This document shows positions 1-64,000 of a DNA stretch of 64,000 nt, in pieces (within the stretch, counting starts at the first letter, position 1; each line of letters opens with the position of its first letter). The translations under genes were made by a program, and so were the position numbers. The notes under the pieces were generated by a model. The model searched no databases. It saw nothing but the letters and a program-made list of their open reading frames with translations, and was not told the DNA's origin. This DNA comes from a virus (lineage: Duplodnaviria; Caudoviricetes). Where the stretch lies: the IMG/VR virus record IMGVR_UViG_3300044856_000241, positions 128,001 through 192,000 of that record. One strand, written 5' to 3'.

Positions 1-124
1 ATGAACTATGTTCATTTAATATGTTATTACTTAATACGATAGCAGGTCTTCTCCCATCCTGCTCATGTCCTTGTTGTGGATTAAAATCCATTAAAATAAT
101 GTCACCTTGTTTATAATTTACCAA
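1..124 (-). CDS. mazF: PemK/MazF family toxin (5' part; runs off the window)
   Basis: Manual translation from TTG at 124: MVNYKQGDIILMDFNPQQGHEQDGRRPAIVLSN, the PemK N-terminal motif; overlaps the antitoxin stop. Confidence 0.9.
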   Translation of the reverse strand, partial: MVNYKQGDIILMDFNPQQGHEQDGRRPAIVLSNNILNEHSS

Positions 125-420
125 ATTTCATCACCTTTTGGAGTTCCAACATCTACTTCTTGAGTCCCTTCTACATAAATTTCATCAATCGGTTTCTGAT
201 AGAAAGCTTCCAACCTTTCTTTTAAATTTTTGTAAACTGGATAACTGATTTTTTCAACTACCATTTTCCCGTCGTATACATTGATTTTTACTTCATCGTT
301 TTCCTTTAGTCCCATTAATGTAATTATTTCTTTTGATAATCTAATTCCTTGGCTGTTTCCCCATTTTTTTACTGCTGTTTGTGTAGTAAATGTTTTTCTT
401 TGAGCCAATGCGTTTGTCAT
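118..420 (-). CDS. mazE: AbrB/MazE family antitoxin
   Basis: VKKWGNSQGIRL motif; C-terminal GTPKGDEIW; GGAGG SD before ATG at 420. Confidence 0.88.
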   Translation of the reverse strand: MTNALAQRKTFTTQTAVKKWGNSQGIRLSKEIITLMGLKENDEVKINVYDGKMVVEKISYPVYKNLKERLEAFYQKPIDEIYVEGTQEVDVGTPKGDEIW

Positions 421-442
421 AGTGCTTATATCCTCCATTTAA

Positions 443-504
443 AAGTATATACAACGGGATATACTTTCTATATTTAGTATATACATAAGTATATCCATTG
501 TCAA
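443..504 (-). promoter_or_regulatory. mazEF promoter with GTATATAC-type inverted repeats (autoregulatory operator)
   Basis: TTGACA on - strand at 499-504; two GTATATAC...G(A/T)ATAT half-site pairs between it and the SD. Confidence 0.5.
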
Positions 505-518
505 CATTTTTTTAATTT

Positions 519-695
519 CTAACAAATTCCGTTCTCTCTGAACTCAGCAAGCAATCCGTATCGTTTGCCCAATGTTCTGAAATAACTCTGCCAATACCCA
601 AGTTCCATCCAGGAATAATTGTGATTTTTAAAATCAAGCTGCCATTCGATAGCCTGATTTCTAAGTTCCTGTTTCCGTTTTTGATATGTATTCAT
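519..695 (-). CDS. hypothetical phage protein (58 aa, not in ORF track)
   Basis: MNTYQKRKQELRNQAIEWQ...FRENGIC with AAGGATG SD; fills the gap in the operon. Confidence 0.7.
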   Translation of the reverse strand: MNTYQKRKQELRNQAIEWQLDFKNHNYSWMELGYWQSYFRTLGKRYGLLAEFRENGIC

Positions 696-714
696 TTACA
701 TCAGCCATCCTTTT

Positions 715-948
715 CTACAATAATTCAGTCAATACTTCCATTCGTTCGTGCTTAAAACCAATACACGCAAGTGTTTGAGCAATTCTTTCCGCATATCCTT
801 GATGATTCTGTGCAAATGCCAGCTTCATACATTTTTCAACAATATTATCCATGGATTCAGCTTTATCAAATTCCTCTTTTGCATTTTCAGCATTTCTAAT
901 AGCTTCTTCCATAAGTTTTTCACATCTTGTATATTCTACTTTTGTCAT
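715..948 (-). CDS. hypothetical protein
   Basis: ORF with GGAGG SD, co-oriented with the leftward arm. Confidence 0.75.
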   Translation of the reverse strand: MTKVEYTRCEKLMEEAIRNAENAKEEFDKAESMDNIVEKCMKLAFAQNHQGYAERIAQTLACIGFKHERMEVLTELL

Positions 949-1044
949 ACTTCCCCTCCTAATGAAATTGCTATTTCAGAATAATTTAGAGATGCCTCGG
1001 ATAAGTAAGCATCTCTAATATCGTTATTCCACTTCTATATTCTC

Positions 1045-1233
1045 TTACAAATTGTCCAAGATCCATCGCTCTGCAAAATCCAGAACTAACTCTGGAAAAT
1101 TACATGCATTTTCATCATAATTGAATGTATTCCCAACAAGTGTTGTCTCAATACTTTCGCTTTCTTCATAGATAATTTTGTATTTTTTTAAATTACCGAC
1201 TTCTCCTACCAATTCAATTCTTAATACGTTCAT
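1045..1233 (-). CDS. hypothetical protein
   Basis: ORF with AAGGT SD in leftward arm. Confidence 0.7.
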   Translation of the reverse strand: MNVLRIELVGEVGNLKKYKIIYEESESIETTLVGNTFNYDENACNFPELVLDFAERWILDNL

Positions 1234-1248
1234 AAGTACCTTTCTTTC

Positions 1249-1644
1249 TTAAACATCTATATAAACCGTGTGGTATACCCACCATCTGCCGTTCCGTTCC
1301 ACAAATGTTGTACCGCCAGTAAATCTCTGTCCTGTACAATCATACATCGATGGTCTACATACTCTCAGTTCATTTGTATTAAACCATATTTTTGCAATTT
1401 CTAAAGTTTTCACTTCTTCCGGAAGTTGCAACAATTCAATATATTCATCACAATCAGCATGAATTATTCTACGTTCCAATTCCGCATCTTTTCTCTTGAA
1501 ATAATCACGGATGCCGCGTTTGTATGCATCTAGTAAATCCTTCGGTTTCTTCATTTTTTCTTTGTTGTATATATTATTAATTACTTTTATTGCACCGTAA
1601 TTATTTCGAACATCATTCATGTCATAACAAGGATATCTTTCCAT
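1249..1644 (-). CDS. hypothetical phage protein
   Basis: ORF with GGAGGTG SD; PSMYDCTGQRFT motif. Confidence 0.75.
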   Translation of the reverse strand: MERYPCYDMNDVRNNYGAIKVINNIYNKEKMKKPKDLLDAYKRGIRDYFKRKDAELERRIIHADCDEYIELLQLPEEVKTLEIAKIWFNTNELRVCRPSMYDCTGQRFTGGTTFVERNGRWWVYHTVYIDV

Positions 1645-1647
1645 TAC

Positions 1648-1827
1648 TTACACCTCCTCAATAATCACCTCGAACAGTTCTCTTTCGTATTCACATCCGT
1701 CCATCTCCCAATCATCAATGTAAGACTCAATATCAGCATTCGCTTCTTCATGGGCTTCTTCTTCCGTTCCATAACCACCGGTTGTTCTTAACCAACCACC
1801 GTCATAGTACAATCTAACTGTATACAT
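1648..1827 (-). CDS. acidic hypothetical protein (59 aa, not in ORF track)
   Basis: MYTVRLYYDGGWLR...FEVIIEEV; fills the gap, SD present. Confidence 0.7.
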   Translation of the reverse strand: MYTVRLYYDGGWLRTTGGYGTEEEAHEEANADIESYIDDWEMDGCEYERELFEVIIEEV

Positions 1828-1832
1828 ATTAA

Positions 1833-2078
1833 TTATCCCTCTTCATTTTCTCTAAAATACATACTATATTTGATACACGCTTCTTTCAGTTTCCATCCAA
1901 TCCAATCTCCATAAGCCCAACATTCTTCTTCAACTTTTGGATCGTTCCAAAAATCATCGAATGCCTTTTCTGTTACTATCTTTGCTTTATCAAAATCTTC
2001 ATCATTTACTAATAAAATCAAATCCATCCACGGGTTCATATCAGAATAAAGATTGATACATCTACGTTCGTTTACCAT
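1833..2078 (-). CDS. hypothetical protein
   Basis: ORF-track frame, start moved to the ATG after the SD. Confidence 0.7.
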   Translation of the reverse strand: MVNERRCINLYSDMNPWMDLILLVNDEDFDKAKIVTEKAFDDFWNDPKVEEECWAYGDWIGWKLKEACIKYSMYFRENEEG

Positions 2079-2097
2079 ACCAACCACTCTCCTTCAA

Positions 2098-2451
2098 TTA
2101 AGCTACTTCTTTTGATATTTTTTCGACCTCATCCATTGTAAGCTCCCTTATAATTTTCATTCGTTGTGCTAAAATCCAACTACCTCCCTGACTTTCTGGA
2201 CAACTGTAACTATCCCAATCTTCAACTTCGCACTCACACCATATTCTCTGTTCCCCATTTGCAAGCCGCATTGAAAGATGAGGTGCTATAGGGCGAAAAC
2301 AGCAGTGCCACCCTTTTCGTATCGCAAATCCCTTAGTTGGATAACATTCTGCTTTCATCCATTCGCCAATTGGCGTTGAATATGTTTTATGAATGAATAA
2401 TGGATATAAATTTCCGTCTGATAATTTCCGTAATAATTTATATGCTTTCAT
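2098..2451 (-). CDS. hypothetical phage protein
   Basis: AAAGGAG SD; LYPLFI...GFAIRKGWH...QGGSW. Confidence 0.75.
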   Translation of the reverse strand: MKAYKLLRKLSDGNLYPLFIHKTYSTPIGEWMKAECYPTKGFAIRKGWHCCFRPIAPHLSMRLANGEQRIWCECEVEDWDSYSCPESQGGSWILAQRMKIIRELTMDEVEKISKEVA

Positions 2452-2519
2452 ATGTATTCTCCTTTCGTAATAAAAGAGAGTAGATTTCTCTACTCCCTTA
2501 AAATAATTCTTTCAACTGG

Positions 2520-3407
2520 CTATGCAACTCTTGCGTCATTCAAAACATCATATAATGTTTCGCTTACTCCAAAATCTAAAGCAACATCTTTGATAAGTTC
2601 ATCACCCCACTTGTCACTGAAGAATCCCCAACACGAATCCTTTTCTTCCCAGTCATCACTATCTGTATCATATTCTTCTGTGATAATTCCATATACTTCG
2701 CCCTGGAGATACTGGTCGTATACCTCAACTTCTCCTTCCATCCACTGATAAGCTGCCTTTTTCCAATTTCTATCAGTAATTTTCACATAGTTTCCTTTTT
2801 CGTTTTGCAGCATTCCACCAGTTTCCATAATTGTCTTTTTATCTGTATAAATATAACCAACTTGACCAGAATCCCAACGACAACTATGACCGCAAGTGTT
2901 CATAGTAATTCCACTGTGGTCATATAAAAATAATGGCATGAATATAATCTGTGCATGTTTTTCAAGTAATTTCCATTTGTCTTTCTGTGGAAGTGCCTCA
3001 ATAATTTCATCAACAAGCCATGTTATATCTTCATATTCCTCAATGATTCCAAATTTTGCATCCTTGGAATTTCCAATTGGAAACCAATAATAAGTTCCCC
3101 ATAATTGCCACATTTTTTCATGCTTGTCATATTTTAATTCAAGACCGTTAGATGCTTTCTTTCCCTTCACATAATTAATGATTGATTTCTCTTTTACGTT
3201 ATTACGAATCAAATCGTTTAAAAAATCTTCATTGTCAGAGAAATTGTTTTCTTTATAATCACCAAGGCTATAATATCTATGCCAACACATCATTTTGCCT
3301 ATATTTCCATCCCAATCATAACGTGGATCTAATGGCTCCTCTTCCTGTTCGATATGTAATCTCATCAGTTTTCCGTCTCTTTTGTAATATTTATATTCAC
3401 TTGTCAT
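2520..3407 (-). CDS. conserved phage early-region protein
   Basis: PLFLYDHSGITM...WDSGQVG...YDQYLQGEVYG...DSCWGFF motifs; start moved to ATG after GAGGT SD. Confidence 0.8.
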   Translation of the reverse strand: MTSEYKYYKRDGKLMRLHIEQEEEPLDPRYDWDGNIGKMMCWHRYYSLGDYKENNFSDNEDFLNDLIRNNVKEKSIINYVKGKKASNGLELKYDKHEKMWQLWGTYYWFPIGNSKDAKFGIIEEYEDITWLVDEIIEALPQKDKWKLLEKHAQIIFMPLFLYDHSGITMNTCGHSCRWDSGQVGYIYTDKKTIMETGGMLQNEKGNYVKITDRNWKKAAYQWMEGEVEVYDQYLQGEVYGIITEEYDTDSDDWEEKDSCWGFFSDKWGDELIKDVALDFGVSETLYDVLNDARVA

Positions 3408-3408
3408 A

Positions 3409-3984
3409 TTAATCAACCTCACTTATAAACCAACCATTCCGATTTCCTTCTTCAATTACATCATCTTCAAAATCTCTTTGACACCTTGCTATTTCATCTT
3501 CTCCAAATTCCTGTTCAAATATTTTCATTATTATCATTGAAATTGCACGACTTAAATCCAAGTCGGATGTTTTTAATGCCATTTCAAACTGCTGCCTTTC
3601 ATACGGAAAGAAAGAAATAAAACCATCATATGAACCATAATTTCTTTTTGACCATTTAAAAAACTCATCATCATATTCTGTATTTCTAAATTTTTCTATT
3701 GTTTCTTCTGGTATAATTAAATCAAATTCTATTGAATCATTCTCATAATTATAAAATTGAGGACTGTTTAAACTTGCGTTCTCTACCTTACATACTCCTA
3801 ATGATTCAATGATAGAATCTTCTGACAACATTTCATTTATTTTATCAACCCCATATAATACAATTGCATTCTTAAAATCATCAATATATTCATCTGCAAG
3901 TTGATACATAAATTCACCAAGATTAGTCCCGTACATTCCAGGTTCTATTAAATGCAAAAAATCTGTTGTCATATGTAACATCAT
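3409..3984 (-). CDS. acidic hypothetical phage protein
   Basis: SPQFYNYEND and SYDGFISF motifs; abuts neighbours. Confidence 0.75.
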   Translation of the reverse strand: MMLHMTTDFLHLIEPGMYGTNLGEFMYQLADEYIDDFKNAIVLYGVDKINEMLSEDSIIESLGVCKVENASLNSPQFYNYENDSIEFDLIIPEETIEKFRNTEYDDEFFKWSKRNYGSYDGFISFFPYERQQFEMALKTSDLDLSRAISMIIMKIFEQEFGEDEIARCQRDFEDDVIEEGNRNGWFISEVD

Positions 3985-3989
3985 ATCAA

Positions 3990-4445
3990 TCAACGCTCCC
4001 TTCTAATAAAATCATCGAACATATCTCTATACTGCTGTGGCAAATTGCTAATGAATACATTCATCAGTTTATTCTGATGTTCAAGTTCCTTCACTTCTCG
4101 ATCATAATTTTCCAACCGTTCATAAGTTCCTTTATCAATCATTCGGCGCATTTCGCTTCTTGTTGTACATGCCGGTTCACAATATCCTTCATAAACCATT
4201 TCGTCATCCAGATAAATCTGTTGCCACATTTTAATATCATAGCAACTATCGCTTACATACCAGACCATGTAATACTCCATTGCTTTTTCAAAAGAATCAA
4301 AATCTTTGTTCGTATACAATTCCCATGGCGCATCACCATGAGGTGCCTTAATATTTTCCGTTGCCTTTACAAACTTGTCCCATGTTTTATCATCATTAAT
4401 AAGTTCAATGTGATAATTAATCCGTAAATATTTCATGTTATCCAT
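3990..4445 (-). CDS. hypothetical protein
   Basis: ORF in tightly packed operon; start at ATG after SD. Confidence 0.7.
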   Translation of the reverse strand: MDNMKYLRINYHIELINDDKTWDKFVKATENIKAPHGDAPWELYTNKDFDSFEKAMEYYMVWYVSDSCYDIKMWQQIYLDDEMVYEGYCEPACTTRSEMRRMIDKGTYERLENYDREVKELEHQNKLMNVFISNLPQQYRDMFDDFIRRER

Positions 4446-4458
4446 CAAATCATCTCCA

Positions 4459-4893
4459 TTACATGGCATTTAATACTTTCGCCATTTGTCTGCATTTATT
4501 TGCTGCGTTTGAATATTTATCAAACATCTCCATTGCGGCAATGTGAATACCTGAAATATTATTACATCCCATCAGATAATTTTTGTTTGATATTTTCATA
4601 TCAATATCAGCAAATCTGTTTTTCATACATGCTTTCTGGATTTCTTCATCGTCATAATAGTGATGCGAATTATTAAATTTCTCTTTTTCTTTATCATGCA
4701 GTGATGATAATTCCCGGTGAGCTCGATCATAAAACATCATTTCATCTTTGTACCAGTCAAATGCCTGTTGTAATTCTGATTTCCGTGTTTTTAATTTATC
4801 TCTTGTGCCATCTGGAAACCTGAACACAACATAATCAACGCTGACGTGTTCAATATATTCTTTATCTCCATAGATGCTTATTGCTTTTCTCAT
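4459..4893 (-). CDS. hypothetical protein
   Basis: GAGGAG SD; operon context. Confidence 0.75.
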   Translation of the reverse strand: MRKAISIYGDKEYIEHVSVDYVVFRFPDGTRDKLKTRKSELQQAFDWYKDEMMFYDRAHRELSSLHDKEKEKFNNSHHYYDDEEIQKACMKNRFADIDMKISNKNYLMGCNNISGIHIAAMEMFDKYSNAANKCRQMAKVLNAM

Positions 4894-4908
4894 TTCACAT
4901 TCTCCTCT

Positions 4909-5217
4909 CTATAAACTTTTTAATTCATCATTAGAATATTTACTCCATTTACCAGTTGTCGCACCATTCATTCTTTCTTCAAAAGTTCTCTTTCGCATTC
5001 CATACATTTCTGTTGCGACTTTGTACATGTCGTATACAAGACCTTTTTTCGTATCAATAATCATAAAATCTTCTGGATTATTCACATTGTCTAATACATA
5101 TTGCATAAAATCTCTGAATGTAATTAGCTTGTTTGTGGTACACCATACAAGAATTTTGTTTTCATTTTTAGTATCTTTTGTTACAAATCTTACAAGTTGC
5201 ATTTGCATTTCCCTCAA
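4909..5217 (-). CDS. hypothetical protein
   Basis: ORF in operon; true start probably a few codons downstream. Confidence 0.7.
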   Translation of the reverse strand: MREMQMQLVRFVTKDTKNENKILVWCTTNKLITFRDFMQYVLDNVNNPEDFMIIDTKKGLVYDMYKVATEMYGMRKRTFEERMNGATTGKWSKYSNDELKSL

Positions 5218-5280
5218 TTTTAATAAGGCAGATACATTTCTGTACCTGCCTTATGTATTCTCTGCGTTAAAATTACAATT

Positions 5281-5472
5281 TCAACGACTCCATTCACCAA
5301 CTTTATTTCCGTTTATGTCCATAATGGAACCGCTTGTATGTCCTGCCTCTAACCTCTCACAGACATCTTCTAATACTCGTTTTAATTCAATCGCTTCCCA
5401 AAATTCACTTTCATCTCCTGTATCTGGATCACAAAATGCTGCGTTTCCTGTTTTGATTTCACATTTAAACAT
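5281..5472 (-). CDS. hypothetical phage protein
   Basis: MFKCEIKTGNAAF...IMDINGNKVGEW; GAGGTG SD. Confidence 0.75.
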   Translation of the reverse strand: MFKCEIKTGNAAFCDPDTGDESEFWEAIELKRVLEDVCERLEAGHTSGSIMDINGNKVGEWSR

Positions 5473-5977
5473 AACTTTCCACCTCATCACTTTCTAAATT
5501 TAATATCAAATCAAGTACTTTATCTCTCCATTTGATATTCTGAATTGCCTTACGCAATGTTTCTTTTTCTGGAATATCTGGCATAATATCAATTCCGTAC
5601 TCTACCAGCTGTTTTGTAGCTTCGTGGTATAATTCCTTTGACTGTGCATCAGGGCAATATCCCTTTCCTCGTGGATCTGCAATACCCGCCTTGACATATT
5701 CTGGATAACATAAGTCAATGAACCGTGGCAACTCATTGTCCAAATCCATCATATAAGTCATACTCGGCTCAAGAATCCGTTTTTGCTTTCCGTCTCCGCC
5801 TCTTTTCTCCATCATTTCTGCCACTTCTTCTGTTTCATAAAACTCGTTTTCTGAAAGAATTTTTCTTTCGATTTTTTCTGCATTCTCTTTAATTGTTTCA
5901 TATAATACTTTTGCATTGAAATAATTGCTCTTTAACTTTCCAAGCAATGCTTTATCATAATTAATCTGTGGTAACAT
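5465..5977 (-). CDS. hypothetical protein
   Basis: GAGGAGG SD; overlaps the next gene. Confidence 0.75.
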   Translation of the reverse strand: MLPQINYDKALLGKLKSNYFNAKVLYETIKENAEKIERKILSENEFYETEEVAEMMEKRGGDGKQKRILEPSMTYMMDLDNELPRFIDLCYPEYVKAGIADPRGKGYCPDAQSKELYHEATKQLVEYGIDIMPDIPEKETLRKAIQNIKWRDKVLDLILNLESDEVESYV

Positions 5978-5978
5978 G

Positions 5979-6413
5979 TTATTTCCTCCTCGCTTTCATC
6001 ATTTTTTCTCTGTATTCTTTGATCTGCTCCATTGATAACCACTCAGGTTTATCTTCTAGCGAATTCCAAATCCGTTCCATTTCATCACAGATTACTTCTA
6101 CACTTCCGCCCCATAAGTGTCCCTCGTAACCATTCCCATTCCCTAAGAAATAATTGCAATCCGATCTCAATCTATCAAGCATCATATAATCAAACTCTCT
6201 TGGATGACGAATAAATGGATCATCACACTCAATCGGCTCTGTCACTCTTGTGTTTGGTTCGCCGCAAATTTCACCACATTCTGTTCTGTAAGCACCTGTA
6301 TATAGATTTAAACCATTGCGACCATCATTTTCATCGAAATATAACTTTCCATTTTCATCTTCATAGCAAGGAACTTCCATGTATCCTCCAAAACCAACAT
6401 ATTTAACTTTCAT
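5979..6413 (-). CDS. LPD11 (large polyvalent protein-associated domain 11) protein
   Basis: YMMLDRLRSDCNYFLGNG...LWGGSV...KPEWLSMEQIKEY matches the LPD11 pattern. Confidence 0.75.
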   Translation of the reverse strand: MKVKYVGFGGYMEVPCYEDENGKLYFDENDGRNGLNLYTGAYRTECGEICGEPNTRVTEPIECDDPFIRHPREFDYMMLDRLRSDCNYFLGNGNGYEGHLWGGSVEVICDEMERIWNSLEDKPEWLSMEQIKEYREKMMKARRK

Positions 6414-6414
6414 A

Positions 6415-6687
6415 TTAGCAACCTGCCTTTCCTAATTCTTTTACTACCATGTATGCTCCATACAAAATATCTTTGCATGTAGTTGCATTGATATAACCAA
6501 TTTTTCTTTTACCATCTCTCAAAATGTGGAACTGATTACCGCTCTCGATGCTGACTTCTACCGAAATGTCGAAACCGTTTTCTCTGATTTTTTCTAAATA
6601 ACTGTCAATCATTTTGCATTTCTCTTTTTCAATGTCATCTAAATAACCGGTAACTCCGTACTGCCATTTGATATATTTTAATTCCAT
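6415..6687 (-). CDS. hypothetical protein
   Basis: AAGGAG SD; operon context. Confidence 0.7.
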   Translation of the reverse strand: MELKYIKWQYGVTGYLDDIEKEKCKMIDSYLEKIRENGFDISVEVSIESGNQFHILRDGKRKIGYINATTCKDILYGAYMVVKELGKAGC

Positions 6688-6699
6688 GATTACTCCTTC

Positions 6700-7191
6700 T
6701 TAACAATACTGTCTCTCTTTACCACGCATTATATTTTCACCTCTGAAACAATCACCGCAATATTCCCATACACCTTCAGATACTTTCTTGAATGTTGCAA
6801 ATGTGGATTTCCATTTACCGATTTTATCATCATATCTCTGTGTGCTTGGCTCACCAATCTGCGAGCAATCTCTTCTCATACAAGCCGGCGGTAAACAATC
6901 CATTAAATCGTCAACTATATCTTCTTCAACATAGTCACCAATTTCTAATGCATTAATTCCAAAATACCAAGAATTGTTATACACTGGTTTTCCGTTATAT
7001 TCTCTGCATGGTTCTAATTCTTTTCCCTTATATTCACGTTCTGTAATATAAAGTTCTTTATCAAACCACGGATACTTTGCATAATTCCGTAAATACTTTT
7101 CTGCTAATTCCTTAACTGGGAAAATTGTCGGATTTCCAGCAGATAACTCATTTCCATTGTGTTTGTATACAACCATATATCCTGTTTTCAT
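6700..7191 (-). CDS. hypothetical phage protein
   Basis: LPPAC...QIGEP...TFATF...WEYCGDCFRGE; start at MKTGY after GAAAGGATG. Confidence 0.75.
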   Translation of the reverse strand: MKTGYMVVYKHNGNELSAGNPTIFPVKELAEKYLRNYAKYPWFDKELYITEREYKGKELEPCREYNGKPVYNNSWYFGINALEIGDYVEEDIVDDLMDCLPPACMRRDCSQIGEPSTQRYDDKIGKWKSTFATFKKVSEGVWEYCGDCFRGENIMRGKERQYC

Positions 7192-7256
7192 ATCAATTTC
7201 CATCCTTTCCAATAAAATAAGCAGATACAAGAATATTCTCTGTATCTGCTTTGGGT

Positions 7257-7472
7257 TTACAAATTAATTGCGTTTCCGTTATCATCATATTCAATCGGTA
7301 CAATATGAACGGCATACCCGATTTCTTTTTCTTTGTCGTAAATTTCCATCGTGCCGCTAACTGCAAATTCAAAATTGAATCGTTCATTATTTTTCTCTAC
7401 TAAGTCAACAATATAATCGACTAATTCATTCAAATTCTGCGCATCTCGTTGCTGTTTTTCAATATCTGTCAT
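7257..7472 (-). CDS. hypothetical protein downstream of tandem NrdR boxes
   Basis: GGTGA SD; followed by a hairpin at 7220-7250. Confidence 0.7.
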   Translation of the reverse strand: MTDIEKQQRDAQNLNELVDYIVDLVEKNNERFNFEFAVSGTMEIYDKEKEIGYAVHIVPIEYDDNGNAINL

Positions 7473-7487
7473 TTTTATTCACCATAC

Positions 7488-7535
7488 ATACTATATATAG
7501 TGTGTATACAATCACACAGCCACTACATATAGTTT
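7488..7535. promoter_or_regulatory. tandem NrdR-box-like operators
   Basis: ATACTATATATAGTGT (7488-7503) and CCACTACATATAGTTT (7520-7535), 16-bp spacer; match to acaCwAtATaTwGtgt and to the usual tandem spacing. Confidence 0.7.
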
Positions 7536-7567
7536 TATTTTGCTTATGAAATATCTCATTCATTTAC

Positions 7568-7750
7568 CTAACATTTTTTCAATGAATCACGTTCTTTTCT
7601 TAATCTTGCAACCTGGCTCATTAATTTTTTATTCCCATCAAGTAACACCTTTACATTATTCTGTAATGCTTTCCGTGATTGTTTCATTCTAAGCAATTCA
7701 TCTTCAAGTTGCTCAATGTAATGGTTCGCTTCTTCGAGTTCGTTATACAA
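7568..7750 (-). CDS. small coiled-coil protein
   Basis: GGAGGTGA SD, TTG start. Confidence 0.7.
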   Translation of the reverse strand: MYNELEEANHYIEQLEDELLRMKQSRKALQNNVKVLLDGNKKLMSQVARLRKERDSLKKC

Positions 7751-7761
7751 AAAATCACCTC

Positions 7762-8082
7762 CTACTCTACAACAATATTTCCATACAATTCCTGATACTC
7801 AGCTAAACATTCTGGTGTTGGTTCGCCAAGCAGATCACTTCTCCTTAAACTGTATTTAGTTCGCTTTTTACCGTCGTTTCGCTCTGGGAATACTTCTTTT
7901 ACAAACACTTTCTTTTCTCTACCATTACCGGCATTGCATCCAAAACCGCCGATTGCCTTTACTAACTGGTATCTGGCTTCTTTGTATACTTCGTCAAAGT
8001 ATTCTTCCTTTACAACCACCAGTTTATCTGTAATATCATTACTCAATGGTACTGTATCTGCCTTTGTCATAAGAATTACCAT
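7762..8082 (-). CDS. hypothetical protein
   Basis: GGAGGT SD; AIGGFGC motif. Confidence 0.7.
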   Translation of the reverse strand: MVILMTKADTVPLSNDITDKLVVVKEEYFDEVYKEARYQLVKAIGGFGCNAGNGREKKVFVKEVFPERNDGKKRTKYSLRRSDLLGEPTPECLAEYQELYGNIVVE

Positions 8083-8086
8083 TTCC

Positions 8087-8290
8087 CTATACCTCCCGTA
8101 TACACATTATGTTTCCGTTTTCTAAATGCATGAGCCATTTTGTCCCGCAATACTGAAACACCATCACTCTCCATTCCCCGGAATACCCGGAACCGGATAC
8201 ATCTGCCTTAATATGTCCGTATCTTTTAAGTTCGTGATACTGTTCTTCTGTTGTCATACTCCGTAAATCTTCTACAAATTTTTCTCGCAT
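8087..8290 (-). CDS. hypothetical protein
   Basis: Start MREKF after GGAG SD. Confidence 0.65.
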   Translation of the reverse strand: MREKFVEDLRSMTTEEQYHELKRYGHIKADVSGSGYSGEWRVMVFQYCGTKWLMHLENGNIMCIREV

Positions 8291-8292
8291 AT

Positions 8293-8475
8293 CTACTCTC
8301 CAATTTCTCCAGACCAACAATTGAATATTGGTCGGTTATCATTTTCTTTGTCAATTACTTCACACTGAAATTCAATTGCATCTCGTTTCGCTTGCTCAAG
8401 ATCATCAGTGTCTCTCAATCCTTTTGGCAGACCAAACCAGTCTACAAATTTGTATCTCCCGGAAATCCTAACCAC
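8293..8475 (-). CDS. hypothetical protein
   Basis: Fills the operon gap; GGGAGTGG SD. Confidence 0.6.
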   Translation of the reverse strand: MVRISGRYKFVDWFGLPKGLRDTDDLEQAKRDAIEFQCEVIDKENDNRPIFNCWSGEIGE

Positions 8476-8834
8476 TCCCTTTCATACGGCTCTAATTCGA
8501 ATTCCTCTAATTCGTACTCGATTCCCTCACCTGTCAAGCCATCTTCTTCTAATAACTCGATTGCCTTGTCTTTGAATCTTGTACACAACTCTTCCAGCCG
8601 TTCACGAGAAATATAATTCTCTTCTGTTCTTTCTCTATATAAATCAACCATGACTGCCAATCCGCCCGCTGTATCAATTGCATACCCAACAGTGCCACCC
8701 CAATCATTCCCTTCAAATTTCCGTTCCGTCTCTGGTTTTAATCCCCATACGACTGCATACTCTGGATATTTTGTTCCTCTTTTAATAAGTGCGTATCCTT
8801 TATTTTCCATAATTACTTCATAATCTAATCTCAT
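8442..8834 (-). CDS. hypothetical protein
   Basis: AGGT SD; operon context. Confidence 0.7.
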   Translation of the reverse strand: MRLDYEVIMENKGYALIKRGTKYPEYAVVWGLKPETERKFEGNDWGGTVGYAIDTAGGLAVMVDLYRERTEENYISRERLEELCTRFKDKAIELLEEDGLTGEGIEYELEEFELEPYEREWLGFPGDTNL

Positions 8835-8857
8835 TTCTTTTACCTATCCTTTCCTTA

Positions 8858-9073
8858 TTATAATGTGTCACAAAGAACACTTACGACATTAAGTACTTTC
8901 ATCATTGCGCCGTATTCATTAAATCCTTTTACATTAACAGTTGCTGTTGTATCAAACACTTTGATAAAAATACGCTCTGCATTTTCACAGTAATCTACCG
9001 TCACACGCTTATCATCTGTGTATGCATTATTCTCGAACATCTCGTTCATATTTTTAAGCCATTTCATTTCCAT
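8858..9073 (-). CDS. hypothetical protein
   Basis: SD present; operon context. Confidence 0.65.
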   Translation of the reverse strand: MEMKWLKNMNEMFENNAYTDDKRVTVDYCENAERIFIKVFDTTATVNVKGFNEYGAMMKVLNVVSVLCDTL

Positions 9074-9091
9074 AATTTATACCTGTCCTTT

Positions 9092-9286
9092 CTACATTAC
9101 TAAATCGTTTTCTTTTACAATGCGTCTTACAATTACACCCTGCACATCTCCATGAGCAGGAATTGTAATCTGGCTGTTTAGCTTTCGCCAGATTTCATGA
9201 CCACCTTTTGATCTGATTCTTTTGTAACTGTTTTTCCGTAGCATTTTTTCTACTTTATGGTACGGAACTGGATTACATTTACTCAT
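9092..9286 (-). CDS. hicA: HicA family toxin (no adjacent hicB)
   Basis: KMLRKNSYKRIRSKGGHEIW...ITIPAHG...VIVRRIVKE; start MSKCN after AAAGGAG. Confidence 0.75.
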   Translation of the reverse strand: MSKCNPVPYHKVEKMLRKNSYKRIRSKGGHEIWRKLNSQITIPAHGDVQGVIVRRIVKENDLVM

Positions 9287-9391
9287 GTATTCTCTCTCCT
9301 TTCGTTTGCGTTTTAATTTGCGTTTAGTGACTGCCCGTATAGCCGATAGCACAGCTTATATGTAAAAAATGGATTGTGGATTACTATGTAA

Positions 9392-10504
9392 TTATTTTGC
9401 AATCTCTTCCGCAAGAATGTCATACACTTCTGCATTACTCTTTACTGGGAAGATTTTGCTTTCGTAGTACACTGCACCTTTACAGTTAGCCAACAGTTTT
9501 TCATTTACCTTTTCAATTCCAAAATTTGAATACAATTTCTTGATTGTCTGGAAGTTTCTCAAGATAAATGCACTCTTATCAGAACCAGACCAATGAAGCT
9601 TTTTCATCAGGCAAATGATATTCTCAAGCATTTCCCTGTTGTTTTCAGTCAATCTCATTATTGCTGAAGACGGTGTTACTTTGCCTACCGGATTATCAAG
9701 TAAATGATTTTCAGCAGAAATCTGGATATTGTACTTTTCAAACAATTCCTTAAAGTGTACATATTCCGGAACATTTGCCTTAATTCCTGCTCTGTACATA
9801 TCGTTTGCGGTCATATTCTTTTTACCTGATTTCTGACCTAAAAAGATTCGAGCTGCTTCAAGTTCATCACAGTCCAGAACTTCAACCAGAATTTTCATCT
9901 GTTCATCAGCAGGAAGCAACAGATTCATTTTGATAACTGCGATTACTCTGTGTGCTCCATCAGCTACAAACAGCATTTCGTTTACGACATACACTTTGAT
10001 CGGATCGAACTTCGCATTTTCAAAATTCTCTGCAATCTCCGTTGTCTTTGCATTGTCTGTATCTCTCTGCCAGTCCGGAATATTAATGTATGTCGGGTTA
10101 ATCTGGATGTATTTCTTTCCTGCAAATGAAAACATTGAATTAAATGCATTCTTAATTTCTGTTTTCATTTTCTGCTCGCTGTCTTTCCGTTTGCTTTCAA
10201 TCCATTTCTGTGTCAACTCCGGAGAAGTATAACGGATAAATCCATCTTTTCTACGCAATACTGATGTGAGTTTGCCTTCTGAATCCAGAAAATTGTAATC
10301 TGTTTCAAACATTTCAATCTCACCCTGTTTAATTTTCAAAATCATACAGATCTTTTTGAGATTTTCCGGAGATGGCTCATTCCGTTCCTGCTCATAGAAA
10401 CCAATCATCGTTTCAGAGATACCTGCTTTCTTTGCAAGCTGCGCCTGAGTTAATCCGTTCTCTTTTCTAATTTCTGCTAATTTCTTTCCATTGATTTTAC
10501 ACAT
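9392..10504 (-). CDS. XRE HTH fused to a ParB-like domain
   Basis: N-terminal IRKENGLTQAQLAKKAGIS HTH; WQRD...FDPIKV...VADGAHRV ParB-superfamily motif. Confidence 0.75.
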   Translation of the reverse strand: MCKINGKKLAEIRKENGLTQAQLAKKAGISETMIGFYEQERNEPSPENLKKICMILKIKQGEIEMFETDYNFLDSEGKLTSVLRRKDGFIRYTSPELTQKWIESKRKDSEQKMKTEIKNAFNSMFSFAGKKYIQINPTYINIPDWQRDTDNAKTTEIAENFENAKFDPIKVYVVNEMLFVADGAHRVIAVIKMNLLLPADEQMKILVEVLDCDELEAARIFLGQKSGKKNMTANDMYRAGIKANVPEYVHFKELFEKYNIQISAENHLLDNPVGKVTPSSAIMRLTENNREMLENIICLMKKLHWSGSDKSAFILRNFQTIKKLYSNFGIEKVNEKLLANCKGAVYYESKIFPVKSNAEVYDILAEEIAK

Positions 10505-10554
10505 AATTCATCTACCTACCTTTTCTTATTTCGTTTTTAGTTATTTTGTGTATC

Positions 10555-10585
10555 AAAAAAGCACCTATCATTTCTGATAGATGCT
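10555..10585 (-). terminator. intrinsic terminator
   Basis: 11-bp stem AGCATCTATCA/TGATAGGTGCT plus T run on - strand. Confidence 0.65.
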
Positions 10586-10682
10586 CTTGATTTGCCTATA
10601 GTTTACCCTCCACATAGCTATTCCCATGCAGAGTATTTCCGTTGTTTATTCATATATTTTAATACGCAATGTTATATTTAAA

Positions 10683-10973
10683 TTATTTCATTGGGACTAC
10701 TCTCAATGTTTTACCTAAAGAATTTAACACTTTTAAAACAGTTGATAACTGAGGATCAGTTGTTCCTTTTTCCATTCTGGAAATAACCGGCTGTTTTATT
10801 CCACTCATTTCTTCGAGTTGCTTTTGTGTAATACCACTCTCCTCTCTTGCCTTTATCATTTCGCTAATAATTGCTACACGTACATTACTTTCTTCAATTT
10901 CTTCCGGAGTAAACAATTCTTTTTCGAGTTCGTCCCAGGTTGTTCCCCTGGGACTGATTTTCTTTTTACTCAT
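10683..10973 (-). CDS. XRE HTH antitoxin (HigA-like)
   Basis: GITQKQLEEMSGIKQPVISRMEKG HTH; directly downstream of the RelE-like gene. Confidence 0.85.
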   Translation of the reverse strand: MSKKKISPRGTTWDELEKELFTPEEIEESNVRVAIISEMIKAREESGITQKQLEEMSGIKQPVISRMEKGTTDPQLSTVLKVLNSLGKTLRVVPMK

Positions 10974-11329
10974 TCCTTTGCCCTCCTTTTTATATAATCT
11001 TTCATTCGTTTTTCAGCCTTTTTGATTTCTCTTTTTGGCGTCTTTTGTGTTTCTTTTTGGAACTGGGACAAAAATACAATGTCATTACCATCATATGTAA
11101 AAAATAAGATTCTATCCCTTAACGGTCTCAACTCCCAGATATCATCCTCTAAATGTTTTACATACGGAACTCCTAACATTGTGCCATGAATCCTAAGCAG
11201 TTTAATATAATCCTGTATTTTTTGTAATTTTACAGCATTATCTTTCCCTTTCTTAGTTTTTAAAGAAACAAGATAATCCTTTACTGGTTCCTTGCCTCTT
11301 TTGTCTTGATAAAATACTATATTGAACAT
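10970..11329 (-). CDS. RelE/ParE (HigB/Gp49-like) toxin
   Basis: FYQDKRGKEPV...PYVKHL..DIWELRP..RILFF..FQKETQKTP; toxin-first order. Confidence 0.85.
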   Translation of the reverse strand: MFNIVFYQDKRGKEPVKDYLVSLKTKKGKDNAVKLQKIQDYIKLLRIHGTMLGVPYVKHLEDDIWELRPLRDRILFFTYDGNDIVFLSQFQKETQKTPKREIKKAEKRMKDYIKRRAKE

Positions 11330-11395
11330 TGCGTCTCTCCTTTCTTGATTACAATATAACTTAAATGCATATTTTTGTCAAGAAAAAGTTTTGCA

Positions 11396-11731
11396 TCACT
11401 TCAACCGCTTGTCAATTTCCATACGTTTACGTCTCCGTTTGCGTTGTCGACGCAGTTCTCTTCTATACTCTTTCCCCGCAAGCCGTCTATATTCATCTCT
11501 ATGATTATCCCATGCATCCCGAAACTCCGGATCAGATTCTCTGCGTTTCTGAATTTCTTCTTCTACATTTACCTTTACAAATGGCATTGTATCACTTCCT
11601 TTCCTGTTATTCTCAGCTATATAATATGTAGGTGCAGCCATACCTTTACGTTCCGTCAAAGGTACATTTTCCTTTTCAATCTCGATTGCCTGCGTCAGAC
11701 TACGCATTGTGTCATTGAAAAATTCACTCAT
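11396..11731 (-). CDS. hypothetical protein with basic C-terminus
   Basis: ORF-track frame; ATG at 11731 overlaps the upstream stop. Confidence 0.55.
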   Translation of the reverse strand: MSEFFNDTMRSLTQAIEIEKENVPLTERKGMAAPTYYIAENNRKGSDTMPFVKVNVEEEIQKRRESDPEFRDAWDNHRDEYRRLAGKEYRRELRRQRKRRRKRMEIDKRLK

Positions 11732-12050
11732 TTGCCTAACGCCCACCTCACAAATTCCTGATATCTTATATCATCTTTCGCTTTAAATTCGCTAATCAGA
11801 TGAAGTTCATTACAACATAAATCCCATAACCAGTCTTCAACTTCTGTGTTTCCGTCAGAATCATTGTACCAATCATCAATTAACAATTCAATCAACCGCT
11901 GGATGACTTCTGTAACAACTCCCTTTACCTTTGAATATTCGTAATCTGACCAGTAATCAAACGCATTACATGCAATTTCTTTCTGTGAAAAGTTCCCTTT
12001 CCAGTTTTCGTTTCCATACACAGCAATGTCATAGAAATCCGCATACTCCA
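11728..12050 (-). CDS. acidic hypothetical protein
   Basis: Start MEYADF after GAGGTG SD. Confidence 0.7.
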
Positions 12051-12055
12051 TTTGC

Positions 12056-12178
12056 CTACACCTCACTTCCATTTTCTAATAAGTATTCCCAGTATTCAGT
12101 TTCGCTTGGGAATAACATGTACTTTCCCTTTACATATCCCATGTACCCGTTTGGTACATCAAATCCCTTTTTAATCAT
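12056..12178 (-). CDS. small hypothetical protein (40 aa, not in ORF track)
   Basis: MIKKGFDVPNGYMGYVKGKYMLFPSETEYWEY; GGAGGTG SD. Confidence 0.7.
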   Translation of the reverse strand: MIKKGFDVPNGYMGYVKGKYMLFPSETEYWEYLLENGSEV

Positions 12179-12440
12179 CCAGTAACACCTCCCTTGACAC
12201 CAGACCAACTCCACCAGCTAATAGGAAGAATACTCCGACTGTTGCTAAGTGACACAGGAAGAACACCAGACCAACTGCAATGATTGCCATTGCAATTCTA
12301 CGCTGTTTCCGTAACTTTGCCTGACGTTTTGCTTTCCGTTTTGGCACATTCGGATTGATCACATGCAGTTTTCTTTCTGGTGAAATCACTTCAATCTGTT
12401 TTGCGTTGTTACCGTTTACTGTTGCATTTGCGTTTTCCAT
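12171..12440 (-). CDS. small membrane protein
   Basis: Basic stretch followed by two hydrophobic segments. Confidence 0.7.
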   Translation of the reverse strand: MENANATVNGNNAKQIEVISPERKLHVINPNVPKRKAKRQAKLRKQRRIAMAIIAVGLVFFLCHLATVGVFFLLAGGVGLVSREVLLDD

Positions 12441-12476
12441 TGCTTTATCCTCTCTTTCTTTTACATTTGCCTATAT

Positions 12477-12809
12477 TTATCTATTCTCTTCGATTGTGTA
12501 CACATTTCCATCTTTTGTGATGATCTCATTTCCGTTTGCGGATTCGATTTCATCAAAACTCACATACTGTTTGCGTTCTGCCGGATAGATACTTTCGCTT
12601 TTATAAGCATAGATTTCCGTTCCGTCAGACAAAAACATTGCTAGTTCCGAACCATCTGTGTTCCAATCTGTGATTGTCAGATTGGATTTGCAGTAATTGT
12701 CTGCCCAGTTTGCGTTGTTTCTGCCAATTAAAAAAGCACCCATTACGAGTGCTACTGTTACGATGCCGTATAAGATTTTCTTTTTCATTTTGTGTTCCCT
12801 TTCTAACAT
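12477..12809 (-). CDS. secreted or membrane-anchored protein
   Basis: MKKKILYGIVTVALVMGAFLIG signal/TM segment; true start probably 12788. Confidence 0.7.
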   Translation of the reverse strand: MLEREHKMKKKILYGIVTVALVMGAFLIGRNNANWADNYCKSNLTITDWNTDGSELAMFLSDGTEIYAYKSESIYPAERKQYVSFDEIESANGNEIITKDGNVYTIEENR

Positions 12810-12997
12810 GCTATAAACTCTAAACTACAAAGACATTCATTTGTCTTTCGCATTTCTAATGCCTTTTCCAGTGCATAACGGTAACATTCATTCCCAGTAT
12901 TGAAAAAGTTATCACCGTCAAATTCTATTTTACGTTTTACGGACTTGATGGAACTATTGCAGTCCATATTTTCATATCTCGCTTCAAATAGCCACAT
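12803..12997 (-). CDS. hypothetical protein
   Basis: GGAGG SD. Confidence 0.65.
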   Translation of the reverse strand: MWLFEARYENMDCNSSIKSVKRKIEFDGDNFFNTGNECYRYALEKALEMRKTNECLCSLEFIAC

Positions 12998-13062
12998 TAC
13001 TTTGCGTTTCCCTCCTGTTATATTTACCTTTCTATGTCGTTTCTAGTTTATTTGCCTAAAAT

Positions 13063-13281
13063 TTAGGCAAAAGTTAAAGTTCCTTCCAACTGGTTTCCGT
13101 TCCATAGTGAAACAATCTCCGGTCGATTCCGTAATAACCAAATGATACAACGCAGTCCACCTGTTGCGATTGGTCTGCCTTCAGATGTAAAAATCGCAGT
13201 GCGATCATTGTGATCTGGGCGCATTGTGTATGTCTGGTTTGCGTTGTTGCGGGTTGTGAATGTGAAGTATTCTCTTTTCAT
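13063..13281 (-). CDS. hypothetical protein
   Basis: AAAGGA SD. Confidence 0.6.
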   Translation of the reverse strand: MKREYFTFTTRNNANQTYTMRPDHNDRTAIFTSEGRPIATGGLRCIIWLLRNRPEIVSLWNGNQLEGTLTFA

Positions 13282-13476
13282 GACGCATTTTTCCTTTCTG
13301 TTTGATTTGCGTTTAATACAGTGAATTTATCATTTTGAGATATTTCGCGATCTCTTTTCTGCATTTATCAACTTCTTCCAGATCTAATAATGATATTGTT
13401 TGCATTAGGTATAATCTCCCTTCTTTTTATAGAATATTCTCTGCGTTATTGCGAAAACTATTCTGTTTTTGGGTAT

Positions 13477-13507
13477 AAAAATAGCACCTACTGTTTGTAG
13501 ATGCTAT
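13477..13507 (-). terminator. intrinsic terminator (same GGTGCT stem family as 10555 and 13770)
   Basis: Stem ATAGCATCTAC/GTAGGTGCTAT plus T run. Confidence 0.65.
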
Positions 13508-13517
13508 GGTTTACATT

Positions 13518-13727
13518 TTATTCTGCCAGTTCAAAAGTTCCTTCTTGATCTGCGTTTGCAATCCAGCGGTCAAAGTCCACCTGAGTTACCTTTTGTCCGG
13601 ACGCTGTATGTCCGCCAACTGTAACGCTACCCCAATCACCTGTATTTCTAGCGATTGTGTACATAGTTGCGTTTTTGAATAAGTAGATGAAGTTGTCATC
13701 TGCATAGTATTTGCCTGTGATTTTCAT
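13518..13727 (-). CDS. hypothetical protein
   Basis: AAGGAG SD; flanked by terminators. Confidence 0.7.
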   Translation of the reverse strand: MKITGKYYADDNFIYLFKNATMYTIARNTGDWGSVTVGGHTASGQKVTQVDFDRWIANADQEGTFELAE

Positions 13728-13769
13728 AGTTTCTCTTCTCCTTTTTCTGTTTTTTTCTTTGTGAAATTT

Positions 13770-13804
13770 AAAAATAGCACCCTACTTTGCGTTGGGTGCT
13801 ATTT
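13770..13804 (-). terminator. intrinsic terminator after the XRE gene
   Basis: Stem AAATAGCACCC/GGGTGCTATTT plus T run. Confidence 0.65.
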
Positions 13805-13808
13805 ATGG

Positions 13809-14072
13809 TTACATGTTATTTAGTTTTTTTTGTAATGCATCAATTTGCGCTTGAATTTTTGCACGTTCTTCTTCCTTTTCATCTACCCACTCCATTATAT
13901 CTCCAGGCTGAACGTTTAAATATTCGCACACTTTATCCAAAGTGTCAGTTGACACATTTTTATTTTGTGAAAATTTTTGTGGTGTATTTACTGAAATACC
14001 AGCTTCGCACAAATCCTTCCAATTCATATTGCGCTCTTTTAGAAGGTTCGCGAGTTTATAATATACAATCAT
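13809..14072 (-). CDS. Cro/CI-type XRE transcriptional regulator
   Basis: YYKLANLLKER...VSTDTLDKVCEYLNVQPGDIMEWV; own promoter and terminator. Confidence 0.85.
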   Translation of the reverse strand: MIVYYKLANLLKERNMNWKDLCEAGISVNTPQKFSQNKNVSTDTLDKVCEYLNVQPGDIMEWVDEKEEERAKIQAQIDALQKKLNNM

Positions 14073-14099
14073 CCAGTTATCGCCTCCTCTTTTTTTATA

Positions 14100-14128
14100 A
14101 ATCTATCACATTAATTTGTGATTGTCAA
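14100..14128 (-). promoter_or_regulatory. SigA promoter containing an ATCACA-N6-TGTGAT operator
   Basis: TTGACA-17-TAGATT with TG extension; perfect half-sites at 14105-14122. Confidence 0.75.
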
Positions 14129-14178
14129 TTAGTACATACTACAAAAGGGCGGATTAATCCGCCCCTAAATACTGTGTA

Positions 14179-14340
14179 CTAATCCTGTAATGATGCATTA
14201 ATCCGTGTGATGTTATCCTGAAATTTTTTCTTAAGCTTTTCATGCTCGCCATTCTCAAGAAGTTCCAGATAGTCCTCATACATCATTAACTCTTTTCTAA
14301 GATCATCCTTGAACTGGATATCAGTTGGCATATGTTCCAT
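14179..14340 (-). CDS. small hypothetical protein (53 aa, not in ORF track)
   Basis: MEHMPTDIQFKDDLRKEL...INASLQD; GGCGGTGG SD. Confidence 0.6.
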   Translation of the reverse strand: MEHMPTDIQFKDDLRKELMMYEDYLELLENGEHEKLKKKFQDNITRINASLQD

Positions 14341-14398
14341 CCTTCCCACCGCCTTTTTTATTTAATTATAGCGGATTTATTGCGTGTTTACAAGTTAC

Positions 14399-14989
14399 TT
14401 ATTTAATATACATATCACAGAAAACAGCCATGAACAATTTATTAAATGCCTGTTTGCTGATTGATGTATGCATAACACCATCGTTTACAATCTTTTTACT
14501 GGTAGCGTATCTTGCACCAAACATGTCAGACATATTCTCTGCAAGTTTGCTAATCTGACCCTGTGTGCAATCTTCAATACCAAGATTTTCTAAGAACAGT
14601 TTAATAGCTGTGAGAAAATCTCCGCGTTTATGCTCGTCAATCTTTTTAACGTATGCGGTGTGCATAGTTTCTGGCACAAACGCATAAGTATCTTTCATGC
14701 TTTTATTGAATGGCTCAACAATAGCCTTGTGCTGTGCTTCACATTTACGGATGGCATTGTCAATTTCTGTGCGTGGGAATTTCTGTGCTACTTCATCGAC
14801 AGACATACCCTGTTTAATGTCGTTGTCTCGGTTCGCAAGGATAGACTCTAACTGAGCCTTTAGTGGTTTTAATTCTGCTTTAAATCGCAAATCCTCTTTT
14901 GCGATTTCAAGTGCGGACTCTTTGAAAATCCGTAACTGCTCTTTTGCTGTTTCGCTAATTTTTGTGAAATTAATCTGATTTCTTGCCAT
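14399..14989 (-). CDS. conserved phage protein, first gene of the leftward arm
   Basis: AGGAG SD; 196-aa helical ORF. Confidence 0.8.
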   Translation of the reverse strand: MARNQINFTKISETAKEQLRIFKESALEIAKEDLRFKAELKPLKAQLESILANRDNDIKQGMSVDEVAQKFPRTEIDNAIRKCEAQHKAIVEPFNKSMKDTYAFVPETMHTAYVKKIDEHKRGDFLTAIKLFLENLGIEDCTQGQISKLAENMSDMFGARYATSKKIVNDGVMHTSISKQAFNKLFMAVFCDMYIK

Positions 14990-15522
14990 AATATGCTCCT
15001 GTTCTCTGCATCTTTTAAATTTTGCGGGAATTTATGCAGTCCGCTTTTATTTTTTATTTTTTTGTTATTAGTGTTATACACACTATAAAGGACTAGAAAT
15101 CGTTTTTAGATAGACTTCTAGCCCTCAAACTATGTATAACTTTTAGATCTGAATAAACTACACCTGTAATTTCACCTCCTTGTTGGGTATTTATCCAGTT
15201 TTTAAGTCTGTGAAGGATTCCCACCTTTGCACTAGCCTGTCGCACTCTGTCACCTATCATGTCAATCATTGTTTGCAGTAGTTTCTTTGCAGACTTTCTG
15301 CGTATAACTGACCCTGAATTGCTTACTACTATTACCATAGTTCGCATTGAGCTTTGACCGTAGACCCATTGTTTCCAATGTCCGACGTCACCGCCGTACT
15401 CTTTCGAGATTTATAGTTTTCTGACAAAACTATCAAAATATTCAGTTGTCAATGTGCTAACTGCAAATGCGTGGGTGCAATACCCGACATCCTAATAAAA
15501 GTGTTATGCAGTTCAAAAAATG

Positions 15523-15624
15523 TGGACTTTTTCACTGAATTGTGATAGAATAAAGACTGGAAGGTACTTTATTCTATAAAGTCCTCGTTGTGTGGGTGTT
15601 GGTAGCACCTGCACAACTTTTTTT
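15523..15624 (+). ncRNA. candidate ~70-nt antisense sRNA with own promoter and terminator
   Basis: TGGACT-17-TAGAAT at 15523-15551; GTTGTGTGGGTG-TTGGTAG-CACCTGCACAAC hairpin plus T run. Confidence 0.5.
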
Positions 15625-15633
15625 GTTGTGATA

Positions 15634-15662
15634 ACTATATCACACTATCTTGTGGTTGTCAA
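15634..15662 (-). promoter_or_regulatory. SigA promoter/operator for the leftward arm
   Basis: TTGACA-17-TATAGT with TG extension; ATCACA-N6-TGTGGT at 15639-15656. Confidence 0.75.
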
Positions 15663-15762
15663 CACTTTTTTGTGATTGTTTTGAACTTCCAGACCTAACA
15701 AAGAGGCTCGTTTTACAGGTTATTCAAATCACTATTTTGTTGTCGTCCTTTTGACGTGTTTT

Positions 15763-15791
15763 ATATTATCACACTATTATTGTATTGTCAA
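15763..15791 (-). promoter_or_regulatory. second SigA promoter/operator for the leftward arm
   Basis: TTGACA-17-TAATAT with TG extension; ATCACA half-site at 15768-15773. Confidence 0.7.
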
Positions 15792-15936
15792 CATAAAATT
15801 GTTATTTTTTACGATATTCTTTTGTGCTATCCTATATATAACAAAAATACCACTTCCAGAAAGTATTTTCTAACTATAATTCAGTCTACTAAACAATAGT
15901 TGTATTTCACTAACAGTTTTCCGGCTCTGAATAAAT

Positions 15937-15988
15937 CGAACACATGTTTGTATCTTGTATTGTACTACTATTAGCGAACGTATGTTCG
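15937..15988. promoter_or_regulatory. two LexA (Firmicutes SOS/Cheo) boxes
   Basis: CGAACACATGTTTG (15937-15950) and perfect CGAACGTATGTTCG (15975-15988); consensus CGAAC-N4-GTTCG. Confidence 0.75.
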
Positions 15989-16461
15989 GTAGGGGCACTT
16001 AAAACTAAAAATATCATTTTATTTTTTCAAAAACGCTAAAGCTGATTCACCTACACACACACTCCAATTTAAAACCACCCACAAAAATACCCTCTCACCT
16101 CTCCATCCCCTCAATCCCAGTCCACACCTACCTTTCACCCAAATTACACTCTTCTAACCACTTATCGTACCCTTTATCGTAAATCTCCAGTAAATTCCTA
16201 CTTTCCACTCCTCTCACGCCCAAAAAATTTCCACCCTCTCACACTAATTTCCAGTAACCAAAATACCACTTCTTCCTTATATAATAAGGCTTTTTCACGA
16301 TTCCACATTTTTGATCAAAAATCATAAAAATTTATCCCAATATCCTCACTCTCTCATCTCCAAATTCCAAATCATAAAACTCATCACTCCAGCAAGAGAA
16401 TATATAAGGTAGAAAATAATAAAACATCAACTACAAAACAATCACAAAGGAGAACAAAAAC

Positions 16462-16650
16462 ATGGCAAAATTATCAATTATACCACAGCAATTTTCATTC
16501 AACACACCGACTATTACAGATGCAAAAGGAGACACCATCCGACCAGGATTAGACGTAACAATACGTGTAGATGTTTATAAAGCAGATAAAGAGCAATTAA
16601 AAAAGGACTTAGCAGCTATTTTTGCTGAAGTCCTTGAATACTTTGATTAA
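16462..16650 (+). CDS. hypothetical protein, first gene of the rightward arm
   Basis: AAAGGAG SD. Confidence 0.65.
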   Translation: MAKLSIIPQQFSFNTPTITDAKGDTIRPGLDVTIRVDVYKADKEQLKKDLAAIFAEVLEYFD

Positions 16651-17164
16651 TTTTATTTAATATTTTAACTGGATCTATTCCGTTGTTTTCTGTTTCTATT
16701 TGTCCTTCTATAAACTTATAATTTATATGACAAATTTTTTTAATAACTTTACCCATTGCCCTGTATGTTATAGCAACATCAAATTTTTCTAATGGTACAC
16801 TTTCCATAGATAATTTACAAAATACATTGGTATATGATTGTCCTGGTGCAATAGATAAATCAGAATAATAATCAAATGGATTATTTATAATGTCATCTTT
16901 TGGAATTGGTGGATTAATTTGTATCTCCATAATAGTAGCTGATGTGTTCCCAAAATTTTGAATTTTAATTCTTGGAACAGGATCACCATAAAATTTAAAA
17001 GGAAATACTTCTATTTGAGCCATATTACTTTCTTTTATTATTTTCGAATTCTGCCGTAACGAAACAACCGAAATAATGATTGAAATAATACCTGTTGTTA
17101 ATGCTACAATAATTCCAATAATTTGAATTATATCCGATGTACTAAGTTTCATAACTACCTCCAA
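16616..17164 (-). CDS. membrane-anchored moron-like protein
   Basis: N-terminal TM helix IIQIIGIIVALTTGIISIIISVVSL; AT-rich, opposite strand; true start probably 17152. Confidence 0.7.
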   Translation of the reverse strand: MEVVMKLSTSDIIQIIGIIVALTTGIISIIISVVSLRQNSKIIKESNMAQIEVFPFKFYGDPVPRIKIQNFGNTSATIMEIQINPPIPKDDIINNPFDYYSDLSIAPGQSYTNVFCKLSMESVPLEKFDVAITYRAMGKVIKKICHINYKFIEGQIETENNGIDPVKILNKINQSIQGLQQK

Positions 17165-17672
17165 GTATTTTTATAATTATTTTAACACATTATTTACCAT
17201 TTTTTGTACTTAATTTATCATAGAAATAAAATAATCAAATCAAATAAACCACCTCATAAAAGACATCCATAATCACATGGGTGTCTTTTTTATTCTATAT
17301 TCTTACCTTCCACACCATCTCCAAAATCAATCATTTACAAAAAACACCATTCCAGAGAGTAAATCAAGTTCATAATCTCTTACCCTACCAACTTATCCTC
17401 TGATCAATAAAAATTGAAATTTGCTCTCTCAACTCATTTAAACTCTCCAAACAGCACTTTTAAAATTATCTCCACTCCGTATCCTGAAACAAAACTTTCT
17501 TATCCGGTGCTACCGGATAAATAAATAACCTATTACAACCAACAGGTAGATAGATTGGGGGCTACTTTTAAACTTCACACAAATCCATGGAGAATACTAA
17601 TGTAGGAACCAGTATATACGACAAAATATTTTTACGGCAATAAATTACTCTTGCTGCCAGAAGGAGGAAATC

Positions 17673-17903
17673 ATGAACAAACCAGAACATGCACACTGGG
17701 AACCTGTACATTTAACTAGATCTATGTCGCCTAGAACAAAACGTGAATTTAACAACACCCGCCTCGATGAATTGAATGAGTTAAATAAAATCCCTGACCA
17801 ATTAGCAAAGAAAGCTATAGATAGAATGGATTGGCATATATATTGTTACCTATGTGCTAATTTGTTCAACCAAAGATTATATTACAAAGGAGACAATGAA
17901 TAA
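17673..17903 (+). CDS. hypothetical protein
   Basis: AAGGAGG SD. Confidence 0.7.
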   Translation: MNKPEHAHWEPVHLTRSMSPRTKREFNNTRLDELNELNKIPDQLAKKAIDRMDWHIYCYLCANLFNQRLYYKGDNE

Positions 17904-18361
17904 TGTTATTCAGAAAGAAAAACAAAAACACTAACTTACAAAATATACCAACACAGAATAATGTATTCATTTTTATCTACAAAGGAATCGGAGAAGATCT
18001 AATGGAGACTGACACGATCGTAGCAAAATATGAACATGAGGCTATTGAGCAATTTAAAACCAAACATCCGAATAATGAATTATTTGCATACAAATATGAT
18101 TTTGTTGATCCGGATACCGGTAATATATATACATTCAGAAAAAATTGGGAATATGCAGAATATTTGTATCGAATATACGGATCAAAAACTATTAAATCCA
18201 TCAAGCAAACTGTAGATAAGAAGCAACATGAATCAGACTCAGATATCAATCTTAAACCACTCTATTATAAAGAGAATGGTGATTACCACAAGACAGGATT
18301 ATATGTTGACCCGTCTAAATTACATGAACTGTTTTCTAATCTTACAAAAGAGACAGACTGA
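17903..18361 (+). CDS. hypothetical protein
   Basis: Coupled to the upstream stop (TAATG). Confidence 0.7.
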   Translation: MLFRKKNKNTNLQNIPTQNNVFIFIYKGIGEDLMETDTIVAKYEHEAIEQFKTKHPNNELFAYKYDFVDPDTGNIYTFRKNWEYAEYLYRIYGSKTIKSIKQTVDKKQHESDSDINLKPLYYKENGDYHKTGLYVDPSKLHELFSNLTKETD

Positions 18362-18589
18362 GCCAAAATCTAAATATGTTATCTAGGGATTTATTTTAAG
18401 AAAATGATACCAAATCCTCTTTAGAATGAATTAGATGGTAACTTATTCACCTAAGAATAAAAAATCCATTATTGGTCTGTGGATGTAATTTTAATGAAGT
18501 ATATATGAGGAGAGATTTTTAACGTATGTAATAAAAACATTTTTTAGAACTGTTTTATTCTGAGAGAATAATTATAATATGATACACGC

Positions 18590-18790
18590 TACTTTGAGAT
18601 GAATCAAAATTGAGATGAATAAATAAAACAAAAAAAAAGAAAAGTAACACTCTGAAAGGAGTGTTATTAAACTCATTGTAATTGAATTATCATAGTAATT
18701 GAATTATCTATAAAAAGTGACAGATTTTTGTCACTTTTTTCCGTCACACTCTAGGATAGCGTGACAAAAACTTGTCACTTTTTACATAAT
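18590..18790. repeat. iteron/palindrome cluster, candidate replication origin
   Basis: GTAATTGAATTATC twice (18678, 18695); GTGACA-N6-TGTCAC twice (18717, 18761); TTGAGATGAAT twice; AT-rich flank. Confidence 0.55.
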
Positions 18791-18863
18791 GGTGTTTTTA
18801 TCTCCTTATATTATCTGGTCAAAATCTATCTGTACCTAAAGAGAATATAAAAAATGGAAGGAA

Positions 18864-19817
18864 GTGATAAAAATTCAAATCTGGCTAAATGAGGAAATTT
18901 ACAAATCATCATCTATTACAATGTACGGACTTGCTGCGTATTGTGCTATAAAATCATTGTTGTTTACTGAGGAACATAAAGAAATATGCATCACCACAGA
19001 ATTACTCTCCTATCAGCTCTCAAAAAGTCTCCATACTAAGCGCAGGTTTCTGGAGAATATTGAAACGGGATATGGCGAATTGATTGATCAACTTTTTATA
19101 AAAGAAATAGATGTGAAGTCAAAATACCGCGTGATTGACTGCTCTAAGTTATTTATCAACGGTGATAATGATTATTTTACAATTGTTACTTATGAAGAAA
19201 TTCTAAAAATATTTCATATTAAATCCGTCAATAGCTTTGTTTTATTAAGATACTTTGTGTTCCTGATAGGAACAATCTCTTCTTCTATCGATGTTTGGTT
19301 AGATGCATTTCAGCATAAATGTCGTGTGGTTGGGAATCTTACAATTCCATACTTATCTCAAATATCTGGTATTTCAGAGAAATCCATTAATGAGTACAAC
19401 AAAATATTGGAGAACGCTGGACTTATTTATATCAACCGTCCAAACGACATTATTATTAATGAATCATCCGGCGAGATTAAGAGAATGACTAATATATATG
19501 GTCGCCCAGCGGACAAATTATATATTGATGCTTTCGCTGCTAATCAGAAAAAATACGAAAAATCTTACAGGTACGTGGAGAACAATCTTAATAAGGCTAA
19601 TTCGAAACGCCGGTTGGCACAAATATATATTCAGCTTCAGCGAGGTAATGATCAGAAATATACAATTGCAGAAATTAAAAGTGTATTTGCGTATGTACTC
19701 GCGGAGAATAAAAAATATGAAGCACTATATGAAAAAAATCATGACGATCGGTGTCTGGATAAGATCCGTGATACTGATGTATTTAAAAAATATGATTTTT
19801 ATGAGGAGAATATATAA
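18864..19817 (+). CDS. HTH-containing replication initiator-like protein
   Basis: YLSQISGISEKSINEYNKILENAGLIYI winged-HTH-like segment then TNIYGR; sits next to the repeat cluster. Confidence 0.55.
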   Translation: MIKIQIWLNEEIYKSSSITMYGLAAYCAIKSLLFTEEHKEICITTELLSYQLSKSLHTKRRFLENIETGYGELIDQLFIKEIDVKSKYRVIDCSKLFINGDNDYFTIVTYEEILKIFHIKSVNSFVLLRYFVFLIGTISSSIDVWLDAFQHKCRVVGNLTIPYLSQISGISEKSINEYNKILENAGLIYINRPNDIIINESSGEIKRMTNIYGRPADKLYIDAFAANQKKYEKSYRYVENNLNKANSKRRLAQIYIQLQRGNDQKYTIAEIKSVFAYVLAENKKYEALYEKNHDDRCLDKIRDTDVFKKYDFYEENI

Positions 19818-19886
19818 ATATATCACTTCACATACTCTTACAAAATTATGTAACTTAAAAAATTTTTAATTTAGGAAAGGACAGAA

Positions 19887-20930
19887 ATGCAACAGATTAA
19901 TATTAATGAACTAAAACCTCATCCGCGTAATAATGAATTTTTTGATGATATGATGGGTGATGCTTGGGATGCGTTTAAGGAGTCTATTGAAACATCTGGA
20001 ATTATTGAGCCAATTGTAGTAACTAAAGATATGATTATTGTCTCTGGGCATCAAAGAGTCCGTGCTGCAAAAGAACTTGGGTTAGTTTCTGTAATGATAG
20101 ATATTAGGAAGTATGACAGCGAAGATAATATATTAAAAGATCTTATAGAAACAAATATTCGACAAAGAGGTATTGGAAATCCAAATCCCATAAAACTTGG
20201 TAGATGTATTAAGGAATTAGAACGTATATATGGAATACATCAAGGAAATGGTTCAAATCAGTATGAGCAAAATCCGAAAGTTTCGGATAAAGCAACTGTT
20301 AATCAATCAGATATTGCTAAAATGGTTGGTATTTCAGTTGATACACTTAATAATTATAAAAAACTTACAGAACTTATCCCAGAGTTAGAAGATCTTGTAG
20401 AAACAGGTATGGTAGCACCAACTACCGCAGCAGCCATTGTAAAATATATGTCCCCTGAAGAACAGGAAGAATTCATTACCTCTATGGATACAACGAAGAG
20501 AATTACTAAGAAGGAAGTACAGAAATATATTGATGAAATTAATTATCTCAAAGCTAACCCTATTGTAGAAAAAGTTGTTGAAAAACCAGACGACTACGAC
20601 AAAACCAAAAAAGATTTGCAGAATTATAAAAAAGAATATTCTAATCTTGAAGCACAGTACAAAAACAAAGTATCAGAACTTCAAGATTTGCGAAAGCAAG
20701 TGGAGAATATGAAAGAAACGGAATCAACTGAGCAATATAATAAAAAATTAAAAGATTCTACTATCTTTTTCTGTTCAAAAGTAGCTTCTTTTATTGAACA
20801 AGTCGGTGGTTATGTTTGGTTGGCGGATCATCTGAATGAATTACCAGATTATGAAAAAAAGTCCTATGTTAGTGCAGTTAATGCTGTATATGCATGGGCA
20901 GAAACTTTATTAAATAATATTAATAATTAA
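19887..20930 (+). CDS. ParB N-terminal domain protein with HTH and coiled coil
   Basis: INELKPHPRN...GIIEPIVV...IVSGHQRVRAAKELG. Confidence 0.85.
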   Translation: MQQININELKPHPRNNEFFDDMMGDAWDAFKESIETSGIIEPIVVTKDMIIVSGHQRVRAAKELGLVSVMIDIRKYDSEDNILKDLIETNIRQRGIGNPNPIKLGRCIKELERIYGIHQGNGSNQYEQNPKVSDKATVNQSDIAKMVGISVDTLNNYKKLTELIPELEDLVETGMVAPTTAAAIVKYMSPEEQEEFITSMDTTKRITKKEVQKYIDEINYLKANPIVEKVVEKPDDYDKTKKDLQNYKKEYSNLEAQYKNKVSELQDLRKQVENMKETESTEQYNKKLKDSTIFFCSKVASFIEQVGGYVWLADHLNELPDYEKKSYVSAVNAVYAWAETLLNNINN

Positions 20931-20951
20931 AATTACGGAGGAAGTATTTTT

Positions 20952-21449
20952 ATGAACGATTTAACAGGAACAATGAATGAAAATTTTGATATGCAGCAGT
21001 TAATGAATATCACAGGACAGATTGGTATGAATGTAAACAATATTAGCAAACAGGTTGGTATTGTAACAACTGCTGTTGCCAATATTCGCACAGATGTAAA
21101 TCAGCTTACTGATCGCATGGATCAGCTTGAATTAAAAGAAGAAGTTACAACCGAACAGGCGGCGACAATTAATAGAACTATTCATAGAAGAGTATATGAA
21201 ATTCTTGGTGATAATAAAGATGATTTGGCAAAATATACGAAAATTTTTAGTCAACGTCTTTACACAGACGCAAGAAGAAACGCTGGACTTGGTAATACAT
21301 ATCACGCAACTAAGAAAGAAAACTTCCAAAGAGTGCTCGATTATGCAGAATCTTGGACTCCTTCTGGTGGAATTTTAAAATTAAAAGAAAGAGCCGATAG
21401 AATGGCTGAAGCTAGAAGAAAAGCAAAGGAACAAGGATACGACAAATAA
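20952..21449 (+). CDS. ORF6C-like antirepressor-associated protein
   Basis: VTTEQAATINRTIHRRV...YHATKKENFQRVLDYAESWTP pattern. Confidence 0.6.
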   Translation: MNDLTGTMNENFDMQQLMNITGQIGMNVNNISKQVGIVTTAVANIRTDVNQLTDRMDQLELKEEVTTEQAATINRTIHRRVYEILGDNKDDLAKYTKIFSQRLYTDARRNAGLGNTYHATKKENFQRVLDYAESWTPSGGILKLKERADRMAEARRKAKEQGYDK

Positions 21450-21626
21450 TTTTATTTACATAATGCTTATGACACATATTTTGTGTCATAAGCAAATAAT
21501 CTAATTTTCAATTCTATTAAATCTATATAAACCCACTTTTTCATTGTAACTCATAACAACAGCACCTATATAAAGGAGTGAACGCTATGACAGAAAAATT
21601 ATTAAACATCAAAGGAGAACTAACTA

Positions 21627-21836
21627 TTGGAGACAAAAAACAAAACAGTAAAAATTGTATCAAGAAACCATAAATATGCAAATACATGGGGAGGAAGTAT
21701 CTGGGAAGGTGATTTTTGCACATCTTCACCGCAAGAATGTACTGTAGATAAAATCATAAATGCTTGGAACTTTGATAAACAATGTAAGAAAAATTTGAAA
21801 AAACGAGCAATGACATATGGTTATGATCTCAAATAG
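21627..21836 (+). CDS. hypothetical protein
   Basis: AAAGGAG SD with TTG start. Confidence 0.6.
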   Translation: METKNKTVKIVSRNHKYANTWGGSIWEGDFCTSSPQECTVDKIINAWNFDKQCKKNLKKRAMTYGYDLK

Positions 21837-21879
21837 ACAGAGAATGTATAAATATAAAGTATTTTAGGAGAACAAAATT

Positions 21880-22239
21880 ATGAAATATGTAGTAAAAGGC
21901 ACCACAATGGAGATCAAACTGCCACGAAGCATTGGATACAAAGGATATTCAGTTGAATGTACATACAAACCGGCAGATGAAGAAGATAAATATTGGTTAT
22001 CCATGTGGCTAAAACGTTCTGATATTGATGATAAATTCAAAATCGACAGTCAAGAAATTGATACTCAACTTATCTCCGGGACAAAAGAAAACATCAGAAA
22101 CAACATTTGCTCTATTGTTGAGTATGCTTGTAGATCAGGATTTTTTGCAGAATATATTCAGAGATTCAAATATACATATGAGTGCTTTGCAAAAGGCAAT
22201 GAGATTCTGGAAAGTGAGCGTCTTGATGACAAAGACTGA
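21880..22239 (+). CDS. hypothetical protein
   Basis: AGGAG SD. Confidence 0.7.
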   Translation: MKYVVKGTTMEIKLPRSIGYKGYSVECTYKPADEEDKYWLSMWLKRSDIDDKFKIDSQEIDTQLISGTKENIRNNICSIVEYACRSGFFAEYIQRFKYTYECFAKGNEILESERLDDKD

Positions 22240-22657
22240 TCAGAAATTCTTTCAGAAAGCCCGCCAGATAGCAAGTATATCAGATTTTAAAAAAATTCAT
22301 GTTGGCTGTGTAGCCGTATACCAAGGAAATATTATTGGAATTGGATGTAATACAAACAAAACACATCCAATGCAGAAATATTACAATCGTTACCGTGTAG
22401 TTGATGATTCATATGAATACAACGACACTCTTCTACCAAAACTTCATGCTGAGATGAATTGTCTCAACAGTATCCGTCATTTCGACATTAAATTCTCAAA
22501 AGTAAAATTATATATCTTCCGCTCCAGAACTACAAAGGCTCATGGTATGGCACGTCCGTGTCCATCATGTATGGCTGCTATCAAGGATATGGGTATCAGA
22601 AATGTGTATTACACCACGGATGATGGCTTCGCGTATGAAAGTGTAGGTGTTTCATAA
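22226..22657 (+). CDS. cytidine/deoxycytidylate deaminase family protein
   Basis: HVGCV...LHAEMNC...ARPCPSC zinc deaminase motifs; start moved from 22025 to 22226. Confidence 0.85.
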   Translation: MTKTDQKFFQKARQIASISDFKKIHVGCVAVYQGNIIGIGCNTNKTHPMQKYYNRYRVVDDSYEYNDTLLPKLHAEMNCLNSIRHFDIKFSKVKLYIFRSRTTKAHGMARPCPSCMAAIKDMGIRNVYYTTDDGFAYESVGVS

Positions 22658-22881
22658 TGTGTGAATACTGTTTGATGATCGGTGGAAAACATGATTGCCG
22701 GTGTCCAAACGCTCCAGATATAGTGTCAGATAAAACCTGTGGTTCTTGCGGTCTGGAGATAATGCCGTGGGAAGAATATGTCGAGAATGATGATGGAGAA
22801 TATATACATATAGAATGTGTTGACGGAATTTATGATCTATTGGATTGGTTGGGATATGAAGTTAAGACTGATACGGATTAA
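22657..22881 (+). CDS. small Cys/His-rich zinc-binding protein
   Basis: CEYC...HDCRCP...CGSC...HIEC. Confidence 0.7.
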   Translation: MCEYCLMIGGKHDCRCPNAPDIVSDKTCGSCGLEIMPWEEYVENDDGEYIHIECVDGIYDLLDWLGYEVKTDTD

Positions 22882-22905
22882 TAAGAATTAAATACGGAGG
22901 CAATT

Positions 22906-23301
22906 ATGAATATTGTGAAATTCAAATGGAATTTTGAAAACTTGACACTGGATGATTTTGGATTAGACCCGGAATTAAATATGCTATCCGCTCCTACTTG
23001 TGATTGTGGGTGTGGTGAGAAAGCAAAAGTTTGCCTGGAAAACAGAGAGGATATTTTTGAATTCTGCTGTGGAATGTTATGTGAAATGGACTGTGGATGG
23101 TGTGCTATTTTTGCTATCGATCAGGATAATAAAATGATTGGCGTTATCAAGGACGGTGAAGAATTCAAAAGTATTGGAACAAAGGAACCGATTGATGATG
23201 ATTATGACATGATTGGTGATTTGTTTTACGGGATGGAGTTACATATGTATGGATTGATTGTCAGTGCCGGTGACGGTCTGTATAAGATTGTGGAGGAATA
23301 A
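22906..23301 (+). CDS. acidic Cys-rich hypothetical protein
   Basis: GGAGG SD; CDCGCG motif. Confidence 0.7.
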   Translation: MNIVKFKWNFENLTLDDFGLDPELNMLSAPTCDCGCGEKAKVCLENREDIFEFCCGMLCEMDCGWCAIFAIDQDNKMIGVIKDGEEFKSIGTKEPIDDDYDMIGDLFYGMELHMYGLIVSAGDGLYKIVEE

Positions 23302-23376
23302 AGCTCGTATTAAAATTCGTAATTCTCCACGGAGAATACGTATATATAGATAAAATTTATTTTAGGAGGACACTAT

Positions 23377-24822
23377 ATGGCAAATTATGAACCAGAGTTA
23401 ATGTACGCATTGGATTCTAAAAGTGAATATGCCGATTGGAAGAATGTTTACAATGTTAGTGGCAGTGACGTACTATATTGTCCTATTTGCTTAGGAAGAG
23501 TGAAACTTTGGAATGGACAAGACCCAGAAAGAACTTATAAGAAGCAAAAATGTTTTCATCATATTGATGGAATGTGTTCACAAGAAAGTCGAATCCACTT
23601 TGCTTACAAAACATGGTTACTTAAAGCTGGGAGTAAAATCAAAGTTGGTGAAAAGACATATGAGGTAGTAAATGCAGAAATTGAGAAAACTTTGCATACT
23701 TCATATGGAGACTATAGACCAGACATTATTATTGATACTTCAGACAATAAAAAATTTTTTGTAGAAATCGCTCACACAAATAAGAAAACTGAAGACTATG
23801 TTTTGAAATGGGACAAACTTGGTTGTACTGTACTCGAATTAGATGTCAATGAACAACTACTTACAGCAAAAATCGACGGAGTGCCAGAATTTAAAGTAAT
23901 CTACTCTTCTATTACTGGAGAATGTTATATTAAGCAGTACATTCATTCTGAATATGATGACATGATTACAGAAAGAAAAGTGTTCTGGAAACGTAATGAG
24001 TTAATGAATTATAAATTGCAATGGGAAAAGCTTGATCAGTTTTGGAGGAAGCTTCAAATTTTTTACTCTGGTAAATCGGACATTAACCCTGTTGTTGATG
24101 CTTTTAAAGAAATGGAACCGTCTGATCAGCGTTTTGTTTGTAATAAAATGCGTGGAAAACATTCTATTGTAAAATATGAACTCGAAAATAATTATACAGA
24201 CGTAAAAGATATTGAAAAAAGCCATTTGCAGCATATCAGTAGAATAATTCGGAAACTCAACAAAGAATTTGGTTATAGTAGTTGCAATCCACTGGATGAT
24301 ACTTATATATTCAGAAAAAATCGACATGTAATATTTAAAGATTCTGTTGATTGGGAAAAGCGTTCACATATGTATGTTGATGATGATGTGACAGAAAAAG
24401 ATATATATGAACATTTTCATCCAATTATGGAGAAGTATTATCAGGAACACACCGTTCCTTTAAGAGAACGACTAAAAAATGAAGAACTAGAACGTAATAA
24501 AATTAAATGTTATATAAATTCTCAAATTGTTCCCCAATTAGAGAAGGTTAAAAATAGTATAAATAACTGTCCAAACAATATGTGGAAGATGTCTTATTTT
24601 GTAGACGAATACTATTTAGATTGCGAAATTGAATTATACTTATTAGACGAATGGTATAAACGTTTATATATTTCAAAAGAAGAAATGTGTGAAGAAACTT
24701 ATGACATTCGGAAAGTAGTAACTAATGAAATGAATAGAATGATCGAATTAGGTAAAAGAGGCTCTGACCCAGATTATCCTAGAATCTACTATACAGATAT
24801 CAGAATTATGGAGGACAGATAA
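23377..24822 (+). CDS. CoiA-like Zn-ribbon plus PD-(D/E)XK domain protein
   Basis: YCPIC...FHH...ESRIHFAYK...YRPDI...VEIAHTNK. Confidence 0.65.
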   Translation: MANYEPELMYALDSKSEYADWKNVYNVSGSDVLYCPICLGRVKLWNGQDPERTYKKQKCFHHIDGMCSQESRIHFAYKTWLLKAGSKIKVGEKTYEVVNAEIEKTLHTSYGDYRPDIIIDTSDNKKFFVEIAHTNKKTEDYVLKWDKLGCTVLELDVNEQLLTAKIDGVPEFKVIYSSITGECYIKQYIHSEYDDMITERKVFWKRNELMNYKLQWEKLDQFWRKLQIFYSGKSDINPVVDAFKEMEPSDQRFVCNKMRGKHSIVKYELENNYTDVKDIEKSHLQHISRIIRKLNKEFGYSSCNPLDDTYIFRKNRHVIFKDSVDWEKRSHMYVDDDVTEKDIYEHFHPIMEKYYQEHTVPLRERLKNEELERNKIKCYINSQIVPQLEKVKNSINNCPNNMWKMSYFVDEYYLDCEIELYLLDEWYKRLYISKEEMCEETYDIRKVVTNEMNRMIELGKRGSDPDYPRIYYTDIRIMEDR

Positions 24823-24823
24823 T

Positions 24824-27694
24824 ATGATTAAAAATACAGGTGTATACATTCCAAGTATTGATGCGAAGGACATTTATTTGTCCTCACATTATCAAAATAA
24901 AAATGCGGAAGGTTATAGTTTAAAATTAAAAGATGGGAAATATAATCTTCGGAAATTTATAAACACATTTGATTTTAGTCTGGATATAATTGAAATAAGA
25001 GAGATATATTTTAAGAAATTCAGAAAACACGATTTTCAGTTTAGAGTGAAACGACATGACTATTGTGCGAATATCATCAATGTTACTTTTAAATATTCTG
25101 TAAAAGAATGGAACCAGATGAATAAAAATACTTTCGTAAAGTTTGGCTATGATTATAGAGAGTTGGTATTTGATGATGGAATTGCTAAGAATCAAGATGG
25201 AGAAATTGTTGGTATTAAAATTAATGAAAAAATTGACATTCCTCTTGCTACTCTCCCGTCTCCTTTCGTAAAAAAAGAAGTTCAGATTTTTGATAAAAAA
25301 GATAAAAGTTTATTAAAAGAGGTTCAGATCCAGTATGATAAAAAAGGAGAACCTAAGACACTAAAAACAAATGCAGAACTTCGTAAGGAATTATATAAAA
25401 CTGGATTTGTGTGTGACGGCTTTAAATTCTGTCGTATGAAAAGATCGGCAGGATCTGCAAGGGTTGGAAAATGTTTATTCGTTAGAGAAGAATTAGCAGA
25501 ACCAATGCTTTCTTTTAGTTCGGGTGGAATAAAATATGAATATGGAGACCCTATTGATTTAGCCGGTTATGAAAGTTATATTTCTCTTACCTCTAGTAGC
25601 ATTATTGGATTATTACCAATTAAACCAGAGAATATATTGTTAATTGATGATTATGACAGTATTTTTAACGAAGACGTTGTTGAAACACATGATGAAAATA
25701 AATGGTTAGTAACAACAGAGAAAAATTGTACAATTTCAAATACGATTTGGGATGGTCAGTCATTAATGGACGTATCATTGTTTGGCGAGTACTCTGAATA
25801 TGGTATGGTTTTACTTCGGAACCTTATGTTTAAATCATGTTGTTTTAATTGTAATATCCAGCAATGGTTCAAAGATAATGGAATTACAGATATATCTCAG
25901 CTAAATGGTAAGACACGCGCAACAAAAATTGAAGATGTGAAGCTTATCACCACGTCGAACAGTATTAAATATCTAAAATTCAGTAATTTTAATGAATGGC
26001 TTGATTATTTGTATCCGAATTTCGGCGTTGTAAAACATGACAAGAAAACTCATTTCTTCGGCGGTCGTTTGGTGCAAACTCATTACCAGTTGCTTAACAC
26101 TTTGCAAATGACTCAAGATGAAGTTGCGGAATTTTTGCAGGAATCATTAAAATTTGCTCAAATGCTTAGAGATAAACCAGAAGTGGTTCGTCATTACATT
26201 AAATATCCAGACGTTGATGAAATGGACCCGCTGAGTAGACCGATGAATAGTAAAAGTGATGTTGTTTACAATTTATTGTGTATCAATGATGATTTTGTTA
26301 AAACTAAGTATTATCAGGAATTTTTACATGATCTTTTAGCTTCCTACTATAAAAATTTAAAGAACGGACATGTCTATGTGAATGGCAATTATTCTACTCT
26401 CTTAGGAAACCCGATTGAGATGTTACAGCAGTCTATTGGAAAATTTAATGGAGAAAGCCAGATTGGAATTGGTAATATTCATAGTACACGCTTTAGATAT
26501 AATCAGACACTTCTAGGAAGTCGTTCTCCTCATGTTACAATTGGTAATATTTGGCTTCCATATAATACCGAAAATGAAATGATTGATCGTTATGTTAATG
26601 CAACAAACGAGATTGTTTGTATCAATTCAATTGGCGAAAATGTTTTACAAAGACTTTCTGGTGCAGATTTCGATAGCGATACTGTAATGCTTACAGATAA
26701 CAAATATCTTATCACTGCGGCGCAGAAAAACTATCATGTATTCAAAACACCAACTGCTTGTGTTGGTTCATATAAAGTGGAAAGATATTATACACCAGAA
26801 CAACAGGCAGATCTTGATATTGTTACATCTGTAAATAAAATTGGAGAAATTGTAAATTTATCACAAGAGTTAAACTCTTTGCTTTGGGATAGTATATATC
26901 ACGGTGCGACCTATGATGATATTAAAGATTTATATTATGATATTTGTCAGTTAGATGTAATGTCTGGGATAGAAATTGATAAAGCAAAAAAAGAATTTGA
27001 CATCGATAATAAAAAAGAATTGGACAAACTTCGTAAAAAGTATGATGAATTTGTAAGGGAATATGAAACAGATGAAGATGGAAATACAATTAGAGGAAAA
27101 AAGAAAATGCCGCATTTCTTCTCTCATATCTCCAAGCAGAAAGGTTATTACAATCCTGATAAAAAACATTATTGCAAATATCATACAACAATGGATTACT
27201 TGCAGACTGTTGTTAATGGATTTCGAATTAAAAATCCATATAAAAAAGATTGGCAGCCGTTTGTATCAATTTTAGACAGTACATTTTTCAGAACATCTAG
27301 TGTTAATCAGAAGCAGATCAATAAAATTTATAGTATTTTGAAAAGATATATTAATGATAGAAAAAATATTTATGCTTCTGAAACTGATACAAAAGAAGAA
27401 CGAGCGATACGAGTATTAAAATTAAAAGAAGATTTAATATCTGATATTGAATCTGAAACAATAGGCTTTTCTACATTGTATCGTTTATTATCATCTCTTG
27501 AAGACAAAGAAAATACAAAAATCAAAAATCTTCTTATGGAAATCTTATCCCTTTGTGGAAATGAAAGTTTCAACAAAGCAATTCTTCAATCCAAAAAATC
27601 AATTAAACAAATTGAAGAGGACGGAAAAGACATTGAGATGTTCGGAATCGGATATAAAATTGCAGAAAAACAAAGAAATTCGGCGTTGAAGTAG
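24824..27694 (+). CDS. yonO: YonO-like single-subunit RNA polymerase (two-barrel, RdRP-related)
   Basis: RSAGSARVGK, IWDGQSL, LRN.MFK, SRSPH and catalytic QRLSGADFDSD motifs; SPbeta-like position. Confidence 0.85.
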   Translation: MIKNTGVYIPSIDAKDIYLSSHYQNKNAEGYSLKLKDGKYNLRKFINTFDFSLDIIEIREIYFKKFRKHDFQFRVKRHDYCANIINVTFKYSVKEWNQMNKNTFVKFGYDYRELVFDDGIAKNQDGEIVGIKINEKIDIPLATLPSPFVKKEVQIFDKKDKSLLKEVQIQYDKKGEPKTLKTNAELRKELYKTGFVCDGFKFCRMKRSAGSARVGKCLFVREELAEPMLSFSSGGIKYEYGDPIDLAGYESYISLTSSSIIGLLPIKPENILLIDDYDSIFNEDVVETHDENKWLVTTEKNCTISNTIWDGQSLMDVSLFGEYSEYGMVLLRNLMFKSCCFNCNIQQWFKDNGITDISQLNGKTRATKIEDVKLITTSNSIKYLKFSNFNEWLDYLYPNFGVVKHDKKTHFFGGRLVQTHYQLLNTLQMTQDEVAEFLQESLKFAQMLRDKPEVVRHYIKYPDVDEMDPLSRPMNSKSDVVYNLLCINDDFVKTKYYQEFLHDLLASYYKNLKNGHVYVNGNYSTLLGNPIEMLQQSIGKFNGESQIGIGNIHSTRFRYNQTLLGSRSPHVTIGNIWLPYNTENEMIDRYVNATNEIVCINSIGENVLQRLSGADFDSDTVMLTDNKYLITAAQKNYHVFKTPTACVGSYKVERYYTPEQQADLDIVTSVNKIGEIVNLSQELNSLLWDSIYHGATYDDIKDLYYDICQLDVMSGIEIDKAKKEFDIDNKKELDKLRKKYDEFVREYETDEDGNTIRGKKKMPHFFSHISKQKGYYNPDKKHYCKYHTTMDYLQTVVNGFRIKNPYKKDWQPFVSILDSTFFRTSSVNQKQINKIYSILKRYINDRKNIYASETDTKEERAIRVLKLKEDLISDIESETIGFSTLYRLLSSLEDKENTKIKNLLMEILSLCGNESFNKAILQSKKSIKQIEEDGKDIEMFGIGYKIAEKQRNSALK

Positions 27695-27815
27695 CTCTTA
27701 GATTACGGGTTTCGTGACCAAATTTATTTTACATAGGAGAGGGTGGTTTTCATCTATTATTTTACTGACTACTACCCTACTCTTATTGTGAATTTCGGAG
27801 AAGGAGTGATTTACA

Positions 27816-28136
27816 ATACACGATAAAACATATTATAACCAACAATTTGTTATAAATCAAATTCAAAATGATACTGGCTGCTCCGCAAGAGATGTGAATA
27901 AAATATTGTCATCTCTTCGAAATGTGGTAAAGGATAAACTTAGTGATGGGGAAAATGTTGAACTAAAATTATTTCCTGGACTAAAGGTAACTTCAAAGTA
28001 TATACCATCTGAGCAGTCAAATCTTAATCTTTGTAATAACGGTACTATTACTTCTGACTATCTATTATATCTTAATGGCGAATTCAGCCACAGGTTCAAA
28101 GAAGAAATAAAACAATTACATAAACAGAAAGTATAA
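27816..28136 (+). CDS. HU/IHF-like DNA-binding protein (ATA start proposed)
   Basis: Frame open 26 codons upstream of 27894 to ATA 7 nt after AAGGAGTG; IQNDTGCSARDVNKILSSL...VELKLFPGLKV. Confidence 0.6.
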   Translation: MHDKTYYNQQFVINQIQNDTGCSARDVNKILSSLRNVVKDKLSDGENVELKLFPGLKVTSKYIPSEQSNLNLCNNGTITSDYLLYLNGEFSHRFKEEIKQLHKQKV

Positions 28137-28269
28137 TCTAATTTTGGATTTTTTCTATCATACCTCCATATGATTTTCATATGATACTCTCCTCTTCTTT
28201 TGTCAGTGACTGCACTGCAGTTCTTGTGGTGTGGTTACTGATATCAGTGTAGAGAGAATAAAATATTAC

Positions 28270-28345
28270 AGCGGAATGACGAGCAATTTGGAAGCTCACC
28301 TGTCTCATAATCAGGAGTATGTGGGATCGTGCCCCACTTCCGCTA
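28270..28345 (+). tRNA. tRNA with CAT anticodon (Met), divergent
   Basis: AGCGGAA/TTCCGCT acceptor; CCTGT-CTCATAA-TCAGG; atypical T-loop ATCGTGC. Confidence 0.7.
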
Positions 28346-28402
28346 TTTTCCTGTATTTACAGGCGGCTGATTTCGGGTCGTTAAATAAGCGTAGTGATAC
28401 GT

Positions 28403-28670
28403 GTGAGTTACCACAAACTATATAAGTTTGCGGTTTCTGTTAAATAGCTCACCAGACTAAGTTGTTAGAAATGGCAACTACGATATTTAGGTCATGATAC
28501 CCTCGGTTGACGCAACAGACCGTCGCTCTATCATACATATTTAAGTTAGGTCAGAGTAAGAACAGCCTTGTGATATGTATGCGAAAAGCTTTTATATCAT
28601 TGTCGAGTTGAAGTCGGAACAGCTGTGTGGTAACAGTACAGCAAAGTACGCATCACCTGCCATTTGGTAG
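28403..28670 (+). ncRNA. omegaRNA (HEARO) of the IscB element
   Basis: GTGAGTTA...TAGCTCAC-CAGACTAAG...CTACGAT...ATACCCTCGGTTGACGC...CATTGTCGAG segments directly upstream of iscB. Confidence 0.8.
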
Positions 28671-28695
28671 AGTATTTATAAGGAGGAACTTATTT

Positions 28696-29969
28696 ATGGT
28701 TTATGTGATTTCACAAGATAGTAAACCATTAATGCCCTGCAGTAATCCAATTGCAAGATTATTACTTAATCAAGGCAAAGCAAAAGTTAAGAGACGTGAG
28801 CCATTCACAATTAAATTGATTTATGAAACAACAGATTACACTCAAGACTTAACTCTTGGTGTAGATACTGGAAGCGGAACTATTGGTACTGCTGTAAGTA
28901 AAGACAATGGAGATATCGTCTATATGTCAGAAATTGCTGTAAGAAACGACATTACTGACAAAATGACACGAAGAGCAAAGTATCGCAGGAATAGACGAAA
29001 TCGTAAAACTCGTTACAGGAAAGTAAGATGGCTTAATCGTGCTAATTCTATACGAACCGATAGGTTTAGTCCTACAATGCAGAGCAAACTTCACAGCCAT
29101 GTAAAGGAGATAGAATACATTAAGTCTATTCTTCCGATCACAACAATGGCGTTTGAAGCAGGACAGTTTGACACGCACTTAATGAAAAATCCAATCTTGC
29201 TAACCCAAAAGTGAGACTATGGGGATACCAAAAAGGTGCTAATTATGGATTTGAAAATACTAAAGCAATGGTACTTAACAGAGATAATTACACCTGTCAG
29301 TGTTGTAAGGGTAAACACAAAGACAGTAAGCTGGAAGTGCATCACATAGTATTTCGTAGTCAATGTGGCTCTGATGAAGCGAGCAATCTTATTACTCTGT
29401 GTCATACCTGTCACAAAGACTTGCATAGTGGAAAGATTAATTTTAAATTGAAAGGCAAATTGAAAGGCAATCTTAAATATGCTACACAAATGAACTCTAT
29501 CCGTAAACAGCTTTTCAAATTATATCCAGATGCTATTGAAACTTTCGGATATGTAACAAAAGTAAACCGTTTGCATTTAGGCGTAGCCAAAGAACATTAT
29601 TATGATGCCTGTGTGATTGCAACACAAGGCAGTATATTTACCGTAAAATCTAATCTTTACAAAAAGAAATGTGTTTCTGATGGTGATTTTCAAAAGACTA
29701 AAGGTATTCGTTCTGAACAACCTATTGTTACAAATAAAATTTGTGGCTTTAGAAAATTTGATAAGGTTCGATATTTTGGGAATGATTACTTTATCAAAGG
29801 AAGAATGTCTACTGGATACACAATTCTTATGGATATTGACGGTAACAAAGTTGACTTTTCGGAGATGCCTAAGGGTTACAAAACACCAAAAATGATAAAT
29901 TTAAAAAGAGTGAAAGCTCGTTCCTCATGGATGGTCACGACGATAACAACTGTCCAAAATATAGTATGA
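28696..29969 (+). pseudogene. iscB: IscB RNA-guided endonuclease, split by a 1-nt frameshift near 29194
   Basis: PLMP, LGVDTG (RuvC-I), RRNRRNRKTRYR bridge helix, HNH (LEVHHI...NLITLCHTCH), HYYDAC (RuvC-III); ORFs 28627-29214 and 29211-29969 join if one base is restored. Confidence 0.88.
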
Positions 29970-30083
29970 AAATACATGCTGTACTTGTGGAAAATATAGA
30001 AAGAAAATTTTAAAATTAAATAAACAAGCTTATAGTATTAATATTTTGAAAAGTCTCATGCTCTGGCATGGGATTTTTTATTT

Positions 30084-30158
30084 TGGCTAATAGCTCAGTC
30101 CGGTTAGAGCACATGTTTGTTAAACATGGGGTCGTAGGTTCGAAGCCTACTTAGCCAG
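30084..30158 (+). tRNA. tRNA-Asn(GTT)
   Basis: TGGCTAA/TTAGCCA acceptor; CATGT-TTGTTAA-ACATG; GTAGG-TTCGAAG-CCTAC. Confidence 0.93.
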
Positions 30159-30207
30159 TTACTCTCCCGCCGTGCGGGAAATTTTAATGAAATGGATGTG
30201 AATTATT

Positions 30208-30384
30208 ATTTTATCTATCAATAGAAAAGAACGCGATGAGTTACTTAAAATGGGGGTTAGATTAGGTTCTGGCGGAATCAGTTGTACTCATAGTAGACAT
30301 TCCGGAATTTCATATTTTCTTTGCGAATCCGAGTGGAATGTTTGTAAATTGGAGAAAATTCGTGATCGCGTGAAAATTAAATAA
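30208..30384 (+). CDS. small hypothetical protein (ATT start proposed)
   Basis: 58 open codons (I/M)LSINRKERDELLKMG...YFLCES; GGATGTGA SD-like site 6 nt upstream; in-frame stop just before. Confidence 0.55.
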   Translation: MLSINRKERDELLKMGVRLGSGGISCTHSRHSGISYFLCESEWNVCKLEKIRDRVKIK

Positions 30385-30401
30385 AAAATACATAATGAAA
30401 G

Positions 30402-31856
30402 GTGGTTTCACCCATCAGTAAGAAGAAAAAAGAAATATCTCTTGAAGTAATCGGCGGTAACGCCGAAGGAGTAACAGGGTCTTGTACAAAAATAGAATTC
30501 TTTGGCAGAACAATCCTATTTGAACTAGGTATGGTTCAGGACAATACTACGGTATTAGAAAATTATAAAGCAAATTGTGCCATTATGAATAAAGTAAAAG
30601 CTAGGTCAATAGAAATGGTTGTTGTAGGACACAATCATTGTGATCACATTGCTTTAATCCCAATGCTATTTGCTCGCGGAAATACTGATGTAAGAATTAT
30701 TGTTCCGAAAAACAGTACGTCTATCATTAGAGAAATGTGGCTGGATTGTTGCTATATTAATACAAGAGATATTGAGGCTTTAAATAGAAAAGGTGATAAA
30801 TCTTATACTCCACTTTATACAGAATATGAAGTTGAACAGGCTTTATCACATATAGAAGAAATACCAGTTGGCGAAGTAGTTACATTGGATGAAAATGTAG
30901 CAATCAGATATACACCAGCAGGTCATATTTTATGTTCTTGTCAGACGGAATTATATATCAATGGTGGTTCTCACACTAAAAAAATCTTATTTACGTCTGA
31001 TCTTGGCAATCGAATGATTGAAGATAGAAAATTCTTTGTAGAACCGTTTGAACCAGTAGCAAATGCTCAGATTGTACTTGGCGAATGCACTTACGGCAGA
31101 CGAAAAGGTTCTATGTCAAAAAAGGATATCCAGTTAGATAAAGATAAAATGAAAACTGTAATTGAGCAGTATTGTGTTGATAATAAGCATCGTGTACTAA
31201 TCCCGACGTTTTCTCTCGATCGCACCCCTTTTATTATATGGGAATTATATAAATTATTTGGAAAAGATGAGAATTTTAAAGTACCGGTGTTGGTTGACAG
31301 TCCTTTAGCAAACAGACTGCTGGATTGTTACTCTTCTATTCTTGAAGGAGAAGCGAAAGAACAATTCGATGAGATGATGTCTTGGAGTAATCTGAGGAGA
31401 ATTGTTAGCCCAGAAGAAAGTAAGGCTGCAGTTGCGGATAAAAGTGCAAAGGTTATTTTGAGTTCATCCGGGATGATTTCTGCGGGGAGATCGGTGAAGT
31501 GGTCGCAAAACATTTTGCCGAACGAAAATGATTGTATTCTCTTTATCGGATATGCTGGTGTTGATACTTTGGCATGGAAAATAAAAAACTGCCAGGATCA
31601 GAAGACAATTAATATCTGTGGGAAGCCATATGCGAATAAATGTGCAATTGTTGATTTACATTCATATTCTTCTCATATGCAGCGACAGGATTTATTGAAT
31701 TACTATAAATCTATCAACACAGAAAAAATTTATCTAATTCATGGTGACAAACAGGCACGTTTGGAATTTAAGGAGGATCTTGAAAATGAACTTGAGAAAA
31801 GCTTATCTTCTGCTCGTGTTGTGATTGTCAACAAAGGAACAAAAATTAAATTATAA
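30402..31856 (+). CDS. MBL-fold beta-CASP nuclease
   Basis: VTGSC, HNHCDH, AGHIL, SDLG, ECTYG, SSSGM..AGR, SSH, IHGD motifs; likely start ATC at 30414. Confidence 0.88.
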   Translation: MVSPISKKKKEISLEVIGGNAEGVTGSCTKIEFFGRTILFELGMVQDNTTVLENYKANCAIMNKVKARSIEMVVVGHNHCDHIALIPMLFARGNTDVRIIVPKNSTSIIREMWLDCCYINTRDIEALNRKGDKSYTPLYTEYEVEQALSHIEEIPVGEVVTLDENVAIRYTPAGHILCSCQTELYINGGSHTKKILFTSDLGNRMIEDRKFFVEPFEPVANAQIVLGECTYGRRKGSMSKKDIQLDKDKMKTVIEQYCVDNKHRVLIPTFSLDRTPFIIWELYKLFGKDENFKVPVLVDSPLANRLLDCYSSILEGEAKEQFDEMMSWSNLRRIVSPEESKAAVADKSAKVILSSSGMISAGRSVKWSQNILPNENDCILFIGYAGVDTLAWKIKNCQDQKTINICGKPYANKCAIVDLHSYSSHMQRQDLLNYYKSINTEKIYLIHGDKQARLEFKEDLENELEKSLSSARVVIVNKGTKIKL

Positions 31857-31898
31857 TCCCAAATGGGAAATTTATAGAATTATGGAGGCTTTTAGCCT

Positions 31899-32549
31899 AT
31901 GGAGAAAAAGGAAAATAGTGCAGATACATTTATTTTTGCAACAGAAGTTGAACCAATTCAAGATTTAGCAGATTTAAAACTGCCGGATCCGACATTATTG
32001 GATTATTACTTACGTAGACAAGATAGATGTATCTTATGGAATGATGATATTGAAGATGATTTTGTGGAAATTTATCAGGACATTCTTCGATGGAATAAAG
32101 AAGATATTGGGAAAAATGTTTCTGAAATGAAACCAATCCGTGTTTATATTAATTCAGACGGTGGTAGTGTTTCTGCTGTATTTGCAATTATTGATTTACT
32201 TCTGATTAGTAAAACACCGGTAATTACAATTGGTCTTGGTAAATGTTATTCAAGCGGTGGCTTATTGCTTATGGCTGGACAGAAAAGGCTGATGTTACCA
32301 AATTGCACTGTGCTCATTCATGATGGTCAGAGCGGATCATATGGCGCAATCGGTAAGATGTTAGATAATTTTGAGTTTACAAAGGAACTCGAAGTAAAAA
32401 TCAAGAAATATATTTTATCTCGTACAAATATTTCTGAAGAAGAATATGATAAAAATTACCGTCGTGATTGGTGGATTTTTGCTGATGATGCGGTAGATAA
32501 ATATCATATTGCGGATAAAATTGTGACTGATATTACAGAAATCATCTAA
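31899..32549 (+). CDS. clpP: ClpP-like protease proteolytic subunit
   Basis: PIRVYINSDGGSV, CYSSGGLLLMAG (catalytic Ser), LIHDG (His), RDWW. Confidence 0.85.
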   Translation: MEKKENSADTFIFATEVEPIQDLADLKLPDPTLLDYYLRRQDRCILWNDDIEDDFVEIYQDILRWNKEDIGKNVSEMKPIRVYINSDGGSVSAVFAIIDLLLISKTPVITIGLGKCYSSGGLLLMAGQKRLMLPNCTVLIHDGQSGSYGAIGKMLDNFEFTKELEVKIKKYILSRTNISEEEYDKNYRRDWWIFADDAVDKYHIADKIVTDITEII

Positions 32550-32630
32550 TTACATAACGAACTATTAAGGAGAGTGTACTGCTCTCTTATTTTATTGAAA
32601 AATATTATGATTTAAAAGGAGAAAAAGGAA

Positions 32631-32852
32631 ATGGCAGCTTTTACACATAAAAGAACTGTTACTGAAACAATGAAAATTACAGGAATTATCGATACAGACC
32701 GTATGGTGATTGATGTTGATGGTGAAGAGAAAAAATTAGCTACTCTTCTGAGCGTCTTCAATGGTGGTGGAATTGAGTTAAATGTAAAAATTAAGGATGA
32801 GGAAGAACTTCCTGAGCCGACAGCAGATGAAGAAGAGTCTGATGATATGTAA
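32631..32852 (+). CDS. YonK-like protein
   Basis: 73-aa acidic protein preceding the phosphoesterase, as in SPbeta-like phages. Confidence 0.55.
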   Translation: MAAFTHKRTVTETMKITGIIDTDRMVIDVDGEEKKLATLLSVFNGGGIELNVKIKDEEELPEPTADEEESDDM

Positions 32853-32866
32853 GGCGGTGGGTTATC

Positions 32867-33844
32867 ATAGTTGATTTACATAGATTAGAAAATGAAACTG
32901 ATTTTGAATGGAAGCTTCGCTGTTGTCTTGCAAAAAAGAGAAAAGAAACTGATATGGACTGGATTGAAATCAGAGATATGCTTGGGTTATCAATCACTCC
33001 AGATCAGTTACGAAAACAGGCGGTTGGATATGAAGAATATGATAATTACATTAATGGATATGGCGGTGTAGCCACAACTATTCTATCAATCTCCGACCTA
33101 CATGTTCCATTCCAATTATCTTATGAATTATTATCTAAATATCGAAATGTAGATATTCTTCAGATCAATGGCGATGTCGTTGATTGTCAAGCCCTCTCGC
33201 GTTTTCCGAAACAATATAGAATTTCACCTATGGATGAAATGATTCAGGGACGACAATATCTTATTGATTTAATCAAGTACATTAATCCTAAAAAAGTTAT
33301 TTGTAACTATGGAAATCACGATGTCCGCTTTTCTAATTATTTTGCCAAAAATATTGATACCGACATTTTACAGTTACAACCAAACACTTCTCTTGAATTA
33401 ATTTTTGATGATGGATTCAGAAATTATGACAAATTGAATAAAACAAAAACATGGTACGAACCTCTTACAAATGTATTTGATGATACAGGAATTGATATCC
33501 AGTTTGTAGATGATTGGAAAGTAAAAATCGGCAAAACATGGTTTGTTCATCCGCTGTCATATCGATCAAATATTCTTGCAACAGCTGATAAAGCAAAAGA
33601 TTTTCTACAGGACACTGATCCAGAATCTTTTGATTGTGTTGTTATGGCACATACACATTCAGTTGGTGATGCTGAAAAGGGGTATATTAGATTAATCGAA
33701 CAGGGTGCATTCTGTGATGTTGCAAAAATGAGATATTCTGATGGAAAATTACAAAAACCACAGAAAATGGGCTTTGCAATTATTTGTCAGGATAAAGATG
33801 GAAAATTAATCAAAGATAAAACGAAAGTGAATGTATTAGGATAA
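32867..33844 (+). CDS. calcineurin-like metallophosphoesterase (ATA/ATC start proposed)
   Basis: ISDLH, GDVVD, GNHD, AHTH motifs; frame open 29 codons upstream of 32954 back to AAGGCGGTGG SD. Confidence 0.85.
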   Translation: MVDLHRLENETDFEWKLRCCLAKKRKETDMDWIEIRDMLGLSITPDQLRKQAVGYEEYDNYINGYGGVATTILSISDLHVPFQLSYELLSKYRNVDILQINGDVVDCQALSRFPKQYRISPMDEMIQGRQYLIDLIKYINPKKVICNYGNHDVRFSNYFAKNIDTDILQLQPNTSLELIFDDGFRNYDKLNKTKTWYEPLTNVFDDTGIDIQFVDDWKVKIGKTWFVHPLSYRSNILATADKAKDFLQDTDPESFDCVVMAHTHSVGDAEKGYIRLIEQGAFCDVAKMRYSDGKLQKPQKMGFAIICQDKDGKLIKDKTKVNVLG

Positions 33845-33847
33845 AAC

Positions 33848-34003
33848 ATGGAAGAAAATTATACGGAAATTCCAATGATTTCTTATGAAGATATGATTAA
33901 ACATATTTCAGAGAAACATAACATCCCAGAAGATACTGTTCAGACAGTATTAGATGCTGAAGCAGAATATCTGATGGAGCTTGGAATTATTGAAACTGAA
34001 TAA
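33848..34003 (+). CDS. small protein resembling HU N-terminal helices (51 aa, not in ORF track)
   Basis: EDMIKHISEKHNIPEDTVQTVLDAEAEYL. Confidence 0.55.
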   Translation: MEENYTEIPMISYEDMIKHISEKHNIPEDTVQTVLDAEAEYLMELGIIETE

Positions 34004-34011
34004 ATGAAGAA

Positions 34012-34375
34012 ACGTCACCAGTTATCAAGATATGCAAATCAAATTTTATGAGAGTTTGACCTACGGCTCAAGATGGCAGATTATAGATTATTTGCTGGGT
34101 AATCTACGCCAGTGCGCTCTGACAAATTCCCATCGGTTAAGACGAAAACGCCAGTACACATGGACGAATACAATATAAGGAAAAATTTTCGCAAACATGT
34201 ATCCACCTGCCTTTCCTAAATTTTTACAAACTTTGGAAAAACTGGTGACGTGAAGTGTAGAGAAATCTACGAGATAGATTATATCAAATTATAAAACTAA
34301 ATACAAAAAAATAAAGTGTGCGGTCAGACACCCAACCAGACTCTCATAATTCGTGATCCTGGTCGCACACTTTAT
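34012..34375 (+). ncRNA. large structured non-coding RNA, unassigned
   Basis: 12-bp stem 34012-23/34240-51; 17-bp stem 34311-27/34359-75 with G-U pairs; 13-bp loop-loop pairing 34046-58/34337-49; GAAA tetraloop hairpin 34257-70. Confidence 0.65.
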
Positions 34376-34506
34376 CTATATATTGGGCAATATCGCCCTA
34401 TTTATACATGAGGGATTTGGCGGCAGATACCCTCTTTTTTGATGTGAATGGAGTTAATAACTCGAACAAAAAGAAAAATTATTTGAGAAAAAGGAGTACA
34501 AAAATT

Positions 34507-34785
34507 ATGAATAAACAGGAAATGATCACAGAAATCAGCACAAAGGTTGGCGGTACAAAGAAAGATGCAGGAATTTACCTGGACGCAGTTGTAGAGACAA
34601 TTACAGAGGCTCTGGCTAAACATGAAAAAATTGCACTGGTAGGTTTCGGTACATTTGAAGCGCGTCATCGTGATGCAAGAATTGCTCGTAATCCGCAGGA
34701 TGGCACAGAGATTCAGGTTCCAGAGATGTATGTTCCTTGCTTTAAGGCAGGCAAAGCATTAAAAGATGCTGTTAAAAATGCGTAA
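34507..34785 (+). CDS. hup: HU family DNA-binding protein
   Basis: MNKQEMI...IALVGFGTFEARHRDARIARNPQ...PCFKAGKALKDAV; AAAGGAG SD. Confidence 0.93.
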   Translation: MNKQEMITEISTKVGGTKKDAGIYLDAVVETITEALAKHEKIALVGFGTFEARHRDARIARNPQDGTEIQVPEMYVPCFKAGKALKDAVKNA

Positions 34786-34800
34786 TTAGGCGGTGTTTCT

Positions 34801-35400
34801 GTGAAAAATTCTAAAAATAAATACGAAGATTTAACAATCATTGACTTAAATGAACGTACTGATATTGAAAATTTATTCTTTGATGAACTGGAATGTGCTG
34901 ATCACACAGTAGGTATTGTAAGTGACAGATTTCTTATCGAGTATTTGCTTGACGAAGTAATTCAGTTAGATTACACAAGTATCAATTATATTGACTTAGC
35001 ACCAGACAGAATTGAGGATGAATTTATTATGTATGTAACTGCCGAAGGTTATATTACTGTTGCTCCTCTTGATGATGTTGGTTATTTATACCGACAGGAA
35101 GTTGTATTTATTGATATGGATAGTGTTGTTCAGCAGGATGTAATTGATTTATGTGTAAATGAAGATAAGGATGTTCGTTTGTTTGGACTTGCTGACGAAC
35201 CGGTTGCTTGCCATTGTTGCGAATGTGAATGTAATGATGGACGTAAGAAATTCCATATTAGCAAAGATTCTGATGGAAAATGTCATGGATTCTACGGAAG
35301 TTCATCTGGAGAAGATTTTGCTGAGAGTTATTCATACTATTCCAGCCAGGAACTGACAGATAATGATATTGTTAGGATTCTTCGTGCATTTTGGATGTAA
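34801..35400 (+). CDS. acidic hypothetical protein with Cys cluster
   Basis: GGCGGTG SD, GTG start. Confidence 0.75.
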   Translation: MKNSKNKYEDLTIIDLNERTDIENLFFDELECADHTVGIVSDRFLIEYLLDEVIQLDYTSINYIDLAPDRIEDEFIMYVTAEGYITVAPLDDVGYLYRQEVVFIDMDSVVQQDVIDLCVNEDKDVRLFGLADEPVACHCCECECNDGRKKFHISKDSDGKCHGFYGSSSGEDFAESYSYYSSQELTDNDIVRILRAFWM

Positions 35401-35473
35401 AAAAATAAGATAAGGAATTTTGTGAGACTCGTAGGTAATACGGGTCTCTTTTTATTATAAGGATAAAATTTAT

Positions 35474-36273
35474 TTGATCGATTATAGAGAAAATAATAAA
35501 TGGACTGTATACATCCATATTTCTCCATCTAACAAATATTATGTTGGGATTACATCACAAAAAAGAGTAAATGGTAGATGGAAAAATGGAAAAGGTTATA
35601 AGAAAAATCCACATTTTACAAGAGCTATTGAAAAATATGGATGGGACAATTTCCAACATGAAATTTTTGCTGAACATCTTACTAAAGATGAAGCATGTAA
35701 TATGGAAATTACTTTAATCAAGGTATTAAAAGCAAATGATTATCATTATGGATACAATATTTGTTCTGGGGGAGAAGGAACCACTGGGTTATATGGCGAA
35801 AAGAATCATAATTATGGTAAACATTGGACTGATGAACAAAAGAAACGAATGAGTAATATGAAAAAGGTCAAACATGTAAATTTATCCGAAGAAGGACGAA
35901 AACATAAGGCACAATTAATGAATGACAGATGGGCTGACCCTGAATACAGAGAGAAAATGACAGGGGAAAATGCACCTGCTTATGGTAAGACTGGTGAAAA
36001 ACATCCTTTGTATGGTAAAAGAGGGCACAATGTGCTGGTTCAAAAAAGGTTATTTGCTTAAATACAAAAGAAGTTTTTGTTTCTGCAAAAGCTGCATGTG
36101 AAAACAAACATTGCAATCATTCTAAATTGTGTATGTGTTGTAGAGGTGAGAGAAAATCTTGTGGTAAAGACGAAAATGGGAATACTTTACACTGGATGTT
36201 TTATACAGACTATTTAAAGAAAAATAACTTAACTGATAGTGAGGCTCGTAGGAGTCTCTTTTTTGTTGAATAA
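35474..36273 (+). pseudogene. GIY-YIG homing endonuclease with NUMOD-type repeats, 1-nt frameshift near 36024
   Basis: WTVYIH...YYVGITSQ...RWKNGKGY...YGYNI; alternate frame continues SKKVICLNTKEVF...CCRGERKSCG...HWMFY to TAA 36273. Confidence 0.8.
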
Positions 36274-36288
36274 GGAAGTGATTATAAA

Positions 36289-37332
36289 TTGATCGTAAAT
36301 GTACATGCTGGACATAATCCAGCCGGACGAATTGCTTGTGGAGCAGTCGGATTATTGGATGAGTCCAAAGAAAATCGTTTAGTAAAGAACGAGCTTATTA
36401 AATATTTAAAACAGGGTGGAGTTACAGTATACGACTGTACTGAAGATAACGGTACTTCTCAGGGTGATGTGCTGAAGAAAATTGTTGCGAAATGTAACGC
36501 CCATGCTGTAGATTGGGATTTCTCACTCCATCTGAACTCAGGGCGCAATGATTTTAATGGAGATGGTAAACAGGCTGGAACAGAAATTCATATTAGCGCA
36601 GACAATAAAGGAAAACGTGCTGTTGCACAGAGAATTTTGGATCGTATGAAAGCAATTGGCTTTAATACTTCTCGTGGTATTAAAATTCGTAATGATTTAT
36701 ATGTACTAAATCATACTAATGCTCCTGCAATTCTGATTGAAATCTGTTTTGTCGATGATCGTGATGACTATAACCAGTATACGAAAGTCGGATATAAAGC
36801 AGTTGCTAAAGCTATCGCGGAGGGCATTATGAATCGTACAATCAATGACGGAACAACAACTAGTACCGTTCAAAAAGATGGTCTTGTCAATCAGCCAGCA
36901 GCTGATGGCAACTGGTATTATTATAAAAATGGACAGGTAGCGACCGGATTTACAGGTGTTGTACAGAATGTTAATGGCTGGTTCTATGTAAGAAACGGTA
37001 AAGTTGATTTTAATGCTAATACCGTAGCCCAGAATGAGAACGGCTGGTGGAAAATCACGAATGGAGCCGTGGATTTTGACTATACAGGAATTGCTCAAAA
37101 CGAAAACGGATGGTGGCGCATTGAAAAAGGAAAAGTCAACTTCAATTTTAATGGGCTTGCTCAAAATGAGAATGGTTGGTTTTATTTAAAGGGCGGAGCT
37201 GTTGACTTTACATATACAGGACTTGCAGCAAACGACCAGGGAATCTGGTATGTTAAAGATGGTAAAGTACAATTTACAAACGGAACATTTAATATTCCAT
37301 GTAAATTTACCAATGGAAAGTTGACTGTTTAG
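36289..37332 (+). CDS. N-acetylmuramoyl-L-alanine amidase (Amidase_3) with cell-wall-binding repeats
   Basis: VHAGH, E, SLHLN, ILIEICFVD; C-terminal QNENGWW..NG.VDF.Y.G repeats. Confidence 0.9.
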   Translation: MIVNVHAGHNPAGRIACGAVGLLDESKENRLVKNELIKYLKQGGVTVYDCTEDNGTSQGDVLKKIVAKCNAHAVDWDFSLHLNSGRNDFNGDGKQAGTEIHISADNKGKRAVAQRILDRMKAIGFNTSRGIKIRNDLYVLNHTNAPAILIEICFVDDRDDYNQYTKVGYKAVAKAIAEGIMNRTINDGTTTSTVQKDGLVNQPAADGNWYYYKNGQVATGFTGVVQNVNGWFYVRNGKVDFNANTVAQNENGWWKITNGAVDFDYTGIAQNENGWWRIEKGKVNFNFNGLAQNENGWFYLKGGAVDFTYTGLAANDQGIWYVKDGKVQFTNGTFNIPCKFTNGKLTV

Positions 37333-37356
37333 GCTGATTAATAAATTAAATAATTC

Positions 37357-37388
37357 AGAGCGTATGGAGTAATCCATGCGCTCTTTTT
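37357..37388 (+). terminator. intrinsic terminator after the amidase
   Basis: AGAGCGTATGGA-GTAA-TCCATGCGCTCT plus T run. Confidence 0.75.
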
Positions 37389-37487
37389 AGTGGTGTGGTT
37401 TTTAGAGATGGTTCGACTCCTCTCTCACTGTTATAAGAAATCATATATTTGCCAACTTCCGGTGTCACAGCCAGTTGTGGGATTTTG

Positions 37488-37590
37488 GAATGGGAATATC
37501 AGAAGTCATGAGCTGATATAGCAGAGCATCCTTACCCGCTCTCTCCCATTCTTTTTATTAGATATGGGTAAGGACGAAAGGGTAAGGTGA
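37488..37590 (+). ncRNA. three-way-junction leader RNA with anti-SD loop (copy A)
   Basis: P1 GAATGGGA/TCCCATTC, P2 ATATCAG/CTGATAT, P3 AGAGC/GCTCT; P3 loop TCCTTACCC complementary to GGGTAAGG at 37566 and 37580. Confidence 0.65.
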
Positions 37591-37597
37591 ATTATTT

Positions 37598-39262
37598 ATG
37601 GGATTAATATTACCACAAAAAGTAAATGTAAAATTAAATAGTAGCGCGATAAGCTATTATGAAAAATTAGGTTATACAATACCGCGTAGCAAAGATAAAG
37701 AAGGAAGACTTCGTGTTCCACAAAATACATTATTAGAAGTTGATGTTAATGATCTTTCAAAAGGATCTAATCAACGTGTAAATGTAGAGTGTGATTGTTG
37801 TAAAAAAGAAAAAAGAATTACATATAACAAATATAATTTAAATATAGAAAGAAATAATGGGTTATATATTTGTTCGTCAGATACAATACACAGAGATTTT
37901 AAAAATAATATATCTGTAGATAGTATTTTAGATAAAATAAAAGAATTTTATGAGCGTAACGGTAGATTTCCTAAAACTGACGAATATACAATAGAAAATG
38001 GTTTTAATTTTTCTTATTCAATTGTACGTGATCGATTAAGAAAAGAAAACACAACTCTCAACGATGAATTAGCTAAAATAGATTGTTTTGCTATATCAAA
38101 CGCAAATGTGAAATATTATGATATTTATTTTAATAAATTAAAAAATGTTATTTATGAAAATCCAGAGATAGGTAATAATCTTTATTTGCTTTCACGAGAA
38201 GATAATTGTAGTAAATTCGGATTACCGGATATTCGTTGGTTTATAAATAATTGCCCTGATGATACAGTAATCAACATTGACACATTTAAAAAATGGGCTG
38301 GATTATCTACAAAACACATGTCAAAAGAACAATGTAAAAAAATCATATTAGAAATGTCTAAAAATTTAAATAGACCTCTTATGTATGACGATTTTAGAGG
38401 ACACAATTATGGTCAAGTTACAATACAGATGATTCGTGATAATTGGGGTTCTTTGAATAAAATGAAAGAAGACATTGGACTAGAAAAAAATATTGAGTCG
38501 ATGATGGATAGACAATTATCAAAAGAATCATTTGATAAAATGGTTAATGATATATGCGATTTTGTTAAGAATGATAATCGTAATTTTATAACAACACGAG
38601 AAATTAATGCTCACAAAGAATGGGTAAATACAGAAACGTTGAGAAAAACTTCAAAAAAATACTATAATTGTACACTTAGAGAAATAATGAAAAAGCATGG
38701 AATTTCTTTTGGGAAACAAGGGTGTGGAATAAATTATATTTTCGATGATGGAGAACAAATTACAAGTCAATTTGAATATATGTTCTCAAATTTTTTAAAA
38801 GAATGTGGATTAAAATATAATTGTGATTATTTTAGAGACGTAAAATATTCAACTTTTATTAATGATTACCACGATAATATGAATTGCGATTATGTTATTC
38901 ACCATAAAGGAATCATAATTTATATTGAGATTGCCGGAATACTTTCCGAATATAAAAAATGGTATTATCAGAATAGGAAGATAACAAAAAGCAAACACAA
39001 AGAAAAATACCGTCAAAAATTATCTATAAAAGAATCTATGCTAAAATCTAATAATTTAATATACTTCATTTTATTTCCATGTGATTTAACAAGAGAAAAT
39101 TTTGAGTCTATATTAAATAACCCGTCTATTGAATTAAGAAAACAAATTGAACAATTTAATCAAAATAATATTGACTGGGTTAAAATCAGGAACACTACGG
39201 GAGAATTAGATTATTCGAAACCATATTTAAAAAATACATATAAAAAGAAGCGAATTAGTTAA
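37598..39262 (+). CDS. homing-endonuclease-like protein (Zn ribbon, helical repeats, C-terminal PD-(D/E)XK-like domain)
   Basis: YYEKLGY...DLSKGSNQRVNVECDCC; SQFEY..SNFL...NCDYVI...IYIEIAG; markedly AT-rich. Confidence 0.6.
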   Translation: MGLILPQKVNVKLNSSAISYYEKLGYTIPRSKDKEGRLRVPQNTLLEVDVNDLSKGSNQRVNVECDCCKKEKRITYNKYNLNIERNNGLYICSSDTIHRDFKNNISVDSILDKIKEFYERNGRFPKTDEYTIENGFNFSYSIVRDRLRKENTTLNDELAKIDCFAISNANVKYYDIYFNKLKNVIYENPEIGNNLYLLSREDNCSKFGLPDIRWFINNCPDDTVINIDTFKKWAGLSTKHMSKEQCKKIILEMSKNLNRPLMYDDFRGHNYGQVTIQMIRDNWGSLNKMKEDIGLEKNIESMMDRQLSKESFDKMVNDICDFVKNDNRNFITTREINAHKEWVNTETLRKTSKKYYNCTLREIMKKHGISFGKQGCGINYIFDDGEQITSQFEYMFSNFLKECGLKYNCDYFRDVKYSTFINDYHDNMNCDYVIHHKGIIIYIEIAGILSEYKKWYYQNRKITKSKHKEKYRQKLSIKESMLKSNNLIYFILFPCDLTRENFESILNNPSIELRKQIEQFNQNNIDWVKIRNTTGELDYSKPYLKNTYKKKRIS

Positions 39263-39309
39263 TATCAATATTTCGCTTTTTTGTTAAGAGAAAAAAGGAA
39301 GTGAGATTA

Positions 39310-40332
39310 TTGAACGGTAAGATTGCAGACAGATCAAACGAAATCACAGAAGAAGAATGGTTACAAGTTAATGAATTTAACAGAAGGATGGTTGACGATT
39401 ACCTCAGTAATCAGACACATCTTTCACCTCAGAGTTTAACTGCATACAAGAGCGCATTAAGGATATTCTTTGTATGGGTTAAAGATAATTTAAATAATAA
39501 AAATTGTATCGAAATTCGAAAGAAAGAATTTTTACGCTATATGAATTGGCTTGCTAATAGGGGTTTTTCTGAATCTGGAATTAAATTCAAAAAATCATCT
39601 GTTAGCGCATTTAACAAGTTTATTGAGAATTTTTATGACGAAGACTATCCTCTTTTTAGAAATTACGTCACAGCAGAAATGCAAGTACCCAAAACTGGAA
39701 AAGTATTTGCAAAAGAACCGCTAACTCCAGATGAATTAAAGCATTTATGTAATGTATTAGAAGAACGTGGAGAATGGCAAAAATTAGCTTATGTGAAATT
39801 TACATATTCAACCGGTTGTAGACGCGCGGAAAGTATGCAATTACTTAAAGAAGTTGTCAATTACGAGCCAAAACGAAAAATAGTTATAATTGTAGATGAA
39901 AATGGTAAAGAACAAGAAGCAGAATCTGTATCATATAAAACACATGAAATTCGCTGTAAGGGAAGAAGCTCTGTTGGTAAGGTGCGTAAACTTCAGTTTG
40001 GACAAGATGTTATGGATGCATTAAAGAAATGGCTTGAAGTACGAGGTGAAGATGATTGCCCATATATGTTTGTTGTAAAACAGAAAGATGGGGAAACACA
40101 CCAAGTAAGTAAAAGTGTTTTTAATGATTGGTGTATCGGAGAATTTTCCGAAATTGTGGGAAGGAGAACTACACCACATAACTTCCGGCGGAGTCGTGCA
40201 ACGAATCTAGTTTGTTATGATCATCGTGCTTTAGAAACGGCTCAAAAATTACTTGGGCATGAATCAAGCGAAACCACACAAATGTATGTAATTCGTGAAG
40301 ATTCAGAAGATGCTGATGAGGCTTTTATCTAA
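39310..40332 (+). CDS. tyrosine recombinase/integrase
   Basis: STGCRRAE, KG, PHNFRRSRAT, LLGHES, TQMY catalytic residues; TTG start after AAGGAAGTG. Confidence 0.92.
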   Translation: MNGKIADRSNEITEEEWLQVNEFNRRMVDDYLSNQTHLSPQSLTAYKSALRIFFVWVKDNLNNKNCIEIRKKEFLRYMNWLANRGFSESGIKFKKSSVSAFNKFIENFYDEDYPLFRNYVTAEMQVPKTGKVFAKEPLTPDELKHLCNVLEERGEWQKLAYVKFTYSTGCRRAESMQLLKEVVNYEPKRKIVIIVDENGKEQEAESVSYKTHEIRCKGRSSVGKVRKLQFGQDVMDALKKWLEVRGEDDCPYMFVVKQKDGETHQVSKSVFNDWCIGEFSEIVGRRTTPHNFRRSRATNLVCYDHRALETAQKLLGHESSETTQMYVIREDSEDADEAFI

Positions 40333-40446
40333 TCCCATAATTTTACTTATAATCAAAACTCCATACCCAAGTTTGTAAGGACGGCGTTGCGACGGCGTTC
40401 TAGTTTTGAGGGTGAATAAGAAGAGGCATTACTTCTCTTCTATTAC

Positions 40447-40534
40447 TGGTAGGTATGCAAATGGCTGAAGCAAGCGGACTGTAACTCCGTGACCCGCGTG
40501 GTAAACATTGTGAGTTCAAATCTCACCCTCCCAA
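40447..40534 (+). tRNA. tRNA-Tyr(GTA)
   Basis: GCGGA-CTGTAAC-TCCGT; long variable arm; GTGAG-TTCAAAT-CTCAC; one acceptor mismatch. Confidence 0.85.
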
Positions 40535-40560
40535 TAAAAAAAGAAGCATCTCTGCTTCTC
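40535..40560 (-). terminator. terminator of the small-peptide transcript
   Basis: AGAAGCA-GAGA-TGCTTCT plus T run on - strand. Confidence 0.65.
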
Positions 40561-40621
40561 TTCTATCTATAACAAATCTTATGTAAGAAATTATAATCCC
40601 ACCAAGCTCAACAGAAAAGTG

Positions 40622-40702
40622 TTAGTTCATAAAAGTATGTACAACTTCCAGCACTAATGTTAGTGCTTTTAGCCCTAAGATGATAACTGTTAACTTCATC
40701 AT
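40622..40702 (-). CDS. 26-aa hydrophobic peptide, type I toxin-like
   Basis: MMKLTVIILGLKALTLVLEVVHTFMN; GAGGAGGTG SD; promoter upstream and terminator downstream. Confidence 0.65.
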   Translation of the reverse strand: MMKLTVIILGLKALTLVLEVVHTFMN

Positions 40703-40858
40703 CTCAGACCACCTCCTCTCGTTGAACGAAAAGTGATGTGTACGAGCCGGCACTTGCCATAAACGGCGACCGTAATTAATCTCTGTATGTTGCTCGTCTT
40801 ACCATGGGTGCTGTAACACCCTGAATCCTTTTGGGATTCTCGACCTCACTAAAAGAAA

Positions 40859-40887
40859 ATAATACTATTTATATAGGTATTTGTCAA
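40859..40887 (-). promoter_or_regulatory. SigA promoter for the small peptide
   Basis: TTGACA-17-TATTAT. Confidence 0.7.
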
Positions 40888-40899
40888 TAGATAGTTTTT

Positions 40900-40957
40900 G
40901 GTGTGCTGCCACCATAATGCAGAACTATATAACGGTGTCCCACTACCATAAAGGTGG
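40900..40957 (+). ncRNA. two tandem ToxI-like H-type pseudoknots (34-nt period)
   Basis: GGTG-TG-CTGC-CACC-ATAAT-GCAG and GGTG-TC-CCAC-TACC-ATAAAG-GTGG; stems preserved by compensatory changes. Confidence 0.6.
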
Positions 40958-40966
40958 ATTATGTTT

Positions 40967-40998
40967 AGCCAGGATTTATACAGTTCTGGCTCTTTTTA
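40967..40998 (+). terminator. intrinsic terminator after the pseudoknot repeats
   Basis: AGCCAGGA/TTCTGGCT stem plus T run. Confidence 0.6.
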
Positions 40999-40999
40999 T

Positions 41000-41081
41000 G
41001 CTGCATGTCCGGGTGGTGAGGAAGTGGTCTTGAAAACCATTGGCTGTTAAAGGCTTGCAAGTTCAAATCTTGTGTGCAGCG
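41000..41081 (+). tRNA. tRNA-Ser(TGA), non-canonical acceptor/D junction
   Basis: GCTGCAT/GTGCAGC; GTGGT-CTTGAAA-ACCAT; variable arm; GCAAG-TTCAAAT-CTTGT; G discriminator. Confidence 0.8.
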
Positions 41082-41089
41082 TTTTTCAT

Positions 41090-41172
41090 GCGGGAAGCCT
41101 GATGTCAAAAAGTAGATGTGCTCGGATGCATACAATGAGTACTACTCTGTGGGTTCATCACCTACTCCCGCC
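41090..41172 (+). pseudogene. tRNA-like element / degenerate tRNA
   Basis: GCGGGA/TCCCGC acceptor, GTGGG-TTCATCA-CCTAC T-arm, variable hairpin; no canonical D-arm or 7-nt anticodon loop. Confidence 0.5.
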
Positions 41173-41176
41173 CTAC

Positions 41177-41249
41177 GGCTCCGTGGTCTAGCGGTTACGA
41201 CACATCCCTTTCAAGGATGTAATGCTGAGTTCGATTCTCGCCGGAGTCA
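41177..41249 (+). tRNA. tRNA-Glu(TTC)
   Basis: GGCTCCG/CGGAGTC; CATCC-CTTTCAA-GGATG; T-stem with one bulged T. Confidence 0.9.
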
Positions 41250-41295
41250 TTATATAAAATACGAAAATAAAACAACGAAAGGGGTGGAATAAAAA

Positions 41296-42039
41296 TTGGC
41301 ATTATCGTTCAAAGATTCTATGAGAATGCAAAATGTGGAAAATATCTCTGCTGTTACTCTTGATAATGATGCAGCATTATATTCTTTACCAGAAGTATAT
41401 ACAGAAGACGAATTCCAAAAGAGTGATAAATATAAATGGTACGATGATTATAGTGATAACGACATCTGCACAATTGATTCACAGAAAAATATTCACATCA
41501 ATTCAAATCAGATCAATATAACACAAGAATCTAATTCTCAGTACATCCCATTTCAAATGCCTAGATATTACGACGGGATGGATTTAATGAAAATGGTTAT
41601 TACAATCCATTATTGTACATCTCAAGGGTATGAAAATTATAAAGATCCTATTAATGTCTCATATAGTAGCGATACGATTAAATTTGGATGGCTTATTGAT
41701 AAAAATGCTACGGCACACGAAGGTATCTTACAGTTTGAAGTACATGCTACAGGTGTAAATTCGCACGAAGATGAATATCTATGGATCACAAAAATAAATA
41801 ATCAATTAACAATTCTTAAATCTTTACATGGAAATGGTGTTACAGAGCCAGACCAATCATGGACTAACTCTTTTTTTGAACAAATTAACGAAAAGGTAGG
41901 TGAAGCGCAAAAATATGCAAAACAGGCAGAAACTGCTGCCACTACTGCGGCTGAAAAAGCAGCAAAAAAATTAAAAGACGAAATCGGTAATTCAACAATT
42001 ATAAATATAGATTTAATTTCAGGTGGAAATTCTAAATAA
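41296..42039 (+). CDS. BppU-like baseplate/fibre anchor protein
   Basis: ESNSQYIPFQMPRYYDGMDL...FGWLID..AT..G.LQFEV pattern; TTG start. Confidence 0.65.
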   Translation: MALSFKDSMRMQNVENISAVTLDNDAALYSLPEVYTEDEFQKSDKYKWYDDYSDNDICTIDSQKNIHINSNQINITQESNSQYIPFQMPRYYDGMDLMKMVITIHYCTSQGYENYKDPINVSYSSDTIKFGWLIDKNATAHEGILQFEVHATGVNSHEDEYLWITKINNQLTILKSLHGNGVTEPDQSWTNSFFEQINEKVGEAQKYAKQAETAATTAAEKAAKKLKDEIGNSTIINIDLISGGNSK

Positions 42040-42073
42040 ACAATAACTAAAGAAAGGAGGAAGAAACGGATCA

Positions 42074-42754
42074 ATGTATACTATTTTGATTAAATCAAAT
42101 AATGAAATGATTGTAAGTACGCCAGAACAGAGAATTATGCAAAGAAGTAAACTTGTTGATACACTTCATTTTCTCACTGCGCCTACATATAACGGATTAG
42201 ATATGTCTACTTGCACTTTATTATTAGAATACAAACTTCCGGTAAGTCAAGAACCACACTCCGAAATTCTCACCCTTTCTAATGATTTATATAAAGAAAA
42301 TCTCGAATACAAACTGCCATTAGATACCTCTATAACAAAAGAGGCTGGAAGAGTCGAGATGCAAGTTACTTTTCTGAAAAATGAAATGAATTCAGATGGA
42401 AGTGTTTCTCAATATACAAGAAAAATAAGTCCTTGTTTTGTAAATATTATTTCTGTTGCTGCATGGAGTAATATGGTGCCTGATGCTGAGTTAGCTGCTA
42501 TTGATCAACGAATTCTTAAATTAGATGCTATCGCAAATCAATTAAGTGAAATGCAAGATGTAACATTCGAAACAAAAGCAGACGACATTTCGTATGAAAA
42601 CAATACAATTCAACTACTTGCAAACGGCAAAAAGATTGGCACAAGCCATGTTCTTGATCAGCAAGAAGAAATGGATATTATTGAATTTGGGGATAATGGG
42701 GACGAAAATCCTGATAGTCCAAATGATGATGACCATACATTAGTGGAATTCTAA
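42074..42754 (+). CDS. BppU-like fibre anchor protein
   Basis: IMQRSKLVD.L.F...YNGLDM...YKLP....ITKEAGRVEMQVTF. Confidence 0.6.
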   Translation: MYTILIKSNNEMIVSTPEQRIMQRSKLVDTLHFLTAPTYNGLDMSTCTLLLEYKLPVSQEPHSEILTLSNDLYKENLEYKLPLDTSITKEAGRVEMQVTFLKNEMNSDGSVSQYTRKISPCFVNIISVAAWSNMVPDAELAAIDQRILKLDAIANQLSEMQDVTFETKADDISYENNTIQLLANGKKIGTSHVLDQQEEMDIIEFGDNGDENPDSPNDDDHTLVEF

Positions 42755-42776
42755 ATTACGGAAAGGGCGAAAATAT

Positions 42777-44723
42777 ATGGCAAAGAAAAAGTATAAACTT
42801 GGTTGGGGAGAGGAAAATAAAATTACTTCTGCTATCCAAAATGGTTTATTGGATGGCGGGGATCTTGTTATTACAAAAGACACTAAACGGATTGCATTTA
42901 TTGATCCGAACGAAAATCTTGTTCATTTTTTAAAAAACAGATTGATAACTTTTGATAATCTGGAAGATGCAAAATCTTATGCTAATACAAACAAAGATGC
43001 TTATGCCGGTGAATTAATATCTGTATTAATTGGAGATAAACAAAAAACTTATCGGCTACAAAATGCTGAAACAGGATATTCTATTGAAGATATTGATTCT
43101 GCTATAGATAATTTAAAACAATATGTACAGGTTGTTGACGTTTTCCCTGAAATCGGACAAGAAGAAGGAATTATTTATATATCTAATACAATTGGAAAAA
43201 TATGGACAGGAACAGAATGGCGCACAATATTTGAAGATATTACTCCAATTAAAGAAGAATTAGATAAAAAGGCTCCATTAAATAATCCTGAATTTTCTGG
43301 GATTATTAAAGTAGACGGTGAAGAGGTTGCTCTTAAATCATACGTAGAACAATTAGTTACAAACTTACCGTCTCAGATTCCCGGTACGGTAGATTCAAAA
43401 AATCAATTACCTGAATCAAATTATAAAGCTGGTCAAACATGGCGTGTTGTTGAAGATGGTATATATGCAGGACAAACATGTGAGATTGGTGATTTAATTA
43501 TTTGTGTAAATGATTGCGCAGGTAATTATTCTGATGATGACTTTATTATTGTCCAGGCAAATATTTCTGGAGCAGTCACCGGAACAGACTCTTCTGCTGA
43601 TGGAGAAATTGTTATTTTTTCTGGTGTATCCGGCAAGGCGATTAGAAACTCTGGTATTAATATTGATGTTGTTGAAGATTTAATATCAAAATCACATGAA
43701 CATGCTAATAAAGAAATTCTGGATACGTACACAAAAACAGAAGAACAACTGTTGCAGGAAGCTGAAGATACAGTATATGCAGTATACGAAGATATTAGAA
43801 ACAGATTAGTTCATACAGAGCCGTATGTAGAAGGTAATTATTTATATGCAAATGGACATGGATTGATTATTGAAGCAGTAGACGAAAATACAAACAAAGC
43901 TATTTATTATCTAAGTGGACAAAAGAAAGAACTTACTTTTAAGACAGATGGTGTAATTATTGGTGGTGCAAAAGATGATAACTGTCACTCATCTTCTATC
44001 ATTATGAATAGTGGTAACGTCGGAATTATTCATGGCGGTTCGTTTGGTAATGGAGATGTTGCAGAGTCAAACATTGTAATTAATGGTGGAACAATCGAAT
44101 GCATTTATGGTGGTGGACATCCAGAATTAAATATCCAGAAATATGCTAATCACACAGGATATGCGAAAATCATTGTAAATAATGTTTCTGGTACATGTCA
44201 AATTTTTGGTGGCGGATATAGTTATGCTACAACTGGCTCTGCTGAAATTATTGTTAATAAAGGTAATTTTTCATATGTCACAGCTGGAGGTTCAAATGGA
44301 TATACAGCAAATGGCTCGATTGAAATTAATGACGGAATTATTCAGTGTGTGCAGTCTGTTAATCGTGGATCGATAGGTCATGCTGTAATAAAAATCAATG
44401 GTGGAACTTGTGCTGGATTATATGCAGGTGTAGAGCCTGGTGGTGAAGCAACTGGTTCTTTTGGACATACAGAACTATATCTTCTTGGTGGAGAAATTCA
44501 GAAATTAGCAAAAGGACTGAATAATAATGTTGAAGATTATGACACAACAGAATGTGTGTCTGGTGAATATCGAGCATCTGTAGTAAGCCAGTCAGAAGCA
44601 GATGCAATCGGTTTAAAACTTACGTCTGAAATCACTCGTACTGATATTGATTATGCAAAAGACCAGGCAATTGCAGAAGCAAAAACATATATAAACTCCT
44701 CTCTCACTTTAGTTGAATTTTAA
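42777..44723 (+). CDS. fibre-associated protein with Gly-rich beta-solenoid repeats
   Basis: KAPLNNPEFSG fibre motif; GQTCEIGDLII; repeated I.INGG....YGGG units. Confidence 0.65.
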   Translation: MAKKKYKLGWGEENKITSAIQNGLLDGGDLVITKDTKRIAFIDPNENLVHFLKNRLITFDNLEDAKSYANTNKDAYAGELISVLIGDKQKTYRLQNAETGYSIEDIDSAIDNLKQYVQVVDVFPEIGQEEGIIYISNTIGKIWTGTEWRTIFEDITPIKEELDKKAPLNNPEFSGIIKVDGEEVALKSYVEQLVTNLPSQIPGTVDSKNQLPESNYKAGQTWRVVEDGIYAGQTCEIGDLIICVNDCAGNYSDDDFIIVQANISGAVTGTDSSADGEIVIFSGVSGKAIRNSGINIDVVEDLISKSHEHANKEILDTYTKTEEQLLQEAEDTVYAVYEDIRNRLVHTEPYVEGNYLYANGHGLIIEAVDENTNKAIYYLSGQKKELTFKTDGVIIGGAKDDNCHSSSIIMNSGNVGIIHGGSFGNGDVAESNIVINGGTIECIYGGGHPELNIQKYANHTGYAKIIVNNVSGTCQIFGGGYSYATTGSAEIIVNKGNFSYVTAGGSNGYTANGSIEINDGIIQCVQSVNRGSIGHAVIKINGGTCAGLYAGVEPGGEATGSFGHTELYLLGGEIQKLAKGLNNNVEDYDTTECVSGEYRASVVSQSEADAIGLKLTSEITRTDIDYAKDQAIAEAKTYINSSLTLVEF

Positions 44724-44736
44724 CGGGGTGGACATA

Positions 44737-45189
44737 ATGGAAAACAAAATTATTTCAGTGATTGGTACAGTGTCTAGTAGACTTCCTGACTTACCAATCA
44801 AAGATGGACAAATTGTATTTGTTAAAGATAAAAAGAAAGTTGCTCTTGACCTTGACGGGAAAAGAACTTTTTACAATGAAATTGTCACATTTGATAATGA
44901 CAATGAACGATTAGATTTATTGGCACCCATTAATGGGTGTTTTTATTTTGTCGTAAAAACTGCTGTGCTTTGGACTTATCAAAATAAATGGATTCAGGTT
45001 ACTACTTCACCGGAAGAAGTTGTATTTTTTGGTACAGAAATCCCTGAGTTGGGCAAAGCAAATATTCTATATGTAAATAAAAATAAAAAAAATATATCTG
45101 TTTGGGACAATGATACGAATTCCTATGTTGTTGTAGGTGAAGCTGTTGATTTGGTCACAAATGATGATATAGATAAATTTTTTAAGTAA
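44737..45189 (+). CDS. fibre adaptor protein
   Basis: LPIKDGQIVFVKD N-terminus; VTNDDIDKFF C-terminus. Confidence 0.6.
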   Translation: MENKIISVIGTVSSRLPDLPIKDGQIVFVKDKKKVALDLDGKRTFYNEIVTFDNDNERLDLLAPINGCFYFVVKTAVLWTYQNKWIQVTTSPEEVVFFGTEIPELGKANILYVNKNKKNISVWDNDTNSYVVVGEAVDLVTNDDIDKFFK

Positions 45190-45201
45190 AGGAGAAAAAT
45201 A

Positions 45202-46299
45202 ATGGCTGAAACAATTAAAAAATATGTTGATCAGGCGGCACTTGAACATCTTATTGAGAAATTAGGGGTGCGTGAGGATACAAAAGATGCTGAAATTCTT
45301 AAACAGGGCAAGGCATATTCTGATTCTCTCGCAACAAACTACGATCCGGCTGGGACTGCTGAGACAAAAGTAAATGATCTCGCTAATGGTCAGGTAAAAA
45401 CAAATACAGATGCCATCACAAAATTAAATGGTGGTACAGATGTTGAAGGTTCTGTAGATAAGAAAGTTGCTGATATGGCAACAACTATCCGCGGAGAAAT
45501 TACAGCAAATAAGTATGATGACTCTGCTTTAAAAGCTCGTGTAAGTGCTAACGAGACAGCTATCGGTGTTCTTAATGGAGAAGGCGTTGGTTCTGTTAAG
45601 AAAACTGTTGCAGATGCTGTTGCAGCAATTGTTAATGAAGCACCAGAAGCATATGACACATTAAAAGAGATTAGTGATTGGATTTCCGGACATGAAACAG
45701 ATGCTGCTGGAATGAACAGTTCTATCAAAGCTAATAAAGCTTCTATTGATGCATTAACCACATTAGTTGGTAAACTGCCAGAGGGAGAAGACAGTAAAAC
45801 TATTGTTGATTACATTGACAAAAAAGTTGGTTCTGTAGACTTCTCTGAGGCAATTGCCACAGCTAAAAAAGAAGCAACTGAAGCAGCTGCTTTAGATGCT
45901 ACAACAAAAGCAAACAAGGCTTTGAGCGATGCAAAGACATATGCTGATGGTCTTGCAAAAAATTATGCTACAGCAGCACAGGGAGCAAAAGCTGATTCTG
46001 CTGTACAGAAAGCTGACGTAGAAAGCGGCAAAACAAACGGTACTATCAAAGTACAGGATAAAGAAGTTGCCGTAAAAGGTCTTGGTTCTGCAGCATTTAC
46101 TGCTACTACTGAATACGAAAAGGCTGGAGCTGTTGCTGCTCTTGAAGCAGGACAGGTTGCAACAAATAAAACTAATATTGCTGCAAACACAACAGAAATT
46201 ACAAATGCAAAAGCAAGAATTCAGGCACTCGAAGATATCAAATTTGTTGCTATGACAAATGAAGAAATCGATGCTTGTTTTGCACCTAAAGCTGAGTAA
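45202..46299 (+). CDS. Ala-rich coiled-coil fibre protein
   Basis: APEAYDTLKEISDWI, GLGSAAF, ATAAQGAKAD fibre motifs. Confidence 0.75.
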   Translation: MAETIKKYVDQAALEHLIEKLGVREDTKDAEILKQGKAYSDSLATNYDPAGTAETKVNDLANGQVKTNTDAITKLNGGTDVEGSVDKKVADMATTIRGEITANKYDDSALKARVSANETAIGVLNGEGVGSVKKTVADAVAAIVNEAPEAYDTLKEISDWISGHETDAAGMNSSIKANKASIDALTTLVGKLPEGEDSKTIVDYIDKKVGSVDFSEAIATAKKEATEAAALDATTKANKALSDAKTYADGLAKNYATAAQGAKADSAVQKADVESGKTNGTIKVQDKEVAVKGLGSAAFTATTEYEKAGAVAALEAGQVATNKTNIAANTTEITNAKARIQALEDIKFVAMTNEEIDACFAPKAE

Positions 46300-46358
46300 T
46301 ATATATTTATGTATTAGCGGTGTAAAACCACCGTTAATACATTTTGGAGGGCAATTTA

Positions 46359-46676
46359 GTGGAAAGAAAATATCTTGATTTAGAAGGTCTTGAAAGGCTT
46401 GTTGAAAATAGCAAAGATTTATTTTCAAATAAAAAACATACACATATTACCTCCGATATATCTGGTTTAAATGATATTTTAGATTCATTGATAGAAAGAC
46501 AGTCATATGCAGGTATCATTAATTTTCCGAATGTCGGGAAGCCTGGAAATATATATATAGACACTCTAGCAAATAAATCATATCGATGGGATGATACTGA
46601 TCTTAAATATTATTGTATTGGTAGTAATTATAATGATATTAATTTAATTATATGTGGAGACTCTACAGACTTGTAG
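46359..46676 (+). CDS. fibre adaptor protein
   Basis: KYLDLEGL N-terminus, HTH.TSDISGL, FPNVGKPGNIYID...YRWD; GTG start. Confidence 0.65.
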   Translation: MERKYLDLEGLERLVENSKDLFSNKKHTHITSDISGLNDILDSLIERQSYAGIINFPNVGKPGNIYIDTLANKSYRWDDTDLKYYCIGSNYNDINLIICGDSTDL

Positions 46677-46699
46677 AGTCTTTTTTAATTGGAGGAATT

Positions 46700-48205
46700 A
46701 TGGCAAATAATACTTTAAATACACGTATCATTCTTTGTAATGATACAAGTACAAACTGGGGTTCATCAACTAAAGTTCTGTTAAAAGGAGAACTTGGTAT
46801 TGAGTTAGCAAATGATGCTGCCCCAAAATTTAAAATTGGTGATGGTGTCAATGTTTATAAAGATTTAGATTATGTAACAATGACACCGGCAGAAATTAGC
46901 ACTGCAATTAATACAGCAGTAACAAATGCAAAACATACGCATAGTAATAAGGACATCCTTGATGCTATTACGGCTTCATTCACAAAAGAATTAAAAGCAA
47001 ATTATGACAAAGCTTATACACATTCACAGTCTGCTCACGCGCCAAGTAATGCTCAGGCAAACGTAATTGAGAGTGTAAAAGTAAATGGTTCAGCTCTCAC
47101 ACCATCTAGTAAAGCTGTAAATATTACTGTACCAACAAAAGTAAGTGATCTTACAAATGATAAAGGATATATTTCTTCTTATACTAATACAACATATTCT
47201 TTAGGTGCTACTGCAAGTGCTACTAATGGTAATGTAAAAGTAAATCTTACAGGAAGTGACAGCAGCGAAAAATCTGTAACAATCAAAGGTAGCGGTGCAA
47301 CAACGGTTACAACAGGTTCAGATGGCGTGATTACTGTTGCATCAACGAATACTGTGTATTCTCACCCAAGTTCCGGAGTAACCGCTGGTACATATAAGTC
47401 TGTTACTGTAAATGCACAAGGACATGTAACTTCTGGCAGTAATCCTACAACACTTTCAGGATATGGAATCAGTGATGCTTATACAAAAACTCAGACAGAT
47501 ACAGCAATAACAACTGCAATCGGTAAAGCAGGGCATTTAAAACGTGAAATTGTGTCGGCATTACCAAGTGTAAATTCTGCTGATACAAATACGATATATA
47601 TGGTTCCGAAAGCATCTGGAGCAACAGGATCTTCTGATACTAACGGATATGATGAATATATGCTGGTAGTAAGTGGAGATATAAAAAAATTTGAAAAAAT
47701 AGGTGATTCTGCGGTAGACCTTACAAATTATGCAACAAAATCATATGCAAATTCTGCTGCTAGTACAGCTGTATCTAACGCTGCTAAGAATTATGCAACT
47801 TCGGCTCAGGGAGCTAAAGCAGATACTGCTGTTCAGTCTGTAAAAATTGGAACAACAGAATATAAATCTGGAACAACGGTTACACTTCCAGCTTACCCTA
47901 CTACCCTGCCAGCTTCTGATGTATATGCTTGGGCAAAGGCAAGTAGCAAACCAACTTATACTAAAAGTGAAGTTGGTTTAGGTAACGTAGATAATACAGC
48001 AGACGCTAACAAGTCTGTTAAATATGCAACAAGTGCAGGATCTGCAACTTCTGCTACTACTGCAAGTAAATTAGGAACAAATGCAGGATCTTCTACACAT
48101 CCTGTTTATTTCTCAAATGGTGTTCCTGTTGCATGTAATGTCTCCACCGACTATTTTACACAGGGTTCTAATACTCTCGTACTTGATGGTGGCGGAGCAG
48201 CTTAA
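46700..48205 (+). CDS. tail/head fibre protein with Mtd/hyaluronidase-type N-terminal domain
   Basis: NW....VLLKGELGIE...KIGDG; VPTKVSDLTND; SVTVNAQGHVT; PTTLSGYGISDA; VGLGNVDNTAD. Confidence 0.8.
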   Translation: MANNTLNTRIILCNDTSTNWGSSTKVLLKGELGIELANDAAPKFKIGDGVNVYKDLDYVTMTPAEISTAINTAVTNAKHTHSNKDILDAITASFTKELKANYDKAYTHSQSAHAPSNAQANVIESVKVNGSALTPSSKAVNITVPTKVSDLTNDKGYISSYTNTTYSLGATASATNGNVKVNLTGSDSSEKSVTIKGSGATTVTTGSDGVITVASTNTVYSHPSSGVTAGTYKSVTVNAQGHVTSGSNPTTLSGYGISDAYTKTQTDTAITTAIGKAGHLKREIVSALPSVNSADTNTIYMVPKASGATGSSDTNGYDEYMLVVSGDIKKFEKIGDSAVDLTNYATKSYANSAASTAVSNAAKNYATSAQGAKADTAVQSVKIGTTEYKSGTTVTLPAYPTTLPASDVYAWAKASSKPTYTKSEVGLGNVDNTADANKSVKYATSAGSATSATTASKLGTNAGSSTHPVYFSNGVPVACNVSTDYFTQGSNTLVLDGGGAA

Positions 48206-48306
48206 CGAACTTTATTTATATAATGAGAATATTTCTGCGTATTCATTTGTTGAGCGATTATGTGATGAATACGCAGAACTCATTTTAATAAAGGAGGAAT
48301 TTTTGA

Positions 48307-51177
48307 ATGGCTGATAAAACTATTAATGTTAGACACGTTCAAAAACATGATACAGAAAATAACTGGACTTCGAAAAATCCTGTATTATTAGCTGGCGAAA
48401 TGGCTTTTACTACAGATGGAACGAATGCTGGAAAATATAAATTAGGTGATGGTACTTCCAAATGGTCTGCTCTTTCTTATGCAAAAGCAAAATTGGAGAA
48501 ATCTGATGTAACTGGGGCATTAGGATACACACCGCCTACAACAAATACTACATATTCGACTGGAACATCGTCTACATCTGGATTAACAAAATTATATACA
48601 AGTACAGGTAGCGCAACAGACGGAACTATGACACAAGCTGCGATTAACACTGCTCTCTCTGGTAAAGCACCTAGTGGTCATACACACACAAAATCTCAGA
48701 TTACTGATTTTCCGACTTCTTTACCTGCCAATGGTGGAAATGCATCTACTGCTAACAAGTTAACAACAGCTAGAAGTATTTCACTTGGAAGTGGTGCTTC
48801 TGGCTCTGTAAATTTTGATGGATCTGACAATGTTACACTTCCAGTAACTTCTATGAAAGAAGCATATTTAACATGGGGTGGTAAAAACTTTGACGGATCC
48901 TATGGTTGTATTGATGCCGCTATGATTCCAGATTTAGGTGCTAATAGATTAGCCTTTGGTAGTGGTGACGGCATTACAATTGAATATTCCAGAGATAGTG
49001 GGGCTACTTGGACAAGTTGTAATCTTTCATCAACAAATCGTGGTTTAATGTTATCTACCGGATATTCGGTATCAATAGGTATGGCAGATAGTACAAATAA
49101 AGCAACCGCCGCTTATATGTTAAGAGTGACGCTTGATACAGATAAAATTCCTGTATATACAGTATTAAACAAATTTGCTATATATGTATCTACAAATGGA
49201 TCTGGTGGATGTTATTGTTCCATTGACGCTTCACTAGAGTCAACACCTACAACATGGGTTAATTTTGCTAGTAAAGTAAACATTTCTGGTTGGTCTGGTT
49301 GGAATATTATTAATACAAATAATATAACAACTTATGGAAATTCAAAAGCTACTCAGTATGGATTAATTCGGTTTACATTTGGGTGTACAAGTGGCAGTAC
49401 AACTTATAGCGGATTACAAATTAATCGTATTATGGGATTTGGTGGCGTTGGTTGGTCAACTCCGTCTAATATGGCTAATAATGGTCATCTTTATTCATAT
49501 GATGGTGTAGGAAATGTAACTTTTCCGGCAAAGGTAACTGCAAACGCATTTATTGGTCAGTTATCTGGTAATGCAAATACTGCTACCGCTCTTACTTCTT
49601 CCGCAGGTTCTGCAACTCAACCTGTATATTTTACGGGAGGTAAACCTACCGCTTGCACATATACATTAGGCAAAAGTGTACCTTCTAATGCGGTATTCAC
49701 AGATACAGATACATGGAGACCATTAGGTACTACAGCTGATACCGCTTGTGCTGGTAATGATTCGAGACTATCAGACGCAAGACCTGCAAGTGACGTATCT
49801 GCATGGGCTAAAGCAAGTAGTAAACCAAGTTATAGTAAATCCGAAATCGGTTTGGGTAATGTTGATAACACTGCTGATAGTGCCAAATCTGTTAAATACG
49901 CTACATCAGCTGGTTCTGCAAGTAGTGCAACAACTGCAACAAAGTTATCAACAAGTGCTGGTTCTTCTACACAGCCGATATACTTCTCCAATGGAACACC
50001 TACTGCTTGTAGTTATACTCTTGGAAAATCAGTGCCAAGTAATGCCGTATTTACAGATACAACATACACAGTCGCAACAACTTCAAAAGACGGTTTGATG
50101 AGTTCTGCTGATAAAACAACTTTAAATTCTGTTGTTTCAAGAATGAAACGGAATGTATTTGTAATCACAGATTCTTACGGTGTATACAAAAGTAATTCTG
50201 ATCCATCTGGCGATCCAATGGTATTCCCAAGTTATTTTACAAAAGTGTTTAATTTTATGGGATTTGTTGCTCATCATGGTGGAAATTTTAATGCTGGTGC
50301 AAGTAATTCTGCTGATTTTGCAGCAATTTATAAAAATGAAGCAAAACCAAAAATTACTGCGGAATTAACTGACTTGATTATTGTTGGCGGATTTAATGAT
50401 CGTGAAGCTGAACCAAGTGCAATTCACGCAGGAATTAAACGTCTCTATGATGCAGTAATTAAAGATTATCCAAATTGTAAAATTTCAATTGGTCACTTTG
50501 GATGGTCTAGTACACCAGATTCTAAAGTTCGTGATAGTATGCTTACGCACTCACTTGTTGCATACAGAGCTTGTACGACCGACGGATGTGCATATATGCC
50601 AAATAGTGAGTATACCATGCACAATTATTCGTTATTCACAACAGATAACGTGCATCCAAACACAAATGGAAAAGCTGAAATTGTAAAACAAATTTTTGAA
50701 TATCTGTGTACAGGGACATGTGATGTACATTATCCTTACAGATTAATCACAATACCGGCAACCGGAAATATAACAACAACGTATCAAGTTGGATTTAAAT
50801 TGGATAATAATATTGTTACAATGTTTTTACCAAATACATCATTAGCATTTAAGAATTATCCACCAATGGGTGCAAATGCATTATCTCAATTTATGTGTAT
50901 TGCAAGTATTGGAAGTAGAGATACTTGTGGATATGCGATGGGTATGTGTGATGATAAATATCATGTACAAAAAAGTCTTCCAATAAAAGGTTATTTTACT
51001 TGTTCTGATGGCACATTTAGACCTCTTGATTCTTGTGATTTTTATTTACAAGGCGGATTTATCATGTGTAGAGCTAACATTTTGGCAAGCCCAACTTCTG
51101 CATATTTACCAGACTTTTATGCAACAGGTTTCCAGATAAGAGGATGTGTAATTCAACTTACATGTGACCAATGTTAA
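48307..51177 (+). CDS. fibre/receptor-binding protein with C-terminal SGNH hydrolase domain
   Basis: NWTSKNPVLLAGE...KLGDG N-terminus; fibre repeats; ITDSYG, GGFND, DNVHPN SGNH blocks. Confidence 0.8.
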   Translation: MADKTINVRHVQKHDTENNWTSKNPVLLAGEMAFTTDGTNAGKYKLGDGTSKWSALSYAKAKLEKSDVTGALGYTPPTTNTTYSTGTSSTSGLTKLYTSTGSATDGTMTQAAINTALSGKAPSGHTHTKSQITDFPTSLPANGGNASTANKLTTARSISLGSGASGSVNFDGSDNVTLPVTSMKEAYLTWGGKNFDGSYGCIDAAMIPDLGANRLAFGSGDGITIEYSRDSGATWTSCNLSSTNRGLMLSTGYSVSIGMADSTNKATAAYMLRVTLDTDKIPVYTVLNKFAIYVSTNGSGGCYCSIDASLESTPTTWVNFASKVNISGWSGWNIINTNNITTYGNSKATQYGLIRFTFGCTSGSTTYSGLQINRIMGFGGVGWSTPSNMANNGHLYSYDGVGNVTFPAKVTANAFIGQLSGNANTATALTSSAGSATQPVYFTGGKPTACTYTLGKSVPSNAVFTDTDTWRPLGTTADTACAGNDSRLSDARPASDVSAWAKASSKPSYSKSEIGLGNVDNTADSAKSVKYATSAGSASSATTATKLSTSAGSSTQPIYFSNGTPTACSYTLGKSVPSNAVFTDTTYTVATTSKDGLMSSADKTTLNSVVSRMKRNVFVITDSYGVYKSNSDPSGDPMVFPSYFTKVFNFMGFVAHHGGNFNAGASNSADFAAIYKNEAKPKITAELTDLIIVGGFNDREAEPSAIHAGIKRLYDAVIKDYPNCKISIGHFGWSSTPDSKVRDSMLTHSLVAYRACTTDGCAYMPNSEYTMHNYSLFTTDNVHPNTNGKAEIVKQIFEYLCTGTCDVHYPYRLITIPATGNITTTYQVGFKLDNNIVTMFLPNTSLAFKNYPPMGANALSQFMCIASIGSRDTCGYAMGMCDDKYHVQKSLPIKGYFTCSDGTFRPLDSCDFYLQGGFIMCRANILASPTSAYLPDFYATGFQIRGCVIQLTCDQC

Positions 51178-51219
51178 AAATAAAATTTGCGATATTGTAT
51201 TATTGACTTGGAGGACTTT

Positions 51220-52344
51220 ATGGGAAATATATTTTCAAAAACATTGTTTAAGCGGTTTGTAGATAATCACTATGGAAGAAAAAATATCTCTCATATTGGC
51301 TCTACTGCTACTGAAGCAATTTATAATTTATATAAAAATACACATAAATGTTATGTGGTTATTTCAGACTCTTATGGTGGATATAACTTATCCACCGATT
51401 ATTTAAAAAATAATTTAACAGCTAAATTACCAGACGTTGATTTTAAATCTATTTCTTGTGTAGCTGGAGCATGTTTTAATTCTGGAGACGCAACTTTTGA
51501 TAAATTACTTGCAGCAATGGATTTAAACGGTGTAACAGATATCATTCTTGTAGGCGGCTTTAATGACCGCGAATCGTCACAGGAAAATATAATGCAAGGA
51601 ATTAAAAGGGTTCGTGATTTGATCGATGAGAATATTCGAATTCACATTGGACATCATGCCTGGTCTTCTCTTCTTGAATCTAGTGTTCGTGACCTATTGA
51701 TTGTAAATAGTATACCGGCTTATAGAAAATGTAGTACATATAATAATTGTTTTTATATGAAGAATTATGAATATGTGATGCATGATTATTCTTTGTTTCA
51801 GGAAGACAACGTACACCCGAACGAAAATGGAGCACAACAAATTTGTAGACAGATTGCAAGATATATCGAAACAGGTACTTGTGATGTACACTATCAATAT
51901 AAGGTGCTGAGTTTTCAGTCTGGGTATAACACTGCCACTGCTTATGAAGTGGCATATGTATTAGATAACGACTTAGTTACAATTTATTTACCAACAATTC
52001 CTATCAATTTTACAAATCCTATTACATGTGGTGTGAATAATGATGATACTCAACTATTACAGGTGGGATATCCGACCGGAGATAATAGAGGTTATATGAT
52101 GGGAATGTATGATGGGCGACAAAATGTACAGCATGTATTATGTTTGAACGGATATTTTAAAACAGATGCAAATGGCACCCCGCTATATGTTGGTATGGAA
52201 GGATGCAAATTTGTTTTACAGGGTGGATTTATACATATGTATAACAATACAATCGCTGCAGACGGTACAAATTTCCAAGTATTTAATGCTGTTGCTATGG
52301 AAATCCGTGGCGGAACATTTACTATTCCAACATTAGCTTGTTAA
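51220..52344 (+). CDS. stand-alone SGNH/GDSL hydrolase, paralog of the preceding C-terminal region
   Basis: ISDSYG, GGFNDRE, DNVHPN, TGTCDVHY shared with 48307-51177. Confidence 0.8.
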   Translation: MGNIFSKTLFKRFVDNHYGRKNISHIGSTATEAIYNLYKNTHKCYVVISDSYGGYNLSTDYLKNNLTAKLPDVDFKSISCVAGACFNSGDATFDKLLAAMDLNGVTDIILVGGFNDRESSQENIMQGIKRVRDLIDENIRIHIGHHAWSSLLESSVRDLLIVNSIPAYRKCSTYNNCFYMKNYEYVMHDYSLFQEDNVHPNENGAQQICRQIARYIETGTCDVHYQYKVLSFQSGYNTATAYEVAYVLDNDLVTIYLPTIPINFTNPITCGVNNDDTQLLQVGYPTGDNRGYMMGMYDGRQNVQHVLCLNGYFKTDANGTPLYVGMEGCKFVLQGGFIHMYNNTIAADGTNFQVFNAVAMEIRGGTFTIPTLAC

Positions 52345-52382
52345 AAATGCATAGGGATATTGTAAAATATCTCTATGTTTAT

Positions 52383-52455
52383 GCCGATGTAGCTCAGTTG
52401 GTAGAGCAGCTGATTTGTAATCAGCAGGTTATCGGTTCGAGTCCGATCATCGGCT
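52383..52455 (+). tRNA. tRNA-Thr(TGT)
   Basis: GCCGATG/CATCGGC; GCTGA-TTTGTAA-TCAGC; ATCGG-TTCGAGT-CCGAT. Confidence 0.95.
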
Positions 52456-52536
52456 TTAATGAAATATTTGTTTCAACAGGCGTGTAGTCCACTGTGGCTA
52501 CACGCTATTATTATGTGGATAAAAAGGAGAATGCTT

Positions 52537-52701
52537 ATGTTTGGTATCAATTTACTTAAAGATGACAATATAAATGTTAACTCTGTTGATTTTAAAGAAA
52601 AAATTGCGGATACTCTGAAAAATTACGTAATTGATCATTGGGACACTGTTGTATCTTTTGAAGATGGCGATAATGAAATATTGGTAAAAGTTGATTTATA
52701 G
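52537..52701 (+). CDS. small acidic hypothetical protein
   Basis: AAGGAG SD 7 nt before ATG 52537. Confidence 0.55.
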   Translation: MFGINLLKDDNINVNSVDFKEKIADTLKNYVIDHWDTVVSFEDGDNEILVKVDL

Positions 52702-52702
52702 A

Positions 52703-52921
52703 TTATTTATCAACTTCAAATCGATTCACAAAATCGCAATTCTTACAATGGATTTCAAAAAGATATCTGTTTTCAGAATCAGCTAATCTATTTGGATGAT
52801 ATATATTTGTATTGATTATTTCTACGGAAAGTCTTGGAGAATATATATTTTGTGGAACTATATACTCCCATTCTAAAGTTTTATTACATTTCTTACAATT
52901 AATTTTACCAGTTAGTTTCAT
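52703..52921 (-). CDS. small Zn-ribbon protein
   Basis: CKKC...CKNC; GAGGT SD. Confidence 0.65.
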   Translation of the reverse strand: MKLTGKINCKKCNKTLEWEYIVPQNIYSPRLSVEIINTNIYHPNRLADSENRYLFEIHCKNCDFVNRFEVDK

Positions 52922-52978
52922 AAATTATTACCTCGCGTTTTTATTAAATATAGCATGTATGGAGGTGTTTATCAAGTT

Positions 52979-53086
52979 ATGCCTGGAATGAAAGGAATTT
53001 ATAGAATTAATCCTGCGTTGCTCGGCGGATTGTGTGGCGGATGTACTGCTGTTTTGATCCATTTGATATATGTATTAATTAAGTAA
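52979..53086 (+). CDS. 35-aa membrane peptide (not in ORF track)
   Basis: MPGMKGIYRINPALLGGLCGGCTAVLIHLIYVLIK; GGAGGTG upstream. Confidence 0.5.
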   Translation: MPGMKGIYRINPALLGGLCGGCTAVLIHLIYVLIK

Positions 53087-53190
53087 ATTCGTTTAACTGT
53101 ATACAAATATTATCCATATGGAGAATACAAACATAACAACCATAGCGGTTAGGCGTTGATTTCTTGTCGGCGGGAAGTGGTTGATTTTTT

Positions 53191-53281
53191 GAGTAGAAGC
53201 AAACTCGGAGTAGCTACCAGTTTGTATGTGGTTATCTAACCTCACCACTCTTCTACTCTCTTTCTATTTAGTATGAGGTTA
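53191..53281 (+). ncRNA. three-way-junction leader RNA with anti-SD loop (copy B)
   Basis: P1 GAGTAGAAG/CTTCTACTC, P2 CAAACT/AGTTTG, P3 GTGG/CCAC; loop TAACCTCA complementary to TGAGGTTA at 53274-53281. Confidence 0.6.
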
Positions 53282-53371
53282 TGGAAATTATATAGAATAT
53301 TTAGAAAGCACTCTTACTGCTCTTGCAGAGAGTGCTTAATTTATTGGAGAAAAAGGAAGAAGGTGATTACG

Positions 53372-54424
53372 ATGGCTACATTAAAACAAGCCAAGACGGA
53401 TGAAGAAGTTCAGAAATTAACTGTGACAAATGTAAAAAAAGCTTATCATGATTTAGCCATTGATTATAATCATTTGCTTAATCTTAATTATGTATATTGT
53501 CCACATTGCGGGAAATGGAAAACGGCAAAAGCATTTTATTCATCCAACACTACTAAAAGCGGGATTGAACATTTTGCCTGTAAAGAATGTATTCTTGATA
53601 TGTGTACAGATAAATTAAAAGATGGAAGTCGCGCAGACAATCGTGAAAAAACTATTGATACTTTTCGGCGTTTAGATTGGGTGTTCCCAGAATCTGTATA
53701 CAATGATCAGTTAGATTTGTTAGCTGAAGGAACTGGTGAAAAAGTTCGCGGTACTGCTGCCCAACAGCTTATTGTTATGATTAAATCCCTCCCAAATTGG
53801 AAAGGACAAAAATTTAAAGACTCTGTATTTTGTGATGAAGGAGATAGCATATCACAAGAAGATACAAAAATCGTACAAAAAACTTTGAAAGCTGCTCGTA
53901 AACGATTCGGTAATGATTATACTCAGGAAGAACTTATGTTTCTTGAAAATGAATACCAAGATTGGATATCTAGGTATGATTGTTCGCAAAAAGCACAAGA
54001 AGAAACATTTCAAAATTTATCAATTTTAAAATTAATGAAGAGAAATGCAATTAAAAAAGGACAGTCAACGAAAGATTTGGATTATTCATATCAACAATGG
54101 TTAGATACAGGTAATTTAAAACCAAAACAAAATACAATGGATACGTTTTCTGATGCTCAAACAATGGGCACACTTATTCAAAAATATGAAGAAACAAGAC
54201 CTCTACCGGATATAGACCCAGAACTTTCAGATGTTGACAAAATAGGATTATATATAGATGCATTTTATCGTGGACATGCATCAAAAATGCTTGGATTGAA
54301 AAATAGATTCTCTCATATTTATGAGAAAGTTATGTCTAAGTATACCGTAAAACAACCATCTTATGATGAAGAATCTGATAGTGAAATTCTTTTTGATAAG
54401 ATTTTTGGTAGTAAAGAGGAATAA
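53372..54424 (+). CDS. Zn-finger protein, probable terminase small subunit
   Basis: CPHC...CKEC; FLENEYQDW; directly upstream of the large terminase; start after AAGGTGA. Confidence 0.65.
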   Translation: MATLKQAKTDEEVQKLTVTNVKKAYHDLAIDYNHLLNLNYVYCPHCGKWKTAKAFYSSNTTKSGIEHFACKECILDMCTDKLKDGSRADNREKTIDTFRRLDWVFPESVYNDQLDLLAEGTGEKVRGTAAQQLIVMIKSLPNWKGQKFKDSVFCDEGDSISQEDTKIVQKTLKAARKRFGNDYTQEELMFLENEYQDWISRYDCSQKAQEETFQNLSILKLMKRNAIKKGQSTKDLDYSYQQWLDTGNLKPKQNTMDTFSDAQTMGTLIQKYEETRPLPDIDPELSDVDKIGLYIDAFYRGHASKMLGLKNRFSHIYEKVMSKYTVKQPSYDEESDSEILFDKIFGSKEE

Positions 54425-54426
54425 CT

Positions 54427-56211
54427 ATGGCTACTAAACAATCTAAATCATTAAAAAAATCTCTTCAAGAAGTATATCAGGAAAAATCTGAACGAGTTAT
54501 GGAAGGCGTTGCATATTGGGCATCTTTTTATAGAAAAAATCCACAGAGATTCGTAAAAGAATATTTAAATATAAATCTTAAATTATTTCAAAAAATATTG
54601 ATTTATATGATGATGGTAAGTACAAATTTTATGTACATTGCAAGCCGCGGCTCTGGTAAGACATGGTTAACTTCTCTCTATTGTGTAGTTCGATGTATTT
54701 TATATCCTGGTACGAAAATATGTGTAGCATCAGGTTTTAAAACACAAAGTTTGGAAGTAATACAAAAAATCAATGATGATTTTATGAAAAATTATGGATG
54801 GGGGTCTGCCAATTTACGAGCAGAAATAGATGATATTTCTACGTCTATAAATAATGCTCATGTAGATTTTAGAAATGGAAGTTGGATAAAGATAGTTAGC
54901 TCTAACGACAGTGCTCGCCATAACCGTGCCACACTAATAGTCGTGGATGAATTTCGGATGGTTGATTTAAATACAATCAACACAGTATTAAGAAAATTCT
55001 TAACAGCTCCACGTTCACCTGGGTATTTAAATAATCCAGAATATGCGCACCTTACAGAAAGAAATATTGAAATGTATATGTCTTCGGCATGGTTTAAATC
55101 ACATTGGAGTTTTGCAAAATTGCAAGCTTATTATGCAAATATGCTTGATGATACAAAACGCTATTTTTGCGTAGGACTGCCTTATCAATGCGCGATACGA
55201 GAAGGTTTGTTATCTCGTGAGCAGGTTGAGGATGAAATGAGTGAGGCGGATTTTGATCCGACCGCATTTAAAATGGAAATGGGCGCAGAATGGTTTGGAG
55301 ATACTGATGGAGCATTTTTTAGATACGATGATATCTCACCACGTAGAAAAATCAAAAATTGTTTCTTTCCATTATCTGTTTATAAAAATCATGGAATAAA
55401 GATACCGGAACTAGCACCTAATGAAAGACGTATATTGTCTGTCGATGTCGCATTGCTTGCAAGTAGACGACACGATAATGATGCAGCTGCTATTTTAATT
55501 AATTCGGCAATTCCAACAGACAGAAATGAATATATGAGTAATTATGTTTATTTAGAAACCCACGAAGGATTGACAACTGATGAACTTGGGATTTTAGTTA
55601 TGAGATTATTTTATGAATTTAACTGTACTGACCTTGTATTAGATACCAACGGTCAAGGTATTGGTGTTTATGATTTTATTATTAAACCACAATATGATTC
55701 AGAATACAACGTTACTCGTGAACCAATGACATGTATCAATGATGATAATATGGCTAGTCGTTGTAAAATAAAAAATGCGAATAAAGTTATATGGTCTATA
55801 AAAGCTACAGCTGATTTTAATACTAAAGCGGCGTTAGCTTTACGTGCAGGTTTTCAAAATGGATCAATTAATCTACTTGAATCTGAGTTTGAAGCTGAAG
55901 AAGATGTAAAAAAGATACGTGGCTACACGAAATTTTCTCAAGATGAGAAAATGTTATTAAAAGTACCTTACTTACAAACTACATTAATGGTCAATGAATT
56001 AATAAATCTTGAACATGAAGTGAAAGGAACCAATATCAAAATCACTGAGAAATCAGGAATGCGAAAAGATAGATATTCTGCATTAATGATGAACAATAAA
56101 ATTTGCCAGGATTTATCTTTAAAATTGAAACCTAAAAATCAATCTTCCCAAGAAGACATCAAAAAATACTTCCGTGCAAGAGCACCGAAGAAATCTACTA
56201 GATACTCATAG
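54427..56211 (+). CDS. terL: terminase large subunit
   Basis: ASRGSGKT Walker A, IVVDEF Walker B, LSVDVA and KDRYSA nuclease motifs. Confidence 0.92.
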   Translation: MATKQSKSLKKSLQEVYQEKSERVMEGVAYWASFYRKNPQRFVKEYLNINLKLFQKILIYMMMVSTNFMYIASRGSGKTWLTSLYCVVRCILYPGTKICVASGFKTQSLEVIQKINDDFMKNYGWGSANLRAEIDDISTSINNAHVDFRNGSWIKIVSSNDSARHNRATLIVVDEFRMVDLNTINTVLRKFLTAPRSPGYLNNPEYAHLTERNIEMYMSSAWFKSHWSFAKLQAYYANMLDDTKRYFCVGLPYQCAIREGLLSREQVEDEMSEADFDPTAFKMEMGAEWFGDTDGAFFRYDDISPRRKIKNCFFPLSVYKNHGIKIPELAPNERRILSVDVALLASRRHDNDAAAILINSAIPTDRNEYMSNYVYLETHEGLTTDELGILVMRLFYEFNCTDLVLDTNGQGIGVYDFIIKPQYDSEYNVTREPMTCINDDNMASRCKIKNANKVIWSIKATADFNTKAALALRAGFQNGSINLLESEFEAEEDVKKIRGYTKFSQDEKMLLKVPYLQTTLMVNELINLEHEVKGTNIKITEKSGMRKDRYSALMMNNKICQDLSLKLKPKNQSSQEDIKKYFRARAPKKSTRYS

Positions 56212-56226
56212 AAAGGAGAAACGATT

Positions 56227-57912
56227 TTGGATGAACAAAAAATAGAAAACTCCTCTTCTACTGTTTCTCCACCACCTAAGAGGAAACGTGGAAGACCGCC
56301 AAAAAATAAAACGACACAGCCATCTACTTCAGTTACGGAGAAAAAATCTTATGAAGTAGAAAGTCGTCCGACTGAATTATTGGTAAAAGAAAAACCAAAA
56401 GAAAATATTAAATATTCTTCACGTACTAGGATGTTAGATTTCGAATCTGTAAAAAATCTTTTCTTACAAAATGTATCGAAAACAACTTCTCGTTCATTTA
56501 CTCAGTATACAAAATCATTAGTAAAACAATATCTACAAAATCCACAAACAAATAAAGATAGATTAAGAGGTTTATCACAATATTTATTTAGAGCAAGCAC
56601 ATTATACAGAAAGATTATTCTCTACTATGCATGTATGCCATTATACAACTACTATGTTACAGAAAAAATAGATTTAACAAAGACATATAACGCAAATAAA
56701 TCTGCAAAGAATTATGCAAATATAATTCAAAAGCTGCAACAGATTAATTTTAAGCATGAATTTTCTCAAATGATTGCACTTGCTATTTTAAATGGTGCGT
56801 ATTTTGGATTTGTATATGACACAGGAGATGGAGTATTTTTCCATACTCTTGATCCTCAATATTGCAAGATCAAAGGAAAAGATATAGTTGGAAACTGGAT
56901 TATTTCATTTGACATGACTTATTTTTCACAAGGTTCTAATTCTGAATTTGTTGAAGGTATTGATGGAGATACATCCGGATGTTGGGATGATGTGTTTGTG
57001 CAAGCATGGAATGAATACCAGGCAGATAAACAGAATAAACGTTATGCCATTCTGCCTACAGAGAAAACTATATGTTTATTAGCAAGTTTAGATGATGAAT
57101 TTGATTTGTGTCTTCCATTCTTCATGGGAATCTTCTTATTATTAATGGACTGCGAAGATTATGCAGATATCATGGCGGATAAAACTGCTTTGGAAAATTA
57201 TAAATTACTTGTAAGTAAAATTCCTCTTATAGATGAAAACAACGTAGATGATTTTAAATTGTCTCTTGAAGTGACAGAATTTTTCCAGAATATGATTGAA
57301 GATATTTTACCAGCGAATGTTGGTGCGGTTCGATCTCCTATGGATTTAGAAGTCGTTGATTTTGAAAAATCAAATACTACTTCTGATACAGACATGCTTA
57401 CTAAATCAATCGAAAATGTTTTTAATAACTGTGGTGCGTCACAGCTTGTTGTTGCAGGAGGATCAAGTACAAACTCAATTGGATTAAAACAGGCAATTGC
57501 AAATGATTCTTCTCTTACATTTATTTGGATTGCACGTTTGGAACATAATTTTAATTACTGGTTATCTCAGAATGGATATGATGGATATACTTTTAAAATT
57601 CATGAACAGACTTGGTATAACAGAGAAGATTATATTAATCAGTTTAAAGATTCTTCTACATTAGGTAATAATCCAATGTTATATCTTACTGCTCTTGGAC
57701 AGACACCATATGAAGTTGAATGTGGTTTAAGAATGAGTATGCAAAGTGGCATTAGAGATTTATTAGTGCCATTGAAAACAACATATACAGATTCTGCTAA
57801 TAATGGGTCTGATACCGGTGGTGCCCCACTGAAGGATGATGGGGAATTATCTCCAGAAGGTGAGGTTACAAGAGAAACTGGTAAAAATGAAGGAACCAAG
57901 GCGAATGGTTAA
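56227..57912 (+). CDS. portal protein
   Basis: Follows terL; LRGLSQYL...YRKII.YYA.M; LDPQYCKI; size fits. Confidence 0.8.
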   Translation: MDEQKIENSSSTVSPPPKRKRGRPPKNKTTQPSTSVTEKKSYEVESRPTELLVKEKPKENIKYSSRTRMLDFESVKNLFLQNVSKTTSRSFTQYTKSLVKQYLQNPQTNKDRLRGLSQYLFRASTLYRKIILYYACMPLYNYYVTEKIDLTKTYNANKSAKNYANIIQKLQQINFKHEFSQMIALAILNGAYFGFVYDTGDGVFFHTLDPQYCKIKGKDIVGNWIISFDMTYFSQGSNSEFVEGIDGDTSGCWDDVFVQAWNEYQADKQNKRYAILPTEKTICLLASLDDEFDLCLPFFMGIFLLLMDCEDYADIMADKTALENYKLLVSKIPLIDENNVDDFKLSLEVTEFFQNMIEDILPANVGAVRSPMDLEVVDFEKSNTTSDTDMLTKSIENVFNNCGASQLVVAGGSSTNSIGLKQAIANDSSLTFIWIARLEHNFNYWLSQNGYDGYTFKIHEQTWYNREDYINQFKDSSTLGNNPMLYLTALGQTPYEVECGLRMSMQSGIRDLLVPLKTTYTDSANNGSDTGGAPLKDDGELSPEGEVTRETGKNEGTKANG

Positions 57913-57923
57913 GGAGAAAAAGG

Positions 57924-58097
57924 ATGACATACAATTTTATTCGTACTACTGATGAGGACACAAAAAATACATTGGTACGAGAAGGTTTTAAATTAATATC
58001 TCAGGATGGTCGAACATTTACTTTCTTAAATGACAAACCACTCTCCTTTGAAGATAAAAATAAAAAAATTCAATATAGTAACATTTTAACTTTTTAG
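57924..58097 (+). CDS. small hypothetical protein (57 aa, not in ORF track)
   Basis: MTYNFIRTTDEDTKNTLVREGFKLIS; AAGGAG SD. Confidence 0.7.
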   Translation: MTYNFIRTTDEDTKNTLVREGFKLISQDGRTFTFLNDKPLSFEDKNKKIQYSNILTF

Positions 58098-58163
58098 TCG
58101 TCTTCTTTTCAGACGGCTTTTGTTATGCCAAAAATTTACGAAAGGAGGGAAAGACTAAAATAT

Positions 58164-59879
58164 ATGAATAAAAAATACTTTACAATTGAAGATCTAATTC
58201 AGTTCTGTGAAAACAAAAAAATGTATAATTTTTCTTCTACAGAGTCTGAGTCTGGAAAACCGATAGTTGTTCAGTCAATTCAGGACTTCTCTTCTGCTGA
58301 TATCGAAGAAACCGAAGATAACAAGCTTTTTGCAAAAGTACGTGTTTGTCATACATTACTTAATCGAAATGGCAGTTATACATCAGAAGAATCTATGAAA
58401 GAAGCTATGCCGAGTTTAAAATATGCACCACTACTTGCAAATATTCATCAGTTAGATGATGGATCATGGGATTTTCATTCTCATGATTATCATATGGAAG
58501 AAGATGAAAATGGTAATGAATATGTAGTATATGACGAAAAACAGGTCGGTACATTCACAGCAGACGATCCATATTTAGAATACGACGAAGATATGGATAA
58601 AACTTATGTAGTAGCTCGTGTTGCTATCCCAGAAAATTATACAAAATGTGCTGATATTCTTCGTGAGAAAAAAGGCACAAAGGTAAGTTGTGAGCTTATC
58701 GTATATGAGTGCTCATATAACGCAAAGGAGAAATACTTACAATTAGATAAATTTGAATTTGCAGGTTGCACTTGTCTTGGGTGCGAAAAAGATGGAACGC
58801 CCATAGGTGAAGGAATGTTGGGAAGCAAACTTACTCTTGAAGATTTTAGCGAAGAGAATAACAGTTTGATTAAGTTTAATCAAAAAATGATTGAATTACA
58901 GGAAAGATTGGATAAACTCGAATCTTCTTGTTTCAATAATACAGACGACTCTAAGAAAGGAGGAGATGCAGGAAATATGAACAAATTTGAAGAATTACTT
59001 AAAAAATATAATAAAACTACCGAAGATGTAACATTTGAATACGCTGAGTTATCAGATGAAGAATTAGAGGTAAAATTCGAAGAAGAATTCGGAGATGAAG
59101 TAACTACGTCTGATGATTCAGAAGATAATTCAGAAGATGAAAATGGTGATGATGATGTCACCGTTGTTGAAGATGAAAATGGTGATGATGGCGGAGAAGA
59201 TTCTGAAGATCCGGATGACGGAGAAGGTGAATCTCAAGCTTTTGAAAATATGACACGTACTTTTGAAATCTCACATGATGACATCCGTTATGCACTTTAT
59301 AATCTTCTCGGAGAATTTGAAGAAATTGACAATGAATGGTATTACATTACTTCTGTATTCGATACATATTTTGTGTATGAAAGCTGGGATAGTGGAAAAA
59401 TCTATGGTCAGAAATACTCAAAGGATAATGATAATGTAGCATTTGACGGTGAGCGTTATTCTTTACATAAAGAATATTTAACAGATTCTGAACTTGCAGA
59501 GATTAATTCTATGAGATCTGAATATTCCGCATTAAAAGAATTTAAAGAGAATATTGAAAAAAATGAATTACATTCTAAGAGAGAAGAAATTATCAATTCT
59601 GAAAAATATTCTGTTCTAGCAGAAAAAGATGAAGAAGGTAATTTTGTAAATAACGATTTTGCAAAATTAGTTTCTGAAATGGACAACTACTCTCTTGCTG
59701 ATTTAGAAACAAAAGTTAAAGTAATGCATTCTGATTATGTTATTTCTCATACTGCTGCTTTTGCTGTAAAAGAAGAAAAACAGAAAAAGAAAGTATTATT
59801 TATGGCAAATTCAAATTCAGAAAAAGAATCTAAAAAGAAAGCACCTTATGGTGGTATCTTCGAAAAATATAACAAATAA
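58164..59879 (+). CDS. prohead protease/scaffold (YonD-like)
   Basis: VCHTLLNRNGS...VSCEL...F.G.T.LG...PIGEGM, acidic linker, coiled-coil C-terminus; between portal and capsid. Confidence 0.7.
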   Translation: MNKKYFTIEDLIQFCENKKMYNFSSTESESGKPIVVQSIQDFSSADIEETEDNKLFAKVRVCHTLLNRNGSYTSEESMKEAMPSLKYAPLLANIHQLDDGSWDFHSHDYHMEEDENGNEYVVYDEKQVGTFTADDPYLEYDEDMDKTYVVARVAIPENYTKCADILREKKGTKVSCELIVYECSYNAKEKYLQLDKFEFAGCTCLGCEKDGTPIGEGMLGSKLTLEDFSEENNSLIKFNQKMIELQERLDKLESSCFNNTDDSKKGGDAGNMNKFEELLKKYNKTTEDVTFEYAELSDEELEVKFEEEFGDEVTTSDDSEDNSEDENGDDDVTVVEDENGDDGGEDSEDPDDGEGESQAFENMTRTFEISHDDIRYALYNLLGEFEEIDNEWYYITSVFDTYFVYESWDSGKIYGQKYSKDNDNVAFDGERYSLHKEYLTDSELAEINSMRSEYSALKEFKENIEKNELHSKREEIINSEKYSVLAEKDEEGNFVNNDFAKLVSEMDNYSLADLETKVKVMHSDYVISHTAAFAVKEEKQKKKVLFMANSNSEKESKKKAPYGGIFEKYNK

Positions 59880-59895
59880 CATAATTCGTTAAAGT

Positions 59896-59919
59896 GATCA
59901 GCTTAGGCTGGTCTTTTTT
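59896..59919 (+). terminator. intrinsic terminator
   Basis: GATCAGC-TTAG-GCTGGTC plus T run. Confidence 0.65.
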
Positions 59920-59944
59920 ATTGCAAAAATAAGGAGGACAAATA

Positions 59945-60457
59945 ATGATTAATGCATTTTTAAAAGACATTGATAAACACATCGTTGCTGAGTCTACAAA
60001 TCTCACCGCAACAAATTACGGAAGACATATCTTTAGTGTTAAAGCTTCCGAAGATATTGATAACGGTAAGTTAGTTGATATCGACAAAATGAAATATGAG
60101 AAAAATGAGTACTACACAATGGTTGAACCAACAGCTACATCTCGTGTAGGTCTTATTTTATCTGTAGCAATTGGTGCAGATGAGTCTCCAAAGAAAGCTA
60201 CATATGAGTACAACTTCTATAACGGAAAAGATGAAATCATGAGAGTATATGAACTCGCAGCTGGAGACAGATTCTCTATCTCTGCTAATGGTTTTACTGG
60301 TACACCGGCTGTTGGAAAACTTGTAGAGGCTGATGGATACGACATCAAAGTTATTGACGGAGATACATCTACTGCTACTTTCTATGGTGAGATCATCGAA
60401 GAGGTTAAACGTACTGGCGGTAACTTCTTCAAAATTATGGTTCGTAAAAACGGTTAA
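59945..60457 (+). CDS. capsid decoration/stabilising protein
   Basis: Position immediately before the MCP; DIDNG...FYN.....RVYEL..GD.F pattern. Confidence 0.6.
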   Translation: MINAFLKDIDKHIVAESTNLTATNYGRHIFSVKASEDIDNGKLVDIDKMKYEKNEYYTMVEPTATSRVGLILSVAIGADESPKKATYEYNFYNGKDEIMRVYELAAGDRFSISANGFTGTPAVGKLVEADGYDIKVIDGDTSTATFYGEIIEEVKRTGGNFFKIMVRKNG

Positions 60458-60480
60458 TTTTGATAAGGAGGATATTTAAC

Positions 60481-61587
60481 ATGAAAAACAATTTCTTAAA
60501 TTTCAGTGCAAATGTTAAAACTGCATTTGAAAATGATGAGACAAAATATATGGGCTTTTCTCAGCTCTTAAAAGATTATGCAAAAGGAGAGCTTGAGTCT
60601 GGTGTTTCTAAAGCTGATGCAGACAAAGAAATCAGAGATACATTTAAACTGATTATGGGGCTTGATGAAAAAGCTTCTGCAAAAGAAATCCGCAAAGCTA
60701 TCAGACGTAACAAAAATGAAATTTTTGAAGTAATTGAGGAAACTGTTGAAGATTTATTAACATCAGGATGGCAGGAAAATGAATTCTTTAACGATTTTGT
60801 TGAAGTTAAAAACCTTGCTATGGATGATGCTAATGAGTTTGAGTCCGAGGACAAAACAGTATTAACTGTTGGTAAAATCTCCGGAAACCATTGGGATCTT
60901 GACAGACAGAGACTTGGTATTGGTGAAACATTCCGTGTACCTACTTTCTGGGTTGGTCTTGGTGTATACGAAGAGTTTGAAAAAGTTATGACTGGTCGTG
61001 CAGACTGGACAAAGCTGGTAAATAAAATTTATGAAGCAATGGATGACTATGTAAACGAGCTTGTTTACAAAGCAGTTATCTCTGCCGGATCTCAGGTTCT
61101 TCCTGGTTCTGAGCAGTTCTATAAAACAGCAGCTCTGGACAAAGCAGCTAAATCTACTTTTGTTACAATGGTTGAGGATGTACAGGCAGCTAACCGTGGT
61201 GCAGAAGTTGTTATTATGGGAACAAAAGCAGCTCTGTCTAAATTATATGATTTATCTGATGTTTCTTGGATTGCTGAGGAAGACAAGAGAGATCGTAGAA
61301 ATCTTGGTCGTCTTGGTATCTGGGAAGGAACTCGTCTTATTGAGATTCCACAGGTGTTTGCAAAGAACGATACAACAAAAAAAATGGTTAACTCAAATGT
61401 TCTGTTAATCATGCCAGTTGCAGATAATAAATTTGTAAAACTTGTATATGAAGGCGATTCTCAGATTAAAGAGGTTACAGACTCTACTGAAAAGAACGAT
61501 ATGACATATGAATTCAAGTATCTGACAAAACTTGGTGTTGCTACAATTATTGGTAGATATTTTGGTACATGGAACATCGTAGCCTAA
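60481..61587 (+). CDS. major capsid protein
   Basis: 368 aa, AAGGAGG SD, FNDFVEVKNLA...DLDRQRL...GTRLIEIPQ; followed by a terminator. Confidence 0.85.
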   Translation: MKNNFLNFSANVKTAFENDETKYMGFSQLLKDYAKGELESGVSKADADKEIRDTFKLIMGLDEKASAKEIRKAIRRNKNEIFEVIEETVEDLLTSGWQENEFFNDFVEVKNLAMDDANEFESEDKTVLTVGKISGNHWDLDRQRLGIGETFRVPTFWVGLGVYEEFEKVMTGRADWTKLVNKIYEAMDDYVNELVYKAVISAGSQVLPGSEQFYKTAALDKAAKSTFVTMVEDVQAANRGAEVVIMGTKAALSKLYDLSDVSWIAEEDKRDRRNLGRLGIWEGTRLIEIPQVFAKNDTTKKMVNSNVLLIMPVADNKFVKLVYEGDSQIKEVTDSTEKNDMTYEFKYLTKLGVATIIGRYFGTWNIVA

Positions 61588-61621
61588 TTTTATATAGTAA
61601 CTAAAAACTATTTATTATTGT

Positions 61622-61648
61622 GGAGAGTGGTTATCCCACTCTCCTTTT
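61622..61648 (+). terminator. intrinsic terminator after the MCP
   Basis: GGAGAGTGG-TTATC-CCACTCTCC-TTTT. Confidence 0.75.
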
Positions 61649-61675
61649 ATATAAGGAAGGAAAAGGATTTTATTT

Positions 61676-62212
61676 ATGCCAACAGCAAAAAAAATTGGAG
61701 AAGAAGAAGCAACTACAGTAAAAGTTGAAGAAAAGAAAAAAGCAAGAGTATTTAAACAGACAGATCCTATTTTATGTAGATCTGTAACTCCTGGATGGCT
61801 TGGTGTTTCTGGAAAATCAGGAATGTATTATGTTTTTTCTAATTATGGAGATGAAGCAGAAATTGAATATGGTGATTTATTTGCTTTAAAAAACATGCAT
61901 TCAAGATATTTATATGACCCATTATTCATCATTGAAGATGAAGAACTGCTTGAGAATTCACGTTGGAAAGACTTATCTGAATTTTATACAGATAAAGTTT
62001 TTGGAATGGACGATATTAATCTTGTATTAAATAAGCCAAATACATCATTTAAATCTACTTTATTATCTCTTCCAAAAGGACTATTAAAAGCAGTTACTGT
62101 CGAAGTAGCAAAACGTATTGAGGAAGGTAGTTTTGATTCATTAAAGAAAATTAAAATTCTTGACGAAGTTTGTGGAACAGATTTCGGAAAAATGATCAAT
62201 ACTGCTGAATAG
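61676..62212 (+). CDS. head morphogenesis protein (hypothetical)
   Basis: Position after the MCP; FDSLKKIKILDE motif. Confidence 0.6.
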   Translation: MPTAKKIGEEEATTVKVEEKKKARVFKQTDPILCRSVTPGWLGVSGKSGMYYVFSNYGDEAEIEYGDLFALKNMHSRYLYDPLFIIEDEELLENSRWKDLSEFYTDKVFGMDDINLVLNKPNTSFKSTLLSLPKGLLKAVTVEVAKRIEEGSFDSLKKIKILDEVCGTDFGKMINTAE

Positions 62213-62228
62213 TTAAAGGAGGTTATAT

Positions 62229-62687
62229 ATGCCTTCTATAGAATATGAAGCAATTTATAAACGTGCTTTGGTGCGCATTGATGATATCGGATTAGCAAAT
62301 TTCACCCAAGAAGATTTTTATGATTATTTACGTGAATGGTTACATACAGCATCGTCAGAACCACTTTTCAGGAAAAAATTCTCATCATTTTCTTTAGATG
62401 ATGAATTAATGCAATTGAATTTTACATTGTCATATAGCGTTGATGATGATTATGATAAAAATTTTGTAACATCGTTGCTTGCTGAAGGTGTAATTATTAA
62501 TTACATGCCATCAAAAATTGATTCTGATAAAAATTTAGCAGTTATGATTGGTAGCGACAAAGAGAAGAAACTAATTGGCAACTATTCTAAAAATATGGAA
62601 AGGCTCAACGACTTAAAACGTGAATGGGAACGTAATATGACGAGACATTCATATTATTTCACCGAGTATGGTGGTTTAAATGGATAA
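62229..62687 (+). CDS. head-tail adaptor-like protein
   Basis: YEAIYKRAL..IDD...DDELMQLNFTL; position. Confidence 0.55.
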   Translation: MPSIEYEAIYKRALVRIDDIGLANFTQEDFYDYLREWLHTASSEPLFRKKFSSFSLDDELMQLNFTLSYSVDDDYDKNFVTSLLAEGVIINYMPSKIDSDKNLAVMIGSDKEKKLIGNYSKNMERLNDLKREWERNMTRHSYYFTEYGGLNG

Positions 62688-63027
62688 TATGCTCCAACAC
62701 AAATACGGTGAATTTAAAAATTCTCAAGTTGAGTACTACAAGCAAAAATTCAGGAAAAAGATTTTCTGGCTAATCCTTTATACAGACAAGCGTACAAATC
62801 AAAATTATCAAAACATTGATGTAGAAGAATTCCACAAGAATTTAATTTTTGAAATTTCCAGTTGTAATGAATTACTTCTGTACCCTCAAAATTTTGTGGA
62901 AATTATTAATCGATTAGAGCAAGCATTAAAAGTATTAGAATCAGATAAGTTTGATTTTAAGAAATATAAAAAATTAGTTTTTGATGCGGGAGCTTTAATC
63001 AAAACGGTGGAAGTAGGTGATAGATAA
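62680..63027 (+). CDS. hypothetical virion-module protein
   Basis: Overlaps both neighbours. Confidence 0.65.
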   Translation: MDNMLQHKYGEFKNSQVEYYKQKFRKKIFWLILYTDKRTNQNYQNIDVEEFHKNLIFEISSCNELLLYPQNFVEIINRLEQALKVLESDKFDFKKYKKLVFDAGALIKTVEVGDR

Positions 63028-64000
63028 TGTCAACCTATAATCAATATAGACGGAAGTTTAATATTACTTCTGATAATCAATCTATCGTTACGCCTACTAC
63101 TCTTGGTCAGAAATTAAAAGCAGAATCTGATCAAATGATGGAACGAACTTTGGATGCCGATTTACAATCTAAAGTTTGTTACATTTATGATTATTACCAT
63201 GATGACCAGCCTGATAAAAAAGATCATATGACTTATGAATACACGACTAAAACACGTATTGATGCGAAGTTTTTTATGAAAACTCATCAGTCACTAGATA
63301 AGGATCAGACTGAGTATTACTTACAATTCAAACCATCTCAGAAATTGGAATTCGTTCCTGGAGATGAGTTGTATTATTTTGAAACTGATTACCGAAGAAA
63401 ATTTTGGAGTGAATTTCCGATAGGTATGTATTGCGATATTGCTAACGAAAAAGGAGTCTATGAGAAATGGATCGTTGTTGGTAAGGAAATTTCTAATCAG
63501 TTTACAAAATATTTTGTATTGCCGGTTGATTACCGTTTACAGTGGATTGAACGTTCCGGAAGGGCAAAAATAAAACGTCAAATGTGGGGAACCACAAGGA
63601 GCCAAAGTTCGTATAATGTGTGCGCTTCATATCGGAAACGGTATGTCGAAAGTTTTCTAATTGCTGGAAACTCTCAGTATGTTATCGGTACAGTAAAGTG
63701 TGACAATCTGATAACTGGAGACAATCAGCAGCGAAGCTTCTTATTTAATAAGAAGAACGTTCAACGATCATGCGCCCAAGTGGGCTAATGGAAACCACCT
63801 AAGTCTTTTAAAAGATATGGTGTTGATATGCTCTGACCTTCATGGCGACATGGAGAAAATAAAATTATTACAATTTTATCTTTATTGAATTAACGACTCA
63901 ATAAAGTAACAATCAAAAAAAATGACACTATTGGTACGTATACAGATCGCTATATCACCAAACAAGATAATCAGCAAAAATTCAAACTTCCATTGAATCC
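63027..64000 (+). CDS. head closure/connector-like protein, exons 63027-63612 and 63925->64000
   Basis: Splicing gives ...RSQSS-Y-TIGTYTDRYITKQDNQQKFKLPLN, open to the window end. Confidence 0.7.
63613..63924 (+). ncRNA. group I self-splicing intron without homing endonuclease ORF
   Basis: P AATTGCTGGAAA, Q AATCAGCAG, R TCAACGATCA, S GATATGCTCT; exon ends in U, intron in G; P1 and P10 pairings; GNRA hairpins. Confidence 0.88.

Follow-up and report, generated by a model that had tools for sequence, protein, structure and literature searches.

The window analysed here is a stretch of 64,000 nucleotides, corresponding to bases 128001-192000 of a 203.6-kb IMG/VR virus record (IMGVR_UViG_3300044856_000241; a gut jumbo phage of ~204 kb). 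Around positions 34012-34375 every gene lies on the + strand: a beta-CASP nuclease, ClpP, a calcineurin-like phosphoesterase and a 51-aa ORF on the 5' side, and HU, a GIY-YIG endonuclease and a choline-binding amidase on the 3' side. The initial annotation described the intervening region as a gap without a credible ORF, occupied by one structured + strand RNA of ~365 nt that was possibly a new class of phage non-coding RNA. The repeats on which this proposal was built are all present in the sequence, namely a perfect 12-bp repeat (34012-23/34240-51), a 17-bp repeat with two G.U pairs on the + strand (34311-27/34359-75), a 13-bp repeat with one G.U pair (34046-58/34337-49), and the hairpins TAGATTATTT/GGGTAATCTA and GTAGA-GAAA-TCTAC. 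When 34004-34405 was subjected to dinucleotide shuffling, a perfect 12-bp inverted repeat was reached in 1 of 300 shuffles, and three repeats of at least 9 bp likewise in 1 of 300.

The gap between the phosphoesterase and HU genes measures 663 nt in the window, as against mostly ~130-310 nt in relatives, and none of 80 sister-phage loci examined around homologs of the phosphoesterase gene (45-89% identity) showed similarity to the region. We therefore regard it as an insertion relative to the sister phages, extending over 34004-34405 as judged from the gap size and the absence in those 80 loci; it is present once in the whole genome record. The hairpin and T-run found just 5' of HU (34411-34441, + strand) have an equivalent before HU in relatives that lack the element, and thus belong to the phage backbone, outside the insert. 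Throughout the phage group this G+C-rich hairpin keeps its position but not its sequence (equivalent sites in L002, L011, L014, L018, L042 and L052). The 51-aa ORF (33848-34003) has no homolog in the sister loci except for a weak 29% match in L040, and may have arrived together with the cassette described below. Five sister phages (L006-L010, ~4128-5310) carry a GIY-YIG endonuclease gene 3' of the phosphoesterase gene, followed by a second, 48%-identical copy of the C-terminal 50 residues of the phosphoesterase, an arrangement suggestive of an insertion of the homing-endonuclease or intron type that duplicated an exon end.

When 50 related virus records were searched for the region, a single match emerged, at a different locus. 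Pattern scans built from the blocks conserved between the window and this first homolog then yielded ~10 viral and ~25 metagenome copies, on gut phage contigs. No match to the region was found among INPHARED phages by blastn, nor in IMG/VR for an exact 18-mer of the loop of the 17-bp hairpin. The pattern scan of 185,579 representative prokaryote genomes contained no real copy; 21 pattern matches in bacterial genomes were put down to chance, the single best having an E of 8e-4 over 42 nt. The copies sort into six sequence groups, A to F. Group A contains the window copy; group B lies between a 164-aa ORF and a tail gene; groups C, D and E lie upstream of HU, with other upstream genes; and group F is one divergent copy. 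The module occupies at least three genomic contexts, and its orientation relative to the flanking genes is constant across copies.

On the minus strand the gap does contain a credible ORF. It spans 36 codons (34198..34091, with the stop codon at 34088-34090), encodes MFAKIFPYIVFVHVYWRFRLNRWEFVRAHWRRLPSK and is preceded by an extended Shine-Dalgarno (SD) sequence, GGAAAGGCAGGTGG (34203-34216, minus strand), located 4 nt 5' of the ATG. The SD is nearly invariant in our alignment A3 (GGAAAGGnAGGTG), and across homologs the start codon is found 4-7 nt downstream of the extended SD GGAAAGGnAGGTGA; the usual SD-start spacing is 4-9 nt. The ORF has 36-40 codons among homologs, with frame, start and stop kept in all intact copies; the exceptions are a TAG variant and copies disrupted by an insertion sequence (IS). 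In every group this frame reads ...VHxYWRFRLxRWExVxxHWRxLPxx-stop. The substitutions are codon-like (Arg CGU/AGA/CGA/CGC, Leu UUA/CUC/CUA, Tyr UAC/UAU), and dN/dS across the aligned homologs is ~0.1-0.47 (Nei-Gojobori), with dS of 0.17 for the closest pair, >0.5 between groups and up to >1.3. By these comparative measures, the 36-residue ORF is a conserved protein-coding gene under purifying selection. Two + strand ORFs were considered and rejected: one of 48 aa (34032-34178) has no SD and is not conserved, and one of 72 aa in group C is absent in the window.

In one group B lineage (L102:9301-9303; also L082, L167 and L179), codon 6 of the small ORF is TAG, where its sisters have TAC or TCC. 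Either the gene was knocked out recently or that phage may recode TAG.

The encoded peptide belongs to an existing protein family. All 11 aligned peptides matched the phrog_21154 HMM, with a best E of 5.6e-10; for P0002 the match had an E of 0.0034 over residues 9-35. A profile search of 1.84 billion representatives recovered 152 clusters at E<=0.001, mostly of 35-50 aa and all labelled 'hypothetical', that share the motif V-x-V-x-x-Y-x-R-x-R-x-x-x-x-E-x-V-x-x-H-x-R-x-x-P. AlphaFold2 predicted a four-strand beta meander for the peptide (pLDDT 83). It is very basic, rich in Trp and Arg, and has no transmembrane segment; the sole hydrophobic stretch, ~13 N-terminal residues in the window copy, is not conserved. 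No informative match for the peptide came from Pfam, a PDB sequence search, Foldseek against the PDB or the ESM Atlas, and a word search of 5.8 billion proteins did not find it. Proteins this short are seldom called as genes.

An unannotated family member in Stx-converting phages was revealed by tblastn: a 40-aa ORF (MSTYNLNDQFDREVHVNAYERIRHGNLEHVCEHYRSRPHR) between cI/orf22 and N (L222:2462-2584, equivalent to NC_000902.1 ~9581-9703, minus strand), which matches phrog_21154 with an E of 5.2e-8 and is followed by an intrinsic terminator. It is carried, again unannotated, by 234 complete RefSeq E. coli genomes. The deposited record NC_000902.1 annotates an overlapping ORF on the opposite strand instead. 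Another family member lies 3' of an HTH_3 repressor-like gene on a prophage-like contig.

The gene also appears to have its own promoter. On the minus strand, a -35 box TTGTAT (34306-34301) is separated by a 17-nt spacer ending in TGA from a -10 box TATAAT (34283-34278), and this geometry is shared: five divergent groups (A-E) have TT(G/T)nnn-17-TGnTAnnnT, then exactly 7 nt, then a hairpin whose sequence is specific to the group. In the window this is the 5'-terminal mRNA stem-loop GUAGA-UUUC-UCUAC (34257-34270, minus strand), which had been recorded from the opposite strand as a GAAA tetraloop hairpin. From the spacing, the transcription start is predicted at ~34270-34271. A simple consensus scan of the region called neither this promoter nor any terminator; the former was missed because the -35 box matches at only 3 of 6 positions, and we assign the promoter on its conserved extended -10 and fixed spacing. 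At the 3' end of the mRNA there is no canonical terminator, only the closing helix described below and a U-rich tail.

The message predicted from these boundaries is heavily folded. Folding of the region gave -131.9 kcal/mol (z -6.2) for the minus strand as against -105.8 kcal/mol (z -3.2) for the + strand, and for a group B homolog the antisense strand had a z of -6.05 compared with -3.1 for the other strand. The full-length message folded with a z of -5.4, with both the SD and the AUG paired. To assess individual helices we counted pairs in alignment A3 (17 sequences). The most informative is the 12-bp stem of the initial annotation, here called P1, in which the 5'-UTR segment ACGUCACCAGUUUUUCC (34235-34251, minus strand; containing the P1 5' arm at 34240-51 and the anti-SD UUUUUCC) pairs with the 3' end of the mRNA (34012-34023, minus strand), which is followed by the U-rich tail. 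Seven of its 10 pairs change on both sides among the six sequence groups, and 98% of cells are paired. Taken together, the four helices tested had 98.5% of cells paired, as against 41-48% with the partners slid, and the observed covariation score was reached by no shuffle. P1 is thus, on comparative grounds, a closure that joins the 5' UTR to the mRNA 3' end and is supported by covariation. The earlier suggestion of selection at the RNA level is borne out by these changes, and what was originally noticed is real both as sequence and as selected RNA structure; covariation among homologs was found for this stem, but those homologs do not lie in the phosphoesterase-HU interval of the 80 sister loci, the interval from which the initial annotation had proposed to collect them.

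Directly 3' of the P1 5' arm, the anti-SD UUUUCC pairs with GGAAAG of the SD. This helix is 99% paired, with one compensatory change and a U.G pair that exists on the minus strand only. When the 5' UTR was folded alone, UCA(C/U)C of the P1 arm together with UUUUUCC covered the whole SD, with local z values of -3.3 in group A (window), -5.3 in group C and -2.7 in group E. Since the P1 arm pairs with the SD in the isolated 5' UTR and with the 3' end in the full message, it has two alternative partners. A long anti-SD hairpin is found, too, in a distant member on a GC-rich bacterial contig (L227). Within the ORF, the hairpin GGCGUUUUCGUCU/AGAUGGGAA (34127-34152, minus strand; codons WRFRLxRWE) has 12 pairs, is 99.5% paired and contains 3-5 G.U pairs that exist on the minus strand only. 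Its Arg codons are invariant although dS is saturated elsewhere. The helices internal to the ORF are largely invariant, which may partly reflect constraint on the coding sequence. The stop codon is covered by a further hairpin (34084-34106, minus strand; UAGAUUAUUU/GGGUAAUCUA of the initial annotation), at which each group has a hairpin of different sequence. In the 3' UTR, the segment CAAACUCUCAUAA (34046-34058, minus strand), whose core ACUCUC is invariant, is complementary to the loop of the 17-bp hairpin, which lies 5' of the promoter.

These strand-specific pairs bear directly on the idea that 34012-34375 specifies an independent + strand non-coding RNA of ~365 nt, held together by a loop-loop pseudoknot and with a function of its own. 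The helices listed in its support are real, and their non-Watson-Crick pairs are indeed G.U on the + strand; the claim that all deviations are of this kind holds for those helices only, and fails for the 34127-34152 and anti-SD helices with their 3-5 minus-strand-only G.U pairs. The best-conserved helices would consequently have 3-5 A.C mismatches in a + strand RNA, which would also fold far more weakly. As every flanking gene is on the + strand, transcription of the region in the + sense is probable, with the terminator at 34411-41 downstream, and an antisense (+ strand) transcript may exist. However, the variation in the core is codon-like on the minus strand, and the supposed + strand RNA is largely the reverse complement of a minus-strand gene: both the strand and the non-coding nature were misassigned, the conserved core being a coding gene of the phrog_21154 family. 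The initial annotation saw no hallmarks of tmRNA, RNase P, SRP or group I/II introns, and nothing in Rfam 15 accounts for the region. No covariance model, in a set including ROOL, GOLLD, HEARO, group I/II introns, tmRNA, RNase P and SRP, matched at its gathering score or was accepted at E<=10; at that E value there were sub-threshold matches only, with 11.8-28.5 bits where 39-140 are required. We found no support for a new class of the ROOL/GOLLD type.

The one part of the initial proposal that lies apart from the gene is the 17-bp hairpin (34311-34375, to which we assign no strand), the loop of which (34337-49) is complementary to 34046-58. It is located 5' of the promoter and so is not part of the mRNA, which separates it from the conserved transcription unit with which it had been joined into a single RNA. 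The hairpin is terminator-like in both directions, with an A-run before it and, on the minus strand, U7 after it. Its stems covary among groups A, C and D, with U-rich tails following on the minus strand, and the complementarity between its loop and the 3' UTR is kept in the same three of the six groups, including a U-A to C-G swap. It is absent from groups B and E. The wobbles in the stem are mostly of the + strand type (~7 to 1, with + strand wobbles predominating in four groups), which would favour a + strand RNA; given the GC skew of the + strand this bias is suggestive only and is not significant, and the wobbles in the loop pairing are balanced between strands. With the hairpin and the pseudoknot missing from groups B and E as well, we consider an independent + strand non-coding RNA very unlikely.

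The hairpin could end either a small antisense-acting RNA or a + strand read-through transcript, and, together with the conserved loop complementarity, it is left unaccounted for by a model of the region as a coding module. A rival explanation is a module resembling type I toxin-antitoxin systems, in which the 36-aa peptide would be harmful. The RNA antitoxin would be the read-through transcript of the + strand or a small RNA with the 17-bp hairpin at its end, and its loop would kiss the ACUCUC hairpin in the mRNA 3' UTR. In favour of this, the mRNA combines SD/anti-SD pairing, a 5' stem-loop and 5'-3' closure, the features by which type I toxin mRNAs are defined (PMC8594479), and the loop complementarity has been kept through a compensatory swap in three groups. 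Moreover, all neighbours lie antisense to the cassette, so that a fully complementary + RNA is to be expected, and some lineages have lost the gene or carry it disrupted. Set against this, the peptide is basic and beta-structured with no hydrophobic helix; inspection by eye revealed no conserved promoter for a minus-strand small RNA 5' of the hairpin; and groups B and E have neither the hairpin nor the loop pairing. In addition, the members in Stx phages and in L223-226 are arranged operon-like after a repressor gene, with no evident antisense partner. We regard a full type I module as possible but unlikely.

A TnpB gene found inside the element raised the question of whether the region might be the RNA of an RNA-guided nuclease. 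In L119 the element is split by 1.8 kb carrying a 494-aa ORF of the TnpB family (P0001; NCBIfam guided_TnpB, 5e-23). The insert (L119:3688-5497, the same as L122; also in L141 and L157) is a 1,803-bp, TnpB-only IS of the IS200/IS605 type. In P0001 the RuvC motifs are present and the zinc-finger cysteines are replaced. In 24 gut phage loci whose flanks are otherwise unrelated, the IS has conserved ends of its own. Its insertion point follows TTTA(C), which here lies within the small ORF; 2 of the 24 related copies interrupt this ORF, and L141 has lost the 3' half of the element beside the IS. Given its own ends in unrelated flanks and its insertion inside the small ORF, we view the IS as an intruder. 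The same two observations led us to reject a TnpB omega-RNA or IStron reading, for which a scaffold adjoining the tnpB 3' end or the right end of the IS, and common to IS copies, would be expected; the region does not have this arrangement.

A broader form of this idea would make the region a miniature transposon, an IS200/IS605 remnant with an omega RNA, or an invertible segment between the 13-bp inverted repeats. The module is indeed an insertion relative to the sister phages and found in several contexts, it contains a TnpB gene in two relatives, and inverted repeats flank the promoter and ORF. However, the TnpB element is an independent 1.8-kb IS, the region is present in one copy only in the genome, neither target-site duplications nor a nearby recombinase gene are present, and selection at the protein level accounts for the conservation of the core. 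An element acting as DNA is the least probable of the explanations considered, and we give it hardly any weight.

Other mobile or structured features are present elsewhere in the window. A HEARO (IscB-type omega) RNA is located 5.5 kb upstream (28403-28618; Rfam, 88.6 bits), followed by two consecutive + strand ORFs (28627-29214 and 29211-29969) that look like one IscB-like gene split in two. A group I intron (63603-63855; Rfam, 67.8 bits) lies at the window end, and there are four tRNA genes (30084, 41000, 41177 and 52383).

The explanation we favour, with a probability of roughly 70%, is that the region is a coding module whose mRNA has an architecture like that of type I toxins, and not a new class of non-coding RNA. 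It would be a compact, self-contained 'moron' cassette, flanked by a small ORF and the HU gene and encoded on the minus strand, opposite to all surrounding genes. The extended -10 promoter would start transcription at ~34270, right at the 5'-terminal stem-loop, to give an mRNA of ~260 nt encoding the 36-residue, basic, Trp/Arg-rich beta-protein of the phrog_21154 family. Translation would be kept off in two ways. First, the 5'-UTR segment UCACCAGUUUUUCC would pair with the entire extended SD. Second, in the complete transcript, this segment and the 3' end would form the 12-bp stem, so that the message becomes a single closed domain and both SD and AUG stay paired. There is also one conserved hairpin within the ORF and another at the stop codon. 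The ORF and its purifying selection, the geometry of the promoter and 5' hairpin, the covariation of the closing helix and the conservation of the SD/anti-SD pairing are the comparative observations that carry this model. That the folds gate translation, or stabilise the mRNA, we infer from them, and cassette expression may be early or dependent on the host RNA polymerase, and silenced by + strand read-through. Because one lineage has a TAG at codon 6 and two have an IS in the ORF, the gene is dispensable.

A more far-reaching version of this model would describe the family, which also occurs in the immunity region of Stx phages, as a hitherto unrecognised RNA-gated module, in which basic beta-peptides of ~37 aa are silenced by the anti-SD and the 5'-3' closure, and to which the jumbo phages add a kissing control, making it a non-membrane system of the type I toxin-antitoxin or exclusion kind. 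If true, the kissing partner of the 3'-UTR hairpin would be the loop of the terminator hairpin or the antisense read-through RNA. We offer this version tentatively and think it rather improbable as a whole.

These results remove a false candidate for a new non-coding RNA class, and illustrate how a very small antisense gene can be mistaken for a structured non-coding RNA when its mRNA is heavily folded. They also bring to light a common family of small phage proteins, with 152 clusters ranging from gut Firmicute jumbo phages to Stx-converting coliphages, and the predicted folds suggest that its expression is under tight RNA-level gating. Genes placed beside a repressor, or present as antisense morons, frequently act in exclusion, defence or host takeover, and the family is therefore a cheap and testable small-protein target.

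Finally, the region can be compared with known systems. It resembles the ROOL, GOLLD and HEARO/omega RNAs in being phage-borne, several hundred nt long and multi-helix, and in occurring in Firmicute phages; it differs from them in having no covariance-model match, a coding core and no associated IscB or TnpB. A second comparison is with type I toxin mRNAs such as hok/sok, AapA1/IsoA1 and Fst/RNAII. The key determinants of these messages are SD/anti-SD pairing, 5' stem-loops and 5'-3' long-distance interactions (T1TAdb, PMC8594479), and the cassette likewise has a short ORF (fewer than ~60 codons) served by a promoter of its own, a 5' stem-loop, a strong SD which, by prediction and comparative data, lies under an anti-SD, and a covarying helix between the 5' UTR and the 3' end; its moron-like, patchy distribution in mobile DNA is also similar. 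However, the toxins of most type I families are hydrophobic, membrane-active peptides, whereas the product here is a basic, Trp/Arg-rich beta-meander, and since it lacks a transmembrane segment the analogy covers the mRNA only. Type I systems also have an antisense RNA antitoxin that pairs with the toxin mRNA. Other phrog_21154 members sit in repressor operons. The third comparison is with phrog_21154 itself, as represented in Stx-converting phages such as VT2-Sakai (NC_000902): the HMM places both in the same family, with a shared motif and a length of 35-50 aa. The jumbo-phage subgroup is distinguished by its Trp-rich YWRFRLxRWE variant and its antisense orientation to the neighbouring genes. 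The closed, SD-sequestering mRNA likewise appears to be a feature of the jumbo-phage subgroup, whereas the Stx copy has the same orientation as cI, with a plain terminator after it.

Follow-up and report, generated by a model that had tools for sequence, protein, structure and literature searches.

Bacterial toxIN loci pair a tandem array of small pseudoknotted antitoxin RNAs, ToxI, with a downstream endoribonuclease gene, toxN. The locus described here raises the question of why a phage should carry two ToxI-like RNA units among its tRNA genes, and of what these units might do there. The DNA we analyzed, referred to below as the window, is a 64-kb stretch (bases 128001–192000) of a 203.6-kb phage record from IMG/VR (G000) that is rated 100% complete.

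Anatomy and setting of the array

Two units of 23–24 nt each lie on the plus strand of the window, at 40900–40922 (unit 1) and 40934–40957 (unit 2), and each has the layout of an H-type pseudoknot made of two interleaved 4-bp stems with no junction base and a loop 3 that starts with AUAA. Unit 1 combines stem 1 GGUG/CACC with stem 2 CUGC/GCAG, and unit 2 combines stem 1 GGUG/UACC with stem 2 CCAC/GUGG; as read from the sequence, their loops are of 2, 0 and 5 nt and of 2, 0 and 6 nt, respectively. The unit starts are separated by a repeat period of 34 nt (40900–40957). In these respects the sequence is as the original prediction had described it. That prediction also held that stem 2 differs between the units at three of four pairs; the actual figure is two of four, and both differences are double, compensatory changes. 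The G-U pairs of stem 1 are compatible with the plus strand only, on which the tRNAs also lie.

The linker between the units (40923–40933, plus strand) begins with AAC, like many of the sequences that follow bacterial ToxI units, and by reading does not have the run of A residues found in bacterial linkers; indeed, neither the linker nor the 3′ tail has more than three consecutive A residues. A terminator-like hairpin of 10 pairs (40967–40991) with a U run closes the array (40967–40998, plus strand), in keeping with the intrinsic terminator predicted to follow the units, and a hairpin and U run stand in the equivalent place in the related phage loci L052, L054 and L101, as well as after bacterial toxI arrays. 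Directly downstream of the array, in the slot that toxN holds in bacterial loci, is the gene for tRNA-Ser(UGA) (40999–41082, plus strand), and the same neighbor is present in L054, L101, L236 and L237. The array types found in this phage group all lie inside the tRNA region.

The tRNA gene upstream of the array encodes tRNA-Tyr(GUA) (40447–40534, plus strand). In L236, the distance from the end of tRNA-Tyr to unit 1 is 5 nt, and the array takes up all of the space between tRNA-Tyr and tRNA-Ser; L237 shows this arrangement on the opposite strand, with a few bases between tRNA-Tyr and unit 1. Because the array lies between tRNA-Tyr and tRNA-Ser in both of these near-identical relatives, we consider it to be part of the tRNA operon. 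Co-transcription with the tRNAs would follow, because L236 and L237 leave no room for a promoter belonging to the array. In the window, no σ70-like promoter was found on the plus strand just upstream of the array, a point against the decoy role proposed below. (A promoter-like site at 40569–40597, plus strand, would run antisense through the inserted cassette described below and toward the array.)

In the window phage only, a 360-nt insertion, absent in L236 and L237, parts tRNA-Tyr from the array. This cassette (40535–40894, minus strand), which is separate from the element, comprises a strong promoter (TTGACA, 17 nt, TATTAT), a strongly structured leader (about 150 nt, fold z −4.4) whose strong Shine-Dalgarno sequence is buried in a stem, a hydrophobic ORF of 26 codons and a bidirectional terminator; judged by these features it is a type I toxin-like cassette.

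Other features of the region and its surroundings can be recorded here. The gap between tRNA-Ser and tRNA-Glu (41083–41176, 94 nt) has an equal length in L236 and L237, which suggests a conserved element. In a related phage, L003, a tRNA with anticodon UUA at 6099–6183, a predicted ochre suppressor, lies beside tRNA-Glu. Rfam matches above the gathering score in the window were to the HEARO RNA (HNH endonuclease-associated; 28403–28618) and to a group I intron (63603–63855).

Six-frame searches of the complete phage genome and of five related phage records, of which two are complete, detected no ToxN (PF13958). The identical search does detect ToxN in bacterial genomes, with 57 positive genomes among 301 from the R. 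torques family and 82 among 251 from a second gut Firmicutes family (19–33%). The original prediction had recognized no toxN in the window, and the searches extend that observation to the rest of the genome and to five relatives; a cognate toxN elsewhere in the phage, which could have accounted for the array as an ordinary toxin–antitoxin remnant, was therefore not found in this genome or in those relatives. With tRNA-Ser in the slot of toxN and no ToxN in the genome, the array is an orphan, outside any toxIN locus.

Reciprocal searches between phage and bacteria

ToxI RNAs follow a general pattern, that of an H-type pseudoknot with two stems of 3–4 bp, 0–1 intervening base and a 5–9-nt loop 3 (PMC3401426). 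The layout that the original prediction had given for ToxI agrees with this pattern, and also with the annotated pseudo-ToxI of phage phiTE and with a genuine toxI array. In particular, the phage array shares with the ToxI of toxIN systems (P. atrosepticum pECA1039; Firmicutes ToxIN/AbiQ; PMC3401426) the pseudoknot layout with stem 1 GGUG/YACC and a terminator after the last unit. Its 34-nt period falls within the 31–46 nt known for ToxI, and many Firmicutes ToxI units likewise have a loop 3 that starts with AUAA.

Going from phage to bacteria, we searched about 186,000 species, with one genome per species, for a pattern made up only of stem 1 and the opening four bases of loop 3 from both window units at variable spacing, with stem 2 left out. 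The search returned 44 matches, compared with about 0.25 expected by chance according to our calculation. Nearly all of them came from gut Firmicutes (Lachnospiraceae, Blautia, [Ruminococcus] torques ATCC 27756, Erysipelotrichaceae and Clostridium-like MAGs), and the matched bacterial arrays consist of 2–4 units with a period of about 34–38 nt, followed by a terminator and then an ORF. At 38 of the 44 matches (86%), a ToxN-like ORF lies on the same strand, 0–450 nt downstream, and all ten of the downstream ORFs that were tested matched the Pfam ToxN_toxin family, with E-values from 1e-20 to 1e-54. Features outside the pattern also agree between the phage and the bacterial arrays, namely the position and length of stem 2, the AAC after stem 2 and the terminator. 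Within genuine single bacterial arrays, the units differ in stem 2, with compensatory changes. Three of the bacterial matches (L125, L137 and L141) are ToxI-type arrays with no detectable downstream ToxN ORF, and the Oceanobacillus genome that holds L125 has no ToxN match anywhere; they may be orphans, or their partner may be a different toxin.

In the opposite direction, we gathered toxIN loci with the ToxN protein family as the sole criterion and built a covariance model, R1, from 12 distinct ToxN-adjacent bacterial units. (Note that R1 carries stem 1 only, because MAFFT misregistered the 3′ arm of stem 2 across loop-3 sequences of differing length.) When the 64-kb window was scanned with filters off, unit 2 was the best match (26.3 bits, E 2.5e-4), as it was across the whole phage genome, and unit 1 ranked third in the window (14.9 bits, E 0.15, at 40898–40926), 34 nt upstream of unit 2 on the same strand. 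Homologues of unit 2 were the top R1 matches across 695 kb of related phage loci. As controls, genuine ToxI of P. atrosepticum scored 19.3–21.5 bits and the phiTE pseudo-ToxI units scored 19.3 and 14.2 bits, so that the phage units score in the range of genuine ToxI. Two reciprocal searches, one finding ToxN beside 38 of 44 bacterial matches and the other finding unit 2 at the head of the R1 ranking, thus uphold the ToxI reading of the units.

Unit 2 in particular has close bacterial counterparts. It shares a 14-nt core with one type of Lachnospiraceae ToxI, and in the ToxN-adjacent units of loci L189 and L181 both this core and the stem-2 partner are identical to those of unit 2, with a longer loop 3. 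For unit 1, the first stem (GGUG/CACC) is common among bacterial ToxI and the second stem is absent from the bacterial ToxI sampled; a search for its stem-2 variant in 401 Lachnospiraceae genomes gave 9 random-looking matches, as against 2 in a reversed control. The Rfam ToxI model gave no match for the region. It gave none either for the phiTE pseudo-ToxI or for the genuine toxI array, which consists of about 10 repeats beside an annotated ToxN on a P. atrosepticum plasmid; since this genuine array also yields no match, the Rfam result carries no weight.

Conservation and covariation in related phages

Single pseudoknots with two 4-bp stems in such a layout are about as frequent in real as in shuffled sequence: a descriptor search found 21–28 per strand in the 204-kb genome and 20–25 in shuffles, and a lone unit for this reason carries little meaning. 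By our estimate, a pair of units on one strand within 34 nt is expected about 0.1–0.2 times per genome. The decisive evidence for the predicted units is comparative.

The gene that flanks the array upstream (39301–40332) has 154 relatives in viral contigs, and a homologous two-unit array directly follows this gene in L052, L053, L054, L072, L083, L086 and L101. In arrays of the L052/L101 type, unit 1 pairs GGAU/AUCC in its first stem and CUGC/GCAG or CUAC/GUAG in its second, and unit 2 pairs GGUG/UACC or AGUG/UACU in the first and UCUC/GAGA in the second; each of the four stems has therefore changed on both of its arms and remains paired. The linker of these arrays keeps a weaker AAUAAAG. A third array type, with the stem 1 variants GGUU/AACC, CGUG/UACG and CGUG/UGCG, occurs in at least 10 closer relatives, including L007, L008, L013 and L020, and the array of the window is near-invariant in the two near-identical metagenome contigs L236 and L237. 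At least three array types thus persist in the phage group with compensatory changes.

When 10 distinct phage versions of unit 2 are compared, 97.5% of the cells that should pair are paired, as against 23–72% when the partners are slid, and covariation extends to both stems. Three pairs have changed on both sides, and none of 500 shuffles attained the covariation score. Both the array and covariation were therefore found when related phages were examined, and the covariation supports the prediction that each unit folds as a ToxI-type pseudoknot.

The exact 23-mer of unit 1 had no match in viral contigs, blastn of the region against cultured phages returned tRNA matches only, and of 35 matches to an 18-nt pattern of unit 2 in viral contigs 8 were true, the rest being mostly unrelated conserved coding sequence.

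Homologues of the flanking gene also occur in bacterial assemblies, in 3 of 301 from the Lachnospiraceae family, and none of these three loci has an array within 1.5 kb. These homologues hint at hosts in the Lachnospiraceae, which, along with other Clostridia, are the likely hosts.

Possible roles of the array

We think it reasonably likely that the locus is an orphan array of two ToxI-family RNA units that acts, within a phage tRNA operon, as a decoy for host ToxN. Its architecture parallels that of toxIN loci (units, terminator, downstream gene), with a tRNA in place of toxN. According to this proposal, the array would be freed from the operon transcript by 5′ and 3′ processing of the tRNAs and would be ended or stabilized by its own hairpin, each unit adopting the pseudoknot that covariation supports. 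Phage-induced shut-off of host transcription is known to let labile ToxI decay and so to free ToxN (PMC13728456, PMC13064643). The array RNA would then bind the host endoribonuclease of the ToxN/AbiQ family and hold it inactive, and abortive infection would therefore fail; a strongly expressed tRNA operon, as a source of ToxI-like RNA, could keep ToxN bound.

We infer binding and inhibition of ToxN by the array from the precedent of the phiTE pseudo-ToxI, which in its wild-type form (1.5 repeats) is unprotective until expanded, and which in its expanded form escapes ToxIN (PMC3475682). Like the phage array, the phiTE pseudo-ToxI is a phage-borne look-alike of ToxI that has no toxN and scores in a similar R1 range. 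The two differ in host clade and ToxI subtype. Moreover, whereas wild-type phiTE holds no full unit and gains protection only after laboratory expansion, the array described here has two full, non-identical units, is conserved in a natural group of gut Firmicutes phages and lies in a tRNA operon. Phage proteins that neutralize host toxin–antitoxin defense are also known, among them TifA of T4, which inhibits ToxN (PMC13728456), and orphan DarG-like antitoxins (PMC11825919). The array would resemble these as a phage-supplied neutralizer but would differ from them in being an RNA that copies the host antitoxin. In the literature we searched, phiTE was the only case of a phage ToxI mimic, beside such protein countermeasures. 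In phiTE itself (L118, 106689–106829), the pseudo-ToxI runs directly into bases that resemble the T arm, acceptor 3′ strand and CCA of a tRNA, and a stretch resembling a D arm comes before it; ARAGORN called no tRNA there, and these flanks may represent another link between a ToxI mimic and a tRNA gene.

ToxI–ToxN pairing is selective, and much of the contact in the solved complex comes from the single-stranded tails. For these reasons, and because the A-run, which in bacterial linkers probably holds the ToxN cleavage site, is missing here, the common core is no guarantee of binding. A further point against the decoy proposal is the second stem of unit 1, which was not found in the bacterial ToxI sampled. 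Nor need two unlike units mean two targets, since the units of genuine single arrays vary in stem 2.

The phage array differs from bacterial ToxI in several ways. Unlike toxIN, the array has a tRNA downstream and no toxN there or elsewhere in the genome; unlike bacterial ToxI, it lies between tRNA genes without a promoter of its own; unlike ToxI linkers, its linker has no A-run; and it comprises only two units, which are more dissimilar to each other than most adjacent bacterial units are. The array could be a ToxI-derived RNA with some role other than ToxN inhibition, serving the tRNA precursor as a spacer for structure or processing, or acting as the ligand of some other protein of phage or host, for example a different RNase. 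We regard this as unlikely, although the exact placement of the array between two tRNAs in L236 and L237, the lack of the A-rich linker and the occurrence of unit 1 variants (GGAU/AUCC, CUGC/GCAG) with no bacterial counterpart among our samples are all in its favor. Against it stands the retention of the array in L052 and L072, where the downstream tRNA-Ser is undetected, and the signature shared by the units is 86% specific for bacterial toxIN loci, with no alternative partner apparent.

It is less probable still that the array is a functionless, decaying remnant of a captured toxIN locus from which toxN has been lost. The missing toxN, the divergence of the units from one another and the degenerate linkers are what such decay would leave behind. 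Against this, the stems stay paired through double changes across lineages in which the flanking protein is 60–89% identical, three array types are maintained, and the array is near-invariant in L236 and L237.

Two further explanations appear highly improbable. One is that the array is a tandem riboswitch or attenuator that governs read-through into tRNA-Ser: small pseudoknots do precede a terminator, and the linker is able, in the window alone, to base-pair with the terminator's 3′ half (inverted repeat I2), but no Rfam riboswitch family matches even at E 10, there is no junction loop for a ligand pocket, and such units flank ToxN genes in bacteria. The I2 pairing is not conserved in L052-type arrays, and we rejected it as an anti-terminator. 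The other, a type I RNA antitoxin pairing with the mRNA of the 26-codon hydrophobic peptide (40535–40887), would fit the divergent layout and the strong structure of the minus-strand mRNA (z −4.4), but we rejected it for want of extended complementarity (28% of shuffles equal the duplex energy) and of co-conservation with the toxin mRNA, given that L236 and L237 retain the array without the inserted cassette and that arrays occur without it in other phage lineages.

Arrays of this kind can also be seen in cultured phages. Lactococcus phages of the genus Ceduovirus (c2-like, 22 kb) carry 2–3 tandem ToxI/antiQ-like units between the genes for a Holliday-junction resolvase and an endolysin, for example in L238 (PQ594014.1, 14638–14706) and L239 (NC_054990.1, about 8270–8375) and also in CHPC1242 among others. 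These units score 25–34 bits with R1, and the 22-kb genomes contain no ToxN. The arrays go unmentioned in a 2026 review of lactococcal Abi systems; they offer a tractable system for testing RNA mimicry against AbiQ.

A broader proposal, which we advance tentatively and hold to be somewhat doubtful, is that ToxI mimicry is a common natural counter-defense of Firmicutes phages. Non-identical units would be placed in tRNA operons or near lysis genes and excised by host tRNA-processing enzymes rather than by ToxN, and would be swapped, or mutated with compensatory changes, so as to keep pace with the ToxI/ToxN variants that hosts carry; the present array, with its two unlike units, would then be directed against two types of ToxN.

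The array is a full, conserved and toxin-less ToxI array that occurs naturally in a group of large gut phages, as opposed to the laboratory-expanded one of phiTE. If its proposed function as a decoy for host ToxN is true, RNA antitoxin mimicry would be a regular part of the phage arsenal, and the array would add a class of non-tRNA cargo to those of phage tRNA islands. It would also provide concrete ToxI–ToxN pairs for tests of specificity, as well as a sequence clue that links uncultured phages to hosts with the corresponding toxIN.
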